Positions 1-64,000 of a stretch of 64,000 nucleotides of DNA are shown here, piece by piece; within the stretch, counting starts at the first letter, position 1; each line of letters begins with the position of its first letter. Position numbers and translations under genes: made by a program. Below the pieces are notes generated by a model that was not told where the DNA came from, made no database searches, and worked only from the letters and a program-made list of their open reading frames with translations. The stretch is from contig NZ_DATAVI010000065.1 in the NCBI RefSeq assembly GCF_036267815.1, forward strand, positions 20,383 through 84,382, given 5' to 3'. The stretch is from Nocardioides sp. GTDB lineage: Bacteria; Actinomycetota; Actinomycetes; Propionibacteriales; Nocardioidaceae.

Positions 1-534
1 CTCCCGCCGGTCCGGGTCGCCCTGGTCAGTCCGGGACCGCGGCGCAACCAGCGGTACGCCGCCAACCCGCGCTATGCGCGGGCCTTCGCGACCCGGCTGG
101 TCCCGGCGCTCGCCGACGCGGTGCCGCTGTCGCACCCGCCCGTGCTGATGGGGCAGAGCCTCGGCGCTCTGGCCGCCCTGCACGCGGTGTGGACGAGTCC
201 GCACCTCTTCTCGGGTGCCTTCCTCCAGTCGGGGTCGTTCTTCACCGCCTCGCTCGACCCGCAGGAGTCCGGCTTCGAGCACTGGCGCGAGGTCACCGGC
301 TTCGTGGCCTCGGTCAGGGCGGCCGAGCAGGCCCCGCCGGATGCGCCGCCGACGACGCTGGTCTGCGGCACCGCCGAGGAGAACCACGCCAACAACCTCG
401 CCATCCGCGACCATCTCGCCGCGATCGGGATCGAGACCGGCTGGGGCGAGGTCCGCGACGGCCACACGTGGACCTGCTGGCGCGACACCCTCGATCCGCA
501 TCTGACCGCGCTGCTGCTCCGGGTCTGGGCGTGA
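1..534 (+). CDS. Alpha/beta-hydrolase esterase (enterochelin-esterase-like), 5'-truncated by window edge
   Basis: Frame 1 is open from base 1; nucleophile elbow GQSLG; C-terminal GHTWTCWR His motif. Confidence 0.8.
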   Translation, partial: LPPVRVALVSPGPRRNQRYAANPRYARAFATRLVPALADAVPLSHPPVLMGQSLGALAALHAVWTSPHLFSGAFLQSGSFFTASLDPQESGFEHWREVTGFVASVRAAEQAPPDAPPTTLVCGTAEENHANNLAIRDHLAAIGIETGWGEVRDGHTWTCWRDTLDPHLTALLLRVWA

Positions 535-628
535 TCGGCTCGACCCGCGCCGCTCGGCGCCGTCTCAGCGGCCTGTCGCGACGCGAGGTCACCGGGCACC
601 GGTGAGAGGGCAAGGTTAGGTTCGTCCG

Positions 629-1191
629 GTGACCACGCGGAGCGCGCTCGTCGGCGAGGAGTCCACCCACACACCAGCCACCGGGAGCTCAACGCCGTCC
701 GAGCGCGGCTGGGCGCTGGCGACGTCCCGTTCCTCGCTGTGTGCGGCGGGCTTCAGTACGCCGTCGTCGAGTACGCCCGGCACGTGCTGGGGCAGGGCGA
801 CGCGTCCCACGCGGAGGCGGACGGCGTCGGCGGCTCCAACGTCGTGGTCCCGCTCGCGTGCAGCCTCCAGGGCCAGGAGCGGGTCGTGACACCGGTGCCC
901 GGCTCGCGGTTCGCGACCCTCGTCGACGAGCCCTTCGTCGGGATGCACTTCTGTGGCTACGGTCCGGCGCCGGCAGCTTTGGAGCGTCTCGTGGCCGATG
1001 GCATGGTGGTCGGAGCCATCGCGGACGACGCCCCGGTCGAGGTCCTCGAGCTGCCGGGCCACCCGTTCTTCGTGCTCTCCCTCTTCCAGCCGCACATCGG
1101 AGCCTCGTCCGGCGATCCCGTGCACCCGCTCCTCATGGCCTTCTTCGAGGCGGCGCACGCGCATGCCGGCGTGCGCTACGGGAGGCTCTGA
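629..1191 (+). pseudogene. Degenerate stand-alone class I glutamine amidotransferase (CTP-synthase C-terminal-like)
   Basis: CGGLQYAVVEYARH and FFVLSLFQPH motifs in frame 739; the N-terminus MTTRSALVGEEST (629) is in another frame and joins HTSHRELN through a shift at CACACA (668-673); the GSPY oxyanion segment appears absent. Confidence 0.55.
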
Positions 1192-1193
1192 GC

Positions 1194-1940
1194 ATGGAGC
1201 GTCACCAGGTCGAGCTCGAGGCCCCCGGCCTCGACCGCGCCGGCACCGTGATCCGCTACGGCCACTACGGCCGGCCGGTCGTCGTGTTCCCGAGCGAGGC
1301 CGGGCGAGCCTGGGACTACGAGAGCAACGGCATGGTCGGGGCGGTCGCCGACCTGATCGACGCGGGGCGGGTCAAGCTCTACTGCATCGACAGCTTCGAC
1401 CACGCCAGCTGGTCCGACCGTGGCCTGCCGATCGAGGAGCGCGCGCGACGGCAGCAGGCCTACCAGGCGTGGGTCACCGAGCAGGTCGCGGCGCACGTCG
1501 GAGCGGACAGCGCCGGCGCGGGAGACGCGATCGCGACCGGCTGCTCGATGGGCGCCTACCACGCCCTCCAGATGGCCATGCAGCGCGCCGACCTGTTCCC
1601 GGTCGCGATCTGCCAGTCGGGCAACTACGACCCGGCGACGTGGCACGGATGGGGCGAGCGCGGCGACGCGGCGTACTTCACGAACCCCACCGACTACGTC
1701 CCCAACCTGCACGGCGACCACCTCGACTGGCTGCGGTCGCGACTGCACGTCGTGCTGACCGTGGGCCAGGGCGCGTGGGAGACCCACCCCACCGGCTCGC
1801 TCCCCAGCGCCCGCCACATGGCTCATCTCCTCGGCGAGAAGGGGATCTCCCACGAGCTCGACCTGTGGGGCCACGACGTCTCCCACGACTGGCCATGGTG
1901 GCGCCGCCAGCTCGCCCATCACCTCCCACGGTTCTGCTGA
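1194..1940 (+). CDS. Putative esterase (alpha/beta hydrolase)
   Basis: ATG 1194 follows the upstream stop; GCSMG elbow; HDWPWW His motif. Confidence 0.85.
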   Translation: MERHQVELEAPGLDRAGTVIRYGHYGRPVVVFPSEAGRAWDYESNGMVGAVADLIDAGRVKLYCIDSFDHASWSDRGLPIEERARRQQAYQAWVTEQVAAHVGADSAGAGDAIATGCSMGAYHALQMAMQRADLFPVAICQSGNYDPATWHGWGERGDAAYFTNPTDYVPNLHGDHLDWLRSRLHVVLTVGQGAWETHPTGSLPSARHMAHLLGEKGISHELDLWGHDVSHDWPWWRRQLAHHLPRFC

Positions 1941-2010
1941 GGGCGACCATGCCGTGCGGCAGCCAAACGACACGGTTTCCGTGCCGGCGACCGGGAACTA
2001 GGGTCGCAGC

Positions 2011-3240
2011 ATGCCCGCGCAGAAGGACCACCTGATCGGACTCCTGCTCGGCGCGGAGGAGGACTGGCCGCAGGCCTTCGAGCAGATCCTGCGGTTCGTA
2101 GGGCCGCTTGACGCCGGCGGCACGCAGCACCGGATGGCCAGCGAGCGACTCACGATCGAGCCGTTCGACCTGACCGACCCGGTGCGCACCGACCTGGTCA
2201 TCGACCGCCTCGCCCACTGGTACTTCCATCCTCGCGAATGGTTGAAGAAGGCGGCGCTGGTCAACGGCACCTACCTGCTCAACAGTCCCTTCACCTTCCA
2301 GTCGATGGAGAAGCACTCGGCGTACTGCGCGATGATCCGGCTCGGGCTGAAGGTCCCGCCGACGATCCTGGTGCCGTACAAGAACCCCCTCGACAACGTC
2401 CGGTGGGCCTACACCGCGGCGACGTACAACAAGCCCTTCGACCTCGACGTCCTCGCGGCCGAGCTGGGCTACCCGCTCTACATGAAGCCGTTCGACGGCG
2501 GGGGCTGGCGTGGCGTGAGCCGCGTCGACGACCCGCAGGACCTGCACACGGCGTACGACGACTCCGGCGAGATGCTGATGCACCTTCAGGCGACCGTCGA
2601 GTACGAGCACTTCGCCAGGGCCCTGTCGATCGGCCCCGAGACGATGGTGATGGACTTCCGGCCCGAGGAGCCGATGCACCAGCGGTACCACGTCAGCCAC
2701 GGCTTCCTCGGCGAGTCGGCCGGCAAGCAGGCGGTGGCGGTCTCGCGGATCGTGAACGCCTTCTTCCACTGGGAGTTCAACTCCGCGGAGATGCTGGTCC
2801 AGGGCGACGAGGTCTACCCGATCGACTACGCCAACGCGTGTCCGGACGTCGCCCTCACCAGCCTGCACTACTACTTCCCGTGGGCGATCTCGGCCCTGGT
2901 GAAGTGGTCGGCGTACTGCCTGGTCACCGGTCGCAGGCCGAACGTCGACCTCGAGATGACGCGGTACTTCGAGGTCGCCGACTCCGACCGGACCTACGAC
3001 GAGAAGCTCGACGCCTACCTGGCTCTGGCCGACGAGCACTTCGAGACCGAGCGCTACCACGCGTGGTGCGCCGAGCACCTCGGCCATCTCGACGGACTCG
3101 TGCGCGAGTGGGTCAGCGGCGCTGACTTCGACCGGCTCCTGGTCGAGACCGTGCGCGCGACCTATCCCGTCCACGAGCAGGAGAGGTTCGTCGCCCACTT
3201 CCGCGGCCTGCTCGGCATGTGGGTCGCCGACCAGGGCTGA
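2011..3240 (+). CDS. ATP-grasp domain protein (RimK/glutathione-synthase-like amide ligase)
   Basis: YPLYMKPFDGGGWRGV ATP-binding loop; YPIDYANACPD metal-binding motif. Confidence 0.8.
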   Translation: MPAQKDHLIGLLLGAEEDWPQAFEQILRFVGPLDAGGTQHRMASERLTIEPFDLTDPVRTDLVIDRLAHWYFHPREWLKKAALVNGTYLLNSPFTFQSMEKHSAYCAMIRLGLKVPPTILVPYKNPLDNVRWAYTAATYNKPFDLDVLAAELGYPLYMKPFDGGGWRGVSRVDDPQDLHTAYDDSGEMLMHLQATVEYEHFARALSIGPETMVMDFRPEEPMHQRYHVSHGFLGESAGKQAVAVSRIVNAFFHWEFNSAEMLVQGDEVYPIDYANACPDVALTSLHYYFPWAISALVKWSAYCLVTGRRPNVDLEMTRYFEVADSDRTYDEKLDAYLALADEHFETERYHAWCAEHLGHLDGLVREWVSGADFDRLLVETVRATYPVHEQERFVAHFRGLLGMWVADQG

Positions 3241-3257
3241 CCGATCCACGGGGGACC

Positions 3258-3359
3258 GAGGTCGCACCGGCATGCTGGGCGCACCTCGAGCGGCTGCAAC
3301 GCAGCCGGCGTGCGCGCATCGCGGCGCGCAGCAGGCGGGATTGATCAGCGCTTCCCTAG
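3258..3359. mobile_element. Partial (right-half) copy of the 164-bp CTAG-ended MITE
   Basis: Aligns by eye with the right half of 40958-41121 and the reverse complement of 41949-42112; ends TTGATCAGCGCTTCCCTAG. Confidence 0.8.
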
Positions 3360-4267
3360 GGGTAGCGGATGCCGGTCGCTGCCTCGCTGAGCTCCCACAG
3401 GCGTCGCGCGGTCTCGGGGTCGCGCGCCAACGGCGTGCACCCCACGACGGCGGGTGGACCGTAGGCCTGGCCCGGCCCCGAGGGGCCGCAGTACGTCGAG
3501 CCGGGGAGGTCGGCGGTGGCGGCCATCAGGGTCGGCCACGCACCGGCCGCGGGGGACTGCGCGACCCGGCGGTTGACCGCATCCAGGATCGAGGCGACGC
3601 CGCCGCGGGGCCTGCCGAAGCGTCCGTTGGCGACCAGGTGCGTGCCGGCGTAGCCCGGGTGTGCGGCGAGCGCGGTCACCTCGATGCCGGCGGCCACGAG
3701 TCTGCGGTCGAGCTCGAACGTGAACAGCAGGTTGGCCAGCTTCGTGCGGGAGTAGGCAGGCCAGCGCCGGTAGCGCCGCGGCTGCTCCCGTGGGTCGCCG
3801 AGGGGGGCACTCCTGGCGAGCCGGTGCATCTGGCTGGACACGGTGACCACCCGCCCTCCCGCCCGGACCCGTGGCAGCAGCAGACCGGTGAGCAGGAAGG
3901 GGCCGAGATGGTTGGTCGCCAGCTGGCTCTCGAAGCCGTCCTCGGTGGCGGAGTACGGCGGAGCCATCACCCCGGCGTTGTTGACCAGGATGTCCAGCGG
4001 CTCGGCGAGCTCCTCGGCGGCGCGGCGTACCGAGCCCAGTGAGGCGAGGTCGACGACGAGCCGAGCCAGATCAGCGGAGGCCACCTGCTCGCGTACGGCG
4101 TCCTCGGCCTCGGCGAGCCGGTCCGGGTTGCGACCCGCCAGGACCACGCGGGCGCCGGCACGCGCGAGCTCCAGAGCCGTGTGATGTCCGATGCCGCCGA
4201 GGCTCACGCCGGTGACCAGAACCGTGCGCCCCGTCTGGGCCGGGATCTCCGAGACTGTCCAGGTCAC
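3356..4267 (-). CDS. Short-chain dehydrogenase/reductase (retinol-DH/protochlorophyllide-reductase-like)
   Basis: TGVSLGGIG Rossmann motif, NNAGVM, YSRTK catalytic YxxxK. Confidence 0.9.
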   Translation of the reverse strand: MTWTVSEIPAQTGRTVLVTGVSLGGIGHHTALELARAGARVVLAGRNPDRLAEAEDAVREQVASADLARLVVDLASLGSVRRAAEELAEPLDILVNNAGVMAPPYSATEDGFESQLATNHLGPFLLTGLLLPRVRAGGRVVTVSSQMHRLARSAPLGDPREQPRRYRRWPAYSRTKLANLLFTFELDRRLVAAGIEVTALAAHPGYAGTHLVANGRFGRPRGGVASILDAVNRRVAQSPAAGAWPTLMAATADLPGSTYCGPSGPGQAYGPPAVVGCTPLARDPETARRLWELSEAATGIRYP

Positions 4268-4277
4268 GCCGACGAGC

Positions 4278-4706
4278 CTACGTCGCGGTGAGCCTGTGAC
4301 GGCCGGAGGCGACGACGTTCCCGGCGTACGTCGTGGGCGGGCACCCTGGGCCGTCGGGCCGGTGCTTGGGGCGTGACCCCGGTCTGGCCGTCGAGGAGGA
4401 CGCGGCCTGCGCGCGTGGGGATCGTGACCCTCACGACCACCGGCGACGCGTCGTGAGCCGGCCGATCCCCACCGTGAACAGGCGCAGGCGATGCCGCAGG
4501 CTCAGACCCGTCCGGCAGGAGCCCGCCAGGCAGGCGCGCACGTCGAGCCTCGGCTCTGGGTGCGGGCGGGCGGACCGGTAGCAGACCTGGACACCGCTGA
4601 CCGACCCCACCAGCGAGCAGCTCCTGCCGCCCACCGAGGGCACGCGGCAGCCGAGCAGCAGGACCGACACCCCCGCCGGCCCCAGGAGCCGCCTGGGCGC
4701 AGCCAC
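4278..4706 (-). pseudogene. Probable frameshifted lipoprotein gene
   Basis: Lipobox-like LLLGC N-terminus, middle PVVVRVTIPT...GVTP and C-terminal PDGPGCPPTTYAG lie in three different frames (shifts near 4450 and 4355). Confidence 0.5.
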
Positions 4707-4834
4707 CTGCCCAATGTCCCAGGAGCGAGGTCGCCCAAGTCGGCAAACCGCCTCGGCGGGCCGGTCCACCGACGTACGATCGGCCGACTCTGCGGACGCG
4801 TCGAGTCCTCTCGGGACCGGGCAAGGAGGCCGAC

Positions 4835-6136
4835 ATGCGACGCTGGGTGGTCAGCGGCCTGTGGACCGCGGGCATCGTGGTCCTGCTGGTCGGTGGCTTC
4901 CTCGCGAACTCCCTGGTGAAGCCGCCACCGCCGGCGGCCTACACGGGCCGGGTGGCCTTGGACGAGCCCGGCTACTCCTCCAACGGCACCTTGGAGAAGC
5001 CCAGCCGCGCCGACCTGACCACGGTGCAGACGGCGCTGCGAACCCGTGCCCACGCGATCCTCGACGGCGACCGCGCGGCGTTCCTCGGTGTCGTGGACGG
5101 CGACCGGTCAGCCTTCGCCAAGGAGCAGCGCACGGTCTGGCAGAACACCCGCCAGCTGCACTTCCAGATGCTCAGCTACACCTACGACGGCCTGGTCGAG
5201 CCCGACGCGCCCCTGCACACGCCGTCGTTCCTGGCACAGGTGACGACGACCTACGAGCTGAAGGGCTTCGACACCGCCCCGATCCAGGTCGACGACGGCT
5301 TCACCTTCGTCAAGCAGGACGGCACCTGGAAGCTCGCCAGCGTCACCGACGCCGCGAGCCAGTTCAACGCCAAGACGCTGCCCGTCCCGTGGGAGGGCGC
5401 GCCGATCCGGGCCTACGGCGACGCCGACTACCTCGCGATCGTCGACCGCGGGCAGGGCGCACTCGCTCGGCATCTCGTGGCGCTGTGCCATGAGGCGAAC
5501 ACCGCCGCGGGCCTTCTGCTCGGGTCGCAGAACACCCGGCCGACCGTCGTGCTGGCCACCACCCACTCCCGCGGGTTCGCGAAGTTCTCCGGCCCCGACG
5601 CGTTGGCGGTGACCTATCGCCTGCCCACCGCCGACGGGCTGCTCTCGGGCTGGCGGCTCGTGCTCAATCCCGAGTACGTCGAGCGGGTGGCACGGGACCC
5701 CGTCGTCCTCACCCACGAGCTGACGCACCTGGCGACGCAGAGCTACCTGCCCTACCTCCCGGCCTGGCTCGCCGAGGGCACCGCGGAGTATGTCGGCTGG
5801 CACACCGCAGGCGGCCTGGCCGCACAGGCGCGGTGGCGCGGGTACACCTCGGCGCGCAGCCTGCCAGACCTGCTCCCGATCTCGGCGAACTTCTACCTCC
5901 AGCACGTCGAGCTCAACTACGTCCAGGGGATGGCGCTGGTGACCTGGATCGAGCAGCACCGCGGCAGCCACGCGGTACTGGCGCTGATGAAGGCCTACAC
6001 CGCCGAGGGGACGGGGAACCCGTCCTTCGACCCGGACGTGGCCACCGAGCACGTGCTCCGCTCGACCCTGGGGATGTCGAGCGCGGAGCTGGCACGCGAG
6101 GCGTACGCCGGGCTGAACGCGGTCGCCGGGACCTGA
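4835..6136 (+). CDS. Membrane-anchored/secreted protein with a gluzincin-like metallopeptidase motif
   Basis: N-terminal hydrophobic helix; HELTH followed by PAWLAEGTAEY. Confidence 0.7.
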   Translation: MRRWVVSGLWTAGIVVLLVGGFLANSLVKPPPPAAYTGRVALDEPGYSSNGTLEKPSRADLTTVQTALRTRAHAILDGDRAAFLGVVDGDRSAFAKEQRTVWQNTRQLHFQMLSYTYDGLVEPDAPLHTPSFLAQVTTTYELKGFDTAPIQVDDGFTFVKQDGTWKLASVTDAASQFNAKTLPVPWEGAPIRAYGDADYLAIVDRGQGALARHLVALCHEANTAAGLLLGSQNTRPTVVLATTHSRGFAKFSGPDALAVTYRLPTADGLLSGWRLVLNPEYVERVARDPVVLTHELTHLATQSYLPYLPAWLAEGTAEYVGWHTAGGLAAQARWRGYTSARSLPDLLPISANFYLQHVELNYVQGMALVTWIEQHRGSHAVLALMKAYTAEGTGNPSFDPDVATEHVLRSTLGMSSAELAREAYAGLNAVAGT

Positions 6137-6147
6137 CCCCCGGACTC

Positions 6148-6591
6148 TCAGGCCCCGGCCGCGTCCAGGTCGACGGGGTCGCCGACCTGGACCGTGCCTC
6201 CCTCCAGCACGCGACACAGGGAGCCGGCGCGCCCGCGCAGCACCTCCTTGACCCCGGGGCCGATCGCGTCGTCGAGTCGCTGGCACGGCTGGCGGATGCA
6301 CACGACCTCGAGCAGCACCGGCCCGACGCGGATCAGGCGACCCGGAGCAGTCGGGACCTCGCCCTCGTCGATCGTCAGGTTCCGCCGGGTGAGTCCGACC
6401 GGGACCGGCGCGCCGTACTCCGAGGCGGCGTGGGCCAGCGCCGCCGCGCTCTGCACCGTGACCTGGCGGAAGCCGGTGCCGTGGTAGCGGTCGCCGACGA
6501 TGCCCTTGCCCGTCTCGACCTCCACCGACGTGCGCTCCTGCATCGGCAGCCGGGCGGCCCTCGCGACGTAGATCCTCACCAGCCTCGACAC
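6148..6591 (-). CDS. MOSC domain protein
   Basis: GIVGDRY, RRNL, PCQRL and RAGSLCRVLEGG motifs; GTG start at 6591. Confidence 0.85.
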   Translation of the reverse strand: MSRLVRIYVARAARLPMQERTSVEVETGKGIVGDRYHGTGFRQVTVQSAAALAHAASEYGAPVPVGLTRRNLTIDEGEVPTAPGRLIRVGPVLLEVVCIRQPCQRLDDAIGPGVKEVLRGRAGSLCRVLEGGTVQVGDPVDLDAAGA

Positions 6592-6657
6592 GGTGGTGAG
6601 GGTACGGCGACGGGCCGGGGAGCGGAGGCGCTGTCCGAGCACCAGGCCTGTCGGCGA

Positions 6658-6801
6658 TTGGGCACAGGCGCGCGGGATCGGTACGATCATCGAGTCAGCG
6701 GCCCGCCGAAGGCGAGCCGCTTCTCTCATGCCCGGTGTGGCGCGGGAATCACCCGCAAGGCCAGTGATCGGGCGCCAACCCGATCGCAAGGAAGCCTTCG
6801 C
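6658..6801 (+). promoter_or_regulatory. Putative promoter (TTGGGC-N18-TACGAT) and structured 5' leader of the helicase gene
   Basis: Hairpin at 6698-6720; nested long stem at 6730-6773. Confidence 0.5.
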
Positions 6802-8109
6802 ATGTCCGCCTTCTCCGAGCTGCCCAGCGAGCTCGTCAACGCCCTGTCCGACCAGGGCATCGTCACGCCGACCGCCGTGCAGGACGCCGTCGTCCCCGAC
6901 GCACTGGCCGGCCACGACGTCCTCGGCCGAGCCCGGACCGGCTCCGGCAAGACGCTGGCCTTCGGCCTGCCGATCCTGACCCGCCTGGCCGGTCGGCGGT
7001 CCCGCCCGTGCCACCCGCGGGCGCTCATCATCGTGCCGACCCGCGAGCTGGCGAACCAGGTCGCGCGGGCCGTGCAGCCGCTGGCCGCGACCCTCGGCCT
7101 GAAGCTGACCACGGTCTACGGCGGCACGCCGTACGAGAAGCAGACCCGGCAGCTGCGTCAGCGCGCCGATCTGGTGGTCGCCACCCCCGGTCGGCTGGAG
7201 GACCTGTTCGAGAACGGCTACCTGTTCTTCGACGACATCGAGATCACCGTCCTCGACGAGGCCGACCACCTCTGCGACCTCGGCTTCTACCCCGCCGTCG
7301 ACAAGCTGGTCGGGCTCACCCCGACGGGCAGCCAGCGCCTCCTGCTGAGCGCCACGCTGGACGGCGACGTCGACCTGCTGGTGCGCACCCACCTGCGCGA
7401 GCCGCGGGTGCACGAGCTCGACCCGAGCTCCGGGTCGGTGACCACCATGGCCCACCACACGCTGACCGTCGGCGGCTTCCGCGACAAGGTCGAGGCGCTG
7501 ACCCGCCTCGTCGAGGCCAACGGGCGCACGATCGTCTTCACCCGCACCCGCGAGGGCGCGACCCAGATCGCGGAGGCCCTCACCGGAGCCGGAGTGCCGG
7601 CCGTCGACCTCCAGGGGAGCCTCTCCCAGCGCGTGCGCGAGCGGAACCTCGAGCGCTTCACCAACGGCGGGGCCCGCGTGGTCGTGGCCACCGACGTGGC
7701 CGCCCGCGGCATCCACGTCGACGACGTCGGCCTGGTCGTGCACTTCGACGCCGCCGGCGACGCCAAGTCCTACCTGCACCGCAGCGGCCGTACGGCGCGC
7801 GCCGGACAGGACGGCTGCGTCGTCACCCTGACCACCGCCCGCGCCGTCCACCAGGTCGTCCGGCTCCAGCAGAGCGCCGGGGTCGAGGTGCTCCACCACG
7901 ACCTGCGCACCGCCCCGCGCCCGATGACCGCCGAGGCACTCGCGGAGTCCGGACACCCCGGACCCGTCCACTCCGAGGACCGCGGGCGGCCGCAGTCCCG
8001 CCCTGCGGTACGCCGCGGTCCGCGGCCGCCGTACCGCGGTCAGAGCCGTCGTCCCAGTGGTCCGTCCGCCGGCCGTCGCGACCGCAGCAAGCTCCCGACA
8101 GCCCGGTAG
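6802..8109 (+). CDS. DEAD/DEAH-box RNA helicase
   Basis: GSGKT, PTRELA, DEAD, SAT, HRSGRTAR; basic C-terminal tail. Confidence 0.95.
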   Translation: MSAFSELPSELVNALSDQGIVTPTAVQDAVVPDALAGHDVLGRARTGSGKTLAFGLPILTRLAGRRSRPCHPRALIIVPTRELANQVARAVQPLAATLGLKLTTVYGGTPYEKQTRQLRQRADLVVATPGRLEDLFENGYLFFDDIEITVLDEADHLCDLGFYPAVDKLVGLTPTGSQRLLLSATLDGDVDLLVRTHLREPRVHELDPSSGSVTTMAHHTLTVGGFRDKVEALTRLVEANGRTIVFTRTREGATQIAEALTGAGVPAVDLQGSLSQRVRERNLERFTNGGARVVVATDVAARGIHVDDVGLVVHFDAAGDAKSYLHRSGRTARAGQDGCVVTLTTARAVHQVVRLQQSAGVEVLHHDLRTAPRPMTAEALAESGHPGPVHSEDRGRPQSRPAVRRGPRPPYRGQSRRPSGPSAGRRDRSKLPTAR

Positions 8110-8126
8110 CACGCCGGCTCGGCCCG

Positions 8127-8729
8127 TCAGCCTCGAGCGAGCTGGGAGGCGATCGTCAGCATCGTGAGCCCGATCAGTACGTCGAGCACCTGCCAGGCGC
8201 GCGGGCGGGCGAGCAGCGGGGCGGCCAGCCGCGCGCCGTACCCCAGCCCGGTGAACCACACGATGCTGCCGGCGGCCGCCCCCGCGGCGAACCACCACTT
8301 GCCGGTCGGTCCGTGGTGGGCCGCGATCGAGCCGAGCAGGAGCACGGTGTCGAGATAGACGTGCGGGTTGAGCCAGGTCAGGGCCACCGCCTGCCCGAGC
8401 GCTCCACGCAGCCGCGGCTCGGTCTGCGACGACGCGGAGAGGGCCTCGGCCCGCCGGGCCCGCCACAGTGACCGCACGCCGTACGCCGCGAGGAAGGCGA
8501 CGCCGAGCCAGCGGACGACGGTGAGAGCCGTCGGAGCGTGCTGCACGATCGCGCCGATGCCCGCCACCCCACCCGTGATCAGCACCAGGTCGGAGGCGGC
8601 GCAGACGGCGACCACCGGCCCGACGTACTGCCGGAGCAGGCCCTGCCGAAGCACGAACGCGTTCTGCGCGCCGATGGCCACGATCAAGGACAGTCCGGTC
8701 AGCAGACCGGCGACGAGGGCCGCGAGCAT
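8127..8729 (-). CDS. LysE/ArgO family amino acid exporter
   Basis: LIVAIGAQNAFVLRQGL and TWLNPHVYLDT motifs. Confidence 0.9.
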   Translation of the reverse strand: MLAALVAGLLTGLSLIVAIGAQNAFVLRQGLLRQYVGPVVAVCAASDLVLITGGVAGIGAIVQHAPTALTVVRWLGVAFLAAYGVRSLWRARRAEALSASSQTEPRLRGALGQAVALTWLNPHVYLDTVLLLGSIAAHHGPTGKWWFAAGAAAGSIVWFTGLGYGARLAAPLLARPRAWQVLDVLIGLTMLTIASQLARG

Positions 8730-8858
8730 CCCGTGAGACTAGTGACGCCTGTGCGTGGCAAACCGTTGGCCCTGGCGGCGTGAACGATCCAGGGGGTTGT
8801 CCGCGCGCCCCACTAGGGTGTGCCTGCGACGGGCTCACTTCTTGGGGAAAGGCAGCTC

Positions 8859-11800
8859 ATGAGACCCAGCTTCACCACGTCGGCACGCCGGGTGGCCGTG
8901 GCGCTGACCACGGCAGCAGCAGCCGCGGCAGCGGTGGCGTCGGTCCCGGCGCAGGCCTCCGTGCGACACGACGCGCCTGCGCGGCCGGCCTCGGCCGGGT
9001 TGGGCTCCGGGCTGGACACCACGGGTTCGGCGGCAGCGCGGGCGACCCGGCCACAGGTGGTGACACTGGTGACCGGCGACCGGGTGTCGATCCGCCACGA
9101 CGCGTCCGGCCGGACGATCGCCTCCCTGGTGCCCGGGTCGCCCCACTACGGCAAGCCCGTCGAGTTCGTGACCACTCCCACCCACACCTGGGTCGTGCCG
9201 AAGCTGAGGCCCTCGGTGCGCCGCCGGTTCGACACCTCGGTCTTCGACGTGGCGGCGCTCGCCCGCTCGGGCCGCGTCGCGCTGCGGGTGACGTTCGCCA
9301 AGGGGATGGCGCCACGCGGTCTGCCCGGGCTCGGGCTCCGGGCCGGCACGACCCGCCGCGCCGCCGGTGGCCGGACCACCGCCCTGGCGTCGTACGACGC
9401 ACGGCGGGCGCTCCCCGCGTCGTTCGCCGCGTCCCTGCACGGCGTGCGCCGGATCTCGCTCGCCGACCCCGTCGTGCCGCCCACGTCGGACTACGAGCTG
9501 CACACCTTGACCATCGACGCGACGACGCCGGGTGGCAAGCCGCTCCCCGAGGACGACGTGTACCTGCTGAACGCCGACGACTACCGGCTCTTCGACACCC
9601 TGGGTGGGATCGTCGACGGGCAGTGGAAGGTCTCGGTGCCGACGGGCAACTACTTCGTCGTGGTCAGCACCTTCGACCGCGTCGTCGTGCGCGAGGTCAG
9701 CGTCGCAGACGCCGACACGGAGACCTCCTTGTCCATGGCCGACGCCTCGGTGAAGCCGCGGATGCAGGCGCCGCCGGGCTTCAGGGCGGTCGACCCGGAG
9801 TTCACGATCGGCGGCTCCGACCAGCCCGGCGCCGGCAGCTTCGGGTTCGGGTTCTCCGGCATGTTCCCGAGAGTCAGCCCGGTCACCGACCTGGCCGCAG
9901 GCACGCTGTTCACCGAGGTCTCCGACATCTGGACTCCGAAGAGCTACCACCCGGTCACGTTCCCCCACGGGCAGCCCAAGACCCACGCCGTCAAGCGAAT
10001 CGTCGCGGCCAAGCAGGTGCGCACGGGGATCCCGCACAACCTGACCTTCGCCTACCACAAGAGGGCCTACGCCAACGTCACGGTCAAGCACTACTCCACG
10101 GGCGCCAAGCAGGCGTCGGTGGACAGCTGGCTCGCGTTCAGCCCGGTCGACCGGGGCGTCTTCGGCCTGTCGTTCGCCACCGTTCGGCCCGGCATCGTCC
10201 ACGCGTCGCTGCTGGCGAGCAAGGACCTCGTCTGGGACACCTCGACCGCGCTGAGCCCAGACCCCCGGACCTTCGGCGAGCTCGACCAGCTCGCCGTCTA
10301 CCACCGCGGCCAGCACCCGACGGTGCCGTTCTTCCGCGGGCCGGTCACGCCGGTGGCCGACCGGGGCGGAGAGTCCAGGCGGGTCACCTCGGCGTGTGAG
10401 CTCTGCGTCATCGACGGCACCCTGCTCGGCTCCCTGGCCATGGTCTCCAGCGCCGGCACCGACCAGTTCGGGATCAGCGACCACGGCAGGTTCAAGGTCA
10501 GCCACGGCGGTCGCGTGCTCAGCAAGGGCACCACCTTCCTCCAACCCGCCGTGAAGGGCGTGAGGCCGGGTCAGCATCTCCGGCTCGTGGCGAGCACGAG
10601 GCCACCGGACAAGGAGTACGCCCTGTCCAGCAGGGTCGACGACGCGTGGAAGCTCCCGGTCCCCTCCCGGCGTCGGGCGATCGTGCCGATCCTGCGCGCG
10701 TCGTACGTCCCGCCGGAGAGCATCAACGGCGTCGGCAAGGTGGGCAGGGTGGCCTACCCGGTCACCTTCGACAATCTCGGGCCGATCGACGCGCGGGTCG
10801 CCAAGGCGTCGGTGACGTGGTCGGTGGACGGCAAGCACTGGCATGCCGCGACCCTGAGGCGCACCAGCAGGAACACGTTCCGCGTCTCCTACCAGGACCC
10901 CTCCGCGAGCAAGGCTCACCCGTACCTCAGCCTCCGGGTGTCGGCCCGCGACGCCGCCGGCAGGTCGATCGCCGAGACGGTGCGGCATGCCTACGCGCTA
11001 CCGCACGGCTCGACGAGGCGCACGCTGGCCTCGACTCCCCAGCGCAAGCGCGATCGGTTCCACCCGGGCAGGCTCTGTCGCACCTCCGAGAAGCACCGCT
11101 ACTCCTGCTTCGTGAGGCTCGGGCGGCAGACCAGGGCGACCGGTCGCGCGACCACCGACCCGGCCGGCTGGGGAGCGACGGCGCTGCGCGACGCCTACGG
11201 CATCGGTGCCGACGACGGCACACCGGACACCATCGCGGTGATCGACGCCTTCGGCTACCCGCACGCCGAGCAGGACATGAACGCCTACCGCGCTCAGTAC
11301 GGGCTGCCCGCCTGCACCAAGGCCAGCGGATGCTTCGAGAAGCTCAACCAGAGCGGCTCCGCCGGCAACTACCCCCAGCAGGACTACGACTGGGGCGTCG
11401 AGACGGCGCTGGATCTTCAGATGGCCTCCACCGCGTGCCCGACCTGTCACATCGTCCTGGTGGAGGCCGACGACCCCTCGGACCGGTCGTTCTTCGCCTC
11501 CGAGCAGACGGCGGTGAACGCCGGGGCGACGGTGACCAGCCACTCCTTCGGGCGGATCGAGCTGACCGGTGCCGAGGCCGATGCGGCCCACTACGAGCAT
11601 GACGGTGTCACGGCCGTGGCCTCGACCGGAGACGCCGGCTACGGCCCGGCCAGCTTCCCGGCCAGCTCGCCGGACGTCGTGGCCGTCGGCGGCACCAGGC
11701 TGGCTCGTTCGAGCACCGACCCTCGCGGATGGACCGAGCAGGCGTGGTCCGGGGCGAGCTCGGGCTGCTCGGCGTACTTCGACAAGCCGGCCGGGCAGCC

Positions 11801-12152
11801 GGGCACGGCCTGCCACAACCGCTCGATCGCCGACGTCTCGGCAGTCGCCCGTGGGATCGCGGTCTACGACACCTCGCTGCCGAAGCCGTACCGCGGCTGG
11901 CTCAAGGTCAACGGCACCAGTGCCTCGGCCCCGCTCGTCGCGGGCATGATCGCCTCGGTCGACGGCGCCGGTGTCGGTCCGGAGGACCTCTACGCGGAGT
12001 ACGCCGGCAACGCCGCGTCGTTCAACGACGTGGTCGGCGGGTCCAACGGATTCTGCGAGCACAGCTACATCTGCACCGGCGTTCCGGGATACGACGGCCC
12101 GACCGGCCTGGGCAGCCCCAGCTCCCCCGCGGTATTCGCCCCACCCGCCTGA
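8859..12152 (+). CDS. Large secreted protein with C-terminal S53 (sedolisin-type) peptidase domain, paralog 1
   Basis: Signal peptide (AQA); VETALD (Glu/Asp), STGDAG, GTSASAP (Ser); RBS GAAAGG. Confidence 0.85.
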   Translation: MRPSFTTSARRVAVALTTAAAAAAAVASVPAQASVRHDAPARPASAGLGSGLDTTGSAAARATRPQVVTLVTGDRVSIRHDASGRTIASLVPGSPHYGKPVEFVTTPTHTWVVPKLRPSVRRRFDTSVFDVAALARSGRVALRVTFAKGMAPRGLPGLGLRAGTTRRAAGGRTTALASYDARRALPASFAASLHGVRRISLADPVVPPTSDYELHTLTIDATTPGGKPLPEDDVYLLNADDYRLFDTLGGIVDGQWKVSVPTGNYFVVVSTFDRVVVREVSVADADTETSLSMADASVKPRMQAPPGFRAVDPEFTIGGSDQPGAGSFGFGFSGMFPRVSPVTDLAAGTLFTEVSDIWTPKSYHPVTFPHGQPKTHAVKRIVAAKQVRTGIPHNLTFAYHKRAYANVTVKHYSTGAKQASVDSWLAFSPVDRGVFGLSFATVRPGIVHASLLASKDLVWDTSTALSPDPRTFGELDQLAVYHRGQHPTVPFFRGPVTPVADRGGESRRVTSACELCVIDGTLLGSLAMVSSAGTDQFGISDHGRFKVSHGGRVLSKGTTFLQPAVKGVRPGQHLRLVASTRPPDKEYALSSRVDDAWKLPVPSRRRAIVPILRASYVPPESINGVGKVGRVAYPVTFDNLGPIDARVAKASVTWSVDGKHWHAATLRRTSRNTFRVSYQDPSASKAHPYLSLRVSARDAAGRSIAETVRHAYALPHGSTRRTLASTPQRKRDRFHPGRLCRTSEKHRYSCFVRLGRQTRATGRATTDPAGWGATALRDAYGIGADDGTPDTIAVIDAFGYPHAEQDMNAYRAQYGLPACTKASGCFEKLNQSGSAGNYPQQDYDWGVETALDLQMASTACPTCHIVLVEADDPSDRSFFASEQTAVNAGATVTSHSFGRIELTGAEADAAHYEHDGVTAVASTGDAGYGPASFPASSPDVVAVGGTRLARSSTDPRGWTEQAWSGASSGCSAYFDKPAGQPGTACHNRSIADVSAVARGIAVYDTSLPKPYRGWLKVNGTSASAPLVAGMIASVDGAGVGPEDLYAEYAGNAASFNDVVGGSNGFCEHSYICTGVPGYDGPTGLGSPSSPAVFAPPA

Positions 12153-12297
12153 CGGACCCCACCGGCTCCGTCCCCCGCGGGTCAGCGTTGACTCGTCGGG
12201 GACGCAGCACCAAGAACTCTGGGGGTGTGACGAGGGACGCGGGCGTCTGTCGCGTGATCCACTACGCGTTGCGACGGGTCGTTCTTGAGAGGGTGTC

Positions 12298-15200
12298 ATG
12301 CGTCCTGGTTCCGCCGTGTTTCGATCCTGGTCCGGGTTGGCCATCGTCGCCGCCTTCGCGATGTGCCTCGCGGCGCTTGCCGTGCCGACAGCCCACGCCG
12401 GTACGGCCCCGCTGGTCCCGGCGTTGAAGTCGGAGGCCACGCGACCGAGCGCCACCGGGTCGGCCCAATCGGCCAGCAGGTCGGCCAGCAGGTCGACCAG
12501 CAGGTCGGCCAGCAGGTCGGCCACCTCGTCGAGGGTCGTCACGCTGATCACCGGTGACCGCGTGCGGATCGGCCACGGCCCGTCGGGCCGGGTGGTGACC
12601 TCGCTGACCCCGGGCTCACCCCACTACGGAGAACCGGTCCAGACGATCCGGACCCCAGGTCACATCTGGGTGATCCCGGCACTGGCCACCGGTGTTCGTG
12701 AGCGGCTGGATCCCGCAGTGTTCGACGTCACGGCGCTGGCCCGCACCCCGCAGGTCTCCCTGCGGCTCACGTTCGCCAGGAACGTGAGTCCGCGCAGCCT
12801 CCCGGGCCTCACGCTCGCCACCCACGGTGCGCGCACCCTGCCGAACGGCCGGACCACCGCGGTGGCGTCGTACGACGCTCGCCGTCCGCTCCCCGCGAGC
12901 CTGATCAGCTCACTGCGGGGCGTGGCGCGGGTCGCGCCTGCCCGGAGCCAGTCACCAGCCACCGCCGGATACCAGCTGCATCGGCTGACCATCCGGGTCA
13001 AGGGCGCGCACGGCACGCCCCTGCCCTTTGGGAGTGTGTTCCTCCTCAACACCCACGACGCCAGGCTGTTCGCCTACTTCGGGGCCGTGATCGACGGCCA
13101 GTGGAAGGTCCGGGTCCCCCAGGGTCACTACCTCGCCTTCGTCAACGACGCCCGCTTCCACTACGCGCTCGTCGGGCAGGCCAGGGTGTCCGACGGCGAC
13201 GCGCACATCCATCTCGCGGTGGCCCATGCCACGGTGCGGCCGAAGGTCGGTGCGCCGCCGGGCTTCGTCCGGTCGTTCGCCGACCTCGAGGTGCTCGGCT
13301 TCGACTCCAAGCACCACAGCGCGTCCTACAGCGTCGGACTGAGCGGCGCCGCACCCCGGCTGACCCCGTTGACCCATGCCGCGGGGCGGCTGACCACGGA
13401 GGTTTCGACGACCTGGACCCCCCGCGGGTTCGGGCCGAAGAGCCACCGTCCGGTGAGCAGGGTCGTCATGTCGAAGTTCCTGCGTCACGGCATCCCGCCG
13501 CACCTCGTTTTCCCCTACCAGCCGAGGCGATACGCCGACGTCACGATCGCGAGCCACGCGACCGGGACCAAGCGGCAGCGGCAGACGACCTCGATGTACG
13601 CCCTCGACCGCCGTGACAACGCCGTCGCGCCCACGCAGGTGACGACCGCCCGCCCCGGCATCCTGCATGCCCGCCTGCTCGGCGGCAAGAACCTCGGCTG
13701 GTTCGTCTCCAGCGCGTTCACGGCCGGGCGGAACCAGGTCGACATGGAGGCCATCAGGAAGTTCCGCCGCGGCCAGCACGCCGTCCTGCCGCTCTTCCGC
13801 GGACCGTTGGCGCCGTTCACCGATCGGACTGTGCACGACCCCAAGATGTTCGGTCCGAGGATCTGCCCCGTCTGTGTGGTCCACGGTGCCCTGACGGGAT
13901 TCTCGCCGCTCATCTCCAGCGCCGGCACCAGCCTGGGGGGCGACATCACCTCGGGCCGGTTCGCCGTGTTCTCGGGTCATCGGCGACTCGTCGCCGGCAT
14001 TGCCGCGATCCGTCCGGAGGTGGCGCACGTGGAGCCCGGTGAGCGGTTGCGGCTGGTGACGAGCACGACATCGCCAGGCAAGGACTACACGCTCTCGAGC
14101 CGTGTCCACGACGTCTTCCGCTTCCGCGTGCCGAAGACCGGACACGGTCCGGTGCCTGTCCTGCGCGCGTCGTACGTGCCGCCGGCGAACCTCAGCGGGG
14201 TGGGCCCGGCCGGCCCGGTGGCCTTCCCGATCACCTTCGACAACATCGGCCCGGCCGCGGCCAGGGTGAGCCACGCGAAGGTGCGGTGGTCCACCGACGG
14301 CAAGAGCTGGCATCGCGCCAGGCTCAGCCGTCTCGACAAGAACACCTTCCAGGTCCACGTCCGCAACCCGACGTCGACAGCGTCTCAGAAGTACGTCGAC
14401 CTCGAGGTCCAGGCCCGCGACGCGGCCGGCAGGTCGGTCTCCGAGAGCGTCACCCACGCCTACCTGCTGCCCGCGCGGGTTGGCCGCGCCACCGGTAGCG
14501 GCTCGGCGTCCGGGTCGACTCCACGCACGCTCCGGGTCGGCAACCTGTGCGGCAAGCCGACCCGACACCGTCACGCCTGCTTCGTACAGCTCGCGGCTCG
14601 CCCACCCGGGGTCTCCCGGGGCGCCGCGCGGCCGGACGGCTGGGGTGCCGGGGATCTCGCCGACGCCTATCGCATCGGTAGCCCGGCCGGCACTCCGGGA
14701 ACGATCGCCGTGATCGACGCCTACGGCTACCCGCATGCCGAGGCCGACATGAACGCCTACCGTGCTCACTACGGCCTTCCGGCGTGCACGACGAGCAACG
14801 GCTGCTTCCAGAAGCTGAACCAGAGGGGCGACCAGAGCGACTACCCCAAGCCGGACGCGGCCTGGGGGGTGGAGACCGCCCTCGACCTCCAGATGGTCTC
14901 TGCTGCATGTCGGTCCTGCCACATCATCCTGGTCGAGGCGAACAACGCCGGCCTCGCTCTCGACAGGGCGGAGAGGACAGCCGTGAACGCGGGAGCCACG
15001 GTGACAAGCCACTCCTTCGGCATCCTGGAGACCCACGGGGTCCGCAAGATGGCGGGCCTCTACGACCATCCCGGCGTGACCGCGGTCGCGTCGACCGGCG
15101 ACGACGGCTACGGACCACCGAACTTCCCCGCGAGCTCGCCCAAGGTCGTGGCCGTGGGCGGCACGGTGCTCGAGCGGTCGGACCCCAGTCGGCGGGATGC

Positions 15201-15618
15201 GTGGGCCGAGACCGCCTGGGCGTACTCCGCATCCGGCTGCTCGGCGTACTTCGCGAAGCCGAAGGGCCAGGCCGACACCAGGTGCTCGGGCCGCATGATC
15301 GCCGACATCTCCGCCGTCGCCGAGGACCTGGCCATCTACGACACGTCTGTGCCGAAGCCGGACCGAGGATGGCTCACCGTTGACGGCACGAGCGCCTCGG
15401 CTCCCCTCGTGGCGGGGATGATCGCGCTCGCCGGAGGCGGTGGCCTCCGGCCGTCCCTGTTGTACGCCGATCGCCCCCAGCAGGACTTCAACGACGTCAC
15501 GTCGGGGTCGAACGGCTTCTGCCGACGTAGTTACCTGTGCACCGGCGTACCCGGCTATGACGGTCCGACCGGTCTCGGCACCCCCAGCTCTCCAGCGGTC
15601 TTCGCTCCACCCGCCTAG
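12298..15618 (+). CDS. Large secreted protein with C-terminal S53 peptidase domain, paralog 2
   Basis: Same architecture; VETALD, STGDDG, GTSASAP; ends in the same PSSPAVFAPPA. Confidence 0.85.
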   Translation: MRPGSAVFRSWSGLAIVAAFAMCLAALAVPTAHAGTAPLVPALKSEATRPSATGSAQSASRSASRSTSRSASRSATSSRVVTLITGDRVRIGHGPSGRVVTSLTPGSPHYGEPVQTIRTPGHIWVIPALATGVRERLDPAVFDVTALARTPQVSLRLTFARNVSPRSLPGLTLATHGARTLPNGRTTAVASYDARRPLPASLISSLRGVARVAPARSQSPATAGYQLHRLTIRVKGAHGTPLPFGSVFLLNTHDARLFAYFGAVIDGQWKVRVPQGHYLAFVNDARFHYALVGQARVSDGDAHIHLAVAHATVRPKVGAPPGFVRSFADLEVLGFDSKHHSASYSVGLSGAAPRLTPLTHAAGRLTTEVSTTWTPRGFGPKSHRPVSRVVMSKFLRHGIPPHLVFPYQPRRYADVTIASHATGTKRQRQTTSMYALDRRDNAVAPTQVTTARPGILHARLLGGKNLGWFVSSAFTAGRNQVDMEAIRKFRRGQHAVLPLFRGPLAPFTDRTVHDPKMFGPRICPVCVVHGALTGFSPLISSAGTSLGGDITSGRFAVFSGHRRLVAGIAAIRPEVAHVEPGERLRLVTSTTSPGKDYTLSSRVHDVFRFRVPKTGHGPVPVLRASYVPPANLSGVGPAGPVAFPITFDNIGPAAARVSHAKVRWSTDGKSWHRARLSRLDKNTFQVHVRNPTSTASQKYVDLEVQARDAAGRSVSESVTHAYLLPARVGRATGSGSASGSTPRTLRVGNLCGKPTRHRHACFVQLAARPPGVSRGAARPDGWGAGDLADAYRIGSPAGTPGTIAVIDAYGYPHAEADMNAYRAHYGLPACTTSNGCFQKLNQRGDQSDYPKPDAAWGVETALDLQMVSAACRSCHIILVEANNAGLALDRAERTAVNAGATVTSHSFGILETHGVRKMAGLYDHPGVTAVASTGDDGYGPPNFPASSPKVVAVGGTVLERSDPSRRDAWAETAWAYSASGCSAYFAKPKGQADTRCSGRMIADISAVAEDLAIYDTSVPKPDRGWLTVDGTSASAPLVAGMIALAGGGGLRPSLLYADRPQQDFNDVTSGSNGFCRRSYLCTGVPGYDGPTGLGTPSSPAVFAPPA
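12469..12524 (+). repeat. In-frame 12-bp tandem repeat (TCGGCCAGCAGG x4 plus partial) encoding SASR-type units
   Basis: Read directly; lies just after the signal peptide and is absent from paralog 1. Confidence 0.9.
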
Positions 15619-15658
15619 CGCTGACCGGCCAGGAGCAACACCCAGAGTGCTGCCGGAC

Positions 15659-15733
15659 TTCCTGGCCTCTCTTGTCACTTCTTGGCCGCTGCATCCCCCA
15701 AGAAGTGCCAAATCCCCCGCTTCAGCGGGGGTT
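15659..15733. repeat. Double-hairpin dispersed repeat (family 2), intergenic copy
   Basis: TTCCTGGCCTCTC...CACTTCTTGG/CCAAGAAGTG...AATCCCCCGC-TTCA-GCGGGGG; second copy at 52320. Confidence 0.8.
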
Positions 15734-15779
15734 CCGACGAACACCCAGCAGCACAGCAGGCAAGGAGGGGGCGGTCGGG

Positions 15780-17657
15780 TCAGAAGGCAGACTCGGGCAG
15801 ATCCATGAGGGACAGGTCGGTGGCCTCGGCGATGCGACGCTCCGCGGCCAGGCGCGGCAGCGTGGTCTGGGCGAAGAACTGCGCGGCCGCGACCTTGCCC
15901 TCGTAGAACGCGTGGTCGCGGTCCGAGACCTCGCCGGCCAGGTTGTCGAGGGCGACCTGCGCGCCGCGGAGCATCAGCCAGGAGCAGACCAGGTCGCCGA
16001 GCACCATGAGGAGCCGGCTGGTGTTCAGGCCGACCTTGTAGATGTTGCGGACGTCGCCGCCCTCGGCCGACGGGTCGGCGCTCATGAGGTCGTCGATCAT
16101 GTGCCCGACGATGGCCTGGGCGTCCTCGAGCCCCTGCGCGAGCAGCCCGCGCTCGACCTTGAGCCGGCCGTTTCCGCCTTCGGTGTCGAGGAAGGCCTGG
16201 ATCTCGGCGGCGAGGTGGCCCAGCGCGCGGCCCTGGTCCTTCACGATCTTGCGGAAGAACAGGTCCTGGCCCTGGATCGCGGTCGTGCCCTCGTAGAGGG
16301 TGTCGATCTTCGCGTCGCGGACGTACTGCTCGATCGGGTAGTCGGTGAGGAAGCCGGAGCCGCCGAAGGTCTGGAGCGCCTCGGTGCCCAGCAGCACCCA
16401 CGACCGCTCGGAGCCGTAGCCCTTGACGATCGGCAGCAGCAGGTCGTTCACGGCCATCGCGAGCTCGTCCTTCTCGCCGCGATGCTCGGCGAGCGCGACC
16501 TGGTCCTGCCACGACGCGGTGTAGAGCACGAGCGCCCGCATCGCCTCCACGCACGCCTTCTGCGTCATCAGCGAGCGGCGTACGTCGGGATGGTGGGTGA
16601 TCCTCACGCGGGGAGCGGCCTTGTCCCCGGCCTGCGTCAGGTCGGCGCCCTGCACGCGCTCCTTGGCGAACTCCAGAGCGTTGAGGTACCCGGTGGAGAG
16701 GGTGGCGATGGCCTTGGTGCCGACCATCATCCGCGCGTTCTCGATCACCTGGAACATCTGCGCGATGCCGTGGTGCACCTCGCCCAGCAGCCAGCCCCGG
16801 GCCGGCTCGCCACCGCCGACTCCGGAGTCGCCGAAGGTCAGCTCGCAGGTGTTGGAGACCTTGATCCCCATCTTGTGCTCGACGCCGGTGACGTAGACGC
16901 CGTTGCGCTCGCCGGTCAGCTCACCGGTCTCGACGTCGAAGTGGAGCTTCGGCACGATGAACAGGCTCAGGCCCTTGGTGCCCGGGCCGCCGGCGCCCTC
17001 GACGCCCTGCGGGCGGGCGAGCACCATGTGGATGACGTTGTCGCTCAGGTCGCTCTCGGCCGAGGTGATGAAGCGCTTGACTCCGGCGACGTTCCAGGTG
17101 CCGTCGTCGTTCGGCGTGGCGACGGTCCGACCGGCGCCGACGTCGGAGCCGGCGTCCGGCTCGGTGAGCACCATCGTGGTGACCCAGCCCTTGTCGACGA
17201 TCAGCCTCGCGATCCTCTTGTCGCGCTCGTTGCCGTTGCGGTTCAGGACGCCCGCGAACATCGGGCCCGCGCCGTACATCCACACGGCGGGGTTGGCGCC
17301 GAGCACCATCTCGCCGAGAGCCCACTCCAGCGACGACGGTCCGGGCGTGCCACCGAGCTCGGCGTGGGTGCCCAGGCGCCAGTACTCCGCATCCATCCAC
17401 GCCCGGTAGCTCTTCTTGAACGCCGCCGGCACGGGCGCGGTGTGGGTCTCGGGGTCGAAGACCGGAGGGTTGCGGTCGGCCTCCTCGAACGACACCGCGA
17501 GCTCCTCGCGAGCCATCCGGTCGACCTCGGCCAGGATCTCGCGTGCCGTCTGGCCGTCGACCTCGGAGAAGGGGCCGGTCCCCAGGACGTCGTCGCGCCC
17601 GAGCACCTCGAAGAGGTTGAACTCGATGTCGCGAAGGTTGCTCTTGTAGTGACCCAT
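15780..17657 (-). CDS. Acyl-CoA dehydrogenase, FadE5-like long form
   Basis: [20 protein letters not shown]-terminus; [13 protein letters not shown]; YEGTTAIQ. Confidence 0.9.
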
Positions 17658-17716
17658 GACCTACCTGTTCACGTCGGCTGGATGTCGGCTGCGGCTCGGC
17701 GGCCTCCGGCCACCGG

Positions 17717-17733
17717 TACTACTCGTCAGTAAC
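17717..17733. promoter_or_regulatory. Possible palindromic operator TACT-N4-AGTA upstream of the acyl-CoA dehydrogenase
   Basis: AT-rich inverted repeat about 65 bp upstream of the start; cognate regulator not in view. Confidence 0.3.
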
Positions 17734-17872
17734 TTAATCGTGCCTCGTCGCGGGAGGAATGGCAACCGACTCCGGGCCACGGCGCTGCCCCGACAGCGTT
17801 CCTGCGCCTTCGATGTGAGCGAGACCACGCTCGAATTCCGAGTTCCGGGACGGGGTCTGCGAGACTGCGCGC

Positions 17873-18340
17873 ATGCGAGTGTCAGCCAAGGCCGACTACG
17901 CGCTACGCGCCCTGATCGAGATGGCCGCACGCGCGGATGACGAGGGGGCTCGGCCGGTGAGCGCCGAGGAGCTCGGTCGCCTCCAGGACATTCCGCACAA
18001 CTTCCTCCAGGCGATCCTCGCCGACCTGCGCAAGGCGGGCATCGTCCACGCCCAGCGTGGTCAGTCCGGAGGCTGGAAGCTGGCCAAGGCCGCCGGCGCC
18101 GTCTCCGTTGCCGACGTGATCCGAGCGGTCGACGGCCCCCTGGTGTCGGTCTACGGCCTGCGCCCCGAGGCGGTCTCGTACAACGAGCGCGCGGACGCGC
18201 TCCAGCGGGTGTGGATCGCGGCACGGCACTCCCTGCGCGACGTGTTCGAGCAGGTGAGCGTCGCCGATCTCGCGAGCGGCACGCTCCCGCCCGACGTCGC
18301 CGCCCTCACCGAGGACGAGGACGCCTGGCAGCCCCACTGA
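17873..18340 (+). CDS. Rrf2 family transcriptional regulator (no Fe-S cysteines)
   Basis: SAKADYALRAL, RGQSGG motifs. Confidence 0.9.
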   Translation: MRVSAKADYALRALIEMAARADDEGARPVSAEELGRLQDIPHNFLQAILADLRKAGIVHAQRGQSGGWKLAKAAGAVSVADVIRAVDGPLVSVYGLRPEAVSYNERADALQRVWIAARHSLRDVFEQVSVADLASGTLPPDVAALTEDEDAWQPH

Positions 18341-18359
18341 CCCGCCGGTCAACGATGGG

Positions 18360-18992
18360 TCACTCGGCGTCGGTGACCCATTCCACGAACGGGCGCAGGG
18401 TGCGCCAGTCGTCGCGCACGGCCTCGAGCAGCTCGGTGGTGTGGATGATCGGCTCGAAGCCGTAGTCGTGACCGATCGTCAGCGACTTGTGGCGCAACAG
18501 CCCGATCCGTGGGTGGCTGAGGTCGTAGCCGCGCGGCGCCGTCTTCAGCATGTGGCCGCCGATGACCCAGCCGTTGGCCTCCAGGCGCTTGATCATCAGG
18601 GCCAGGTCGTTGCCGAGCCGGTCGTCGTCGATGGCCGCCCGGATGGACGCGATCCGCTGGCCGCTCGCGTCGTAGAAGCCGGCGCCGGTGCGGACCCCGC
18701 GAGCGGAGATCTCGACGTACCACCCGGTAGCCGGGCCGACCTCGATGAACGCCCCCTGGGCGGTCTTGTAGGGCGTCTTGTCCTTGGCGAACCGCACGTC
18801 GCGGTAGGGGCGGAACACCTTGGCGTCGCCGAACTCCTCGGCGAGCCCTGCGCAGAGGGCCACCATGGGACGTCTCACGGAGTACTCGTAGGTGCCTTTG
18901 TGCTTCTCCCAGAACGACTTGGTGTTGTCGGCCTCGAGGTCGTCGTAGAAGTCGAGCGCCTGGCTGGGGAACCCGGTGAAGTCGGCAGGCAT
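18360..18992 (-). CDS. DUF2461 family protein
   Basis: FRPYRDVRFAKDKTPYK; LKTAPRGY. Confidence 0.85.
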   Translation of the reverse strand: MPADFTGFPSQALDFYDDLEADNTKSFWEKHKGTYEYSVRRPMVALCAGLAEEFGDAKVFRPYRDVRFAKDKTPYKTAQGAFIEVGPATGWYVEISARGVRTGAGFYDASGQRIASIRAAIDDDRLGNDLALMIKRLEANGWVIGGHMLKTAPRGYDLSHPRIGLLRHKSLTIGHDYGFEPIIHTTELLEAVRDDWRTLRPFVEWVTDAE

Positions 18993-19016
18993 GGCCACCA
19001 CCCTACGTGCCGGAGG

Positions 19017-20180
19017 TCACCCCAGCGGTGCCGTGACCTGCTCGTCACCGGCTTGTGAGTACGCCGTGACCGTCAGGTCGGTGCCGCCGCAGCGGGGTGG
19101 CGACAGGAAGGCGTTCCCGGTGGCCCTCGTGGCGAAAGCGACGCTGAGACTGGCGGCGCCGGGGTCCCAGCGCAGCAAGGTCGCAGGATCCGTGCGCGAC
19201 TGTGGGTCGCGGGTGAAGAACGCCGAGGCCGCGCAGGCGACCAGGGAGCCCGACGTGCCCGGGCCGAGGTCGTACCACCCGCCGGGGGTCTGGGCGTAGA
19301 AGTGCGCCGCGTCGATCCGGTGCTCGTTGGGGACCACCGACCAGATGCGGGTGCCGTCGAGCAGAGCGGAGTCCCAGCCCTTGCACGGGGTGACGCCGGC
19401 CAGCGGCCGCAGGCGTGCACCGTCGACGTCGTTCAGGACACGGCACGACGGGTGATGGTCGTCGAAGGTCATCATCGTGGTGCCGGCGTCGGTCACCACG
19501 GCGCCGCGGAACCCGTTCCTCGGTGCGGCGCACCAACCGGTGCTGCCGCTCCCGTCCGGGAGGTCGACCGTGGCCAGGCAGTAGCGGTGTCGGCTGCCGG
19601 ACGTCGCGTGCACGAGGGTGTGCGGTCCCAGCGCCCAGGTGCCGCCGACGACGGTCGGTGGTTCGGAGTCGGCATCCAGGATGGTGGTGTGCCCGGTCGC
19701 GAGGTCGACGACCGTGGCGCGGTCGGGGTCGTGGGCGAACCGGTCCTCGCTGACGACCAGCGCGTAGTCGTCGTCGAGGAGCGCGTCGGTGATCGAGGAG
19801 TGGTCTCCGGCGTTGATCGTCAGCGGGTGCGGGCCGGTCAGCCGCGCCGACGCGCCGCCGGGTAGGACGGTCAGCGTCGACCGGTCGCCGACGGTCACGA
19901 GGTCCTTGGTCGAGCCCGGGACGGGGCGCCACGACAGGATGGTCCGCGCCGGGGTGAGGACGACCGGATGCGAGGGGCTTCCGGTGGTCGGCGCGCCCGA
20001 CGGGCTGGTCGTGCTGGCGGGGCCGGTCGACCCTGACGTCGATCCTGACGACGTCTCTGACGCCGTCGTGGGCGGGGCCGAGTCGCCGGCTGTCGCCGTA
20101 TCCGAGGAGCCCGATCCGCACGAGGCGAGCAACGCTGCCGCCGCGACCGCCGCACCCCACCGCCACAGGGGGGCCGGCAT
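19017..20180 (-). CDS. Hypothetical lipoprotein with Ser/Thr linker and Cys-containing beta-rich domain
   Basis: Lipobox LASC; ATGA overlap with the upstream gene. Confidence 0.75.
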   Translation of the reverse strand: MPAPLWRWGAAVAAAALLASCGSGSSDTATAGDSAPPTTASETSSGSTSGSTGPASTTSPSGAPTTGSPSHPVVLTPARTILSWRPVPGSTKDLVTVGDRSTLTVLPGGASARLTGPHPLTINAGDHSSITDALLDDDYALVVSEDRFAHDPDRATVVDLATGHTTILDADSEPPTVVGGTWALGPHTLVHATSGSRHRYCLATVDLPDGSGSTGWCAAPRNGFRGAVVTDAGTTMMTFDDHHPSCRVLNDVDGARLRPLAGVTPCKGWDSALLDGTRIWSVVPNEHRIDAAHFYAQTPGGWYDLGPGTSGSLVACAASAFFTRDPQSRTDPATLLRWDPGAASLSVAFATRATGNAFLSPPRCGGTDLTVTAYSQAGDEQVTAPLG

Positions 20181-21406
20181 CAGACGCCGATGTCGTGCTG
20201 GAAGTGCGCCTCGTTCGCTCGGTACGACTGGTACGCCGCGCGCCACTGCACGCGGTCGATGAACGGTTCGTCGGGGTGGAAGCGCTGCTGGTTCCACGGC
20301 TCGAAGTACCCCAGCAGCGGCGTCTTGTCGGGACGCTTGCGGTAGCCGCGGCCGACCTGGAAGTGCCCGGAGCCGTCATGGTCGAGGTACGGGTAGAACC
20401 GCTGGAGCAGCACCGGGTGCAGCACCACCGGAGCGCGGTAGTCGACGACGTGTCGGGCGATCAGGAGCTTCCACTGGGCAAACGTCCAGTCGCCGATGTC
20501 GAGGGTGATGTACGGCCCGGCGTACGACGCTCGGTCGTAGCCCGTGTCCCGGTTGACGACGTCGACCATCGACGTGATCGAGGTGCCGTCGGTGGTCGTG
20601 CCGAGCCGACGTGCCCAGTGCTGCTGGGCCCGCCTCTTGTGGTGCCAGCCCCACGCGATCATCTGCATCGACGTCGGTCCGCACCAGTAGGTGCGGTGCT
20701 GCTGCGCGACCTCCTTCGGGTCCAGGACCGACGCGTGGCGCGGGTAGTCGCCCCAGTGCTTGACCTTGCTGCTCCCGCCGCCGCTCGAGCCGATGGTGGT
20801 GCGTGACTCTGCCAACCCGGCTCGGCGTACCTCCGGATGGCGGACGTAGAAGTCCTGCGGCAGCGGCAGTCCCTGGATCTGGTGCCGGAGCAGCCAGACC
20901 TTCGCGACCGACCGCGCAGCCTGCCTGAGCTCGGCGCGCTGGGCGGCGGCTCGTCGGGCCGGAGACATCCGTGCGTCCTGCCGCAGTGCGTCGTACGCCG
21001 AGAGGTCGCCGGTGCGCTCGGCGCTGGCGAGCTGCGGCTGTCGCAGCTGACGCATCGCCTGGGAGCGGACCTGGCTCTGGGTCCGGTCGGTCCAGCCGGT
21101 GCCGAGGCAGTAGCGCTGGCCCTCGAAGGTCGCGCAGCGCACCAGGTCGTCGACCAGCGCCCGGGGCGACGACCTCGCGGACAGCGCACGGCCGGCCGCG
21201 CGTCCGGCCACGACGATCTGGTCGATCGTGCGGCGGAACGCCGGGGTGACCCGGCCGTAGCCAGCGGTCAGCGGCAGCACCCGGGGCGCGGAGTGCGGGC
21301 TCGCCTCGCCCGCGGCGGCCGCGCTCGGCGCGCCCAGTGGGAGCAGCGCCAGAGGCAGCGCCACGAGCATGAGCAGAACGGATCCGGTCGTACGAGCGGG
21401 TGACAT
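20180..21406 (-). CDS. Secreted protein with C39-like (papain-fold) cysteine peptidase domain
   Basis: Signal peptide; QQHRTYWCGPTS (Gln/Cys), GHFQVGRGY (His), EPW. Confidence 0.7.
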   Translation of the reverse strand: MSPARTTGSVLLMLVALPLALLPLGAPSAAAAGEASPHSAPRVLPLTAGYGRVTPAFRRTIDQIVVAGRAAGRALSARSSPRALVDDLVRCATFEGQRYCLGTGWTDRTQSQVRSQAMRQLRQPQLASAERTGDLSAYDALRQDARMSPARRAAAQRAELRQAARSVAKVWLLRHQIQGLPLPQDFYVRHPEVRRAGLAESRTTIGSSGGGSSKVKHWGDYPRHASVLDPKEVAQQHRTYWCGPTSMQMIAWGWHHKRRAQQHWARRLGTTTDGTSITSMVDVVNRDTGYDRASYAGPYITLDIGDWTFAQWKLLIARHVVDYRAPVVLHPVLLQRFYPYLDHDGSGHFQVGRGYRKRPDKTPLLGYFEPWNQQRFHPDEPFIDRVQWRAAYQSYRANEAHFQHDIGV

Positions 21407-21523
21407 GGAAGAGGACCTCGAGACGGCAGACGTCACTTGCACACCACTGTCCCCAACCGCATCAGGATCGTCAAGGTCACGCCCGTGGACCGGCCGCGCG
21501 TCCGGACGGTGCTGAGCAGGCGG

Positions 21524-21991
21524 TCAGCCTGGCAGCTGCCTGGTCAGCGTGACCTCGTTCAGCACGTACCCGAGCCGGTCGTAGAAGGCGCGTGCTCCCG
21601 CGTTGCCGGCCCCGGTGCTGAGCCGCACGCGACCGAGGCCTCGTTCGACGGCCCAGCGCTCGGCCGAGGCGACCAGGCGGCGGGCCACCCCGTGCCGCTC
21701 GAACTCCTGCTCCACCACCAGCTCGCCGATCCACGCATCCTTCTCACCGCACCAGTGGTCCTCTTCCGAGACCGACACGAAGCCGACGACGACCCCGTCG
21801 ACGACGGCGACCCACCCGGCGTGTCCGTCCGAGCCCGCCCTGGTCACCGAGTCGTCCAGCCAGCCACGGACGGCTGCTTCGACCTGGGGGCCAGGTCTGG
21901 ACGGATCGACGCCGACGAGCAGTCGCGGCGCGAGGCGCCGGATGCTCTCGCGGTCGGTGAGCTCGACCGGCCTGATCCTGACGTCCATCAC
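21524..21991 (-). CDS. GNAT family acetyltransferase
   Basis: ERHGVARRLV acetyl-CoA loop; NAGARAFYDRLGY. Confidence 0.9.
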   Translation of the reverse strand: MMDVRIRPVELTDRESIRRLAPRLLVGVDPSRPGPQVEAAVRGWLDDSVTRAGSDGHAGWVAVVDGVVVGFVSVSEEDHWCGEKDAWIGELVVEQEFERHGVARRLVASAERWAVERGLGRVRLSTGAGNAGARAFYDRLGYVLNEVTLTRQLPG

Positions 21992-22060
21992 CGGAGCGTG
22001 CCACCGGCTCCGGCCTTGGAGAACGGCCCGACCCCACGAGCGCTCATCGGCCGAGGGCCA

Positions 22061-22345
22061 CTACAGCTGGAGGTGAAGGCGCAGTGCGTCGTCGATGTGC
22101 GCGATGACGTCGGCTGGCACTCGTCCTAGGACCGCGCCGAGCCGCTCGACTGCGATCGAACGGACCTGCTCGGCCTGGGCCTTTGCGGGCGCGTGCAGTC
22201 CGGTCGCGGCCGCGGGGAGCAGGGCCTGGAGTGGGAAGATCCGGTCGGTGTTGCTGGTGATCGGGACGACGGTGACCACTCCGCGTCCGAGTCGCGCCGC
22301 CGCCAGGTTCGCCCGGTCGTTGCTCGCCATCGTCGGGGTCCGGCC
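22061..22345 (-). pseudogene. mazF: N-terminally truncated MazF/PemK toxin
   Basis: SNDRAN...GVVTVVPITSN...KAQAEQVRSI...DDALRLHL; first ~25 residues not recognisable; no antitoxin upstream. Confidence 0.7.
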
Positions 22346-22454
22346 GGTAGTACTCCACGACCTCTGTCCACTCGCGCGCAGAGGCTGTGGGCACCGGTCA
22401 GCTTCGCAGGGCGCGTCGCGCAACCTTCACGAGACGCACAACGTCTCATCCCGC

Positions 22455-22994
22455 GTGAGACGTGTGACCCTGATGCTGGTCGCCTCGGCGCTCGCCTTGA
22501 GCGCCTGCCATCCCTCGGCGGACTCGACGGTGGCGACCGCACCTGGAGCGAGGTCCAGCATGAAGCCGGGACCGACCCCCACCATCAGGACGACGGCCCC
22601 CACGAAGGCGACGGCCACGCCGACATCTCCGACTCGGGCCCGAGTGCGCTACTGCGGGACGTGGTCGACGCCCACCAGTTCCACGGGGCGCGCCCTGGCC
22701 AGCCAGCACGGTGAGATCCGGAGTTGCCTCGGGGTCGACCAGAGGTGGCTCGTGTTCGAGCTGGGAGGCCCCCGCGCGCCCGGCGGCATTGACGAGTTCC
22801 GCTGCCTCGCCCCGGGATGCGCTCCCTCGAGCACCCACTTCCAGGCTCGGCGATGGAAGTACATCGCCCCGCCCGTCACGGGCGGAGTCACCCTCTTGGG
22901 ACCGGCCGGGCATGGCCAGTGGATCGTGGACAACGCAGGTGACCAACTGAGGTTCAACCCCAGGAGGGAGACGTTCTCATCCGGGTCAGGATGA
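22455..22994 (+). CDS. Hypothetical lipoprotein
   Basis: Lipobox LSAC, P/T linker, four Cys in the mature domain; start uncertain (22455 or 22464). Confidence 0.65.
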   Translation: MRRVTLMLVASALALSACHPSADSTVATAPGARSSMKPGPTPTIRTTAPTKATATPTSPTRARVRYCGTWSTPTSSTGRALASQHGEIRSCLGVDQRWLVFELGGPRAPGGIDEFRCLAPGCAPSSTHFQARRWKYIAPPVTGGVTLLGPAGHGQWIVDNAGDQLRFNPRRETFSSGSG

Positions 22995-23045
22995 GCGAGT
23001 GGCGCCCGGAGCTCCGGTGCCGCGCTCGGTCGTAGCCTTGCTCGG

Positions 23046-23339
23046 GTGACGGACTCGGTGCGTTGGTGGGACATGCGCCCGGCACAGGGCAGGCAGGCGA
23101 AGACGTACACCTGTCCGATCTGCCATGGCCTGTTGCTGGCGATGAACCCCAACACGCTGCTGTCTCCGGAGGGTGACCGTGAGCGTCGCCGTCACGCGCA
23201 CACCGAGTGCGTTGCCAGGCAGCGGGCGGCGGGCGGGTTGTTGACGAGGAGCGAGTGGGAACGGACTCGTCGACCGCCAGGAGCTCCCGAGCAGTCGTGG
23301 TGGCGCCGGCTCTTCGGCTCACGGACCGCAAGCGGGTGA
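23046..23339 (+). CDS. Small putative zinc-binding protein
   Basis: KTYTCPIC...RRHAHTEC (CxxC...HxHxxC). Confidence 0.65.
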   Translation: MTDSVRWWDMRPAQGRQAKTYTCPICHGLLLAMNPNTLLSPEGDRERRRHAHTECVARQRAAGGLLTRSEWERTRRPPGAPEQSWWRRLFGSRTASG

Positions 23340-23367
23340 AGGCATGGGCGCGAGCGCCGTCTGCGCG

Positions 23368-23967
23368 TCAGTGGGCCCAGCGATGCATGCTGGGGGCCGT
23401 GCCGACCAGGCACGTGACCGGCCTCGGGAAGCCGGCCAGCGCATAGGCGGTGAGCCGGAGATGACCCTCCAGACAGACCAGGAGGCGGTAGCCGACACCG
23501 ACCAGGATCAGTGGTGGGAGGGTGCGGCCATCGGCCACCAGCATGGCGGCGTGCTCGAAGCGTTCGTTGGGCACGTCGTACGCCCGGACGCCGGCTCGAA
23601 TCCTGGTCGCCGCATCCATCGGAAGCCGGCTTCCTCCGGAGAGCTCGTTCCAGTAGGGGTAGTCCATGTAGCGAACCCCGGCCAGCTCCTCCGAAGTCAG
23701 CACCGCCCGGACCCAGGTGACGACGCTGGGAAACGACTCGTCGAACAGCTCGACGCCCCGGCCGTATCCCCGGGTGTCGCCGAGGAGGTCGCGGCGCGCA
23801 GCGTTCGCGTCGGCGTCCTCGAGGTCGGGCTCGACCACGAGCTGCTCCGGCAGACCGGCCGCTCGGAGGGCGTCGTGCAGCCGGGCGCCGAAGCGAGGGC
23901 TGACGAGCTCACCACGAAGAAAGCACGCCACCATCTCGTCGTCACTGGACGGGCCGGCCACCTGCAT
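23368..23967 (-). CDS. Conserved hypothetical protein (possible ParB/Srx-like fold)
   Basis: Coding-like composition; LEGHLRLTA resembles the ParB-N DGHxR motif. Confidence 0.6.
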   Translation of the reverse strand: MQVAGPSSDDEMVACFLRGELVSPRFGARLHDALRAAGLPEQLVVEPDLEDADANAARRDLLGDTRGYGRGVELFDESFPSVVTWVRAVLTSEELAGVRYMDYPYWNELSGGSRLPMDAATRIRAGVRAYDVPNERFEHAAMLVADGRTLPPLILVGVGYRLLVCLEGHLRLTAYALAGFPRPVTCLVGTAPSMHRWAH

Positions 23968-24132
23968 GGCCTCCAGTAAAGCCGCCCGGGTCGAGCCGCG
24001 AAGTCGACAGGTCCGAGCCCGAAGCCGGCTATGCGGGGAACGACCGCATCGCTTCTGGACCTCGTGCGCTGTCTGCCAACCGGGGCCAGGTCGTCGACCA
24101 GGTCGTCGACCAGGTGGTCGAGACGTGCCGAC

Positions 24133-24564
24133 CTAGACGGTCGGCCGCCCCCGCTCCTGGGCGGTGTCGAGTCTTGCCACCAGAATGTCGACACGGCTCT
24201 TGATCGCGTCGCGCACGCCGCGCACCAGCTCGATCGGCAGGTCAGCCGGGTCGTCCAGCTCCCAGTCCTCGTAGCTCCTGCCGGGATAGAAGGGGCACTC
24301 GTCACCGCAGCCCATCGTGACGACGACGTCGGCTACCAGAACGGCGGAGTCCGTGAGCAGCTTCGGCTGTGCGGCACGGATGTCTATTCCGTCCTCGGCC
24401 ATCACCTCGACAGCGAGGTGGTTGATCTCGCGGGCCGGCTGCGACCCTGCCGAGAGAACGTCGACACGGTCTCCTGCGACATGCCGTAGGTAGCCGGCGG
24501 CCATCTGGGAGCGTCCGGCATTGTGAACGCAGGCGAAGAGCACGGTCGGTCGCTCGCCCATCAT
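24133..24564 (-). CDS. arsC: Arsenate reductase (LMW-PTP fold)
   Basis: CVHNAGRSQMA P-loop; MGCGDECP; DWELDDP. Confidence 0.9.
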   Translation of the reverse strand: MMGERPTVLFACVHNAGRSQMAAGYLRHVAGDRVDVLSAGSQPAREINHLAVEVMAEDGIDIRAAQPKLLTDSAVLVADVVVTMGCGDECPFYPGRSYEDWELDDPADLPIELVRGVRDAIKSRVDILVARLDTAQERGRPTV

Positions 24565-25238
24565 GGTGCTCCTTCTGTCACTTGGTATCCGGGGTACACG
24601 AGAAGCACCAGGCCCAGACCGGCGCCGCCTCCGATGAGCTGCATGAGAACGAAGGCAGGTGCCGACGCTGGGGCGATTCCCGCGAAGGTGTCCGTCAGGA
24701 CGCGCGCCACGGTCACGGCCGGGTTGGCGAAGCTCGTCGAGCTGGTGAACCAGTAGGCAGCCGCGATGTACCCACCCACGGCGAAGGCGACGGTCTCCGT
24801 TCGCCCCGCTCGGATGCTGCCGAAGACGATCATCACGAGACCTGCCGTCGCAACCGCCTCTGCGAGAAGGCTGCCGTGGTCGGCTCGGTGGTGGACGGAC
24901 ACGGAGACCGCGTGGAGGTCGAACATGAGGTTGGCCAGTACGGCGCCGACGATGCCGCCGACCACCTGCCCCGCCATCGACCACAGCATCTCGCGAGTCG
25001 TGACGAGGCTGAGCAACCGCTCGACCAGCGTGACCACCGGGTTGAAGCTGGCCGACACCGGCCGCAGGGCGAGGATCAGCGACATGAGCGCAGCCCCGGT
25101 CACCACGCTGTTCTCGAGAAGCTGGAGGCCAACATCTCGAGGGGAGAGCCGCTGCGCCGCGATGCCGGAGCCGATGACAGCCATCACGAGGAACGCCGTG
25201 CCCATCGCCTCTGCGATCGTTCGACGAGCAAGACTCAC
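24561..25238 (-). CDS. MIP/aquaglyceroporin channel in the ars operon
   Basis: NPV and NPA boxes, six hydrophobic segments; GTG start overlaps the arsR stop. Confidence 0.85.
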   Translation of the reverse strand: MSLARRTIAEAMGTAFLVMAVIGSGIAAQRLSPRDVGLQLLENSVVTGAALMSLILALRPVSASFNPVVTLVERLLSLVTTREMLWSMAGQVVGGIVGAVLANLMFDLHAVSVSVHHRADHGSLLAEAVATAGLVMIVFGSIRAGRTETVAFAVGGYIAAAYWFTSSTSFANPAVTVARVLTDTFAGIAPASAPAFVLMQLIGGGAGLGLVLLVYPGYQVTEGAP

Positions 25239-25594
25239 GTCGCTACGCCACCGATGAGCGCCCCAAGATCTGCGAGTGGCCCTGGCTCGACGCGGTAGTA
25301 GACCCACACCCCGCGCTTGCTCCTCCCCAGGAGCCCGCACTCGTGCAGCACCTTGAGGTGATGGCTGATCGTCGGCTGCGACAGATCGAAGGCGTCGTTG
25401 AGATCGCAGACACACGCCTCGCCACCGACGTGTGAGGCCACCAGCGAGAGCAGTCTGAGTCGAACCGGGTCGGCGAGTGCCTTCAGCAAGGGTGCGATCC
25501 TCTCGGCGGCCGCGGCCGGGAGGGGCTGCCTGCCCAGGGGTGCGCAGCACGCCACCGTCTCGACGGGGGTGAGCTCGACCAGAGACTTCGACAT
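25235..25594 (-). CDS. arsR: ArsR family repressor
   Basis: ALADPVRLRLL, CVCDL, SQPTISHHL; N-terminal CC pair. Confidence 0.9.
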   Translation of the reverse strand: MSKSLVELTPVETVACCAPLGRQPLPAAAAERIAPLLKALADPVRLRLLSLVASHVGGEACVCDLNDAFDLSQPTISHHLKVLHECGLLGRSKRGVWVYYRVEPGPLADLGALIGGVAT

Positions 25595-25602
25595 GCATCG
25601 AT

Positions 25603-25654
25603 ATTGACATCCGTCGATGTGTGGGTCAAGGTGAACGCATAGACGCATGTCTAT
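25603..25654. promoter_or_regulatory. Two ArsR-type operator palindromes in the divergent promoter
   Basis: ATTGAC-atcc-GTCGAT (25603-25618) and ATAGAC-gcat-GTCTAT (25639-25654). Confidence 0.65.
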
Positions 25655-25668
25655 CTCTAGGAGGCTCC

Positions 25669-26115
25669 ATGTCCCGGCTCCAGCTCGCCCTCAACGTCGA
25701 CGACCTCGACGAGTCCGTGGCGTTCTACTCCCGGCTGTTTGCCACCGAGCCCGCCAAGCTCCGCGCCGGCTACGCGAACTTCGCCGTCGCCGAACCCCCG
25801 TTGAAGCTGGTCCTGATCCAGAACCCGGGCAAGGGCGGCTCTCTCAACCATCTGGGCGTCGAGGTGGCAGACACCGACGCCGTCGATGCCGAGCAGGCCA
25901 GGCTCGCCGAGGCCGGCTTCGCCTCCGTCGACGAGCGCGACACAACCTGCTGCTACGCCAAGCAGGACAAGTTCTGGGTGTCAGGAGCTCCGAACGGGGA
26001 GGCCTGGGAGATCTACACCGTCCTGGCGGACAGCCTCACGCCCAACGGTGAGGCGGACGGACAAGAGTGCTGCACGACCGCCCTGGTCCAGCCCACCTCG
26101 GCGCAGGAGCCGTGA
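25669..26115 (+). CDS. arsI: ArsI/CadI family VOC protein (C-As lyase-like)
   Basis: MSRLQLALNV, NHLGVEV, TTCCYAKQDKFW; RBS AGGAGG. Confidence 0.85.
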   Translation: MSRLQLALNVDDLDESVAFYSRLFATEPAKLRAGYANFAVAEPPLKLVLIQNPGKGGSLNHLGVEVADTDAVDAEQARLAEAGFASVDERDTTCCYAKQDKFWVSGAPNGEAWEIYTVLADSLTPNGEADGQECCTTALVQPTSAQEP

Positions 26116-26151
26116 GAGCGCACCGGACAGCGGCGGCTGCGTGCGACTCAG

Positions 26152-26531
26152 TCAAGTCGACTGCACTACCTGGATGGGGTGCCCGTCAGGGTCTTCGGCC
26201 CACGCGATCAGGAGCCGGTCAAGCCACAGCTCGGGCTCCTTCACCGGCACGGTCCCGGGCTCTTGGATACGTGAGTACGCCGCGGGTGTGTCATCTGTCC
26301 ACCAGACGACGGCCGCGCGCTGGCCGCTTGCCACCGGGTCAAGGCCGTGATCGCGCCGCCTGGGGGCTCCCCTGACCAGACCGATCGGTATCCGTCAAGC
26401 ATCAGGTCGACGTGAGTCGGGGAGCCCTCCGCGGGAGTCCGGAAGACCTCCGTGAACCGGAGCTGTCGGTAGAAGCTCGATGTCCGGCCCAGGTCCTTGC
26501 ACAGCAGGCCGACCTGAGGCGTCTCGACCAC
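26152..26531 (-). pseudogene. Frameshifted glyoxalase/VOC family gene
   Basis: N-half (PQVGLL...FTEVFRTP...LDGY) and C-half (IGL...DHGLDP...WAEDPDGHPIQVV) are in different frames; one base appears missing near 26385. Confidence 0.7.
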
Positions 26532-26604
26532 GCCGCCAGGCTGGCAGACGCCGTTCGCCGCGCTCCCCGGCCGGCACCTGGCCGCCACGGCAGCATCCGG
26601 CTTG

Positions 26605-26680
26605 TGGAGCGGATGACGAGACTCGAACTCGCGACATCGACCTTGGGAAGGTCGCGCTCTACCAACTGAGCTACATCCGC
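26605..26680 (-). tRNA. tRNA-Gly(CCC)
   Basis: GCGGATG acceptor stem, anticodon loop TTCCCAA, GTTCGAG T-loop, encoded CCA; 76 nt. Confidence 0.97.
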
Positions 26681-26729
26681 AGTGCCGGCTGGCCGGCGTG
26701 CAGGATCGTACCCGACCACGCGCAGGGGG

Positions 26730-27500
26730 TCAGATCGGCTCCAGCGTCGGTCGTTTGGCCGTCGCGCCGTCTCCCGACGACTTCCCGGTGAGGCGCCGCT
26801 TGACCCACGGCGCGGCGTGGTGGACCACCCAGTCGAGGTCGGCGCGCTTGCCCGCGCGCAGGGGCGTCTCGCCGAGGGAGCCGGTGGGGTCGGAGAGGTC
26901 GAGGCCGTGGGTCACGCCGAGGGTGTTCAGGACCTCGATCGAGACGGCGCGATGGCCCAGCGGGCCGAGGTGGAGCCGGTCCTCGGACCACATCAGCTCG
27001 GGGTGCTCGGGTCGCATCCGCCAGGAGTCGAGGACGACGGCGCCGTGCCGGTCGGCGATCTCGCGGACGCGCTCGTTGTAGACGGCGAAGCGGCCACGCA
27101 GCCTCGCGAAGGGTCCGCCTCCGCCGGGGTCGAACGCCGTGAAGACGCCTACCGTCGCTCCGGTCGCCGCGAGCTTGCCGATCGCCTCGTCGTACGGCTC
27201 GGCGAGGCCGTCGACGTCGCACCGCGGCCGGATCAGGTCGTTGCCGCCGGCGTAGACGGTGATGAGGTCGGGTGCCAGCGCGACCGCGGGCTCGATCTGC
27301 TCGGCCAAGATCGGTCGCAGGGTGCGACCACGGACGGCGAGGTTGGCGTAGCCGAAGTCGTCGGCGCGGGCGGCCAGCACCTCGGCGACGCGATCGGCCC
27401 AGCCGCGGACGCCGTTGGGCCGGCTCGCGTCGCGGTCGCCGACGCCCTCGGTGAAGGAGTCCCCGATCGCGACGTACCGATGGAAGACGGGAGGAGTCAC
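26730..27500 (-). CDS. SGNH/GDSL hydrolase
   Basis: GDSFTEG, GGND, DRLH. Confidence 0.9.
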   Translation of the reverse strand: MTPPVFHRYVAIGDSFTEGVGDRDASRPNGVRGWADRVAEVLAARADDFGYANLAVRGRTLRPILAEQIEPAVALAPDLITVYAGGNDLIRPRCDVDGLAEPYDEAIGKLAATGATVGVFTAFDPGGGGPFARLRGRFAVYNERVREIADRHGAVVLDSWRMRPEHPELMWSEDRLHLGPLGHRAVSIEVLNTLGVTHGLDLSDPTGSLGETPLRAGKRADLDWVVHHAAPWVKRRLTGKSSGDGATAKRPTLEPI

Positions 27501-27553
27501 GGCGGCATGGTGCCAGATGGATCGGTGGTCGTGGAGCCCGGTAGCGTTCCGGT

Positions 27554-28129
27554 GTGCTGCTGAGCGACCGAGACATCCTGGCCGAGATCGACCTGGGCCG
27601 GATCCAGATGGAGCCCTGGGAGCCGGAGATGATGCAGCCGTCGTCGATCGACGTGCGGCTGGACCGGTTCTTCCGGGTGTTCGAGAACCATCGCTATCCC
27701 CACATCGACCCGGCCGCCGACCAGTCCGACCTGACCCGCGTGGTCGAGCCCGACGGGGACGAGCCGTTCATCCTGCACCCGGGTGAGTTCGTGCTGGGGT
27801 CGACCTACGAGGTCTGCACGCTTGCCGACGACATCGCGGCGCGCGTCGAGGGCAAGTCGTCGCTGGGCCGCCTCGGACTGCTCACCCACGCCACGGCCGG
27901 CTTCGTCGACCCCGGCTTCTCCGGCCACGTGACGCTGGAGCTGGCCAACGTCGCGACCCTGCCGATCAAGCTCTACCCCGGGATGAAGATCGGGCAGTTC
28001 TGCTTCTTCAAGCTCTCCTCGCCGTCCGAGCATCCCTACGGCTCGGCGAAGTACGGGTCGCGCTACCAGGGCCAGCGCGGGCCGACCCCGTCGCGGTCGT
28101 TCCAGAACTTCCACCGGACCTCGATCTGA
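27554..28129 (+). CDS. dcd: dCTP deaminase
   Basis: [29 protein letters not shown]. Confidence 0.95.
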
Positions 28130-28812
28130 TGGCCGACCTGGGCGCCGCCCTCCAGGGCATCACGGTCGCGGTCCTCGGTGGCACCGGACCGCAGGGCCGA
28201 GGGCTGGGACGCCGTTGGGCGGCCGCCGGCATCCCACTCGTGATCGGCAGCCGGGACGCCGCGCGGGCGGCCGAGGCAGCCGAGGAGCTGGCGGGCGCAA
28301 CGGGCGGGGACGTCCGCGGACTCGCCAACGCCGACGCAGCCGCGGCCGCAGACGTCGCCCTGGTCGCGGTGCCCTACGACGGGCATGCCGATCTGCTGCG
28401 GTCGCTGGCCGAGCCGCTCGCGGGCAAGGTCGTCGTCGACTGCGTCAACCCGCTCGGCTTCGACAAGCAAGGCGCCTACCCGCTGGCCGTGGCCGACGGC
28501 TCGGCCGCCCAGGAGGCCGCCGCCCTGCTGCCGCGCTCGGTCGTGGTCGCGGCGTTCCACCACGTCAGTGCCCAGCTGCTCAACGACCCCGAGACGGTCT
28601 CCGTCGACACCGACGTGATGGTGCTCGGCGAGGGTGAGCATCGCGAGGCCACCGATCTGGTGATGGCACTGGCCGACGCGATCCCGGGCATGCGGGGCAT
28701 CTACGCCGGCCGGCTGCGCAACGCCGCTCAGGTCGAGGCCCTGACGGCGAACCTGATCGCGGTCAACCGGCGGTACCAGGCCCACGCCGGGGTGCGGGTC
28801 ACCGGCGTCTGA
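28129..28812 (+). CDS. npdG: F420-dependent NADP oxidoreductase
   Basis: GGTGPQGRG, DCVNP, AAFHHVSA, EALTANLIAVN. Confidence 0.9.
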   Translation: MADLGAALQGITVAVLGGTGPQGRGLGRRWAAAGIPLVIGSRDAARAAEAAEELAGATGGDVRGLANADAAAAADVALVAVPYDGHADLLRSLAEPLAGKVVVDCVNPLGFDKQGAYPLAVADGSAAQEAAALLPRSVVVAAFHHVSAQLLNDPETVSVDTDVMVLGEGEHREATDLVMALADAIPGMRGIYAGRLRNAAQVEALTANLIAVNRRYQAHAGVRVTGV

Positions 28813-29087
28813 ACGACGAGGGGCGCTTGTCCGAGAGGTCGCGCACTGGGGGCCAGTGGTGGCGGTCCGTCGACCGAGAGCTGGCGAAGGCCGGCGCTCA
28901 ACGAGCACGAGCTCTTGCTCTTGCTCTTGCCAGGATGAGCTAGCGCGCGAAGTCTCCGAGAACGCGGGGTTGCCGACTCTCTGGCATCCAGCCAGGAGCC
29001 TACGAGCCGGCATGAGTGAGATGGCGTCGCGCACGATCATGTCGCCGCTCCGTCGGGCCGGGAGGATCGATGCGTGACAAGGACGAA

Positions 29088-29115
29088 GGAGCCGGCCCCG
29101 TGAGGGGCCGGCTCC
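29088..29115 (-). terminator. Perfect 12-bp hairpin terminator
   Basis: GGAGCCGGCCCC-GTGA-GGGGCCGGCTCC just after the 29128 sORF stop. Confidence 0.75.
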
Positions 29116-29127
29116 TGTTCGCGGGCG

Positions 29128-29256
29128 TCACAGCCAGCTGAGGCGACGGATCCGACGGTGGCGGCGGCGTACGCCGGTGGGCTGTGCCTGGTGGGTGGGG
29201 TGGACCCGGTCCTCGATGAGGTAGCGGGCCTGGGCCTCGATCACGGTCTCGTTCAT
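29128..29256 (-). CDS. 42-aa small protein MNETVIEAQARYLIEDRVHPTHQAQPTGVRRRHRRIRRLSWL (not in the ORF track)
   Basis: Strong RBS AAGGAG with 7-nt spacing; followed by the terminator; similar to the sORF at 54915. Confidence 0.65.
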   Translation of the reverse strand: MNETVIEAQARYLIEDRVHPTHQAQPTGVRRRHRRIRRLSWL

Positions 29257-29358
29257 GGTGGTGCTCCTTGGTGTGGTTGCTTCGAGCGTGCGGGTTCGCA
29301 CTGCTGTGGTGCTGGACTGGGCTTGCTCTCCTGGCCTGGCTCCTGGTGGTGCTGCCGG

Positions 29359-30183
29359 TCAGACCTGGGCGAGGGTGATGTCGCCGCTGACCGTGCGGGC
29401 CTGGAGCTCGATGTGGTCCTGGCCCTCCTGCGGGGCTCCGACGCTCTCGAGGTTGGAGCGGATGGAGCCGGTGACGGTGTTGATGTCGGTCCAGACCGGG
29501 GTGCCGGCCGGGATGCCGACGCGGACGTCGCTGCTCGCGCCCTTCAGCGTGAGCCGGCCTCGCCGGGCGGTGCCGATGCTGAGGTCGCCGCTGCCGGTGG
29601 ACATCGACACGTCGTCGTTCGCCGTGACGACCTTGAGGTCGCCCGACCCGGTCTTGACCACGGCCTTGGCGTTGGTGCTGCCGACCTCGACGTCGCCCGA
29701 GCCGGTGGAGACGTTGAGGTTGCCGACGCAGGTGCCGATCGAGATGTCGCCCGAACCGCTCTTGACCTGAAGCTCGTCGTGTGCCTCGGAGACCGCGACG
29801 TCGCCCGAGCCGGTGGCGAGACGGGCGGAGCCGGTGAAGGTGTCGCAGGTGACGTCGCCGGACCCGGTCTTGAGGTCGACGTCGTGGATCTGGCCGTCGA
29901 CGCGGATGTCGGCGCTGCCGGTGCGCACCGCGAGGTCGCTGCCGGTGGGGAGGGTGACCCGGACGTCGAGCTCGCGGTCCTTGCCACCGAACCAGCCACC
30001 GCTCTCCTTGGGCGCGACCACCGAGAGCCGGTTGTCCTCGAAGGTCACCGTGACCTCGTCGGCGTGCTGGCCGCGGATGTCGAGCTCGGTCGTGTCGGTC
30101 TCGACAGCCTTGACCTCGACCGAGCCCCTGCCGATCTCGACGTACAGCTCGATCGGCTGGGGGGTCTCGAACTGGCGGTTCAT
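29359..30183 (-). CDS. DUF4097 beta-strand-repeat (putative adhesin/Toast-rack) protein
   Basis: Repeated TGSGD(V/I/L) units. Confidence 0.9.
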   Translation of the reverse strand: MNRQFETPQPIELYVEIGRGSVEVKAVETDTTELDIRGQHADEVTVTFEDNRLSVVAPKESGGWFGGKDRELDVRVTLPTGSDLAVRTGSADIRVDGQIHDVDLKTGSGDVTCDTFTGSARLATGSGDVAVSEAHDELQVKSGSGDISIGTCVGNLNVSTGSGDVEVGSTNAKAVVKTGSGDLKVVTANDDVSMSTGSGDLSIGTARRGRLTLKGASSDVRVGIPAGTPVWTDINTVTGSIRSNLESVGAPQEGQDHIELQARTVSGDITLAQV

Positions 30184-30290
30184 CTGGTGCCTCCTGATGG
30201 CGGGTGGTGCAGGGTGTGGGGATCCGCGGGAGCGGCAGGCTGCCGTCCCTCGTGGTGATGGGTGTGGGGTCTCTGGGTGGTGCCGGCCGG

Positions 30291-30833
30291 TCAGAGCCAG
30301 CCGCTCATCCGCTTGCCGCCGCCGGTGCGACGTCCGCGGCTGTCGAACGGGTCGCCGGCGCCACCGAAGAACGGGATGCTGGACAGGTCGACGTCGATGT
30401 TGATGGCGCCGTCGCGGGTGGCCGCCCGGACGACGCTGACGAGCCAGGTGTTCAGCGACTGGCCGGCGTCGGCGGCGCGCTCCTCGGCCTTGGTCTTGAC
30501 ACTCTCGGGGATGCGCAGGGTGATCCGGGACATCCCGCCCTCTTCGAGCTCCTCCGGCGCCGGGGGCGGCGGGGGAGTCGGCGGGGTCGGCGTCGCGACG
30601 TGCACGAGGAAGTCGAGGTCGCGGCCGCTGAGGCGGACGTCGACGCCGCCGTCGGGCATCTCGGCGGTGATCTCGGCGGCGGCCTGCGAGACGGCCTCCA
30701 TGATCGCCAGCCGGGCGCTGGAGTCGAGGGCGAAGCCGAGCCGCTCGGCGGCCTGGCGGGCCTCGTCCCCGGCGGAGTCGGCCGCGGCGACCATCGAGGA
30801 CCGGAGGCTCTCGACGTAGGGGGTGATGTCCAT
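30291..30833 (-). CDS. Ribbon-helix-helix (HicB-like/Arc) DNA-binding protein
   Basis: RITLRIPESVK...GQSLNTWLV; usual partner of DUF4097 genes in actinobacteria. Confidence 0.8.
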   Translation of the reverse strand: MDITPYVESLRSSMVAAADSAGDEARQAAERLGFALDSSARLAIMEAVSQAAAEITAEMPDGGVDVRLSGRDLDFLVHVATPTPPTPPPPPAPEELEEGGMSRITLRIPESVKTKAEERAADAGQSLNTWLVSVVRAATRDGAINIDVDLSSIPFFGGAGDPFDSRGRRTGGGKRMSGWL

Positions 30834-30844
30834 GTGCATCACTA

Positions 30845-30895
30845 TGACTTCACAGTGACGTCATGTCAAGGAACGCGTGACATCAAATGGTGTCA
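30845..30895. promoter_or_regulatory. Phased array of TGACNTCA boxes
   Basis: TGACTTCA 30845, TGACGTCA 30856, TGACATCA 30878, TGGTGTCA 30888. Confidence 0.6.
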
Positions 30896-31021
30896 TCGCA
30901 GCGTCACGGGTCCCCTACGCCGACGAGCCGCGGGACGTCAGACGAGGTGTTGGCTATCGGCACCAGTTCGTCTGACGTTGCTAGACCTCGGCTCCTGCGG
31001 CCGCCACCTCGGACCGGCTGC

Positions 31022-34000
31022 TCAGAGGTCGAACAGGGAGGTGGACTCGTCGAGGTCGACGGTGCGCGAGGGCGCCGGCTTCGGCTCTTCGGTCTCAGGG
31101 GGTTCGGCGGCGGAAGGCGTCGTAGGAGCGCCGGCGTCGGACGAGGAGGCGTCGCCGACGTCGAACAGGGAGACGTGGTCGGGGAGCCGGGTCGCCTGCC
31201 CGGGCCGCGGCGCGCCCTGCACCTCTTCCGGAGGCTGCTCCGGGGCCGCCGGCTCCTCGCTCCGGCGCACCGGGGCGGGTGGTGCCGGGTCTGTCCTCGA
31301 CTCGGGCAGGTCGAAGAGGGAACCCTCGGGGATCTGGGCTGCGGGCTCGGCCCCGGCCGTGGGCTCAGCGGACTCAGCCGACCGCGGTGCGGGGTTCGCC
31401 TCGGGTCGGGTCTCGGTCTGGCTGGCCGGCAGGTCGAACAACGACCCACGGGTGACGGGCGTACTCGCCTCGACCTGCGGTGTCGCCTCTGGCGCCGTCG
31501 TGGACGCCTCGGAGGCGGGGCTGGTCCCGGCGACGTCGAACAGCGACCCGCCGTCGGAGACCTGCCCGTCGTCAGCGCGACCCTCGGAAGCGGACGGGAC
31601 GTCGGCCGCGCTGGCGGTCTCACCGAGGTCGAACAGCGACTCCGACGCGGCGGCCCCGGGCTCGGAGGCCCTCTCCTCGGGCTCCGCCCCGGTCGCGGGC
31701 TCGGCGAGGTCGAACAGCGACGCACCGGACGGCGCACCGGACGGCGCACCGGACGACGCGGCGGCGGCCGGCCCGACGTCCTCGGTCGCGGTCACCGTGT
31801 CGGCGGTCTCGGTGACGTCGTCGGGCTCCGGCTCGGCCCTGGTCTCGACGCTGCGGGCAGCCGGTGCCGACGGGGCGGCCGGGGTCCTGGTGGCCGACTC
31901 GCCCCGCACCGAGGCCAGCAGCATCTGGGCCACGTCGAGCACCTCGACGTCCTCGCGGGCGTGGCCGTCGGTCTGCTCGGAGGTGAGTCCGTCGGACAGC
32001 ATGACCCGGCAGAAGGGGCAGCCGACGGCGATCTGGTCGGCACCGGTCGCGACGGCCTCGCGGGTGCGGTTGACGTTGATCCGCTCCCCGATCGTCTCCT
32101 CCATCCACATCCGGGCACCCCCCGCGCCGCAGCAGAACGAGCGTTCGGCGGACCGCTCCATCTCGACGTACGACGCGCCGGGCAGCACCTGGAGCAGCTC
32201 GCGCGGCGGGGCGTAGACCTGGTTGTGCCGGCCGAGGTAGCACGGGTCGTGGTAGGTGATCGACCGTTTGGCCGCGCCGGCGCCGTCCTGCACCGGGGTC
32301 AGCCTGCCCTCGCGCACCAGGCGGTTGAGCAGCTGCGTGTGGTGGACGACGTCGAGCTCGATGCCCAGGTCGCGGTACTCGTTCTTGAGGGTGTTGAGGC
32401 AGTGCGGGCAGGTGGTGACGACCTGCTTGACGCGGTACTCCTGGAACGTCTCGACGTTCTGGGCGGCCAGGCCCTGGTAGACGAACTCGTTGCCGGCGCG
32501 GCGCGCGGGGTCGCCGGTGCACGTCTCGCCGTTGCCGAGCACCCCGAAGGAGACGTCGGCGAGGTGTAGCAGCTCGGCCACCGCGCGCACCGTCTTCTTG
32601 GCGCGGTCCTCGTAGGCGCCCGCACAGCCGATCCAGAACAGCCAGTCCACCGACTCCAGCGACTCCAGGTCCTCCCCGACCACCGGCACGTCGAAGTCGA
32701 GTCCCTTGGCCCAGTCCATGCGGGCCTGGGCCGACATGCTCCACGGGTTGCCCTTGCTCTCGAGCCCGCGGAAGAGCTGGTTGAGCTCGCTCGGGAAGTT
32801 GTTCTCGACCAGCACCTGGTAGCGGCGCATGTCGACGATGTGGTCGACGTGCTCGATGTCGACGGGGCACTGGTTCACGCACGCCCCGCACGACGTGCAC
32901 GACCAGAGAACGTCGGGGTCGATCACGCCGTACGCCGACCCGTCCATGATCTCGGGACCGACCAGGGGCCGCTCGAGCTCCTTGACGGCGCTCTCGGGCG
33001 CGCCCCCGGAGTCGCCGGCGAGCAGAGCCGGGGCCGCGGCCATGGCGTGGTCGCGGAGGTTCATGATCAGCAGCTTGGGCGACAGCGGCTTCTCGGTGTT
33101 CCACGCCGGGCACTGCGACTGGCAGCGACCGCACTCGGTGCAGGTCGCGAAGTCGAGCAGGCCCTTCCACGTGAAGTCAGAGATCGCCCCGACGCCGAGG
33201 CGGGCGCTCTCGTCGAGCTCCTCGATGTCGGCCAGGGTGACCGCCTTGCCGGCCGTGACCAGCGGCTTGACGGCCCCGAGCGCGACCGGACGGCGTCCGA
33301 AGAGCACGTTCAGCGGGGCCACGAAGATGTGGAGGTGCTTGGAGTTCAGCACGAAGACCAAGAACGCCAGCATCACGCCGATGTGGAGCAGCAGGCCGAT
33401 CCCGATCAGCGCGGTGCTGTCGGGCAGCACCTTGCCGAGCAGGTAGGAGACGAACGCCGCCCTGCCGTAGCCATGGCCCGTGCCCGCGTCGCGCGCCTCG
33501 ACCGCGCCCCGGAAGAGGAACAGCGTCCAGACGACGTTGAAGATCATGAAGAGCGTGAAGTACGCCGGGCCCAGGTGCGACCCGAAGAACCGTGACCTGC
33601 GGCCGAGCTGCTTGGGCTGGTTGCGCAGCCGGATCGCCCAGAACACCGCGATCCCGGCCAGGGCCATGACCGCGATGAAGTCCTGAACGAAGCCGAGCAC
33701 GGACCAGCTGCCGAAGGCGAACCAGTGCCACTCGGGGTCGCGCGTCAGCAGGATGACGTAGGCCTCGAGGTAGACCGTCCCCAGGATCAGGAACGCCCAG
33801 AACACGAAGAAGTGCGCGGCCCCCGGGACCGACCACTTCAGCAGCTTCCTCTGCCCGAACACCTCCACGACCTGCCGCTTCAGCGCAGCGCCGAGCCGCC
33901 CGGTCACCCCGGCGATGCGGTCGGGCGCCGGCTGGCCGCTGGTGATCAACCGGTAGAGGAACAGCACCCGGCGCGCGGCGATCGGCAGCGCGATCGCGTT

Positions 34001-34039
34001 CAGCAGCAGCCCGAGGATCAGAACGGCGGTCAAGGTCAC
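31022..34039 (-). CDS. Membrane Fe-S oxidoreductase (FadF/heterodisulfide-reductase-like, CCG domains) with long acidic tail
   Basis: CTECGRCQSQCP and CTSCGACVNQCP ferredoxin motifs; CCGAGG; N-terminal TM helices. Confidence 0.9.
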   Translation of the reverse strand: MTLTAVLILGLLLNAIALPIAARRVLFLYRLITSGQPAPDRIAGVTGRLGAALKRQVVEVFGQRKLLKWSVPGAAHFFVFWAFLILGTVYLEAYVILLTRDPEWHWFAFGSWSVLGFVQDFIAVMALAGIAVFWAIRLRNQPKQLGRRSRFFGSHLGPAYFTLFMIFNVVWTLFLFRGAVEARDAGTGHGYGRAAFVSYLLGKVLPDSTALIGIGLLLHIGVMLAFLVFVLNSKHLHIFVAPLNVLFGRRPVALGAVKPLVTAGKAVTLADIEELDESARLGVGAISDFTWKGLLDFATCTECGRCQSQCPAWNTEKPLSPKLLIMNLRDHAMAAAPALLAGDSGGAPESAVKELERPLVGPEIMDGSAYGVIDPDVLWSCTSCGACVNQCPVDIEHVDHIVDMRRYQVLVENNFPSELNQLFRGLESKGNPWSMSAQARMDWAKGLDFDVPVVGEDLESLESVDWLFWIGCAGAYEDRAKKTVRAVAELLHLADVSFGVLGNGETCTGDPARRAGNEFVYQGLAAQNVETFQEYRVKQVVTTCPHCLNTLKNEYRDLGIELDVVHHTQLLNRLVREGRLTPVQDGAGAAKRSITYHDPCYLGRHNQVYAPPRELLQVLPGASYVEMERSAERSFCCGAGGARMWMEETIGERINVNRTREAVATGADQIAVGCPFCRVMLSDGLTSEQTDGHAREDVEVLDVAQMLLASVRGESATRTPAAPSAPAARSVETRAEPEPDDVTETADTVTATEDVGPAAAASSGAPSGAPSGASLFDLAEPATGAEPEERASEPGAAASESLFDLGETASAADVPSASEGRADDGQVSDGGSLFDVAGTSPASEASTTAPEATPQVEASTPVTRGSLFDLPASQTETRPEANPAPRSAESAEPTAGAEPAAQIPEGSLFDLPESRTDPAPPAPVRRSEEPAAPEQPPEEVQGAPRPGQATRLPDHVSLFDVGDASSSDAGAPTTPSAAEPPETEEPKPAPSRTVDLDESTSLFDL

Positions 34040-34073
34040 TCCCAGCGGGTACGGGCAGGGGACTCAGCGGATC

Positions 34074-34898
34074 CTACGGTGAGCGGCGCGGTCCGTGGGC
34101 GGGGGCGCTCTCCGGGTGGCCGGGTGCGCCACCCACGCGGGTCGTCAGGGTCGCGGCGGCGCGCCGTATCTCGGTGGCGAGATCGGTCGCCTCGGCGTGC
34201 CCGACCTCGCTCTCGGAGCCGGGCTCGCGGACCTGATAGGTGACCGCGATGCCGGCGACGGGATGGGCGTTGTGGTCGAGCACGGGCGCGGCGACGCTGG
34301 CCAGGCCGGGGGTCACCTCGCCGTGCTCGGTCGCGTACCCGCGCCTGCGGGTCTCCGACAGCACCGCGCGGAGGGCGCTGAGGGTGCGCGGCCCCGTGCC
34401 GTGCCGGTCGACGAAGGCCGACGTGTCGGGATAGAGAGCGCGCACCTGAGCCGCCGGCAGGGCCGACAGGATCGCCCGCCCACTGGCGGTCAGGTGGGCC
34501 GGGAGCCGGACGCCGACGTCGGTGACCAGCGGTGGCCGGCCGGGGGCCCGCTCCTCGACGACGTAGAGCACGTCGCGCCCGTGCAGCACCGCGAGATGCG
34601 CGGTCCGCCCGGTCCGGTCGACGAGGTCGGTCAGCGTCCGCCGGCTGATCCGCTGCAACGGCTCCTGACGGCTGAACCCGCTGCCGACCTCGAACGCCGC
34701 GATCCCCAGCCCGAACCGATGCTCGTCGGCGAGGTGGACCACGAAGCCCTCCTCGACCATCGCCGTCAGCAGGTGGTACGCCGTGGAGCGAGGCAGCGCA
34801 CAGGTGCGGGCGATCCGCTCGAGCGCCACCGGCTCGGGCTGGCTGGCCAGGAAGCGGAGCACGCGCAGCGTTCGCGTCGCCGCCGGCACCTGTCCCAC
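34074..34898 (-). CDS. IclR family regulator (probable hut regulator)
   Basis: N-terminal HTH LPRSTAYHLL; HLTASGRAIL; divergent from hutH. Confidence 0.85.
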   Translation of the reverse strand: MGQVPAATRTLRVLRFLASQPEPVALERIARTCALPRSTAYHLLTAMVEEGFVVHLADEHRFGLGIAAFEVGSGFSRQEPLQRISRRTLTDLVDRTGRTAHLAVLHGRDVLYVVEERAPGRPPLVTDVGVRLPAHLTASGRAILSALPAAQVRALYPDTSAFVDRHGTGPRTLSALRAVLSETRRRGYATEHGEVTPGLASVAAPVLDHNAHPVAGIAVTYQVREPGSESEVGHAEATDLATEIRRAAATLTTRVGGAPGHPESAPAHGPRRSP

Positions 34899-34962
34899 AG
34901 CCGGGATCGTCCCACGCCGCGTCGCCGGACCGGCCGGCCGGGCGAGCGAGCTCCGAGACTTC

Positions 34963-35412
34963 TCAGTCGGTACGGCGAGCGGGGGTGTCGGCCGCGTGGC
35001 GTGCGGACCCCGACGCCGCGTCCGTGCCCGTCCCGGCGTCGGTGCTGTCGTCGTGCCACACGTCGGGCTGGTAGTCCTTCGCCCGGGTGTCCACGTCGGG
35101 GTCGAGGCGGTCGGCCTCCCGCAGGGTGTCCTCGTAGGCGGCCTGCTCGACCTGATGGCCCTGTTCGGCGGCCTCCGCGCTCTCCTCGGCCCGGTCCGCC
35201 TCGGCCTTCGACAGGTCTGCCTTGGCTCGCAGCTCCTCGGCGTGGCGGTGCGACTCGGTCAGACCGGCGCCCTTCAGCTCGCCCTGCTGGCGCAGCTCCT
35301 GGGCGCGCACCCGGTGTGTCGACGTACGCCGCTTGCGGGTCATGGTCAGGGCCAGGGCGACCACCAGCACCACGACGACGATCACGATCGTCCAGATCAG
35401 CCAGGTAGGCAT
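34963..35412 (-). CDS. Single-TM hypothetical protein with coiled-coil
   Basis: RBS AAGGAGG; N-terminal hydrophobic run followed by RKRR. Confidence 0.75.
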   Translation of the reverse strand: MPTWLIWTIVIVVVVLVVALALTMTRKRRTSTHRVRAQELRQQGELKGAGLTESHRHAEELRAKADLSKAEADRAEESAEAAEQGHQVEQAAYEDTLREADRLDPDVDTRAKDYQPDVWHDDSTDAGTGTDAASGSARHAADTPARRTD

Positions 35413-35437
35413 GACGACCTCCTTCTCCCGCGTCTTC

Positions 35438-35462
35438 GTACCCAAAGCGGCGACCCTCACAC
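35438..35462 (-). promoter_or_regulatory. Possible SigB/SigF-type promoter GTGT-N15-GGGTAC
   Basis: Matches the actinobacterial GNNT-N14-16-GGGTA consensus about 25 bp upstream of the start. Confidence 0.4.
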
Positions 35463-35664
35463 GGCAGGCATCAGGAAGTAGCCCGGCCCGCCCGTCGTAC
35501 GTCCCCCCGAGGGACGCGGTGACGGGCGGGCCGGACCCCCCGAGTCGTGCAGCCGGCTCTCCAACATGCTGCGACTGTGGAGGGAACGAGCGGGCGACGG
35601 GCTTCCATGGGGGGTGGATGGGGGTGGAGCCCGTCGCCCGCTCGAGGGATGGGTCAGCAGGGAG

Positions 35665-36921
35665 TCAGGAGAGTCGTCCGATCTTCAGGCTTGCCTCGCC
35701 GAAGTCCACGACGGCACCCGTGCCGTCGAGCAAGGTCACGCGCAGCCCGATCACCGCGATGCCGTTGTGGGTCCGGGTCACCACCGAGCGTTCGAACTTG
35801 GCCACGCCCGGGATCTCCAGCACTCCGGTCTTCGGGAAGGTCTGCTTCTGGCCCGCCACGGTGACGGTGCCCAGCTGCGTGCCCGTGGTCGACTTGGTGA
35901 CCTTCTTGCCGTGCCGGGTGACGGAGACCTTGCCGACAACGCCCTTGATCACCACCTGGCCACCCAGGCTCACCCGCCCGACCGACGCCCGGGACATGCC
36001 GTGGGCAGAGTCCGTGCCCTGGTTGCCGCGCTCGCTGGAGTTCGCGTTCTGGAAGAGCAGCTGGTCGGCAAGGGAGCCGTTCGCCAGGGACTTCTTCTTG
36101 AGCTTCCCGTTGGTGCCCTGGCACGGCATGTGGGTGAGCGGGTTCGGACCGCTCTCCAGGGTCCCGTCGAGAGCCGAGACGACGTGGGTCGCCGCGGCAT
36201 GTCCGCCGAAGAGTCCGCCCGTCATCCCCGAGTTCAGCTCGGCGTGGGAGTGCGCGACCTTCAGACGCGAGCCGGTCGGGATGACGTCGATGCGCAGTGC
36301 GTACGCATCGGCCAAGGACCCGGTGGCCGACTGCCGAGTCGTGTGCTGGCCGGCGTAGATCGTCGCCACGCCCGGGATCGTGAGGGGCTGGTCGGGCGTC
36401 GGCAGGGGGAAGCTCTCGGCGGGACCGATGGGCGGGGTGAAGGACAGGCCACCGACGTGGGTGGTGGTGGCGGCGTGGAAGCCTGACGCGTCGTGGGAGG
36501 CGGTCGCGCGGGAGGTGATCGCGGTCAACGCCAGCGAGCCGAGCCCGGTCTGCACCAGGTCGATCCGGCCGATCCGGTGCAGCGAGTGCGCCGCGACGAC
36601 GCCGTTCCGCGCGGACGTCCAGAGATGCGTCTTGATGTCCGACGCGGTGCCGAGACCCGGGAGGGTCGCCGTGCCGACGTCGTTCGTACGGTCGCGTCCC
36701 GCCTGGTTCGTGCAGCCGATCGCCCGCCAGCCGGAGGTGGACGACCCGCCCGGGAGCTGGCCACCGTTCAGGTGGGTGCCGTAGCCCGAGCTCTTGAACG
36801 CGAAGCTGGTGCTCCGGGACTGGCCTCCGTGGTGGGTGCCGGCGTAGGTGGGCGCGCTCGCGAGCGTGAGTCCCACGAGGGCCGGGACGACCGCCATGAC
36901 GAGGGTTCTGGGGGGTTTCAT
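35665..36921 (-). CDS. Secreted beta-rich protein with internal duplication (choice-of-anchor P-like)
   Basis: Signal peptide (TYA); two related halves each containing C(T/Q)xxxG and T(I/L)PG(V/L). Confidence 0.75.
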   Translation of the reverse strand: MKPPRTLVMAVVPALVGLTLASAPTYAGTHHGGQSRSTSFAFKSSGYGTHLNGGQLPGGSSTSGWRAIGCTNQAGRDRTNDVGTATLPGLGTASDIKTHLWTSARNGVVAAHSLHRIGRIDLVQTGLGSLALTAITSRATASHDASGFHAATTTHVGGLSFTPPIGPAESFPLPTPDQPLTIPGVATIYAGQHTTRQSATGSLADAYALRIDVIPTGSRLKVAHSHAELNSGMTGGLFGGHAAATHVVSALDGTLESGPNPLTHMPCQGTNGKLKKKSLANGSLADQLLFQNANSSERGNQGTDSAHGMSRASVGRVSLGGQVVIKGVVGKVSVTRHGKKVTKSTTGTQLGTVTVAGQKQTFPKTGVLEIPGVAKFERSVVTRTHNGIAVIGLRVTLLDGTGAVVDFGEASLKIGRLS

Positions 36922-37007
36922 GACGTACTCCTTCCCTGTTGCTTGATATGCGGTTAACGGGGTGGGGGCGGGTCTGTCACGCGTCCGGCGCCAGGTTTTA
37001 CTTAATA

Positions 37008-37025
37008 TTGACGATGCATCGTCAA
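37008..37025. promoter_or_regulatory. Perfect 18-bp palindrome TTGACGATGCATCGTCAA in an AT-rich patch
   Basis: Read directly. Confidence 0.6.
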
Positions 37026-37112
37026 GAGGTTGACTTATTGCTTCCTTAATACTGCCGCAGCGTCCGGGCCACGTCCCTGGAACGTCGCAGGTGCGGCCGC
37101 CGTCGCCGAGGT

Positions 37113-37128
37113 GTCTGGTATCCGAGAC
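37113..37128. promoter_or_regulatory. Putative IclR/HutR operator GTCTGGTATCCGAGAC
   Basis: GTCT...AGAC dyad about 55 bp upstream of hutH. Confidence 0.55.
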
Positions 37129-37184
37129 GTCATCTGTGGTCCGCGCTCTGGCGGTGTCGTCCGCGCCGGGAGTTGGATGACGAC

Positions 37185-38747
37185 ATGCAGACCGTGACCG
37201 TGGGCGTGGGCCCGGTGTCCTTCGAGGACGTCGTGGCGGTGGCCAGAGGCGGGGCAGGCGTCGAGGTGGGGCTCGACGCTCTGGTCGCCATCGACCGGGC
37301 CCGGGCGGTGGTCGAGGAGCTGGCCGCGGCGCCCGTGCCGGCGTACGGCATCTCGACCGGGTTCGGCGCGCTCGCCACCCGGCACATCCCGGCAGAGCTG
37401 CGCGAGCAGCTCCAGCGCTCGCTGATCCGGTCGCACGCCGCGGGCTCGGGCCCCGAGGTCGAGCGCGAGGTCGTGCGCGGGCTGATGCTGCTGCGGCTCT
37501 CGACACTCGCGACCGGCCACACCGGCGTGCGCCGGGAGACGGCGCAGCTGATGGCGGCGCTGCTCACGGCCCAGATCACGCCGGTGGTCCGCGAGTACGG
37601 CTCGCTCGGCTGCTCCGGCGACCTCGCACCGCTCGCGCACTGCGCGCTGGCGTTGATGGGCGAGGGCGAGGTCCGCGACGGGTCAGCACGGCTCATGCCC
37701 ACGGCCGACGCGCTGGCCGCGGCCGGCCTCGCGCCGGTGCGGCTCGGCGCCAAGGAGGGGCTCGCCCTGATCAACGGGACCGACGGGATGCTGGCGATGT
37801 TGGTGCTCGCGATCACCGACCTCCGCAGGCTCCTGCGCACGGCCGACATCGCGGCGGCGATCAGCGTCGAGGCCCAGCTGGGCACCGACCGGGTGTTCGC
37901 CGCCGAGCTCCAGGCGCTGAGACCCCAGGTGGGGCAAGGGCTCTCGGCGGCCAACCTCACCCGCGTGCTCGCGGGCTCGGGCGTGATGGCACATCATCGC
38001 GACGACAGGTTCCATCGGGTGCAGGACGCCTACTCGCTGCGCTGTACGCCGCAGGTCCACGGCGCGGCTCGCGACACGGTGGAGCATGCCGCCGTCGTCG
38101 CCGGTCGCGAGCTCCGGGCCGCGGTCGACAACCCGGTCGTCCTGGCCGAGGAGGGCCGCGTCGAGTCCAACGGCAACTTCCACGGCGCACCGGTGGCCTA
38201 TGTCCTGGACTTCCTGGCGATCGTGGCCGCGGACGTCGCCTCGATCTCCGAACGACGCAGCGACCGGTTCCTCGACCGCTCGCGCAACCACGACCTCCCG
38301 CCGTTCCTCGCCGACGACCCCGGCGTCGACAGCGGCCTGATGATCGCCCAGTACACCCAGGCGGCGATCGTCTCCGAGCTCAAACGGCTGGCCGTGCCGG
38401 CGAGCGTCGACTCGATCCCCTCCAGTGCGATGCAGGAGGACCACGTCTCCATGGGGTGGAGCGCCGCCCGCAAGCTGCGCCGCTCGGTCGACGGGCTCAC
38501 CCGGGTGGTGGCCATCGAGCTGATGACGGCGGCCCGCGGCCTCCAGCTGCGCACGACGGCCGGCGACACCGCGGGCACCAGTCCCGCACCCGCCACGGGG
38601 GCCGTCGTACGCCTGCTTCGTGAGCACGGCGTCGGAGCGCCCGGCCCCGACCGCTTCCTCTCGCCCGAGATCGAGACAGCCGTCGCGCTGGTCGACTCGG
38701 GCGCCGTCCTGACCGCCGTCGACGATGTGATCGGAGAGCTGAGCTGA
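37185..38747 (+). CDS. hutH: Histidine ammonia-lyase
   Basis: [17 protein letters not shown] (MIO), [20 protein letters not shown]. Confidence 0.95.
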
Positions 38748-40420
38748 TGGTCTCGACAAGCTCGACCAACGACAGACTGCCCATCCATGCCCCGCATGGC
38801 ACCGAGCTGTCCGCCAAGTCCTGGCAGACCGAGGCGCCGCTGCGGATGCTGATGAACAACCTCGACCCCGAGGTGGCCGAGCGGCCGGAGGACCTCGTGG
38901 TCTACGGCGGCACCGGGAAGGCCGCCCGCACCTGGCCGGCGTACGACGCGATCCTGGCCAGCCTGCGCGACCTGGAGGACGACGAGACGCTGCTCGTGCA
39001 GTCTGGCAAGCCGGTCGGGATCATGCGGACCAACGAGTGGGCGCCCCGGGTGCTGATCGCGAACTCCAACCTGGTCGGCGACTGGGCCAACTGGGAGGAG
39101 TTCCGCAAGCTCGACGAGATGGGCCTGATCATGTACGGCCAGATGACGGCCGGGTCGTGGATCTACATCGGCACCCAGGGGATCCTCCAGGGCACGTTCG
39201 AGACGTTCGCCGCCGTGGCCGACAAGCGCTTCGGCGGCACGCTGGCCGGCACGATCACGGTCACCGCGGGGCTCGGCGGCATGGGCGGGGCGCAGCCGCT
39301 CGCGGTCACCATGAACGACGGCGTCGCGATCTGCATCGACGTCGACCAGTCGCGGATCACCCGGCGCATCGAGCACCGCTACCTCGACGAGCAGGCCGAC
39401 TCGCTGGCGGACGCGGTACGCCGCGCGGTCGAGGCCCGCGACGCCAGGCGGCCACTCTCGATCGGCGTGCTCGGCAACGCCGCGGAGCTGCTGCCCGCGC
39501 TGCTGGAGATGAAGGCGCCGATCGACATCGCCACCGACCAGACCTCCGCCCACGACCCGCTGTCGTACCTGCCGGTCGGCGTTCCCTTCGAGGACTGGCA
39601 CGACGCCGCCGACAAGGACCCGAAGGGGTTCACCAAGGACGCCCAGGCCTCGATGGCCGCCCACGTGCGGGCGATGGTGGAGCTCCAGGACGCCGGCGCC
39701 GAGGTCTTCGACTACGGCAACTCGATCCGCGACGAGGCCCGCAAGGGCGGCTACGACCGGGCCTTCGAGTTCCCCGGCTTCGTGCCGGCCTACATCCGGC
39801 CGCTCTTCTGCGAGGGCAAGGGCCCGTTCCGCTGGGCGGCCCTCTCGGGCGACCCCGCCGACATCGCGGCCACGGACCGCGCGATCCTCGAGCTCTTCCC
39901 CGACAACGACCGGCTCCGGAAGTGGATCACCATGGCCGGGGAGCGGGTCCACTACCAGGGCCTGCCCGCGCGGATCTGCTGGCTGGGCTACGGCGAGCGC
40001 CACCTCGCGGGTCTGAAGTTCAACGAGATGGTCCGCTCCGGTGAGCTGAGGGCGCCGATCGTGATCGGTCGCGACCATCTCGACTGCGGGTCGGTCGCCT
40101 CGCCGTACCGCGAGACCGAGGCGATGCTCGACGGCTCGGACGCGATCGCCGACTGGGCGGTCCTCAACGCCCTGGTCAACACCGCCTCCGGAGCGTCGTG
40201 GGTCTCGTTCCACCACGGCGGCGGGGTCGGGATGGGCCGCTCGCTGCACGCCGGCCAGGTCTGCGTCGCCGACGGCACCGACCTGGCGGCGGCGAAGATC
40301 GAGCGGGTCCTGACCAACGACCCCGGGATGGGCGTCATCCGGCACGTCGACGCCGGCTACGACCGGGCGGTCGAGGTCGCCGAGCAGCGCGGCGTTCGCA
40401 TCCCGATGGCCGACGCCTGA
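38747..40420 (+). CDS. hutU: Urocanate hydratase
   Basis: [32 protein letters not shown]. Confidence 0.97.
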
Positions 40421-40550
40421 GCCGGTCCAGGTCCAGGCGGACCCGCCGGTTCGCGGGCGACTGTCAGGTGCCAGACAGCCAGGAGCGCTCGATGCGGGGC
40501 AGGCTCCTGCTCTCGCCGCGCCGCGGCGTCCACCGAGCCGAGGAGTAGCC

Positions 40551-40961
40551 ATGAGCCGCATCGCCCGCCGCATCGTCGGAACCGTTGTCGCCGTTGTCGC
40601 CGTTGTCGCCGTCGTCGCCGGGACGGTGGCGCTCGGGGCGCCGGCCCAGGCCGACGTGTCGGCATCGATCGCGTGGTACGACGGTCCCGACTACGCGGTC
40701 ATCCAACTGGACCAGGCTGCGCTCGAAGGGGTCCTCAACTACTCCGACGGCCTGGAGTACGGCGTCGACGACCTCGCCAACCAGATCACCGACTACATCA
40801 ACGGGAAGCGCCTGGACCGCCACTACGACACCGGCCTCGCGCACGGCGACTTCCTCCGGTTCGAGATCGACTGCGTGCACCACCGCACGCGCAATCCCGT
40901 CCAGATCATGGTGTACGCCGACCTCAGCTACGGCTGCGGCACCTACGGGCCCGAGGTCTAG
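40551..40961 (+). CDS. Small secreted protein of unknown family, paralog A
   Basis: RBS GAGGAG; Sec signal ending AQA; GVDDL and VYADLSYGC motifs shared with B and C. Confidence 0.85.
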   Translation: MSRIARRIVGTVVAVVAVVAVVAGTVALGAPAQADVSASIAWYDGPDYAVIQLDQAALEGVLNYSDGLEYGVDDLANQITDYINGKRLDRHYDTGLAHGDFLRFEIDCVHHRTRNPVQIMVYADLSYGCGTYGPEV

Positions 40962-41121
40962 GGAAGTGCTGATCAATATCGCCGTCGCGAGCGTCGCGAC
41001 GCCTGTGCGATGGCAAGCCGCGGTCGCGACGGCAGGCTGGGTGCACGTCGAGCGGCTGCCACGCAGCCGGCGTCCGCGCATCGCGGCGCGCAGCAGGCCG
41101 GACTGGTCAGGGCTCCCCTGG
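40958..41121. mobile_element. 164-bp MITE with ~19-bp terminal inverted repeats CTAGGGAAGTGCTGATCA
   Basis: Left TIR intact, right TIR decayed (ACTGGTCAGGGCTCCCCTGG); the CTAG supplies the stop of paralog A. Confidence 0.85.
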
Positions 41122-41395
41122 TGCCGCGGGCACCGAGTCATCGAACGGTTGCGCGACGCCGAGCCGCGCACGTCGCTGCGTCGACATCGCCTGGATGCCG
41201 GGGTCGCCCGTGCACTCCCGCGCACCCCAGGGTGTGCGCCGACCTCGCCTGCGGCCGCGGAACCGCTGGCTGGTGCTGCCCAGCAAACGGAGACGGTCGA
41301 CCCGCTGTGTCAGGAGCGCGACGGCGACCCGACTGCCGGCGGGGCAGGCTCGTGCTCGTGCCGCAGAGAGTGGCCCGTAGAGCCGAGGAGAGTCC

Positions 41396-41794
41396 ATGAA
41401 CCGCATCGCCTGCCGGATCGCCACCATCACGGTCACCGCGGTCTCTGCCCTGGCCGCCGTGCTGGCCTTCGGGTCGCCGGCCCACGCTGACCCGACGGCA
41501 ACTGCCACCTTCACCTGGATGGGAGACGGCGCCGACTACGCCGTCGTCCAGCTGAACGAGGAGGCCGTGAGGTCGGCCACCGACTACGACGCCGGCCTCG
41601 GATGGGCCGTCGACGACCTCTGTGGCCAGATCACCGACGTCCTCAACGGGCATCGTCAGTCCAGGGGCTACACGGTCGGACTCGCGACGAGCGACTGCAT
41701 CGCGATCTGGCGCCACTGCGTGGCGATCCGTTCGAACAACCGCGTGCAGTTCAGCGTGTTCGCCGACCTCACCTACCGGTGCGGCCAGTACTAG
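41396..41794 (+). CDS. Small secreted protein of unknown family, paralog B
   Basis: RBS GAGGAG; signal ending AHA; four Cys in the mature part. Confidence 0.85.
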   Translation: MNRIACRIATITVTAVSALAAVLAFGSPAHADPTATATFTWMGDGADYAVVQLNEEAVRSATDYDAGLGWAVDDLCGQITDVLNGHRQSRGYTVGLATSDCIAIWRHCVAIRSNNRVQFSVFADLTYRCGQY

Positions 41795-41952
41795 TGCGTC
41801 TCCCGATCGCGCGCGCCTGCTGCCCGGGATCTCCCATCGGAGCTGGCTGCGGTGTCAGCGCTCGTCGGCCTCCAGCCCGCCTTCGCGCCGCCGCCTTGCC
41901 AGATCGGCGCGAAGTCCCGCTCGCTACGGCGCCGAGACGGTCGCGCAACTAG
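41791..41952. mobile_element. Decayed MITE copy abutting the next copy through a shared CTAG
   Basis: Shares GCTGGCTGCG, GCCTTGCC and CGCTCGCtACGGCGCCG with 41949-42112; bounded by CTAG at both ends. Confidence 0.65.
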
Positions 41953-42112
41953 GGAAGCGCTGATCAGTCCCGTCTGCTGCGCGCCGCGATGCGGGCACGC
42001 TGGCTGCGTTGCAGCCGCTCGACGTGCGCCCGGCATGGCGTCGCGACCGCGCCTTGCCGTCGCACACCCGTCGCGGCGCTCGCGACGGCGCCGTTGATCA
42101 GCACTTCCCTAG
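41949..42112. mobile_element. Intact 164-bp MITE, inverted relative to the 40958 copy
   Basis: CTAGGGAAGCGCTGATCA ... TGATCAGCACTTCCCTAG. Confidence 0.9.
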
Positions 42113-42300
42113 CGTCCGCGCCCGTCCACTCGCGCTCTCCCGCCCAGACGCAGAGGGGCAGCACCAGGGCCTCGGGGGGATCGCCCCGCGGCCAGGTTCG
42201 TGGTGACTGTCAGGCGGAGGACAGCGGCAGACCCCGGGTGCCGGGCAGGCTCCTACCGACGCCGTACCTGCGGCGCCGACACAGAACCCGAGGAGGAGCC

Positions 42301-42693
42301 ATGAGCCGCATCGCCCGCCGCATCGCCGGCACCGTCGTCCCCGTCGTCGCCGCCGTTGCCGCGCTCGTGGCGTTCGGGGCACCCGCGCAGGCCGCGGCCA
42401 CCGCGTCGCTCGCCTGGCAGGACGGCCCGGACTTCGCGATCATCCAGCTGAACCCGGAGGCCGTGGACGCCGTCGCCTGGTACAACGTCGTCGGCCAGCC
42501 TGGCGTCGACGACCTGTGCAACCAGATCGACGGCGTGGTCAACGCCAAGCGGTTCGACAAGGGGTACGCCACCGGCCTCGACCTGGGGATGTGCGTCGGG
42601 TTCATGAAGGACTGCGTGGCCAAGAGGAGCAACGATCGGGTCCAGATCGACGTGTACGCCGACCTGACCTACCGGTGCAGCACCTACGCCTGA
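42301..42693 (+). CDS. Small secreted protein of unknown family, paralog C
   Basis: RBS GAGGAGG; signal ending AQA; four Cys; VYADLTYRC. Confidence 0.85.
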   Translation: MSRIARRIAGTVVPVVAAVAALVAFGAPAQAAATASLAWQDGPDFAIIQLNPEAVDAVAWYNVVGQPGVDDLCNQIDGVVNAKRFDKGYATGLDLGMCVGFMKDCVAKRSNDRVQIDVYADLTYRCSTYA

Positions 42694-42811
42694 GACCGGC
42701 CCCGAGCCCGGGGCTGTGGCCTCGCCGACTGTCTCGTGGGGCCTCCTGCCACAAGCCCGTTGACCCTGCCAGGCAGGGGGTTCGGCGCCGACCGGTGGCG
42801 CGAGGCCCGAC

Positions 42812-44554
42812 TCAGGCCAGTGGCAGCAGGGCGTGGACGGCGAAGCCCTGCTCGCCACCGAGGACCGTGACCGCGCCGCCGACCTCGGCGGCGCGTTCGC
42901 GCATCGAGCTGATGCCGACGCCCGGCGTCCATGGCTGACCGTGCAGGCCCGGGTCGCGGACCGCGACCGACAGCCGCCCGTCGTCCACGCCGATGCACAG
43001 GTCGGCCTCGTCGGCGCCACTGTGCCGAGCCGCGTTGGCGAGCGCCTCCGTCGCGATCCGGTACGCCGCGGTCTCGACCGCCGCCGGCAGCTCGGGCAGG
43101 GCATCGGGCACCTCGACCGAGACCCGCATCGAGCGCCCGTCGTCGGTGCGCATCGAGGCGGCCCGCTGGCGAAGCGCCGGCACGAGGCCGAGCTCGTCGA
43201 GGGCCGGCGGTCGCATGTCGTAGACGAGCCGCCGGATCTCCCCGACCGCGGTCACCGCGTCGGCACGGAGTCCTCGCAGCAGCTCGTCGGCCGAGTCGGG
43301 CTGGTCGCGCAGCGTGTTGCGCGCCGCGTCCGCGGTGAAGGCGATCCCGGACAGGGTGGGCCCGAGTCCGTCGTGCAGGTCGCGTCGCAGGCGGCGGCGT
43401 TCCTCCTCGATGGCCGCGATCGCCTGGCCGCGCGAGGTCTGGAGGTCCGCGGCGAGCGCGCGGGCGCGCAGGGTCTGGGCCAGCAGCGGCGCCACGATCC
43501 GCAGCACGTGCTCGTCACCGGCCGACAGGCTCAGGTCGCCCTGACGCAGCCCGACGACGATCTCGCCCAGGTCGTCGCTACCCAGCTGGAGGGCGAGCCG
43601 GCGCAGATGGGTGACGGCGGTGCCTGAGGAGGCCAGCTCGACCCCACCGGACCAGACGCTGGCATAGGGCAGCACCAGCGCCTCGCGGATCGCCCGCAGC
43701 GCCAGCACCGGGTCGTCGCCGATCCGGTCGACGACGCGGGCCGCCGCGTCGAGCGGGTCGGGGCGGTCCCCGAACAACAGCTCGTCGATGACACCGCGCA
43801 GCATCACCCGCAGCGGATGGAACGTCGTGGCGGCCAGCGCGCCGATCGCGGCCAGGACGCCGACGGAGGGCTCGTGCTGCCCGGCGAGGTCGAGGACCGA
43901 CACCGCCCCGATGAACAGGGACAGGTACACCGACACCACGATCACGACGACGACCACCGAGACGATGAGCCCACGGACGTCGACCAGGCGCGGCCGGAGG
44001 ACACCCACGGCCAGGCCCGGCCCCACCGTGGCGATCAGCACTGAGCCGACCACGAGGGCGACCCGGGTCGTGGTCAGGAACACCAGCTGCCCGGTGACGA
44101 GCCCGGACGTGACACTGACCAGGCTCACCCACAGCACCGCGAGCCGGTCGTCCTCGTCGGCCGCCTCGAAGCGCCACCACAGGTGCCCGAAGAGGCCGAG
44201 GAGGCTCATCAGGCCCATGGTCGAGAGCACCGACCAGTCAGGCCGGGTGGTCGCGATCACCCCGGCCCCGAGGACGACGACGTAGGCGCAGAAGTCCACG
44301 CCGTGCCAGCCGCGCGGTGAGGGATAGGTCAGCAGGGCCAGGGCTCCTGGCAGCATCAGCGACGCGGTGAGGGCGACGGCACCCACGTGCGGATGGCCGG
44401 TCCCCCACGCCGTCAGCGCCGCAAGGGTGCCGACCCCGCAGACGACGGCCCAGACACCGGCGACCCGCGCCCGGGTCGGCCACAGGGACACGCCTCCGGC
44501 GACCAGCGTCGCCACCGGCAGCACCGCGGCGGCGAGCGGCAGTCCGTCGTTCAC
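42812..44554 (-). CDS. Membrane sensor histidine kinase (HisKA_3/NarX type)
   Basis: ERRRLRRDLHDG H-box; EALANAARH; GVGISSMRER. Confidence 0.9.
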   Translation of the reverse strand: MNDGLPLAAAVLPVATLVAGGVSLWPTRARVAGVWAVVCGVGTLAALTAWGTGHPHVGAVALTASLMLPGALALLTYPSPRGWHGVDFCAYVVVLGAGVIATTRPDWSVLSTMGLMSLLGLFGHLWWRFEAADEDDRLAVLWVSLVSVTSGLVTGQLVFLTTTRVALVVGSVLIATVGPGLAVGVLRPRLVDVRGLIVSVVVVVIVVSVYLSLFIGAVSVLDLAGQHEPSVGVLAAIGALAATTFHPLRVMLRGVIDELLFGDRPDPLDAAARVVDRIGDDPVLALRAIREALVLPYASVWSGGVELASSGTAVTHLRRLALQLGSDDLGEIVVGLRQGDLSLSAGDEHVLRIVAPLLAQTLRARALAADLQTSRGQAIAAIEEERRRLRRDLHDGLGPTLSGIAFTADAARNTLRDQPDSADELLRGLRADAVTAVGEIRRLVYDMRPPALDELGLVPALRQRAASMRTDDGRSMRVSVEVPDALPELPAAVETAAYRIATEALANAARHSGADEADLCIGVDDGRLSVAVRDPGLHGQPWTPGVGISSMRERAAEVGGAVTVLGGEQGFAVHALLPLA

Positions 44555-45216
44555 CCGGCGCCCCCGACGCCACCCTGGTGGGCGCGCACGATGGCCTCGG
44601 CGCGTCCGGAGACCTGGAGCTTGGCGAAGATCGTGGTCAGGTTGTTGGCCACGGTCTTGGGCGAGAGGAAGAGGTCGGTGCCGATCTCGGAGGTACGTCG
44701 TCCCCGCGCCAGCCGCTCCAGGATCTCGCGCTCGCGCGCAGTGAGCTCGGGGAACGGGTAGGCCGCGGCGGCCGGCCGGGGCGGCCCGGCGAAGTGGCCG
44801 AGGACGCGCTCGGCGACGCCGGGACCGAAGATGGCCTCGCCGGCGACGACCCCGCGGATGGCGCGGACGATGTCCGCCTGCTCCGCCTCCTTGAGCAGGT
44901 ACCCCTGGGCGCCGGCCTGCATCGCGGTGAAGACCGTCGCGTCGTCGTCGTACATCGTGAGCATCAGGACCCGTGTGGACGGCGCCGCCGCCCGGATGCG
45001 CCGAGTCGCCTCGACCCCGTCGAGCCCGGGCATCCGCACGTCCATCAGGACGACGTCGGGTCGGGTGAGCTGGGCCTCGCGCACGGCGGCCTCCCCGTCG
45101 GCCGCCTCGCCGACGACCTCGAGCCCGTCGATGGTGCGCAGCAGGGCGACGAGCCCGCCCCGCACAACGGGGTGGTCGTCGGCCACGACGATCCGGATCG
45201 TCGCGCTGGGCTCCAT
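44551..45216 (-). CDS. NarL/LuxR family response regulator
   Basis: ADDH, LMDVRMP, GYLLK; C-terminal HTH. Confidence 0.95.
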   Translation of the reverse strand: MEPSATIRIVVADDHPVVRGGLVALLRTIDGLEVVGEAADGEAAVREAQLTRPDVVLMDVRMPGLDGVEATRRIRAAAPSTRVLMLTMYDDDATVFTAMQAGAQGYLLKEAEQADIVRAIRGVVAGEAIFGPGVAERVLGHFAGPPRPAAAAYPFPELTAREREILERLARGRRTSEIGTDLFLSPKTVANNLTTIFAKLQVSGRAEAIVRAHQGGVGGAG

Positions 45217-45380
45217 GCGCCCATGATGGCCGCGCGGGGCCGGGTTTGACCCGGGAAGAACGTCCCGATCACCGGGACCCGCACGGGAGTGCGGCGAGGA
45301 AGGCACGCCCTGGGAGTGGGAGCGCCGACGGGGTGACGCTGGCGCACATCCAGTCCAGAATGCCTCCCAGAGGAGTCACC

Positions 45381-45779
45381 ATGACCACCGTCACCACCGC
45401 TCCACACCCCGTCGCCACCAGCGCCTTCCGCGCGGGTCTGGCCAGCTCGGCACTCGTCGGTGTGGCCAACATGCTGTTCACCCTCGTCCCGACACCGTCT
45501 GGGCAGGACGGCCCGCCCGTCGCCGTCGTCGTCGTCAGCGCGGGGCTGGGCCTGCTGTCGATCGTGTGCGCGGTCGCCGCCTGGAGCTCGGCCAACCGGC
45601 TCGCGGTCCGCCTCAACGCCGCGGCGCTGATCATCGAGGCGCTGCTGACGATGCCGGGCTTCTTCGTCGACATCGACGCCTGGATCAAGATCGTGGGCGC
45701 ACTGGCGATCATCCTCACCGTCGTCGCCCTGGTGCTGACCCTGCGCCGCGAGCGCACGCCGTACACCGTGACCGACTGA
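45381..45779 (+). CDS. Small 4-TM membrane protein, probable target of the two-component system
   Basis: RBS AGGAG; four hydrophobic segments; divergent from the response regulator. Confidence 0.75.
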   Translation: MTTVTTAPHPVATSAFRAGLASSALVGVANMLFTLVPTPSGQDGPPVAVVVVSAGLGLLSIVCAVAAWSSANRLAVRLNAAALIIEALLTMPGFFVDIDAWIKIVGALAIILTVVALVLTLRRERTPYTVTD

Positions 45780-45820
45780 GGCGTGCCACGACGTGGTTCT
45801 TGCGGCGTACGCTTCGAGCC

Positions 45821-46855
45821 ATGTCGGAGTCCAACGAGTCTCGCCCCGCGCGCTCGCGGGTGGTTCTGCGCAACATCAGCTCCCGCACCTGGGAGCATCC
45901 GGCCGACCGCGGCGCCCTGGTGGCGCTGCGCCGGCTCAAGGGGTTCGACACCGTCGTCAAGCTGCTGAACAGCCTGTTCCGGGAGCGCACGTACCGGCTG
46001 TTCTTCCTCGGCTCGATGGTCCGCGTCGACGAGCGTCAGTTCCCCGTGCTCCACCGCGCGCTCAATGACGCCGCAGGCATCCTCGACGCCGAGGTGGTCC
46101 CCGAGCTGTACGTCCAGGCCGAGCCGGGCTTCAACTCCTACTGCGTCGGCATGGACCGTCCGGTGATCGTGATCAACTCCGGCCTGGTCGACCTGCTCGA
46201 CGAGGACGAGCTGCGATGGGTGCTGGCCCACGAGCTCGGCCACGCCCTCAGCGGCCATGCCGTCTACCGCACGATCCTCGACCGGCTACGCCGGATGAGC
46301 GGGGCCTTCGGTGCCATCCCCGTCGGCGGGCTCGGGGTGCGGATGATCGAGGCGGGGCTGATGGAGTGGCAGCGCAAGTCCGAGCTCTCGGCCGACCGTG
46401 CGGGGCTGCTCGCCACCCAGGACCCCGCGGTGGCCTACCGCGCGCTGATGAAGATCGCCAGCGGCGGACACCTCGCCGACCTCGACCAGACCTCGTTCTT
46501 CGGCCAGGGCTCGGAGTACGAGGCGACCGACCTGCGCGACTCCGTCCTGAAGATGCTGCTGATCGAGCGGCGCTCCCACCCCATGCCGGTCTCGCGCGCC
46601 AGCGAGCTGCGGGGGTGGGTCGACAGCGGTGCCTACACGACGATCCTGGCCGGTGACTACCCCACCCGCGACACCGACGACGAGGCGAAGGTCAGCGAGG
46701 CCGCCCAGGACGCCGCCCGCAGCTACTCCGAGGCCTTCCGGGAGACGCAGGACACCCTGGGCCGCCTGGTGCACGACACCGCCGGCTGGATGGGCAGCGC
46801 CAAGACCTGGTGGGACGAGCAGTGGCGGCGCGGCGGCGAGGAAGACGCGTCGTAA
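45821..46855 (+). CDS. M48 family zinc metallopeptidase
   Basis: HELGH, ELSADRAG, SHP. Confidence 0.9.
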   Translation: MSESNESRPARSRVVLRNISSRTWEHPADRGALVALRRLKGFDTVVKLLNSLFRERTYRLFFLGSMVRVDERQFPVLHRALNDAAGILDAEVVPELYVQAEPGFNSYCVGMDRPVIVINSGLVDLLDEDELRWVLAHELGHALSGHAVYRTILDRLRRMSGAFGAIPVGGLGVRMIEAGLMEWQRKSELSADRAGLLATQDPAVAYRALMKIASGGHLADLDQTSFFGQGSEYEATDLRDSVLKMLLIERRSHPMPVSRASELRGWVDSGAYTTILAGDYPTRDTDDEAKVSEAAQDAARSYSEAFRETQDTLGRLVHDTAGWMGSAKTWWDEQWRRGGEEDAS

Positions 46856-46892
46856 CGCCACCGAAGCCGGCTCGCGGCTGACCGGGCCGGCC

Positions 46893-47756
46893 TCAGCGCG
46901 CGGTGATCGCCTCGTGCATGGCCAGGGTCCGGCGCGCCGACTCCACGTGCAGGCTCTCGACCATCCGGCCCTGGTAGGTCACGACGCCGGCTCCGCGACC
47001 GTCCTCCCAGGCCTGGACCAGACCTTGGGCATCCTCGATGTCGCGGTCGCTGGGGGAGTACGCCGCGTTGGCGCCGTCCACCTGTCCGGGATGGATCAGC
47101 GTCTTGCCGTCGAAGCCCATCTCGCGCCCCTGCCGGCACTCCGCCTCGAAGCCCGTCGCGTCGCGCACGTCGTTGTAGACGCCGTCGAGGATGACCTTGC
47201 CCGTGGCGCGGGCCGCGAGGAGCGCCAGCCCGAGTCCGGGCAGCAGGGGATGACGATCCGGGACGTGGGCGGCGTGGAGCTCCTTGGCCAGGTCGTTGGT
47301 GCCCAGCACCAGCACGGTCAGGCGTTCGCTGGCGGCCGCGATCTCCTCGCAGTGCAGCATCGCGACCGGGGACTCGACCATCGCCCACAGCTGGGTGTGG
47401 TCGGGCGCGTCGAACCCGGCCATCGCCTCGGCCAGCGCGAGCACGGCGTCCGCGCTGTTCACCTTGGGGACCAGGATCGCGTCCGGCCCCGCGGCACAGA
47501 CGGCCGCGAGGTCGTCGAGGTGCCACTCGGTGCCGGCGCCGTTGACGCGGACGGCCACCTCGCGCGCGCCGTACTCGCCACCGGCCGCGGCAGCGCACGC
47601 CGACTCGCGGGCCGCCGGCTTGGCATCCGGGGCGACGGCGTCCTCGAGGTCGAGGATGAGCCCGTCGCAGGGGATGCCCCGGGCCTTCTCGAGCGCTCGC
47701 TGGTTGGACGCCGGGAGGTAGAGGACCGAGCGTCGTGGGCGGAAGGTCTCGCTCAC
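46893..47756 (-). CDS. CitE/HpcH family CoA-ester lyase (malyl-CoA thioesterase Mcl2-like)
   Basis: RRSVLYLP, DLEDAV, GTNDL, GKTLIHP. Confidence 0.85.
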   Translation of the reverse strand: MSETFRPRRSVLYLPASNQRALEKARGIPCDGLILDLEDAVAPDAKPAARESACAAAAGGEYGAREVAVRVNGAGTEWHLDDLAAVCAAGPDAILVPKVNSADAVLALAEAMAGFDAPDHTQLWAMVESPVAMLHCEEIAAASERLTVLVLGTNDLAKELHAAHVPDRHPLLPGLGLALLAARATGKVILDGVYNDVRDATGFEAECRQGREMGFDGKTLIHPGQVDGANAAYSPSDRDIEDAQGLVQAWEDGRGAGVVTYQGRMVESLHVESARRTLAMHEAITAR

Positions 47757-48865
47757 CGGGCGTCCTCGGCGCCGGCGATGGCGTCGTAGGCCTTCCGCAG
47801 CTCGGGGTCGCGGGCGGCAAGCTGCTCGGCGAGCTCGACCAGCACGAGGCACTGCTTGAGAGAGGCGTCGTCCTCCATCTTCCCCTCGAGCAGCACCGCG
47901 CCGGTCCCGTCGCCGCTGTGCCGGCTCATGGCGGCGACGACCCGGCGGGCGTGGGCGATGTCCTCGACGCTGGGCGAGAAGACCCGCTGGGCGATCTCGA
48001 TCTGGACCGGGTGCAGGCTCCACGCGCCGACGCAGCCGAGCAGGTAGGCGTTGCGGAACTGGTCCTCGCACGCGACGACATCGGCGATGTCGCCGAAGGG
48101 TCCGTAGTAGGGGTAGACGCCGTACGCCACGCAGGCGTCGACCATCCGCGAGATCGTGTAGTGCCAGAGGTCCTGCTGGTACGTCGGACGCTCTCCCTCG
48201 ACATCGACGCCGTCAGAGGTCTTGCGCGGGTCTCGGCGTACGACGTACCCGGGGTGGCCCCCACCGACGCGGGTGGTCTTCATCCGGCGATCCGCGGCGA
48301 GGTCGGCGGGGCCGAGGCTGAGGCCCTGCATCCGGGGGCTCGCGGCACAGATCTCCTCGACGCCGGCGACCCCGCGCGCGGTCTCGAGGATCGCGTGCAC
48401 CAGCAGCGGGCGGGTGAGCCCGGCCCTGGCCTCGAGCTGGGCCAGGAGCCTGTCGACGTAGGCGATGTCCTCCGCGCCCTGGACCTTGGGCACCATCACC
48501 ACGTCGAGCCGGTCGCCGATCTCGCTGACCAGGGTCGTCAGGTCGTCGAGGACCCAGGGGCTGTCGAGGGCGTTGACCCGCACCCACAGCTGGGAGCCGG
48601 CATCGGGACCGCCCAGACCCTCGGTCTCGCGGGCGATCCGCACGAGCCCGGCACGCGCGGCCTCCTTGCGGTCGGCCCTGACGCCGTCCTCGAGGTTGCC
48701 GAGCAGCACGTCGACGGTGCCGGCCAGCTGGGGCACCTTGGCGGCCATCTTCTCGTTCGAGGGATCGAAGAAGTGGATGGCACGGCTCGGGCGGGCCGGT
48801 ATCTCGCGGAGCGGCTCCGGTGCACCGACGGCGAGCGGCCGGAAGAAGTCCTTCGGCGGGCGCAT
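47753..48865 (-). CDS. Malyl-CoA/beta-methylmalyl-CoA lyase-like CoA-ester lyase (Mcl1-like)
   Basis: GNLEDG, GPADLAA, YGPFGD, WSLHP, MEDDA. Confidence 0.8.
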   Translation of the reverse strand: MRPPKDFFRPLAVGAPEPLREIPARPSRAIHFFDPSNEKMAAKVPQLAGTVDVLLGNLEDGVRADRKEAARAGLVRIARETEGLGGPDAGSQLWVRVNALDSPWVLDDLTTLVSEIGDRLDVVMVPKVQGAEDIAYVDRLLAQLEARAGLTRPLLVHAILETARGVAGVEEICAASPRMQGLSLGPADLAADRRMKTTRVGGGHPGYVVRRDPRKTSDGVDVEGERPTYQQDLWHYTISRMVDACVAYGVYPYYGPFGDIADVVACEDQFRNAYLLGCVGAWSLHPVQIEIAQRVFSPSVEDIAHARRVVAAMSRHSGDGTGAVLLEGKMEDDASLKQCLVLVELAEQLAARDPELRKAYDAIAGAEDAR

Positions 48866-48933
48866 GCGCGGACGCTACCGCCGTACGCCGGGGGCCGGTA
48901 TGACGAACTCCACTCGGGCACGCCTCGCGACGC

Positions 48934-49221
48934 TCAGAGGCCGGCGAGTGCGTCGTGGCGCGTCACGGGGCTCCACTCGTGGATCGCCACCGTGACGCCG
49001 GGGGCGGAGTAGTACGGGTCCGCGGACATGATGTCGTCGAGCTCGTCACGCGTGGCGGTCAGGAAGACCAGGAGCGCTCCGGTGTCGTCGCTCCACGGCC
49101 CGGCCGCCAGCAGGCGCCCCTCGGTGACGTGGGCGGCCAGCCGGTCGCGGTGTCCGGGCCGTAGCTCGAGTCGGGCGGGGTCGGCGGAGAAGCTCAGGAG
49201 GACGGCGTACATGCGACTCAT
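48934..49221 (-). CDS. YciI family protein
   Basis: RPGHR, AAGP, DPY motifs. Confidence 0.85.
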   Translation of the reverse strand: MSRMYAVLLSFSADPARLELRPGHRDRLAAHVTEGRLLAAGPWSDDTGALLVFLTATRDELDDIMSADPYYSAPGVTVAIHEWSPVTRHDALAGL

Positions 49222-49304
49222 CGTAGGCACGGGTGGCTTCGGCGGGTGCCTGAGCCCGCGCCATGGCGCCGGCTCAGGCGCACAACCCGTTCGGGTTGGC
49301 GGTG

Positions 49305-49997
49305 TCAGCCGCGGCGGCGGTGCCACCAGCGCCGGCGACGTGGCGACCCCGACGACCCCGACGACGTCGGCGGCGTGCGCTGGGCGGCGGCACGGCGGGT
49401 GGCCGCCTCGCGGCGTCGGGCCATCCGGCGCTCGCGCCAGGCGTCGACCTCGGACTCGACGTCGCGCGGCATGGTGACCAGAGGCGGACCGTCGACGGGG
49501 GTGTACCGCGCCCTGATGACGCGGTCGTTGAACTCCTCGACGATCCGGCGCACCTCCGACTCCGCGGTGTGGTGGTCGAGCCGGTCGTCGAGCTCCGCGT
49601 CGTCCTTGCGGAGCTGGAGCGCGGGCGGGAGGACGCCGGTGATCTTCTCGCGCTCGATCAGCTGCTTGACCCACCAGTCGGGGTCGTGCTGGGTGCCGAG
49701 GCTCTTGATGGGCTTGCCCGCGCCCGGCAGGTCGTCGAAGTCGCCGCGCGCCATCGCCTCCTTGATCTGGAGGTCGACCCACTGGTGCTGGCGCTGGATC
49801 CGCTGGGAGGCGGCGGCGCGGCCGGTGCGCTCGTCCCGCTCGGTCGGGCTCGGAGCTGCCCGGTCGGGCCCGGGGTCTGCGTCAGGCTCCCTTGCCGGCC
49901 GGCCGTCAGCACTGCGGCCAGATCCGCGGTCAGCTCCGCGGTCAGCTCTGTGGTCGTTGGCGTCCCGATCCCGGCCGGGCGTCTGCGAGGTGCCCAT
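49305..49997 (-). CDS. DUF1992 domain protein
   Basis: QIKEAMARGDFDDLPGAGKP, DPDWW. Confidence 0.85.
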   Translation of the reverse strand: MGTSQTPGRDRDANDHRADRGADRGSGRSADGRPAREPDADPGPDRAAPSPTERDERTGRAAASQRIQRQHQWVDLQIKEAMARGDFDDLPGAGKPIKSLGTQHDPDWWVKQLIEREKITGVLPPALQLRKDDAELDDRLDHHTAESEVRRIVEEFNDRVIRARYTPVDGPPLVTMPRDVESEVDAWRERRMARRREAATRRAAAQRTPPTSSGSSGSPRRRRWWHRRRG

Positions 49998-50021
49998 GCA
50001 GGATTCTCCCACGATCGCGGG

Positions 50022-50206
50022 CTAGGCCCGACGGGCGGGGCCGGGCGACACCAGCAGCGCCAGGGCGGCCAGGCGGCAGCCACCGCGCACACCGACCAGA
50101 CGACGAGACAGCCGTGGAGCGGCGCGTGACCCCGGACCGGGTCGCGGTCGGACAGGGTGGGGATGCGGACCAGCGCTTGGAGCCTCGCGACGGCCCGGTC
50201 GGTCAT
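50022..50206 (-). pseudogene. Remnant of an M20-family peptidase gene (first ~24 codons)
   Basis: MTDRAVARLQALVRIPTLSDRDP resembles M20 N-termini; similarity stops abruptly. Confidence 0.45.
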
Positions 50207-50380
50207 GACTGCAACCTAGGGCGTGTCTCCCCGTCGATGGGCGACCAGCGGCATTCACGTCGGCGCGGAGCTTGGCGACCGGCGAACGACGACCTGGCGC
50301 CTTGCGTCTCGGATCCAAGACAGGTCACCGGGTGCGTCGCGTTGACCCGGCGCCGTCGTACCGGTGGACTGGCAGCTGTG

Positions 50381-50989
50381 TCAGGACGTCCAGCGGCCCC
50401 GGTGTACGACGTCCACCTGAGGCTTGCGCACACGCTTGGTGGGGGAGCCGGAGGCCGCCTCCTCGGGCCGGCGGTGCCCCAGGGTGATCGCGCCGACGGG
50501 GTCGAAGTCGTCGGGGACGCCGAACGCCGAGCGCGTCGCCGCGTCGTACTCCGGCGGGATGCCGAAGAAGCACGCGCCGAGTCCCTCGTCGACGGCCGTC
50601 AGCAGGACGAGCAGGCTGGCCATCGCGGCGTCCATGTGCCAGAAGGGCACCGGCCAGCGAGCCTCGTCGAGGTCGGTCCAGCCCTTGTCGGGCTCGGCGT
50701 AGCGGTCGAGGTACGCCGCCTTGCTGGAGCACGGGATGATCACGACCGGCGCCGTCCGCATGCCGCTCAGCCAGCTGTCGGGCAGCTCGCCGGGCGTCGT
50801 GGTCACGTCCCAGAACGTCTCGATGTCAGCCGGCTGGTCGAGGACCAGGAACGCCCAGCCCTGGCTGAAGCCCGCGCTCGGTGCGCGGACGGCGTTGGCC
50901 AGCGCTCGCTCGACGAACGCCGGGTCGACCGGCTGGTCGGCGTACTCACGGATCATGCGGCGGCGGCGGACGACGTCCTGGAACTCCAT
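50381..50989 (-). CDS. Nitroreductase family protein
   Basis: VRRRRMIREY, RAPSAGFSQGW, GLGACFFG. Confidence 0.9.
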   Translation of the reverse strand: MEFQDVVRRRRMIREYADQPVDPAFVERALANAVRAPSAGFSQGWAFLVLDQPADIETFWDVTTTPGELPDSWLSGMRTAPVVIIPCSSKAAYLDRYAEPDKGWTDLDEARWPVPFWHMDAAMASLLVLLTAVDEGLGACFFGIPPEYDAATRSAFGVPDDFDPVGAITLGHRRPEEAASGSPTKRVRKPQVDVVHRGRWTS

Positions 50990-50999
50990 GGGGGCGAGT

Positions 51000-52208
51000 G
51001 TGCCTGATCACTTCGAGGAGATGTGGCGCGCGATCGCGCCGGTCGGCCGGTCCCAGCGCAGCGGCGGCTACTTCCGGCAGCCCTTGACTGACGCGGAACG
51101 GGAGCTCGACAGCTGGTTCGTCGAGCAGGCCGGGGCGCGTGGCCTGCGCCTGGAGTCCGACCCGTTCGGCAACCGGATCGCCTGGTGGGACAGCGGCTCC
51201 GGGCCTGGCGTCGTCACCGGCTCGCACCTCGACTCCGTCCTCGACGGTGGGGCCTACGACGGACCGCTGGGTGTCGTGACGGCACTGGCGGCCGTCGAGG
51301 TGCTGCGCGAGCGCGGGTTCCGTCCGGCGCGGCCGATCGGCGTCTCGGTGTTCGTCGAGGAGGAGGGCTCCCGCTTCGGTCTGGCCTGCCTCGGGTCTCG
51401 GCTGGCGACCGGCACGATCGCCTGGGAGAACGCCCGCGACCTCAGCGACCGGGACGGCGTACGACTGGACGATGCGATGGCGGCAGCCGGGCTCGACCTG
51501 GAGAATCCCCAGCCCTGGCTGGGATCTGGGGCTATCGGGTGGTTCGTGGAGCTCCACGTCGAGCAGGGGCGCGACCTGGTCGACCGGGGCGCGGCGATCG
51601 GCGTCGCGAGCCGGATCTGGCCGCACGGGAGGTACCGCGTCGAGATCTCCGGGGAGCCCAACCACGCGGGAACGACGCGGATGGAGGACCGCCGCGACCC
51701 CATGCTCACCTACGCGATGACCGCCCTCGCGGCGAACAAGCACGCGCGGCTCGCGGGGCAGCGCGCGACGTTCGGACGAGTCGAGACGACGCCGAACTCC
51801 ACCAACTCCGTGCCGTCGCAGGTGACGGCGTGGCTCGATGCCCGATGCGAGTCGGACGAGGCGCTGGCGGCGCTGGTCGGGACGATCACGCGGCAGGGCG
51901 CCGAGCGCGCGGCGCGGGACGGGACGACGCTGACGGTAACGGCGGAGTCGGTGTCGGGGGCCGTGGACTTCGACCCCGACCTCGCGAGGCGGATCGCCGT
52001 CGACCACGAGTCCGGAGACTGGCCGGTGCTGCCCACCCAGGCCGGCCACGATGCCGGCATCCTGTCCGCGCGCGGGATCCCCAGCGCGATGCTGTTCGTC
52101 CGCAACCCGAGCGGGATCTCCCACTCGCCGGCCGAGCATGCCGAGGTGCCGGACTGCCTGGCGGGGGTCGACGCCCTTGCCGAGACCCTCGCGAGGCTGG
52201 CGTCGTGA
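51000..52208 (+). CDS. M20 amidohydrolase (allantoate-amidohydrolase family), probable N-formylglutamate hydrolase of the hut pathway
   Basis: GSHLDSV, GAYDGPLG, EEEGSRF, ELHVEQG, GHDA; coupled to hutF. Confidence 0.85.
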   Translation: MPDHFEEMWRAIAPVGRSQRSGGYFRQPLTDAERELDSWFVEQAGARGLRLESDPFGNRIAWWDSGSGPGVVTGSHLDSVLDGGAYDGPLGVVTALAAVEVLRERGFRPARPIGVSVFVEEEGSRFGLACLGSRLATGTIAWENARDLSDRDGVRLDDAMAAAGLDLENPQPWLGSGAIGWFVELHVEQGRDLVDRGAAIGVASRIWPHGRYRVEISGEPNHAGTTRMEDRRDPMLTYAMTALAANKHARLAGQRATFGRVETTPNSTNSVPSQVTAWLDARCESDEALAALVGTITRQGAERAARDGTTLTVTAESVSGAVDFDPDLARRIAVDHESGDWPVLPTQAGHDAGILSARGIPSAMLFVRNPSGISHSPAEHAEVPDCLAGVDALAETLARLAS

Positions 52209-53614
52209 CCCGCCACGGTGACCGCGCGTCGTACCTCCTGGAGCGGGCGTGGGTGGGCGGGGCCGTCCGGGACGACGTACTGGTGGAGATCGCGGACGGA
52301 CGTTTCACTTCTGTCACAGTTCCTGGCCTCTCCTCGCACTTCCCGGGGGTTGCAGCGGCCAGTAAGCGCCAAATCCCCCGCTTCAGCGGGGGATTTGACG
52401 GCGGCGGCAGCGGCGGCGAGAGGGGAGACGCGCCCACGCGGCTCGGGGGGCTCACGGTGCCCGGGCTGGCGAACTGTCACAGCCACGCGTTCCACCGCGC
52501 ACTGCGGGGGAGGACGCAGCGCGACCGGGGGACCTTCTGGACCTGGCGCCAGCAGATGTACGACGTCGCGGCGCGGCTCGACCCGGACTCCTACCACGCG
52601 CTGGCGACCGTCACCTATCGCGAGATGGTGGCCGCCGGCATCACGTCGGTCGGCGAGTTCCACTACCTGCACCACCAGCCCGACGGCACGCCGTACGCCG
52701 AGCCGAACGCGATGGGGCTGGCTCTCGTCGAGGCGGCCGGGGCGGCGGGCCTGCGGATCACCCTGCTCGACACCTGCTATCTCAGCTCCGGCTTCGGGGC
52801 CCCGCCCGAGGGCGCGCAGGTGCGCTACGACGACGGGAGCGCGGAGGGCTGGGCCGAGCGCGTGCGCGGTCTGAGCGAGGACGACGGCAGCCGGATCGGC
52901 GCGGCGGTCCACTCGGTGCGCGCCGTACCCCGTGACCAGCTCCCCAAGGTCGTCGAGGCGGCGTCGGGTCGCCCGCTGCACGTCCACCTCTCCGAGCAGG
53001 TCGCCGAGAACGACGCGTGTGTCAGGGAGTACGGCGCCTCGCCGACGCGCGTCCTCGCCGAGGCGGGAGCCCTGGGTGCGCTCACCACGGCCGTGCACGC
53101 GACCCACCTGACTCCCGACGACGTCCGGCTCCTGGGCGACAGCGCCACCTTCTCCTGCTTCTGCCCGACCACCGAGCGCGACCTCGGCGACGGGATCGGT
53201 CCCAGCCGCGCCCTCCATGACGCCGGCAGCCCGCTGACGCTGGGCAGCGACAGCCAGGCGGTGATCGACCCGTTCGAGGAGATGCGCGCGGTCGAGCTCG
53301 ACGAGCGTCTGGCCAGTCAGCGGCGCGGCCACTGGACGGCGTCGGAGCTGCTCGCCGCGGCGACCCGCCACGACTCCCTCGGCTGGGACGACGCCGGCGA
53401 GATCGCGGTCGGACGCCGGGCGGACCTGGTCACCGTCGCGACCGATCGCGTGCGGACCGCCGGCACCGGGGCCGACGAACAGACCTTGGTGTTCGCCGCG
53501 ACCGCCGAGGACGTCACCCACGTGATCGCCGACGGCCGGGTGGTCTTCGTCGAGGATGACCGCGAGCGCCTCGGTCGCGACCTCGACCGGGTCGTCGGCA
53601 GGATCTGGGCATGA
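52205..53614 (+). CDS. hutF: Formimidoylglutamate deiminase
   Basis: [30 protein letters not shown]. Confidence 0.9.
52320..52397. repeat. Family-2 double-hairpin repeat inserted in-frame in hutF
   Basis: Shares both flanks with 15659-15733; perfect 12-bp stem CAAATCCCCCGC-TTCA-GCGGGGGATTTG. Confidence 0.8.
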
Positions 53615-54768
53615 CCGCGACGCTCATCACCAACATCGGCGAGCTGGTCACCAACGACCCCGACGCCGACGACCTGCTCGGCGTCGTCAACGACGCGGCG
53701 GTCGTCGTCGACGGAGCGACGGTCGCCTGGGTGGGCCGCGCGTCCGGTGCGCCGTCCGCCGATGCGCAGGTGGACGCCGGCGGGCGGGCGGTGCTCCCCG
53801 GCTTCGTCGACTCCCACTCCCACCTGGTCTTCGCCGGAGACCGCTCCGCAGAGTTCGCGGCCCGGATGGCGGGTGAGTCCTACGCGGCGGGTGGGATCCG
53901 CACGACGGTGGCCGCGACCCGCGCGGCCAGCGACGATCAGCTCACCAGCCATGTCGCCCGCCTCGTCCAGGAGATGCTCCGGCAAGGCACCACGACCGTC
54001 GAGATCAAGAGCGGCTACGGCCTGACCGTCTCCGACGAGGCACGCAGCCTCGCGGTGGCCCGGCAGTTCACCGAGGAGACGACGTTCCTCGGGGCGCACG
54101 TCGTCCCGGCAGACACCACGCCGGAGGAGTACGTCGCGCTGGTCACCGGCCCGATGCTGGAGGCCTGCGCCCCCCACGCCCGGTGGGTCGACGCGTTCTG
54201 CGAGCGGGGCGCCTTCGACGCCGACCAGTCCCGGGCCGTCCTCCAGGCCGGTGCGGCGGCGGGGCTGCGCGGACGCCTGCACGCCAACCAGCTCGGGCCC
54301 GGCCCCGGCGTGCGCCTGGCCTGCGAGCTGGGGCTGACCGCCGTCGACCACTGCACCTACCTGACCGACGACGACGTCGCGGCGCTGGCCGAGACGGGCA
54401 CGGTCGCGACGTTGCTGCCGGGCGTGGAGTTCTCGACGCGCCAGCCCTACCCGGACGCCAGGCGTCTGCTCGACGCCGGAGCCAGGGTCGCGATCGCCTC
54501 GGACTGCAACCCCGGGTCATGCTTCACCAGCTCGGTGCCGCTGTGCGTCGCGCTGGCGGTGCGGGAGATGGGCATGACCCCGGCGGAGGCGGTCCACGCC
54601 GCGACGGCCGGCGGCGCCCTCGCGCTGGACCGGCGCGACGTCGGCGCGCTGGTCCCCGGCCGGCGGGCCGACCTGGTCCTCCTGGACGCTCCGACGTACG
54701 TCCACCTCGCCTACCGTCCGGGGGTCCCGCTGGTCAGCGGTGTCTGGGTGGCAGGTCGCCCCGTCTGA
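53611..54768 (+). CDS. hutI: Imidazolonepropionase
   Basis: [25 protein letters not shown]. Confidence 0.95.
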
Positions 54769-54874
54769 GGCTCGCGGAGCCCGTCTGAGGTAGCTCGATC
54801 CATGGTCCCCGGATCGTCTGAGGTAGGCCGTCGCCGGAGATAGGGAACGGTGCCGATGTGTGGCCCTACCTCAG
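54762..54874. promoter_or_regulatory. Repeated CTGAGGTAG boxes upstream of the sORF/LAL regulator
   Basis: CGTCTGAGG(TAG) at 54762, 54782 and 54815; inverted CTACCTCAG at 54866. Confidence 0.55.
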
Positions 54875-54914
54875 GGAGGGAGTCTCTACTCATCAGCCAG
54901 CACGACCAGAAGGG

Positions 54915-55076
54915 ATGAGTGGGATGAACGACCTTTTCCTCCTCGAGCCGGAGTACCACTACCACGCCGACCGCACGCGCGGTGAGCTCCAGCCGGTGCG
55001 ACACCGCAAGTGGCGCCGTCGGCTGAAGTGGGACGGCCCCAGTGGGGCCACCGACGAGAAGAACTGGATCAACTGA
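54915..55076 (+). CDS. Small basic-tailed protein (M)SGMNDLFLLEPEYHYHADRTRGELQPVRHRKWRRRLKW...
   Basis: ORF immediately upstream of the LAL gene; similar to the 29128 sORF. Confidence 0.6.
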   Translation: MSGMNDLFLLEPEYHYHADRTRGELQPVRHRKWRRRLKWDGPSGATDEKNWIN

Positions 55077-55113
55077 GATGCCGGTGTCCGTGGTCCCCGC
55101 CAAGATGGACCAC

Positions 55114-58053
55114 ATGACATCGGAGTTGGTCGGACGAGATGCCGAGCTGGAGCAGCTGTGCTCCACGCTCGGCATCTCTGCGTCCACCGTCCCGGCCGAG
55201 CGGGCCGCTGTCCTGCTCGCGGGCGACGCCGGTGTCGGCAAGACCCGCCTGCTGACCGAGCTCCGCGACCGTGCGGTCGAGCAGGGCTGGCTGGTGCTGG
55301 CCGGTCACTGCCTCGACTTCGCCGACAGCGCCCTTCCCTACCTCCCCTTCTCCGAGATCACCGGCCGTATCTCCCGTGTGCTGCCCGACCTCTTCGACGA
55401 GGTTGCCGAGCGCCACCCCGCCCTGCTCCGTCTGCTGCCCGGCCAGCGGATGTTGAGCAAGGCCACCGACCCCGAGTCGGTCCCCGCCGACCAGGCGGCC
55501 CTCTTCGACGCCGTCCACGCCCTGGCCGAGTGCGTGGGCGAGCGCCAGCGCCTGCTGCTCGTGGTCGAGGACCTCCACTGGGCCGACCACTCGACGCGCG
55601 ACCTGATGAGCTTCCTGTTCGCCCGGGGCTTCGAGTCCCAGGTCGCCCTGGTCGGCTCCTACCGCACCGACGACCTCCACCGCCGCCATCCACTCCGGCG
55701 CCAGGTGTCCACCTGGGTCCGGATGACCGGAGTCGAGCGGGTCCAGCTCGAGCCCCTGCGTCGCGCCGACGTACGTCGGCTCGTCGAGCAGCTCAGCCCC
55801 GAGCCGCTGTCGCAGGAGCGGCTCCGCGACATCGTCGGCCGCGCCGAGGGCAACGCGTTCTTCGCCGAGGAGCTGGTCGGTGCCACGCACGTGCGCACCG
55901 GCCGGATCCCCGAAGACCTCGCCGAGCTGCTCCTGGTCCGGCTCGAGACCCTCGACGACGCCGCGGTGACGGCGGTCCGCGCCGCCGCCGTGGCCGGCCG
56001 CCGGGTCTCGCACGCCGCGCTGACCTCGGTGGTCGGCCTCGAGTCCGGCGACCTCGACCGGGCCCTCCGCGACGCCGTGGACGCGCACGTGCTCGTGCCG
56101 ACCAGTGACGACTTCTACCGCTTCCGTCACGCCCTGCTGGCCGAGGCGGTCTACGACGACCTCCTGCCCGGAGAGCGGGCCTCTCTCCACGCGGCGTACG
56201 TCCGCGTGCTGCTCGACGGTCGAGCCGCCGGCACGGCGGCCGAGCTGGCCCGCCATGCGCGCTTGGCCAAGGACTTCCCGACGGCGCTGACCGCCAGCCT
56301 CCGCGCCGGTGACGACGCGCGCGGTGTCGGCGGCGCGGAGGAGGCGGCCCAGCACTACCTCCAGGCGCTCGATCTGTGGTCCGACGCGCGGCTCCTGGAC
56401 CCGGCGCAGGAGGCCGGCCTCGACTACCCCCGCCTGGTCGGCCTGGTCTCCGAGGCGCTGATCGCGGCCGGTCACCCGGCCCGAGCCCTCGGCGTGGCCC
56501 GTGAGCAGCTCGAGCACCTCCCGGCCGACACCGAGCCGTCGGTGCGGGGGCAGATCCTGGGCGTCGTCGCTAGCTCGCTCTACATGACCGAGACGCTGGA
56601 GGATCCGCTCGCGCTGACCACCGAGGCGCTGTCCTTGGTCCCCGACGAGCCCACCCGTGCCCGGGTGAAGGTGCTGGCGATCCACGCACTGATGCTGGGC
56701 CGCGCGAGCCGCTACGCGGAGGGCCGCGAGGTCGCGATGACCGCCGCGGCCCTGGCCGAGCGGCTCGACCTGCCCCGCCTGGCCAGCGACATCCAGACCA
56801 CCCTGGTGAGTCTCCAGCGCATGGACGGCTCCACCGAGTCGCTGGTCGAGGCCTTCCGGTCCGCGATCGCCGGAGCCGTCGAGGCGGGTGCGTCCAACAC
56901 CGAGCTGCGCGCGCTCCTCCTGCTCGGCAACCATCTCCTCGACAGCGGCGAGTTCGCCGAGGCCGAGGAGACCCTGAGCCGGGCCGTGACCCGCGCGAAG
57001 GCCGAGGGCACGCCCTGGGTGCCCTACGCCGCGGAGGCGCGGTGGCTGCACGCCGTCTCGCTGCGGATGCAGGGCCGGTGGGACGACGCGCTGCGCGTGC
57101 TCGACACCTCCATGGAGGTCGTCCCGCCGATCTACGAGGCCGTGCTGGGCGCGACCAGGGCGCAGATCCTCGTGGGACGGGGAGATCCCGCGGGTGTGGC
57201 GCTGGCGCGCGAGCTGCGCCCGTTCTGGCGCGAGGAGGGGATCGTCGCGACCACCGGCGGCACCGCGGAGCTCGAGGCCGCCGAGCTCGCCGGAGACCAG
57301 GACACCGCCGCCGAGCTGTACCAGCTGATCTGCGAGATGCTCACCAAGATCTGGCACCCGCTCTTCCAGGCCCGGGTGCGACTTGCCTCGGTCACGCTCT
57401 CGGCGTTCGCCCAGGGAGCGGCTCGTCGCAGCGCCGGCGAGCGGCTCGCCGACGCACCGTTCGTCGCGGGGGTCGCCGACGACGCGCACGCCGTCTACGA
57501 CCGCCGCCAGACCCACGCCGGGAGCTCGTGGGGGCCCGAGAGCATGGCCTGGGTCGCCAGGGTCGACGCCGAGCTGCTGCGCTGGCGCTGGGTGGCCGAC
57601 GTCGAGCCGCCGTCCCAGCGCGAGCTCGTGGCGGCCTGGCGCGGCGTCGAGGCCCGGTTCGAGACGTTCGGCTCGCCCTACGAGCTGGCCTCGGTCCGAG
57701 CCACCCTCGCCGAGGTCCTGGCCGCGACCGGCGACACCGCCGGGGCCGACGTCGTCGCCGAGGCTGCGGTCGCGGCGGCCGAGTCGCTCGGGGCCAAGCC
57801 GTTGCTCGCCCGGCTCGGCAGGCCGGGTGCGGCGCCGAGACCGGTCGCCGGGCACGGCGTCAGCCTCACGCCGCGTGAGTCGGAGATCCTCGCCCTGGTC
57901 GCCCAGGGCCGCAGCAACGGCGAGATCGGCAGACAGCTCTTCATCAGCACCAAGACGGTCTCGGTCCACGTCTCCAACATCCTCGGCAAGCTCGGTGCCT
58001 CCGGTCGCACCGAGGCGGCGGCGATCGCCCGACGCGACGGGCTGCTCGGCTGA
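55114..58053 (+). CDS. Large ATP-binding LuxR (LAL/STAND AAA + HTH) regulator
   Basis: LVGRDAE, GDAGVGKT, VEDLHWAD, GNAFFAEEL; C-terminal LuxR HTH. Confidence 0.92.
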   Translation: MTSELVGRDAELEQLCSTLGISASTVPAERAAVLLAGDAGVGKTRLLTELRDRAVEQGWLVLAGHCLDFADSALPYLPFSEITGRISRVLPDLFDEVAERHPALLRLLPGQRMLSKATDPESVPADQAALFDAVHALAECVGERQRLLLVVEDLHWADHSTRDLMSFLFARGFESQVALVGSYRTDDLHRRHPLRRQVSTWVRMTGVERVQLEPLRRADVRRLVEQLSPEPLSQERLRDIVGRAEGNAFFAEELVGATHVRTGRIPEDLAELLLVRLETLDDAAVTAVRAAAVAGRRVSHAALTSVVGLESGDLDRALRDAVDAHVLVPTSDDFYRFRHALLAEAVYDDLLPGERASLHAAYVRVLLDGRAAGTAAELARHARLAKDFPTALTASLRAGDDARGVGGAEEAAQHYLQALDLWSDARLLDPAQEAGLDYPRLVGLVSEALIAAGHPARALGVAREQLEHLPADTEPSVRGQILGVVASSLYMTETLEDPLALTTEALSLVPDEPTRARVKVLAIHALMLGRASRYAEGREVAMTAAALAERLDLPRLASDIQTTLVSLQRMDGSTESLVEAFRSAIAGAVEAGASNTELRALLLLGNHLLDSGEFAEAEETLSRAVTRAKAEGTPWVPYAAEARWLHAVSLRMQGRWDDALRVLDTSMEVVPPIYEAVLGATRAQILVGRGDPAGVALARELRPFWREEGIVATTGGTAELEAAELAGDQDTAAELYQLICEMLTKIWHPLFQARVRLASVTLSAFAQGAARRSAGERLADAPFVAGVADDAHAVYDRRQTHAGSSWGPESMAWVARVDAELLRWRWVADVEPPSQRELVAAWRGVEARFETFGSPYELASVRATLAEVLAATGDTAGADVVAEAAVAAAESLGAKPLLARLGRPGAAPRPVAGHGVSLTPRESEILALVAQGRSNGEIGRQLFISTKTVSVHVSNILGKLGASGRTEAAAIARRDGLLG

Positions 58054-58076
58054 GCCTCATCGGCCAGGATGGTCAG

Positions 58077-58102
58077 GCGTGACAGCGCGAGGGTTGGGGT
58101 AC
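58077..58102 (+). promoter_or_regulatory. Possible SigB/SigF-type promoter GCGT-N16-GGGTAC
   Basis: About 50 bp upstream of the repeat-peptide start. Confidence 0.35.
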
Positions 58103-58155
58103 GACCTCCTCGAGGGCGCGTTCGTCCTCGCCCTACCCCTCGAAGGAGACCACCC

Positions 58156-58398
58156 ATGACGACCACCCCTGAGGAGCCCGCAGGCGGGCTCAGCGACGAC
58201 GACATCACGGCCGGTGGCACCGGCGTCGACGAGCCGACCACCGGCGACGCGGACGGCACCGACGGCACCGATGGCGACGGCACGGACGGTGACGGCACCG
58301 ACGGCACCGACGGAACGGACACCGACGGCACGGACGGCACTGACGGCGACGGGACCGACGGTGACGGCACCGACGGCACCGACGGGAGCGGGTCCTGA
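58156..58398 (+). CDS. 80-aa Asp/Gly/Thr repeat peptide (candidate modified precursor)
   Basis: RBS GAAGGAG; unique N-terminal segment (LSDDDI) followed by 16 DG dipeptides; stop overlaps the next gene. Confidence 0.85.
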   Translation: MTTTPEEPAGGLSDDDITAGGTGVDEPTTGDADGTDGTDGDGTDGDGTDGTDGTDTDGTDGTDGDGTDGDGTDGTDGSGS

Positions 58399-59549
58399 GC
58401 TCCTCGCTCGACCTGCTCAGCGGCGACGCCCAGACCTTCGCCACGAAGGTCTGGGCGTCGCGGGTGCTCATCCACCAGACCGAGCCCGAGCTGCTGACCG
58501 CCCTGCTCGCACTGGCCGACGTCGACCACCTCCTGACCGAGACCGCCATTCGGGTCCCGGCCGTCCGCGTCGCCCGTGACGGGAGCGTCCTCGCCGAGTC
58601 CGCGTTCGTCCGCAGCGGCGTCACGGTGGCCGGCAAGCCGCTGACCGGCCTGGTCGACCCGCGCAAGGTGCTGGCGCTCTACGACGCCGGGGCGACCGTG
58701 GTGCTCCAGGCCCTCCAGCGGTACTGGCCGCCGTTGACCGGCCTCGTGTCCCGGCTCGAGCTCGAGCTCGGACACCCCTGCCAGGCCAATGCCTACCTCA
58801 CCCCGCCCGGGTCGCAGGGGTTCGCGGTGCACGAGGACCCCCACGACGTGTTCGTGTTCCAGACCCACGGCACCAAGCTGTGGGAGATCCACCACGCCGA
58901 CGGCGACCGCCTCTGCGATCAGCATGCCGGCTGCCGGGTCGACGACGTCTTGATGCGTCCCGGGGTCTCGATGTACCTGCCGACCGGCACCCCGCACGCC
59001 GCCAGGGCCCAAGACACCGCCAGCCTCCACGTCACCGTCGGGATCAACCAGCGCACCTGGTCCGACCTTCTGCGGCAGGTGGTCGAGCCGCTGGTCGAGG
59101 AGCTGGCTACGGTGCACCTGCCGGCCGGAGTCCTGGGCAGCCCCGACGAGCTGGCCGCCGGTCTCGCCGAGCGGCTCGAGGCCTTCGCCGACGCCGTACG
59201 CCGGGTCGACACCCACGACGCGGTCGCCCGCGACGCCGAGCGGTTCCTGTGCAGCCGCAACCCGCGCTCGTCCGGGGGCCTGCTGGCCCGCTCCGCGGCT
59301 CGCGAGCTGACTCCCGAGAGTGCGCTGCGCCGCCGACCGGGCGTGCCGTGCGTCGTACGGCAGCGGGGAGATCGCCTGCTCCTCCTCCTCGGCGACCGGA
59401 GCCTCGACGTCCCGGCCTGGCTGGGTCCAGCCGTCTCCGAGCTCCGGCCCGGAGCCGTCCTCCGCCCGCGCGACCTGCCCCTCACCGAAGAGAGCGCGGT
59501 CGTGCTGTGCAGACGCCTGCTGCGCGAAGGGCTGCTCGAGCCGGCATGA
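58395..59549 (+). CDS. JmjC/cupin_4 (ROX/YcfD-like) Fe(II)/2OG oxygenase
   Basis: ANAYLTPPGSQGFAVHEDPHDVF (HxD), GTKLW, PTGTPH; C-terminal winged-helix-like domain; likely CTG start at 58395. Confidence 0.88.
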   Translation: MSSSLDLLSGDAQTFATKVWASRVLIHQTEPELLTALLALADVDHLLTETAIRVPAVRVARDGSVLAESAFVRSGVTVAGKPLTGLVDPRKVLALYDAGATVVLQALQRYWPPLTGLVSRLELELGHPCQANAYLTPPGSQGFAVHEDPHDVFVFQTHGTKLWEIHHADGDRLCDQHAGCRVDDVLMRPGVSMYLPTGTPHAARAQDTASLHVTVGINQRTWSDLLRQVVEPLVEELATVHLPAGVLGSPDELAAGLAERLEAFADAVRRVDTHDAVARDAERFLCSRNPRSSGGLLARSAARELTPESALRRRPGVPCVVRQRGDRLLLLLGDRSLDVPAWLGPAVSELRPGAVLRPRDLPLTEESAVVLCRRLLREGLLEPA

Positions 59550-60427
59550 GCGAGCGGTGCAGCGTCGCGGCTCGCGCGCGCGGTGACGAGCTGGCCGGGA
59601 CGGCCACCCGGGTGAGCTCGTTCCTGCTGGTCGAGGACGCCGGCCCGTGGGGCGAGGTCGCGCTGCGGGACTCGCGGCTGCCCGACGACGTGGCCGCCTG
59701 GCTCCGTGCCCAGGCGGAGGCCACCCGGGTGCGGATCCTGTTGATACGTCGCCCGGGACGCACCACCCGCACCCGGCCGCGGGTGTTCGCCGTTCGCTCA
59801 GGGCAGTGGTGCGAGCGCGCCGAGCTCGACCGGATCGACGACGTGACGACCCTCGACGTCGCGGCGCTCGCGGCCGGGAGGTCGGTGGGCCTGGAACCTT
59901 GGGGCGAGCCGCTGGTCCTGGTGTGCACGCACGGTCGCCACGATGCCTGCTGTGCCGAACGCGGTCGGCCGCTGGCGGCCGAGCTGGGTCAGATCGAGCC
60001 GGGCCGGGTCTGGGAGTGCTCCCACCTGGGCGGTGACCGGTTCGCCGGCAACGTCCTGGTCCTTCCCGAGGGCCTCGGCTTCGGGCGCGTCGACGTCGCC
60101 GCGGCCGCCCGCCTGCTCGCCGACCTCGACCGGGGCGAGCTCGACCTCGACCTGCTGCGTGGTCGGTGCACCCTGCCGATGGCAGCGCAGTACGCCGAGG
60201 TGCAGCTGCGCCGCGAGCTCGCCGAGGTCCGCGACGATGCGCTGCGCTGCACCTCCCTACGACGGGTCGACGGACTCATGCGGGTGGCGTTCGAGCGCGA
60301 GGGCACGACGTACGACGTGTCGGTGCGCACCGTCCCCGGCCCGCCCGCGACCCTGACCTGCCGGGCCGCCGGCACCAACCCGGTGCCGCGTCACGAGATC
60401 ATGTCGGTCACCACACCCGCGGGCTGA
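59546..60427 (+). CDS. Sucrase/ferredoxin-like (thioredoxin-fold 2Fe-2S) protein
   Basis: ERCS, LLVEDAGPWG, VCTHGRHDACCA, WECSHLGGDRFA; ATGA overlap. Confidence 0.88.
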   Translation: MSERCSVAARARGDELAGTATRVSSFLLVEDAGPWGEVALRDSRLPDDVAAWLRAQAEATRVRILLIRRPGRTTRTRPRVFAVRSGQWCERAELDRIDDVTTLDVAALAAGRSVGLEPWGEPLVLVCTHGRHDACCAERGRPLAAELGQIEPGRVWECSHLGGDRFAGNVLVLPEGLGFGRVDVAAAARLLADLDRGELDLDLLRGRCTLPMAAQYAEVQLRRELAEVRDDALRCTSLRRVDGLMRVAFEREGTTYDVSVRTVPGPPATLTCRAAGTNPVPRHEIMSVTTPAG

Positions 60428-60435
60428 GCCGCACA

Positions 60436-60471
60436 CATACTCCTAGTATGGCGACGGATCGGAGTCGCCAT
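60436..60471 (+). promoter_or_regulatory. Inverted repeat CATACT-N3-AGTATG with embedded TAGTAT -10, and an RBS/start-occluding hairpin
   Basis: ATGGCGAC (60448-60455) pairs with GTCGCCAT (60464-60471). Confidence 0.5.
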
Positions 60472-61882
60472 GACCACGCTCGACAACACCCCTGGCCAGC
60501 CCAGCACCGCGGCCCTGACCGCGCGCCGGTTCGAGCGGATGCGCCCGTTCGGCGGGCAGGAGGCACCGCGGTTCGCGACCCGCGGGCTGCCGCCAGGTCC
60601 TCGGTGGCCGGTCTGGCTTCAGAGCGTGGCCCTGCTGCGCTTCCGCCACCAGTTCGTGCCCCGCATGTGGCGGCGGTACGGCGACGTCTTCACCGTCCGG
60701 GTGATCCCGGGCGGGCGGCCGCTGGTGCTCTTCACGCGGCCCGAGCATGCCAAGGAGATCTTCGCCGGCGATCCCGAGGTGTTCCACGCGGGGAAGGGCA
60801 ACGCCATCCTCGGGCCGATCATGGGTGAGCACTCCCTACTGCTCCAGGACGGTCGCGAGCACCAGCGTGCCCGCGCGCTGCTGATGCCGGCGTTCAACGG
60901 ACACGCGCTGCGGGGGTACCGCGGCCTGGTGGAGGAGGTCGCGCGCGCCGAGGTGGCGCGGTGGCACTCCGGCGAGGAGTTCCGCAGCCTCGACCGGATG
61001 AACGCGCTGACCCTGGAGGTGATCCTGCGCGTCGTCTTCGGGGTCACCGAGGAGGCGCGGCTCGCGCCGCTGCGACCCTGCGTCACCCGCACGGTCGCCA
61101 TCAGGCCGGCCGTGCTGCTGGGCTGGGGCTACCCGGTCCTCCAGCGGTTCGGGCCCTGGCGCAGGACGGTCCAGAACGCCTACCGCCTCGACGAGCTCAT
61201 CTACGCCGAGATCCGCGAACGGCGCTCGGCGCCGGACCTGCCGCGGCGCGGCGACGTCCTCTCGCGGCTGATCCTGGCCGGCTCGGGTCACGAGGACGGC
61301 GCGCAGACGGAGCGGCTCACCGACGAGGAGCTGCGCGACCAGCTGGTCACCCTGCTGCTCGCCGGGCACGAGACCACCGCCTCGGCGCTGTCGTGGGCCC
61401 TGTACGAGCTCGGCCGCGACGCCGGAGAGCTCGCCCGGGCGCGCGCGGCCGCCCGGTCGGGCGACGACGCCCACCTCGAGGCCGTCCTGAAGGAGGCGAT
61501 GCGGCTCCACCCGGTCATCCCCATGGTCGTGCGAACCCTGATGCGGCCGGCGACCGTGGGCGGCTGGGACCTGCCCGCTGGTGCCACGGTCGGACCCTCG
61601 ATCCTGGTCGCCCACGCCCGTGCCGACAACCACCCCGACCCCGGGCGGTTCGCGCCCGACCGGTTCCTCGGCGCCAACCCGCCGGTCAACACCTGGATCC
61701 CCTTCGGAGGCGGCGTACGCCGGTGCATCGGCGCCGGGTTCTCGCTGATGGAGGGCGTGGAGGTGCTGCGCCAGGTTCTTGCGACGTACGCCGTGACAGC
61801 CGTGGGGACCGACCGGCCACGGGTCCGCAACATCACCAGCGTCCCCCACCGAGGCTCGCGGGTCCGGATCACGAGGGCATGA
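60470..61882 (+). CDS. Cytochrome P450
   Basis: AGHETT I-helix, EAMR, FGGGVRRCIG heme Cys. Confidence 0.95.
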   Translation: MTTLDNTPGQPSTAALTARRFERMRPFGGQEAPRFATRGLPPGPRWPVWLQSVALLRFRHQFVPRMWRRYGDVFTVRVIPGGRPLVLFTRPEHAKEIFAGDPEVFHAGKGNAILGPIMGEHSLLLQDGREHQRARALLMPAFNGHALRGYRGLVEEVARAEVARWHSGEEFRSLDRMNALTLEVILRVVFGVTEEARLAPLRPCVTRTVAIRPAVLLGWGYPVLQRFGPWRRTVQNAYRLDELIYAEIRERRSAPDLPRRGDVLSRLILAGSGHEDGAQTERLTDEELRDQLVTLLLAGHETTASALSWALYELGRDAGELARARAAARSGDDAHLEAVLKEAMRLHPVIPMVVRTLMRPATVGGWDLPAGATVGPSILVAHARADNHPDPGRFAPDRFLGANPPVNTWIPFGGGVRRCIGAGFSLMEGVEVLRQVLATYAVTAVGTDRPRVRNITSVPHRGSRVRITRA

Positions 61883-61946
61883 AAGTGGTCACGGGTTGCC
61901 CCATTTCCGACTCATGTCCCCGTCAGGACCGTCACAATCAGGTGTT

Positions 61947-63245
61947 ATGGCATGGGGGGCTCGTCTTCGTGCGCTCCGGATGGATCTCGGGCCGTTCCGA
62001 GAGCACCGGGACTTCCGCCTGCTCCTGACCGCCGGGACGGTCTTCTATCTCGGCGGGATGATGACCTACGTCGCGATCCCGTTCCAGATCTACCAGCTCA
62101 CGCACTCCAACTTCGCGGTCGGCGCGGTCGGCCTGGTCGAGCTCGTGCCCCTGGTCGTCTTCGGCCTGTACGGCGGCGCCCTGGCCGATCACGTCGACCG
62201 CCGGCTGCTGCTGATCTGGACCGGCATCGCGCAGGCGGCGTTCACGGCCTGGCTCTGCATCAACGCCTTCTCGTCGCACCCCGCGCTGTGGGAGATCTTC
62301 GTGGTCTCGGGCCTGCTGTCCTCCGCCTCGGCCCTTCAGCGGCCCTCGCGCGAGGCGCTGCTGCCGCGCACGGTGCGCCACGACGAGCTCACCGCCGCCA
62401 ACGCGCTCTCGAGCTTCGGCATGCAGGCCGGAGTGCTGGTCGGGCCCACGATCGGCGGACTCATCGTCGCCTCGGCCGGGCCCGGCTGGTGCTTCCTGGT
62501 CGACATCGTGGGGCTCTTCGCCGCCTCGATGATGTACGCCGCGATGCGCCGCTACCCCCATGTCGGCGAGACCGAGGCGCCCAGCCTGGCCGGCATCGGC
62601 GAGGGCCTGCGGTACGCGCTGAGCCGGCGTGACCTCCTCGGCACCTACGTCGTCGACCTCGCCGCGATGCTGCTGGCGATGCCGGTGGTGCTCTTCCCGG
62701 CGCTGGCGCAGAAGGTCTTCGGCGACCCGCACCTGCTCGGGCTGCTCTACTCCGCCGAGACCGTCGGGGCGCTGCTCGCGACGGCGTCGTCGGGCTGGAC
62801 CCGCCGCGTGCACCACCACGGCCGCGCCATCGTGCTGGCCGCGGTGACCTACGGCGCCTTCATCGCCCTGGCCGGCTGGGCGCCGTCCATCTGGCTGGCG
62901 GTGCTGTTCTTCACCCTGGCCGGTGCGGCCGACATGATCTCCGCTGTCTTCCGCGGCACCATCTGGGCCCAGACCATCCCCGACACGCTGCGGGGACGCC
63001 TGGCCGGCATCGAGATGCTGAGCTACTCCGTCGGCCCGCTCGGCGGCCAGGTCCGCGCCGGCGTCGTGGCCGACCGCTGGACCGTCCGCGGCTCGATCGT
63101 CAGCGGCGGCGTCTCCTGCGTGGCCGGCGTGGCGCTCACCGCCGTCTGGCTGCACGACTTCTGGCGGTACGACGAGCGCACCGACGAGTTCGCCCAGGCG
63201 CAGCGTGCGGCCCGGGTGGCGGTGGCGGAGACCGCCGGCCCCTGA
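61947..63245 (+). CDS. MFS exporter (DHA3/EntS-like)
   Basis: GALADHVDRR motif A; about 12 TM segments; LRGRLAG. Confidence 0.88.
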   Translation: MAWGARLRALRMDLGPFREHRDFRLLLTAGTVFYLGGMMTYVAIPFQIYQLTHSNFAVGAVGLVELVPLVVFGLYGGALADHVDRRLLLIWTGIAQAAFTAWLCINAFSSHPALWEIFVVSGLLSSASALQRPSREALLPRTVRHDELTAANALSSFGMQAGVLVGPTIGGLIVASAGPGWCFLVDIVGLFAASMMYAAMRRYPHVGETEAPSLAGIGEGLRYALSRRDLLGTYVVDLAAMLLAMPVVLFPALAQKVFGDPHLLGLLYSAETVGALLATASSGWTRRVHHHGRAIVLAAVTYGAFIALAGWAPSIWLAVLFFTLAGAADMISAVFRGTIWAQTIPDTLRGRLAGIEMLSYSVGPLGGQVRAGVVADRWTVRGSIVSGGVSCVAGVALTAVWLHDFWRYDERTDEFAQAQRAARVAVAETAGP

Positions 63246-63391
63246 GCGGCGACGTTCACGGGCCGCGGAGCGCTGCCCGGACACCGCGGCGAGCGGGGCA
63301 GCGAACCTGCTCGCAAGCCCCCGGCACCCCGGCGTTTGGGTCTGGGCGCGCAGTCCGAGACAATGGCGACCTCGAAGGAGGTGGCGGCACC

Positions 63392-63949
63392 GTGTCGGCT
63401 GATGAGAACCGCCCCGTGCTCGCCGGGCTCGCCGCGCTGGTCGGAGTCGCGCTGGCCGTGGGCCTGATCGCGTCCGTCGCGGTCGTGGCGGGGGCGCACG
63501 TGCTCGGGCTCGGCGGCGGTCACGCGGCCGCGGTCGGTGCCAACGACGGGGCGACGATGATCGTCCCCAGGCCGGGCAAGACCCAGTCCGCCGACGGCCC
63601 GTCGATCACCCTCGGCTCCAGCCCGACGACGTCGACCACCGATGGCGGCAAGGCGCCGACGATCAAGAAGCCGAAGAAGCAGATCTCGCTCCAGGCGGGC
63701 GAGACGTCGGTGGCGCCGATGGGCCGCATCGATCTGAGCGGCACCTACCCGGGCGGCGAGGGCGAGGTCCTCAACGTCCAGAAGTTCAGCAACGGCTCCT
63801 GGCAGGACTTCTACTCCATCTCCACCGCGGTCACCAACGGCACCTTCTCGACGTACATCCAGACCGGCACGCCGGGGATGAACCGCCTCCGGGTCATCGA
63901 CAGCGACACCAAGCTCGCCTCCAACGAGGTCCGCGTCCAGATTCGCTAG
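63392..63949 (+). CDS. Membrane-anchored hypothetical protein with C-terminal Ig-like beta domain
   Basis: N-terminal TM helix, S/T linker, beta-rich C-terminus. Confidence 0.75.
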   Translation: MSADENRPVLAGLAALVGVALAVGLIASVAVVAGAHVLGLGGGHAAAVGANDGATMIVPRPGKTQSADGPSITLGSSPTTSTTDGGKAPTIKKPKKQISLQAGETSVAPMGRIDLSGTYPGGEGEVLNVQKFSNGSWQDFYSISTAVTNGTFSTYIQTGTPGMNRLRVIDSDTKLASNEVRVQIR

Positions 63950-64000
63950 CGCCGCCACCGATAGTACGGATCAGGAGACTGGTCTTGGGCGACCTGCGAC

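What the first reader, a model, noticed from the sequence alone, without database searches (positions are those of the whole stretch)
58156..60427. Candidate undescribed RiPP-like system: (DGT/DG)n repeat peptide + JmjC oxygenase + sucrase-ferredoxin
Seen: three tightly coupled genes (stop/start overlaps at 58395-58398 and 59546-59549). The first encodes an 80-aa peptide with a unique N-terminal segment (..GGLSDDDITAGG..) followed by 16 Asp-Gly dipeptides, arranged as an exact duplication of a 21-aa block (DGTDGTDGDGTDGDGTDGTDG-TDT-same). It has no signal peptide. Established: ROX/YcfD-type JmjC enzymes hydroxylate residues in proteins; beta-hydroxy-Asp is a classic Fe(III)/Ca ligand; DxDG arrays bind Ca; sucrase-ferredoxins are 2Fe-2S thioredoxin-fold proteins of largely unknown role. 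Inference: the peptide is a leader+core substrate that is multiply hydroxylated at Asp, giving a ribosomal metal-chelating or biomineralising polymer, with the ferredoxin as a redox partner.
Basis: partly seen in the sequence, partly recalled or inferred. Interest (0 to 1): 0.88.

Follow-up and report, generated by a model that had tools for sequence, protein, structure and literature searches.

The report
Acidic repeat peptide with JmjC hydroxylase
A tiny, unannotated gene for a very aspartate-rich repeat peptide sits directly in front of a human-NO66-like iron oxygenase and an iron-sulfur protein in this Nocardioides genome and in many other actinobacteria; this looks like an undescribed enzyme-plus-own-substrate system, probably switched on by stress, but its chemistry is still untested.

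Summary
Window 58156-58398 encodes an 80-aa peptide with no basic residues. It has 16 Asp-Gly dipeptides in two identical 21-aa blocks. Its stop is overlapped by the only plausible start (CTG 58395) of a JmjC_2 oxygenase. That gene's stop overlaps the ATG of a Suc_Fer-like protein.

The trio is conserved. Peptide, JmjC and Suc_Fer occur in this order in 30/30 family loci. An acidic upstream peptide is present in 143/150 loci across Actinomycetota. It is missing only from JmjC homologues below about 31% identity, from one truncated contig, and from one locus that my filter missed.

All peptides share an N-terminal motif, P-L-x-D-[DE]-[DE]-[IM]-x-T, followed by a variable acidic repeat core. Peptide type tracks the enzyme clade.

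The enzyme is closest to human NO66 and MINA53, with an intact catalytic set. Its C-terminal domain has a fold like a RiPP recognition element.

New here: a sigma-B/F-type promoter (GNNT-N13-16-GGGTAY) precedes the peptide in 53/128 loci, against about 2 expected.

Most likely the peptide is the enzyme's dedicated, multiply hydroxylated substrate. Asp hydroxylation, metal binding and the ferredoxin's role are inferences. A classical secreted RiPP is not supported: there is no conserved protease or exporter. I found no published description.

The parts
58077..58102 (+). Sigma-B/F-type promoter: -35 GCGTG (58077-81), 15-nt spacer, -10 GGGTAC (58097-58102), 54 nt before the peptide ATG
   Evidence: GGGTAY lies on the sense strand at -120..-15 in 53/128 loci, against about 2 expected from the loci's own background. 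A G.[GT]T -35 element sits 13-16 nt upstream in 41/53, against 7/53 in a shifted control. The pattern matches published SigB-homologue promoters, GTTT/GNNT-N12-16-GGGTAC/T (PMC8346170). The genome encodes 2-3 SigB/F/G-subfamily sigma factors. No transcription start has been mapped.
58142..58149 (+). Shine-Dalgarno sequence GAAGGAGA of the peptide gene
   Evidence: Read directly from the sequence. A GGAGG-like SD is present in almost all of the 30 family loci.
58156..58398 (+). Gene for the 80-aa acidic repeat peptide (not annotated; the exact sequence is absent from the 15-billion-protein collection)
   Evidence: Conserved upstream of JmjC in 143/150 loci. Database relatives are all named 'hypothetical protein' and carry no Pfam domain.
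58189..58212 (+). Conserved N-terminal recognition motif, here L12-S-D-D-D-I-T-A19. Family consensus is P-L-x-D-[DE]-[DE]-[IM]-x-T; the window has A where most have T.
   Evidence: In 124 distinct sequences: L 115, D 120, D/E 111, D/E 122, M/I 111, T 116. Nucleotide variation is concentrated at third codon positions. The motif is shared by peptide classes A, B and C across the phylum.
58246..58386 (+). Acidic repeat core. Includes two identical 21-aa blocks (58252-58314 and 58324-58386) and 16 DG dipeptides.
   Evidence: The blocks differ by 6 synonymous and 0 non-synonymous changes. Repeat number and unit vary between species.
58383..58422 (+). Predicted hairpin that buries the SD-like GGGAG (58383-87) and the CTG start / TGA stop overlap (58395-98)
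   Evidence: MFE fold of 58380-58480: -66.2 kcal/mol against -40.4 for shuffles, z = -7.9. The function in translational coupling is inferred.
58425..58459 (+). Conserved 15-bp hairpin (GACGCCCAGACCTTC / GAAGGTCTGGGCGTC) inside the first 22 codons of the JmjC gene
   Evidence: 94.2% of cells are paired, against 30-46% with slid partners. Seven cells carry compensatory changes, against 1.1 +/- 1.0 in shuffles (0/500). It is not consistently present outside Nocardioidaceae and close clades.
58395..59549 (+). NO66-like JmjC_2 Fe(II)/2OG oxygenase, 384 aa from CTG 58395 (annotated in databases as 361 aa from GTG 58464). Catalytic residues: H146 (58830-32), D148, K161 (58875-77), H201 (58995-97). 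C-terminal RRE-like domain: aa 305-384 (59307-59546).
   Evidence: Pfam. PDB sequence search: NO66 1.8e-21, MINA53 7e-19, YcfD about 1e-4. AF2 model pLDDT 88. Foldseek: NO66 6.7e-25 over the whole length. Catalytic residues are essentially invariant in 47 homologues, with one D148-to-H exception. C-terminal domain fold.
59546..60427 (+). Suc_Fer-like (Apd1/Aim32-type thioredoxin-like ferredoxin family) protein, 293 aa; its ATG overlaps the JmjC stop (ATGA)
   Evidence: Pfam PF06999, 4.8e-20. It is the only copy in the genome. It lies downstream of JmjC in 30/30 and 80/80 loci. C5, C127, H132, C135, C136, H160, D164 and C272 are conserved in all or nearly all of the 80 true orthologues.
55042..58053 (+). 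Context only: LAL-type regulator (AAA_16 + TPR + LuxR/GerE), upstream
   Evidence: Pfam. Upstream in 58/80 Nocardioides loci, but other genes occupy this position in other genera of the family.
60470..63245 (+). Context only: cytochrome P450 (60470-61882) and MFS_3 (EntS-like) transporter (61896-63245), downstream
   Evidence: Pfam. Present downstream in 37/80 and 28/80 Nocardioides loci. Not part of the conserved core.

Best explanation
This is a self-contained, translationally coupled three-gene cassette.

Transcription and translation. In Nocardioidaceae it appears to be transcribed from a sigma-B/F-type (general stress) promoter. Ribosomes load at the strong SD of the peptide gene. The oxygenase has no usable start signal of its own in this genome: its start is a CTG overlapping the peptide's stop, buried in a hairpin. 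It is therefore made only by ribosomes that have just finished the peptide. The Suc_Fer gene is coupled in the same way through an ATGA overlap.

Chemistry. The 80-aa product is a cytoplasmic, disordered polyanion. Its conserved N-terminal motif (P-L-x-D-D/E-D/E-I/M-x-T) docks it on the NO66-like JmjC enzyme, plausibly on the RRE-like C-terminal domain. The Fe(II)/2-oxoglutarate centre then hydroxylates side chains of the peptide. The most likely target is C-beta of Asp at several sites in the repeat core; less likely is a single site inside the motif. The Suc_Fer-like [2Fe-2S]-type protein most likely feeds single electrons to return Fe(III) to Fe(II) after uncoupled turnovers. This is the job ascorbate does for animal 2OG hydroxylases. 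Alternatively it makes the system redox-dependent.

Product. The hydroxylated polyanion probably stays in the cell and binds cations or basic partners during stress.

Shown versus inferred. Shown: gene structure, conservation, coupling signals, enzyme family and intact catalytic residues, co-diversification of peptide and enzyme, and the promoter motif. Inferred: that the peptide is the substrate, which residue is modified, the ferredoxin's role, and the product's function.
For: - Linkage: 30/30 family loci have the same order. Suc_Fer follows JmjC in 80/80 further Nocardioides loci, and 143/150 loci overall have the acidic upstream ORF. The association extends across the phylum to JmjC homologues of 33% identity or more, and is absent from the five homologues below 31%.
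- The peptide is a selected protein, not a spacer. Differences between the repeat blocks are synonymous only and GC3 is 0.90. In the conserved motif, nucleotide variation sits at third codon positions.
- Leader-plus-core layout: a universal motif, a variable linker, and a variable repeat core 57-133 aa long overall.
- Peptide class tracks enzyme clade: 5 label changes on the tree against 19 in shuffles, 0/200 as low.
- The enzyme is catalytically competent by sequence. H146/D148/H201, K161 and N132/Y134 are essentially invariant. It is ROX-like over its whole length.
- After NO66 and MINA53, the C-terminal domain's best PDB matches are leader-binding RRE domains: TruD, the PbtF RRE with bound leader, LynD, McbB, ThcOx and PqqD (probability 0.94-0.99). 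PMC12710340 independently notes RRE-like folds fused to PF08007 JmjC domains.
- JmjC hydroxylases acting on ribosomal precursor peptides have precedent: BipG (PMC12707348) and CzlI (PMC11575548).
- The genome has one JmjC_2 gene and one Suc_Fer gene, and they are adjacent.
- Distribution within the genus is patchy (4 of 14 genomes), as expected for an accessory module rather than a housekeeping ribosome modifier.
Against: - There is no biochemical, proteomic or transcript evidence.
- Known ROX enzymes hydroxylate His or Arg of basic ribosomal proteins, not Asp of a polyanion.
- The repeat core differs strongly between classes: DGTD, EGPADGG..G(H/Q)DGGADG and PTEDDENLD. Meanwhile the active site is almost invariant. 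This fits a single site in the shared motif as well as, or better than, many sites in the core.
- The RRE-like fold is inherited from the whole ROX family, including NO66, which has no known leader peptide. The Foldseek E-values for RRE hits are weak (0.03-0.3).
- Conserved Arg residues of that domain do not cleanly separate peptide-linked from peptide-less homologues.
- Suc_Fer is absent from some peptide-JmjC loci and occurs without JmjC in 4 of 15 related genomes. It is therefore not obligatory.
- The promoter motif is nearly confined to Nocardioidaceae (2/34 loci elsewhere).
Confidence: 0.5

Rival explanations
1. The JmjC is a genuine ribosomal (or other housekeeping) protein hydroxylase like NO66, MINA53 or YcfD. 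The acidic peptide is not its substrate but a stoichiometric partner: a pseudosubstrate or inhibitor, a nucleic-acid or ribosome mimic, a chaperone that keeps the enzyme soluble, or a targeting factor.
For: Whole-length structural and sequence similarity to ROX enzymes. All characterised members act on ribosomal proteins. Strict translational coupling would give roughly stoichiometric amounts, which suits a binding partner. A universal short motif with a variable tail suits a docking peptide. This is the only JmjC_2 gene in the genome.
Against: Only 4 of 14 genomes of the same genus carry the enzyme, which is odd for a ribosome modifier. The peptide's repeat core is under purifying selection and co-diversifies with the enzyme. 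A mere tether would not need that. No ribosomal or translation genes are linked.
Confidence: 0.2
2. The peptide ORF is mainly a regulatory leader. An N-terminal acidic, proline-containing nascent chain (MTTTPEEP..DDD) provokes intrinsic ribosome destabilisation or pausing. Because JmjC and Suc_Fer can only be translated by ribosomes that finish the ORF, the ORF gates enzyme synthesis, for example according to Mg2+ or translation-factor status.
For: Acidic sequences with intermittent prolines near the N-terminus are the described IRD context (bioRxiv 10.1101/2021.02.02.429294 and PMC9718836). The JmjC start is non-canonical and structurally buried, with a conserved hairpin downstream. The acidic composition is conserved while the repeat sequence is not.
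Against: The motif conserves specific non-acidic residues (L, I/M, T) across the phylum, which IRD does not require. The ORF is long (57-133 aa) with a conserved core start (GDADGTDG) and conserved C-terminal endings. Block differences that are synonymous only indicate selection on the full protein. This mechanism could coexist with the substrate model.
Confidence: 0.1
3. A classical secreted RiPP. The leader is cleaved and the hydroxylated Asp-rich core (further tailored by the P450) is exported by the MFS_3 pump as a metal chelator, under control of the LAL regulator.
For: In this window the cassette is flanked by an LAL regulator, a P450 and an EntS-family MFS_3 transporter. These neighbours recur in 58, 37 and 28 of 80 Nocardioides loci. 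The peptide has a leader/core layout and the enzyme has an RRE-like domain.
Against: No protease is present in the conserved core. The neighbours are missing from other genera, where permease, ABC or amidohydrolase genes flank the trio. An 8-kDa polyanion is not a plausible MFS cargo. No IdeR, Zur or Fur box is present. The promoter is of the stress type.
Confidence: 0.12
4. The polyanion is an iron (or other metal) buffer or chaperone that loads or protects the mononuclear Fe of the JmjC and the Fe-S cluster of the Suc_Fer protein, without being covalently modified.
For: Arrays resembling DxDxDG and D-x-T/S-D motifs look like known cation-binding motifs (my own knowledge of DxDxDG calcium-binding loops). 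Both partner proteins are iron proteins.
Against: This does not explain the sequence-specific N-terminal motif or the class-specific cores that track the enzyme clade. Other JmjC enzymes need no such chaperone.
Confidence: 0.08

Closest known systems
Ribosomal oxygenases (ROX): human NO66/RIOX1 and MINA53/RIOX2; bacterial YcfD/RoxA and Rhodothermus tROX
   Same: JmjC_2 domain, HxD...H triad, 2OG-binding Lys, helical middle domain and C-terminal winged-helix-like domain. Best PDB matches by sequence are NO66 1.8e-21 and MINA53 7e-19. By fold, NO66 scores 6.7e-25 with TM 0.65.
   Different: Known ROX enzymes hydroxylate His or Arg in basic ribosomal proteins encoded elsewhere. This clade always has its own co-encoded acidic repeat peptide and usually a Suc_Fer partner. 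It is much closer to the eukaryotic NO66 than to the bacterial YcfD (about 1e-4 by sequence).
JmjC hydroxylases of RiPP pathways: BipG (biphenomycin ornithine hydroxylase, PMC12707348) and CzlI (curacozole Phe hydroxylase, PMC11575548)
   Same: A JmjC-type Fe/2OG enzyme encoded next to, and acting on, a ribosomal precursor peptide.
   Different: Those sit in multi-enzyme clusters with proteases, cyclases and exporters, and modify one residue of a short core. Here the conserved unit is only peptide + JmjC + Suc_Fer. The core is a long polyanionic repeat and there is no processing machinery.
Asp/Asn beta-hydroxylases: FIH (a JmjC enzyme that hydroxylates Asn, Asp and His in ankyrin repeats), AspH, and CinX/DurX of cinnamycin and duramycin (my own knowledge)
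   Same: Precedent for Fe/2OG-dependent C-beta hydroxylation of Asp in proteins and ribosomal peptides.
   Different: Different subfamilies. There is no evidence here that Asp is the target, and the FIH-type consensus (LxxxxxD/E-I/V-N) does not fit the motif spacing.
Apd1/Aim32 thioredoxin-like [2Fe-2S] ferredoxins (Suc_Fer-like, PF06999)
   Same: Pfam family membership. Conserved Cys/His pattern C127-x7-CC ... H160-x3-D164, resembling the Cx8C...Hx3H ligand layout of Apd1 (my own knowledge).
   Different: The last His is replaced by an invariant Asp, and extra conserved C5 and C272 are present. It is a bacterial protein, operon-coupled to an oxygenase. No solved relative was found by sequence.
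RiPP recognition elements (PqqD-like RRE domains)
   Same: The enzyme's C-terminal 80 residues fold as beta-beta-beta(-beta)-alpha-alpha (pLDDT 94). After the ROX C-terminal domains, their best matches are RRE domains of TruD, PbtF, LynD, McbB, ThcOx and PqqD.
   Different: There is no sequence similarity, and Foldseek E-values are weak (0.03-0.3). The fold is shared with NO66 and MINA53, for which no leader peptide is known.

Membership tests
ROX / JmjC_2 (PF08007) Fe(II)/2OG oxygenases | Match to PF08007 above the gathering score | tested here: met
   73.1 bits against a cut-off of 22, E 1.9e-20
ROX / JmjC_2 (PF08007) Fe(II)/2OG oxygenases | 2-His-1-carboxylate facial triad (HxD...H) and a basic residue that binds the 2OG C5 carboxylate | tested here: met
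   H146, D148, H201 and K161 (aligned to the Lys of NO66 'LEGRKLW') are invariant in 21 orthologues. They are conserved in 46-47 of 47 phylum-wide homologues.
ROX / JmjC_2 (PF08007) Fe(II)/2OG oxygenases | Three-domain architecture: JmjC barrel, helical dimerisation domain and C-terminal winged-helix-like domain | tested here: met
   AF2 model pLDDT 88, pTM 0.83. Foldseek aligns about 450 columns to NO66, MINA53, tROX and YcfD. The C-terminal domain alone matches NO66 with TM 0.85, rmsd 1.8 A.
ROX / JmjC_2 (PF08007) Fe(II)/2OG oxygenases | The substrate is a ribosomal protein residue | not testable with these tools
   Requires MS of ribosomal proteins in wild type against a deletion strain.
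RiPP biosynthetic system | A precursor peptide gene adjacent to the modifying enzyme, with a conserved leader and a variable core | tested here: met
   143/150 loci. Motif P-L-x-D-[DE]-[DE]-[IM]-x-T followed by a variable repeat core.
RiPP biosynthetic system | A leader-recognition domain (RRE) in a pathway protein | tested here: inconclusive
   The C-terminal domain is RRE-like by fold. But the fold is shared with NO66 and MINA53, and binding is untested.
RiPP biosynthetic system | Leader protease and/or dedicated export as conserved parts of the cluster | tested here: not met
   No protease is present in any conserved position. MFS_3 occurs in only 28/80 Nocardioides loci, and different neighbours are found in other genera.
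RiPP biosynthetic system | A post-translationally modified product | not testable with these tools
   No MS data exist. The peptide has no Lys or Arg, so it is invisible to tryptic proteomics.
Suc_Fer-like / Apd1-type [2Fe-2S] proteins (PF06999) | Match to PF06999 above the gathering score | tested here: met
   72.9 bits against a cut-off of 34.9
Suc_Fer-like / Apd1-type [2Fe-2S] proteins (PF06999) | Four cluster ligands (Cx8C ... Hx3H in Apd1) | tested here: inconclusive
   C127, C135/C136 and H160 are conserved in all 80 true orthologues. The fourth position is an invariant Asp (D164). C5, H132 and C272 are also conserved. Cluster binding is untested.
Sigma-B/F-dependent (general stress) promoters of Actinomycetota | -35 GTTT/GNNT, spacer 12-16 nt, -10 GGGTA(C/T), upstream of the gene | tested here: met
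   Window: GCGTG-N15-GGGTAC (58077-58102). Found in 53/128 loci against about 2 expected. The -35 element is present in 41/53 against 7/53 in a control. Consensus taken from PMC8346170.
Sigma-B/F-dependent (general stress) promoters of Actinomycetota | Transcription start and dependence on the sigma factor | not testable with these tools
SigB/F/G-type sigma genes are present in the genome.

The most novel reading that the evidence does not exclude
An NO66-like 'ribosomal' oxygenase lineage, present in hundreds of actinobacterial lineages, does not work on ribosomes. Instead it converts its own co-encoded, genetically templated polyanion into a poly-(beta-hydroxy-Asp) protein. This would be a stress-induced, ribosomally made metal-binding or metal-buffering polymer. 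Its formation would report on O2, Fe(II) and 2-oxoglutarate, and the Apd1-like [2Fe-2S] protein would serve as the bacterial stand-in for ascorbate by re-reducing the enzyme's iron. The ROX C-terminal 'winged helix' would then be an ancestral peptide-leader-binding (RRE-type) domain. That would also give a function to the equivalent, still unexplained, domain of human NO66 and MINA53.
Probability: 0.15. Interest if true: 0.9.

Novelty: new variant of a known kind. Interest (0 to 1): 0.74.

Why it matters
The closest relatives of this enzyme are the human nucleolar hydroxylases NO66 and MINA53. Their biology is only partly understood, and the role of their C-terminal domain is not established. 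A bacterial sister lineage that carries its own substrate candidate next door would make substrate recognition by this enzyme class directly testable with three small genes.

It would also add a new kind of ribosomally encoded, post-translationally hydroxylated polyanion to actinobacterial stress physiology. And it would give a first physiological partner to the poorly understood Suc_Fer/Apd1 family of iron-sulfur proteins.

There is a practical point as well. The peptide gene is missed by annotation in this genome, and the oxygenase is annotated 23 residues too short because its start is a CTG. Related peptide genes that are annotated are all labelled 'hypothetical protein'.

Tried and rejected
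- NCBIfam found nothing for any of the three proteins. Pfam found nothing for the peptide.
- No solved structure is related by sequence to the Suc_Fer protein or to the C-terminal domain alone.
- Metal and stress operator boxes upstream of the peptide in 141 loci (IdeR, Zur, Fur-like, LexA, NrdR, DosR, OxyR-like, SoxR): no site better than chance. The sigma-70 promoter and intrinsic terminator scan of 57800-60700 found none.
- An apparent 'loss of all cluster ligands in 10/90 Suc_Fer orthologues' was an artefact. The file /data/P0001.fa also held the JmjC protein, so in loci without Suc_Fer the first tblastn hit was the JmjC. I identified this from their lengths and from the loci involved and discarded it.
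- I tested whether conserved Arg residues of the RRE-like domain (R313/314, R335, R373/374/377) occur only in peptide-linked enzymes. They do not separate cleanly: one peptide-less homologue keeps them and some class B enzymes lack several.
- The LAL regulator, P450 and MFS_3 as parts of the system: rejected as core parts because they recur only within part of Nocardioides.
- A genome-wide scan for the sigma-B/F pattern plus SD plus ORF gave only 30 sites, including the peptide. The other products, such as an HATPase_c_2 anti-sigma-type protein, RbpA, Holin-X and DUF6766, are compatible with a stress regulon but do not prove one.
- Literature searches for the cassette found no description. Terms tried: JmjC with sucrase ferredoxin; ROX in actinobacteria; JmjC with RiPP; Apd1/Aim32; NO66 with Mycobacterium or Streptomyces. 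I also read the 2010 comparative-genomics survey of bacterial JmjC neighbourhoods, PMC2938197.
- Modelling the peptide-enzyme complex was not possible.

Full report
**What is in the window**

On the + strand, a strong Shine-Dalgarno sequence (GAAGGAGA, 58142-49) precedes an ATG at 58156. This opens an 80-codon ORF that ends at TGA 58396-98. The product is MTTTPEEPAGGLSDDDITAGGTGVDEPTTGDA, then the 21-aa block DGTDGTDGDGTDGDGTDGTDG, then TDT, the same block again, and SGS.

The peptide has 22 Asp, 23 Gly, 19 Thr, and no Lys, Arg, His, Cys or aromatic residue. It has exactly 16 Asp-Gly dipeptides, a net charge of about -25, and no hydrophobic segment that could be a signal peptide.

The two blocks differ at 6 of 63 nucleotides, and all six are synonymous third positions. 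GC3 in this frame is 0.90, like the neighbouring genes at 0.93. So this frame is translated and under purifying selection. The exact peptide is not in the 15-billion-protein collection, which means it was not called as a gene here.

**The two junctions**

In the frame of the JmjC gene there is no ATG, GTG or TTG between the upstream stop and GTG 58464. Yet the 23 codons before 58464 encode the conserved N-terminus (..LDLLSGDAQTFxxKVWAS..) found in all orthologues.

In 28 of 30 related loci a GTG or TTG lies 0-8 nt after the peptide's stop. In the window and in L017 the only candidate at the homologous position is a CTG that overlaps the stop (cCTGAg, 58395-98). The database product of this gene starts at 58464 and is therefore probably 23 residues too short.

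The free mRNA around the junction is predicted to fold unusually well: -66 kcal/mol against -40 for shuffles, z = -7.9. A first hairpin (58383-58422) buries the SD-like GGGAG and the CTG. A second, 15-bp hairpin (58425-58459) lies inside codons 11-22 of the JmjC gene.

The second hairpin is conserved in Nocardioidaceae. In 40 sequences, 94% of cells are paired against 30-46% with slid partners. Seven cells carry compensatory changes, against 1.1 in shuffles. Some of these changes alter both encoded amino acids, for example T/V to A/A and T/KV to D/ES. Outside the family and its nearest clades this hairpin is not consistently found.

The JmjC stop and the Suc_Fer ATG overlap as ATGA (59546-49).

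Together these features indicate that both enzymes are translated only by ribosomes that have completed the peptide. That conclusion is an inference.

**Conservation**

A search of 201 genomes of the family found the JmjC orthologue (50-63% identity) in most genera, but in only 4 of 14 genomes of the window's own genus. In all 30 loci fetched, an acidic ORF with a GGAGG-type SD lies directly upstream and a Suc_Fer gene directly downstream.

A scan of named genomes returned 509 loci. The best 80 are Nocardioides or unnamed Actinomycetota, which places the window in Nocardioides. All 80 have Suc_Fer.

In a 401-genome sample of the phylum, 74 genomes (47 of 248 genera) have a homologue. I fetched 40 of these loci. 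Every JmjC with 33% identity or more has an acidic upstream ORF. The five with 31% or less (L134, L136, L137, L140, L141) have neither a peptide nor Suc_Fer.

Overall, 143 of 150 loci scored positive. The misses are those five, one 1.8-kb contig with no upstream DNA, and one locus (L118) where my composition filter rejected a real peptide that is visible.

A library-wide search counts 571 clusters (50% identity) at E <= 1e-30. Relatives of the peptide in public databases are all called 'hypothetical protein' and have no Pfam domain.

**Anatomy of the peptide family**

All peptides begin with a short motif. In 124 distinct sequences the consensus is P(-1) L(0) x D(2) [DE](3) [DE](4) [MI](5) x T(7), with 115, 120, 111, 122, 111 and 116 matches for the named positions. 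Nucleotide variation is concentrated at third codon positions. The window has LSDDDITA, with A at the T position.

After a Gly/Pro/Ala-rich linker comes the core. It falls into classes:
- Class A (the window): D-[GAS]-[TSD]-D repeats that usually begin GDADGTDG.
- Class B: modules such as EGPADGGxNPGG(H/Q)DGGADG.
- Class C: PTEDDENLDAPGEHSQDTGDE.

On a maximum-likelihood tree of the enzymes, class B is a clade (100/99), class C is a clade (100/98) and class A is a clade (84/79). The peptide-less homologues lie outside. The labels need 5 changes on the tree, against 19 in shuffles. Enzyme and peptide type have therefore diversified together. Both A and B lineages occur within Nocardioidaceae.

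**The oxygenase**

Pfam gives JmjC_2. A profile of 21 orthologues finds human NO66 (1.8e-21), MINA53 (7e-19) and B. subtilis YxbC (6e-12), and only weakly tROX and YcfD (1e-5 to 1e-4).

The AF2 model (pLDDT 88, pTM 0.83) matches NO66 over about 450 columns (E 6.7e-25, TM 0.65). MINA53, tROX and YcfD follow. The three-domain ROX architecture is therefore present.

H146, D148, H201, K161 (aligned with the 2OG-binding Lys of NO66), N132 and Y134 are essentially invariant across 47 homologues. The enzyme should be catalytically active.

**The C-terminal domain**

Modelled alone, residues 305-384 give pLDDT 94, with four strands followed by two helices. The best PDB matches are the C-terminal domains of NO66 and MINA53 (TM 0.85, rmsd 1.8 A).

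The next matches are almost all RiPP leader-recognition domains: TruD, the PbtF RRE with a bound leader fragment, LynD, McbB, ThcOx and PqqD (probability 0.94-0.99, E 0.03-0.3). A 2025 survey independently noted RRE-like folds fused to PF08007 JmjC domains, and RiPP-like contexts for their bacterial homologues (PMC12710340).

This makes docking of the peptide's motif on this domain plausible. But the fold is common to all ROX enzymes. In addition, the conserved Arg residues of the domain do not cleanly separate peptide-linked from peptide-less enzymes. So this is a lead, not proof.

**The Suc_Fer protein**

PF06999 is matched, and this is the only copy in the genome. In the 80 true orthologues, C5, C127, H132, C135, C136, H160, D164 and C272 are conserved. 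The pattern C127-x7-CC...H160-x3-D164 resembles the Cx8C...Hx3H ligand set of yeast Apd1 (my own knowledge), with Asp in place of the last His.

Suc_Fer is missing from some peptide-JmjC loci (classes C and 'other', L114 and L129). It also occurs without JmjC in 4 of 15 related genomes. It is therefore a frequent partner, not an obligatory one.

**Regulation (new in this analysis)**

No IdeR, Zur, Fur, LexA, SoxR or similar box is present upstream. Instead, GGGTA(C/T) occurs on the sense strand 15-120 nt before the peptide start in 53 of 128 loci, where about 2 are expected. The positions peak at -50 to -70.

A G.[GT]T element (GTGT, GCGT, GTTT, GGTT) lies 13-16 nt upstream in 41 of those 53, against 7 of 53 in a shifted control. 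This is the published pattern of promoters read by SigB homologues in Streptomyces and Bacillus (PMC8346170). The window has GCGTG-N15-GGGTAC at 58077-58102.

The genome encodes two sigma factors above the SigB/F/G family cut-off and a third near it. The motif is almost confined to Nocardioidaceae: 51 of 94 loci there, 2 of 34 elsewhere. It lies between the upstream LAL regulator gene and the peptide, so the cassette has its own promoter.

**Neighbours**

The LAL regulator (AAA_16 + TPR + GerE), the P450 and the MFS_3 transporter recur in 58, 37 and 28 of 80 Nocardioides loci. Other genera have permease, ABC-ATPase or amidohydrolase genes in these positions. The neighbours are not part of the conserved unit.

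**Interpretation**

The data fit best a dedicated enzyme-substrate pair (confidence about 0.5). Stress-induced transcription and obligatory coupling would give peptide in amounts at least equal to the enzymes. The N-terminal motif docks on the NO66-like enzyme, which hydroxylates the peptide. The Suc_Fer protein supports the iron centre by one-electron chemistry. JmjC enzymes that hydroxylate ribosomal precursor peptides are known: BipG and CzlI.

Which residue is modified is open. Asp is the only residue common to all cores. However, the nearly invariant active site combined with strongly divergent cores also fits a single site within the shared motif.

The rivals are set out with their tests in the Rival explanations section: a non-substrate partner of a true ribosomal hydroxylase, a regulatory leader acting through acidic nascent-chain effects, a secreted RiPP, and a metal chaperone.

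**Literature and earlier notes**

I found no published description. Earlier notes of this scan describe the same cassette in other genomes. I treated them as leads and re-tested their main claims here.

Noticed in passing
window 58395-58464: The database product of the JmjC gene starts at GTG 58464 (361 aa). It lacks 23 conserved N-terminal residues. The homologous start position is a CTG overlapping the upstream stop.
   Followed up: yes
window 55042-58053: A 1003-aa LAL-type regulator (AAA_16, TPR, LuxR/GerE) lies directly upstream on the same strand. This adjacency holds in 58/80 Nocardioides loci at only about 50% protein identity, which is a surprisingly persistent neighbour for a gene that is not part of the core.
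   Followed up: partly
window 60470-63245: A cytochrome P450 and an EntS-family MFS_3 transporter follow the cassette with gaps of 42 and 13 nt and no predicted terminator. They are conserved downstream in 37/80 and 28/80 Nocardioides loci. Whether they are co-transcribed with the cassette is unknown.
   Followed up: partly
window 60447-60470: A short inverted repeat (GGCGAC ggatcgga GTCGCC) ends at the ATG of the P450 gene. It could occlude that start.
   Followed up: no
window 57678-59216 (-) and other long ORFs on both strands: Very long open frames overlap the cassette on the opposite strand and in other frames (for example 512 aa, and 515 aa at 58880-60427). These are the usual shadow ORFs of high-GC DNA. 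The Thr/Pro/Ala-rich alternative frames of the repeat are open in many relatives too, but they are not conserved as proteins.
   Followed up: partly
L036, L038, L045, L070, L089, L099 (MAG contigs): The peptide frame is broken inside the repeat in several metagenome-assembled genomes. The N-terminal motif and the acidic core end up in different frames. This is most likely an assembly or basecalling error in the repeat rather than a pseudogene.
   Followed up: no
G188:C1:632459-635272 (L017 region): One genome of the same genus has two Suc_Fer-like genes, one upstream and one downstream of the peptide-JmjC pair.
   Followed up: no
L127-L130, L133, L135, L138, L139, L146, L147, L149, L150: Class B peptides carry a Gly-rich module ending in G-(H/Q)-D-G-G-A-D-G. 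The His variant (NPGGHDGG) loosely recalls the Gly-rich His loops that NO66 and MINA53 hydroxylate in uL2 and uL15. His is replaced by Gln in several species.
   Followed up: no
enzyme tree, (L111, L112, L113, L117 against the family loci): The Nocardioidaceae class A enzymes nest (100/99) with enzymes from other families and classes of the phylum. This suggests horizontal transfer of the whole cassette.
   Followed up: no
G000 C77:36149, C81:15380, C61:30671, C39:75067: The few other sites in this genome with the GNNT-N13-16-GGGTAY pattern plus an SD and ORF precede an HATPase_c_2 (anti-sigma-type) protein, a Holin-X protein, RbpA and a DUF6766 membrane protein. These are candidates for the same stress regulon.
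   Followed up: partly
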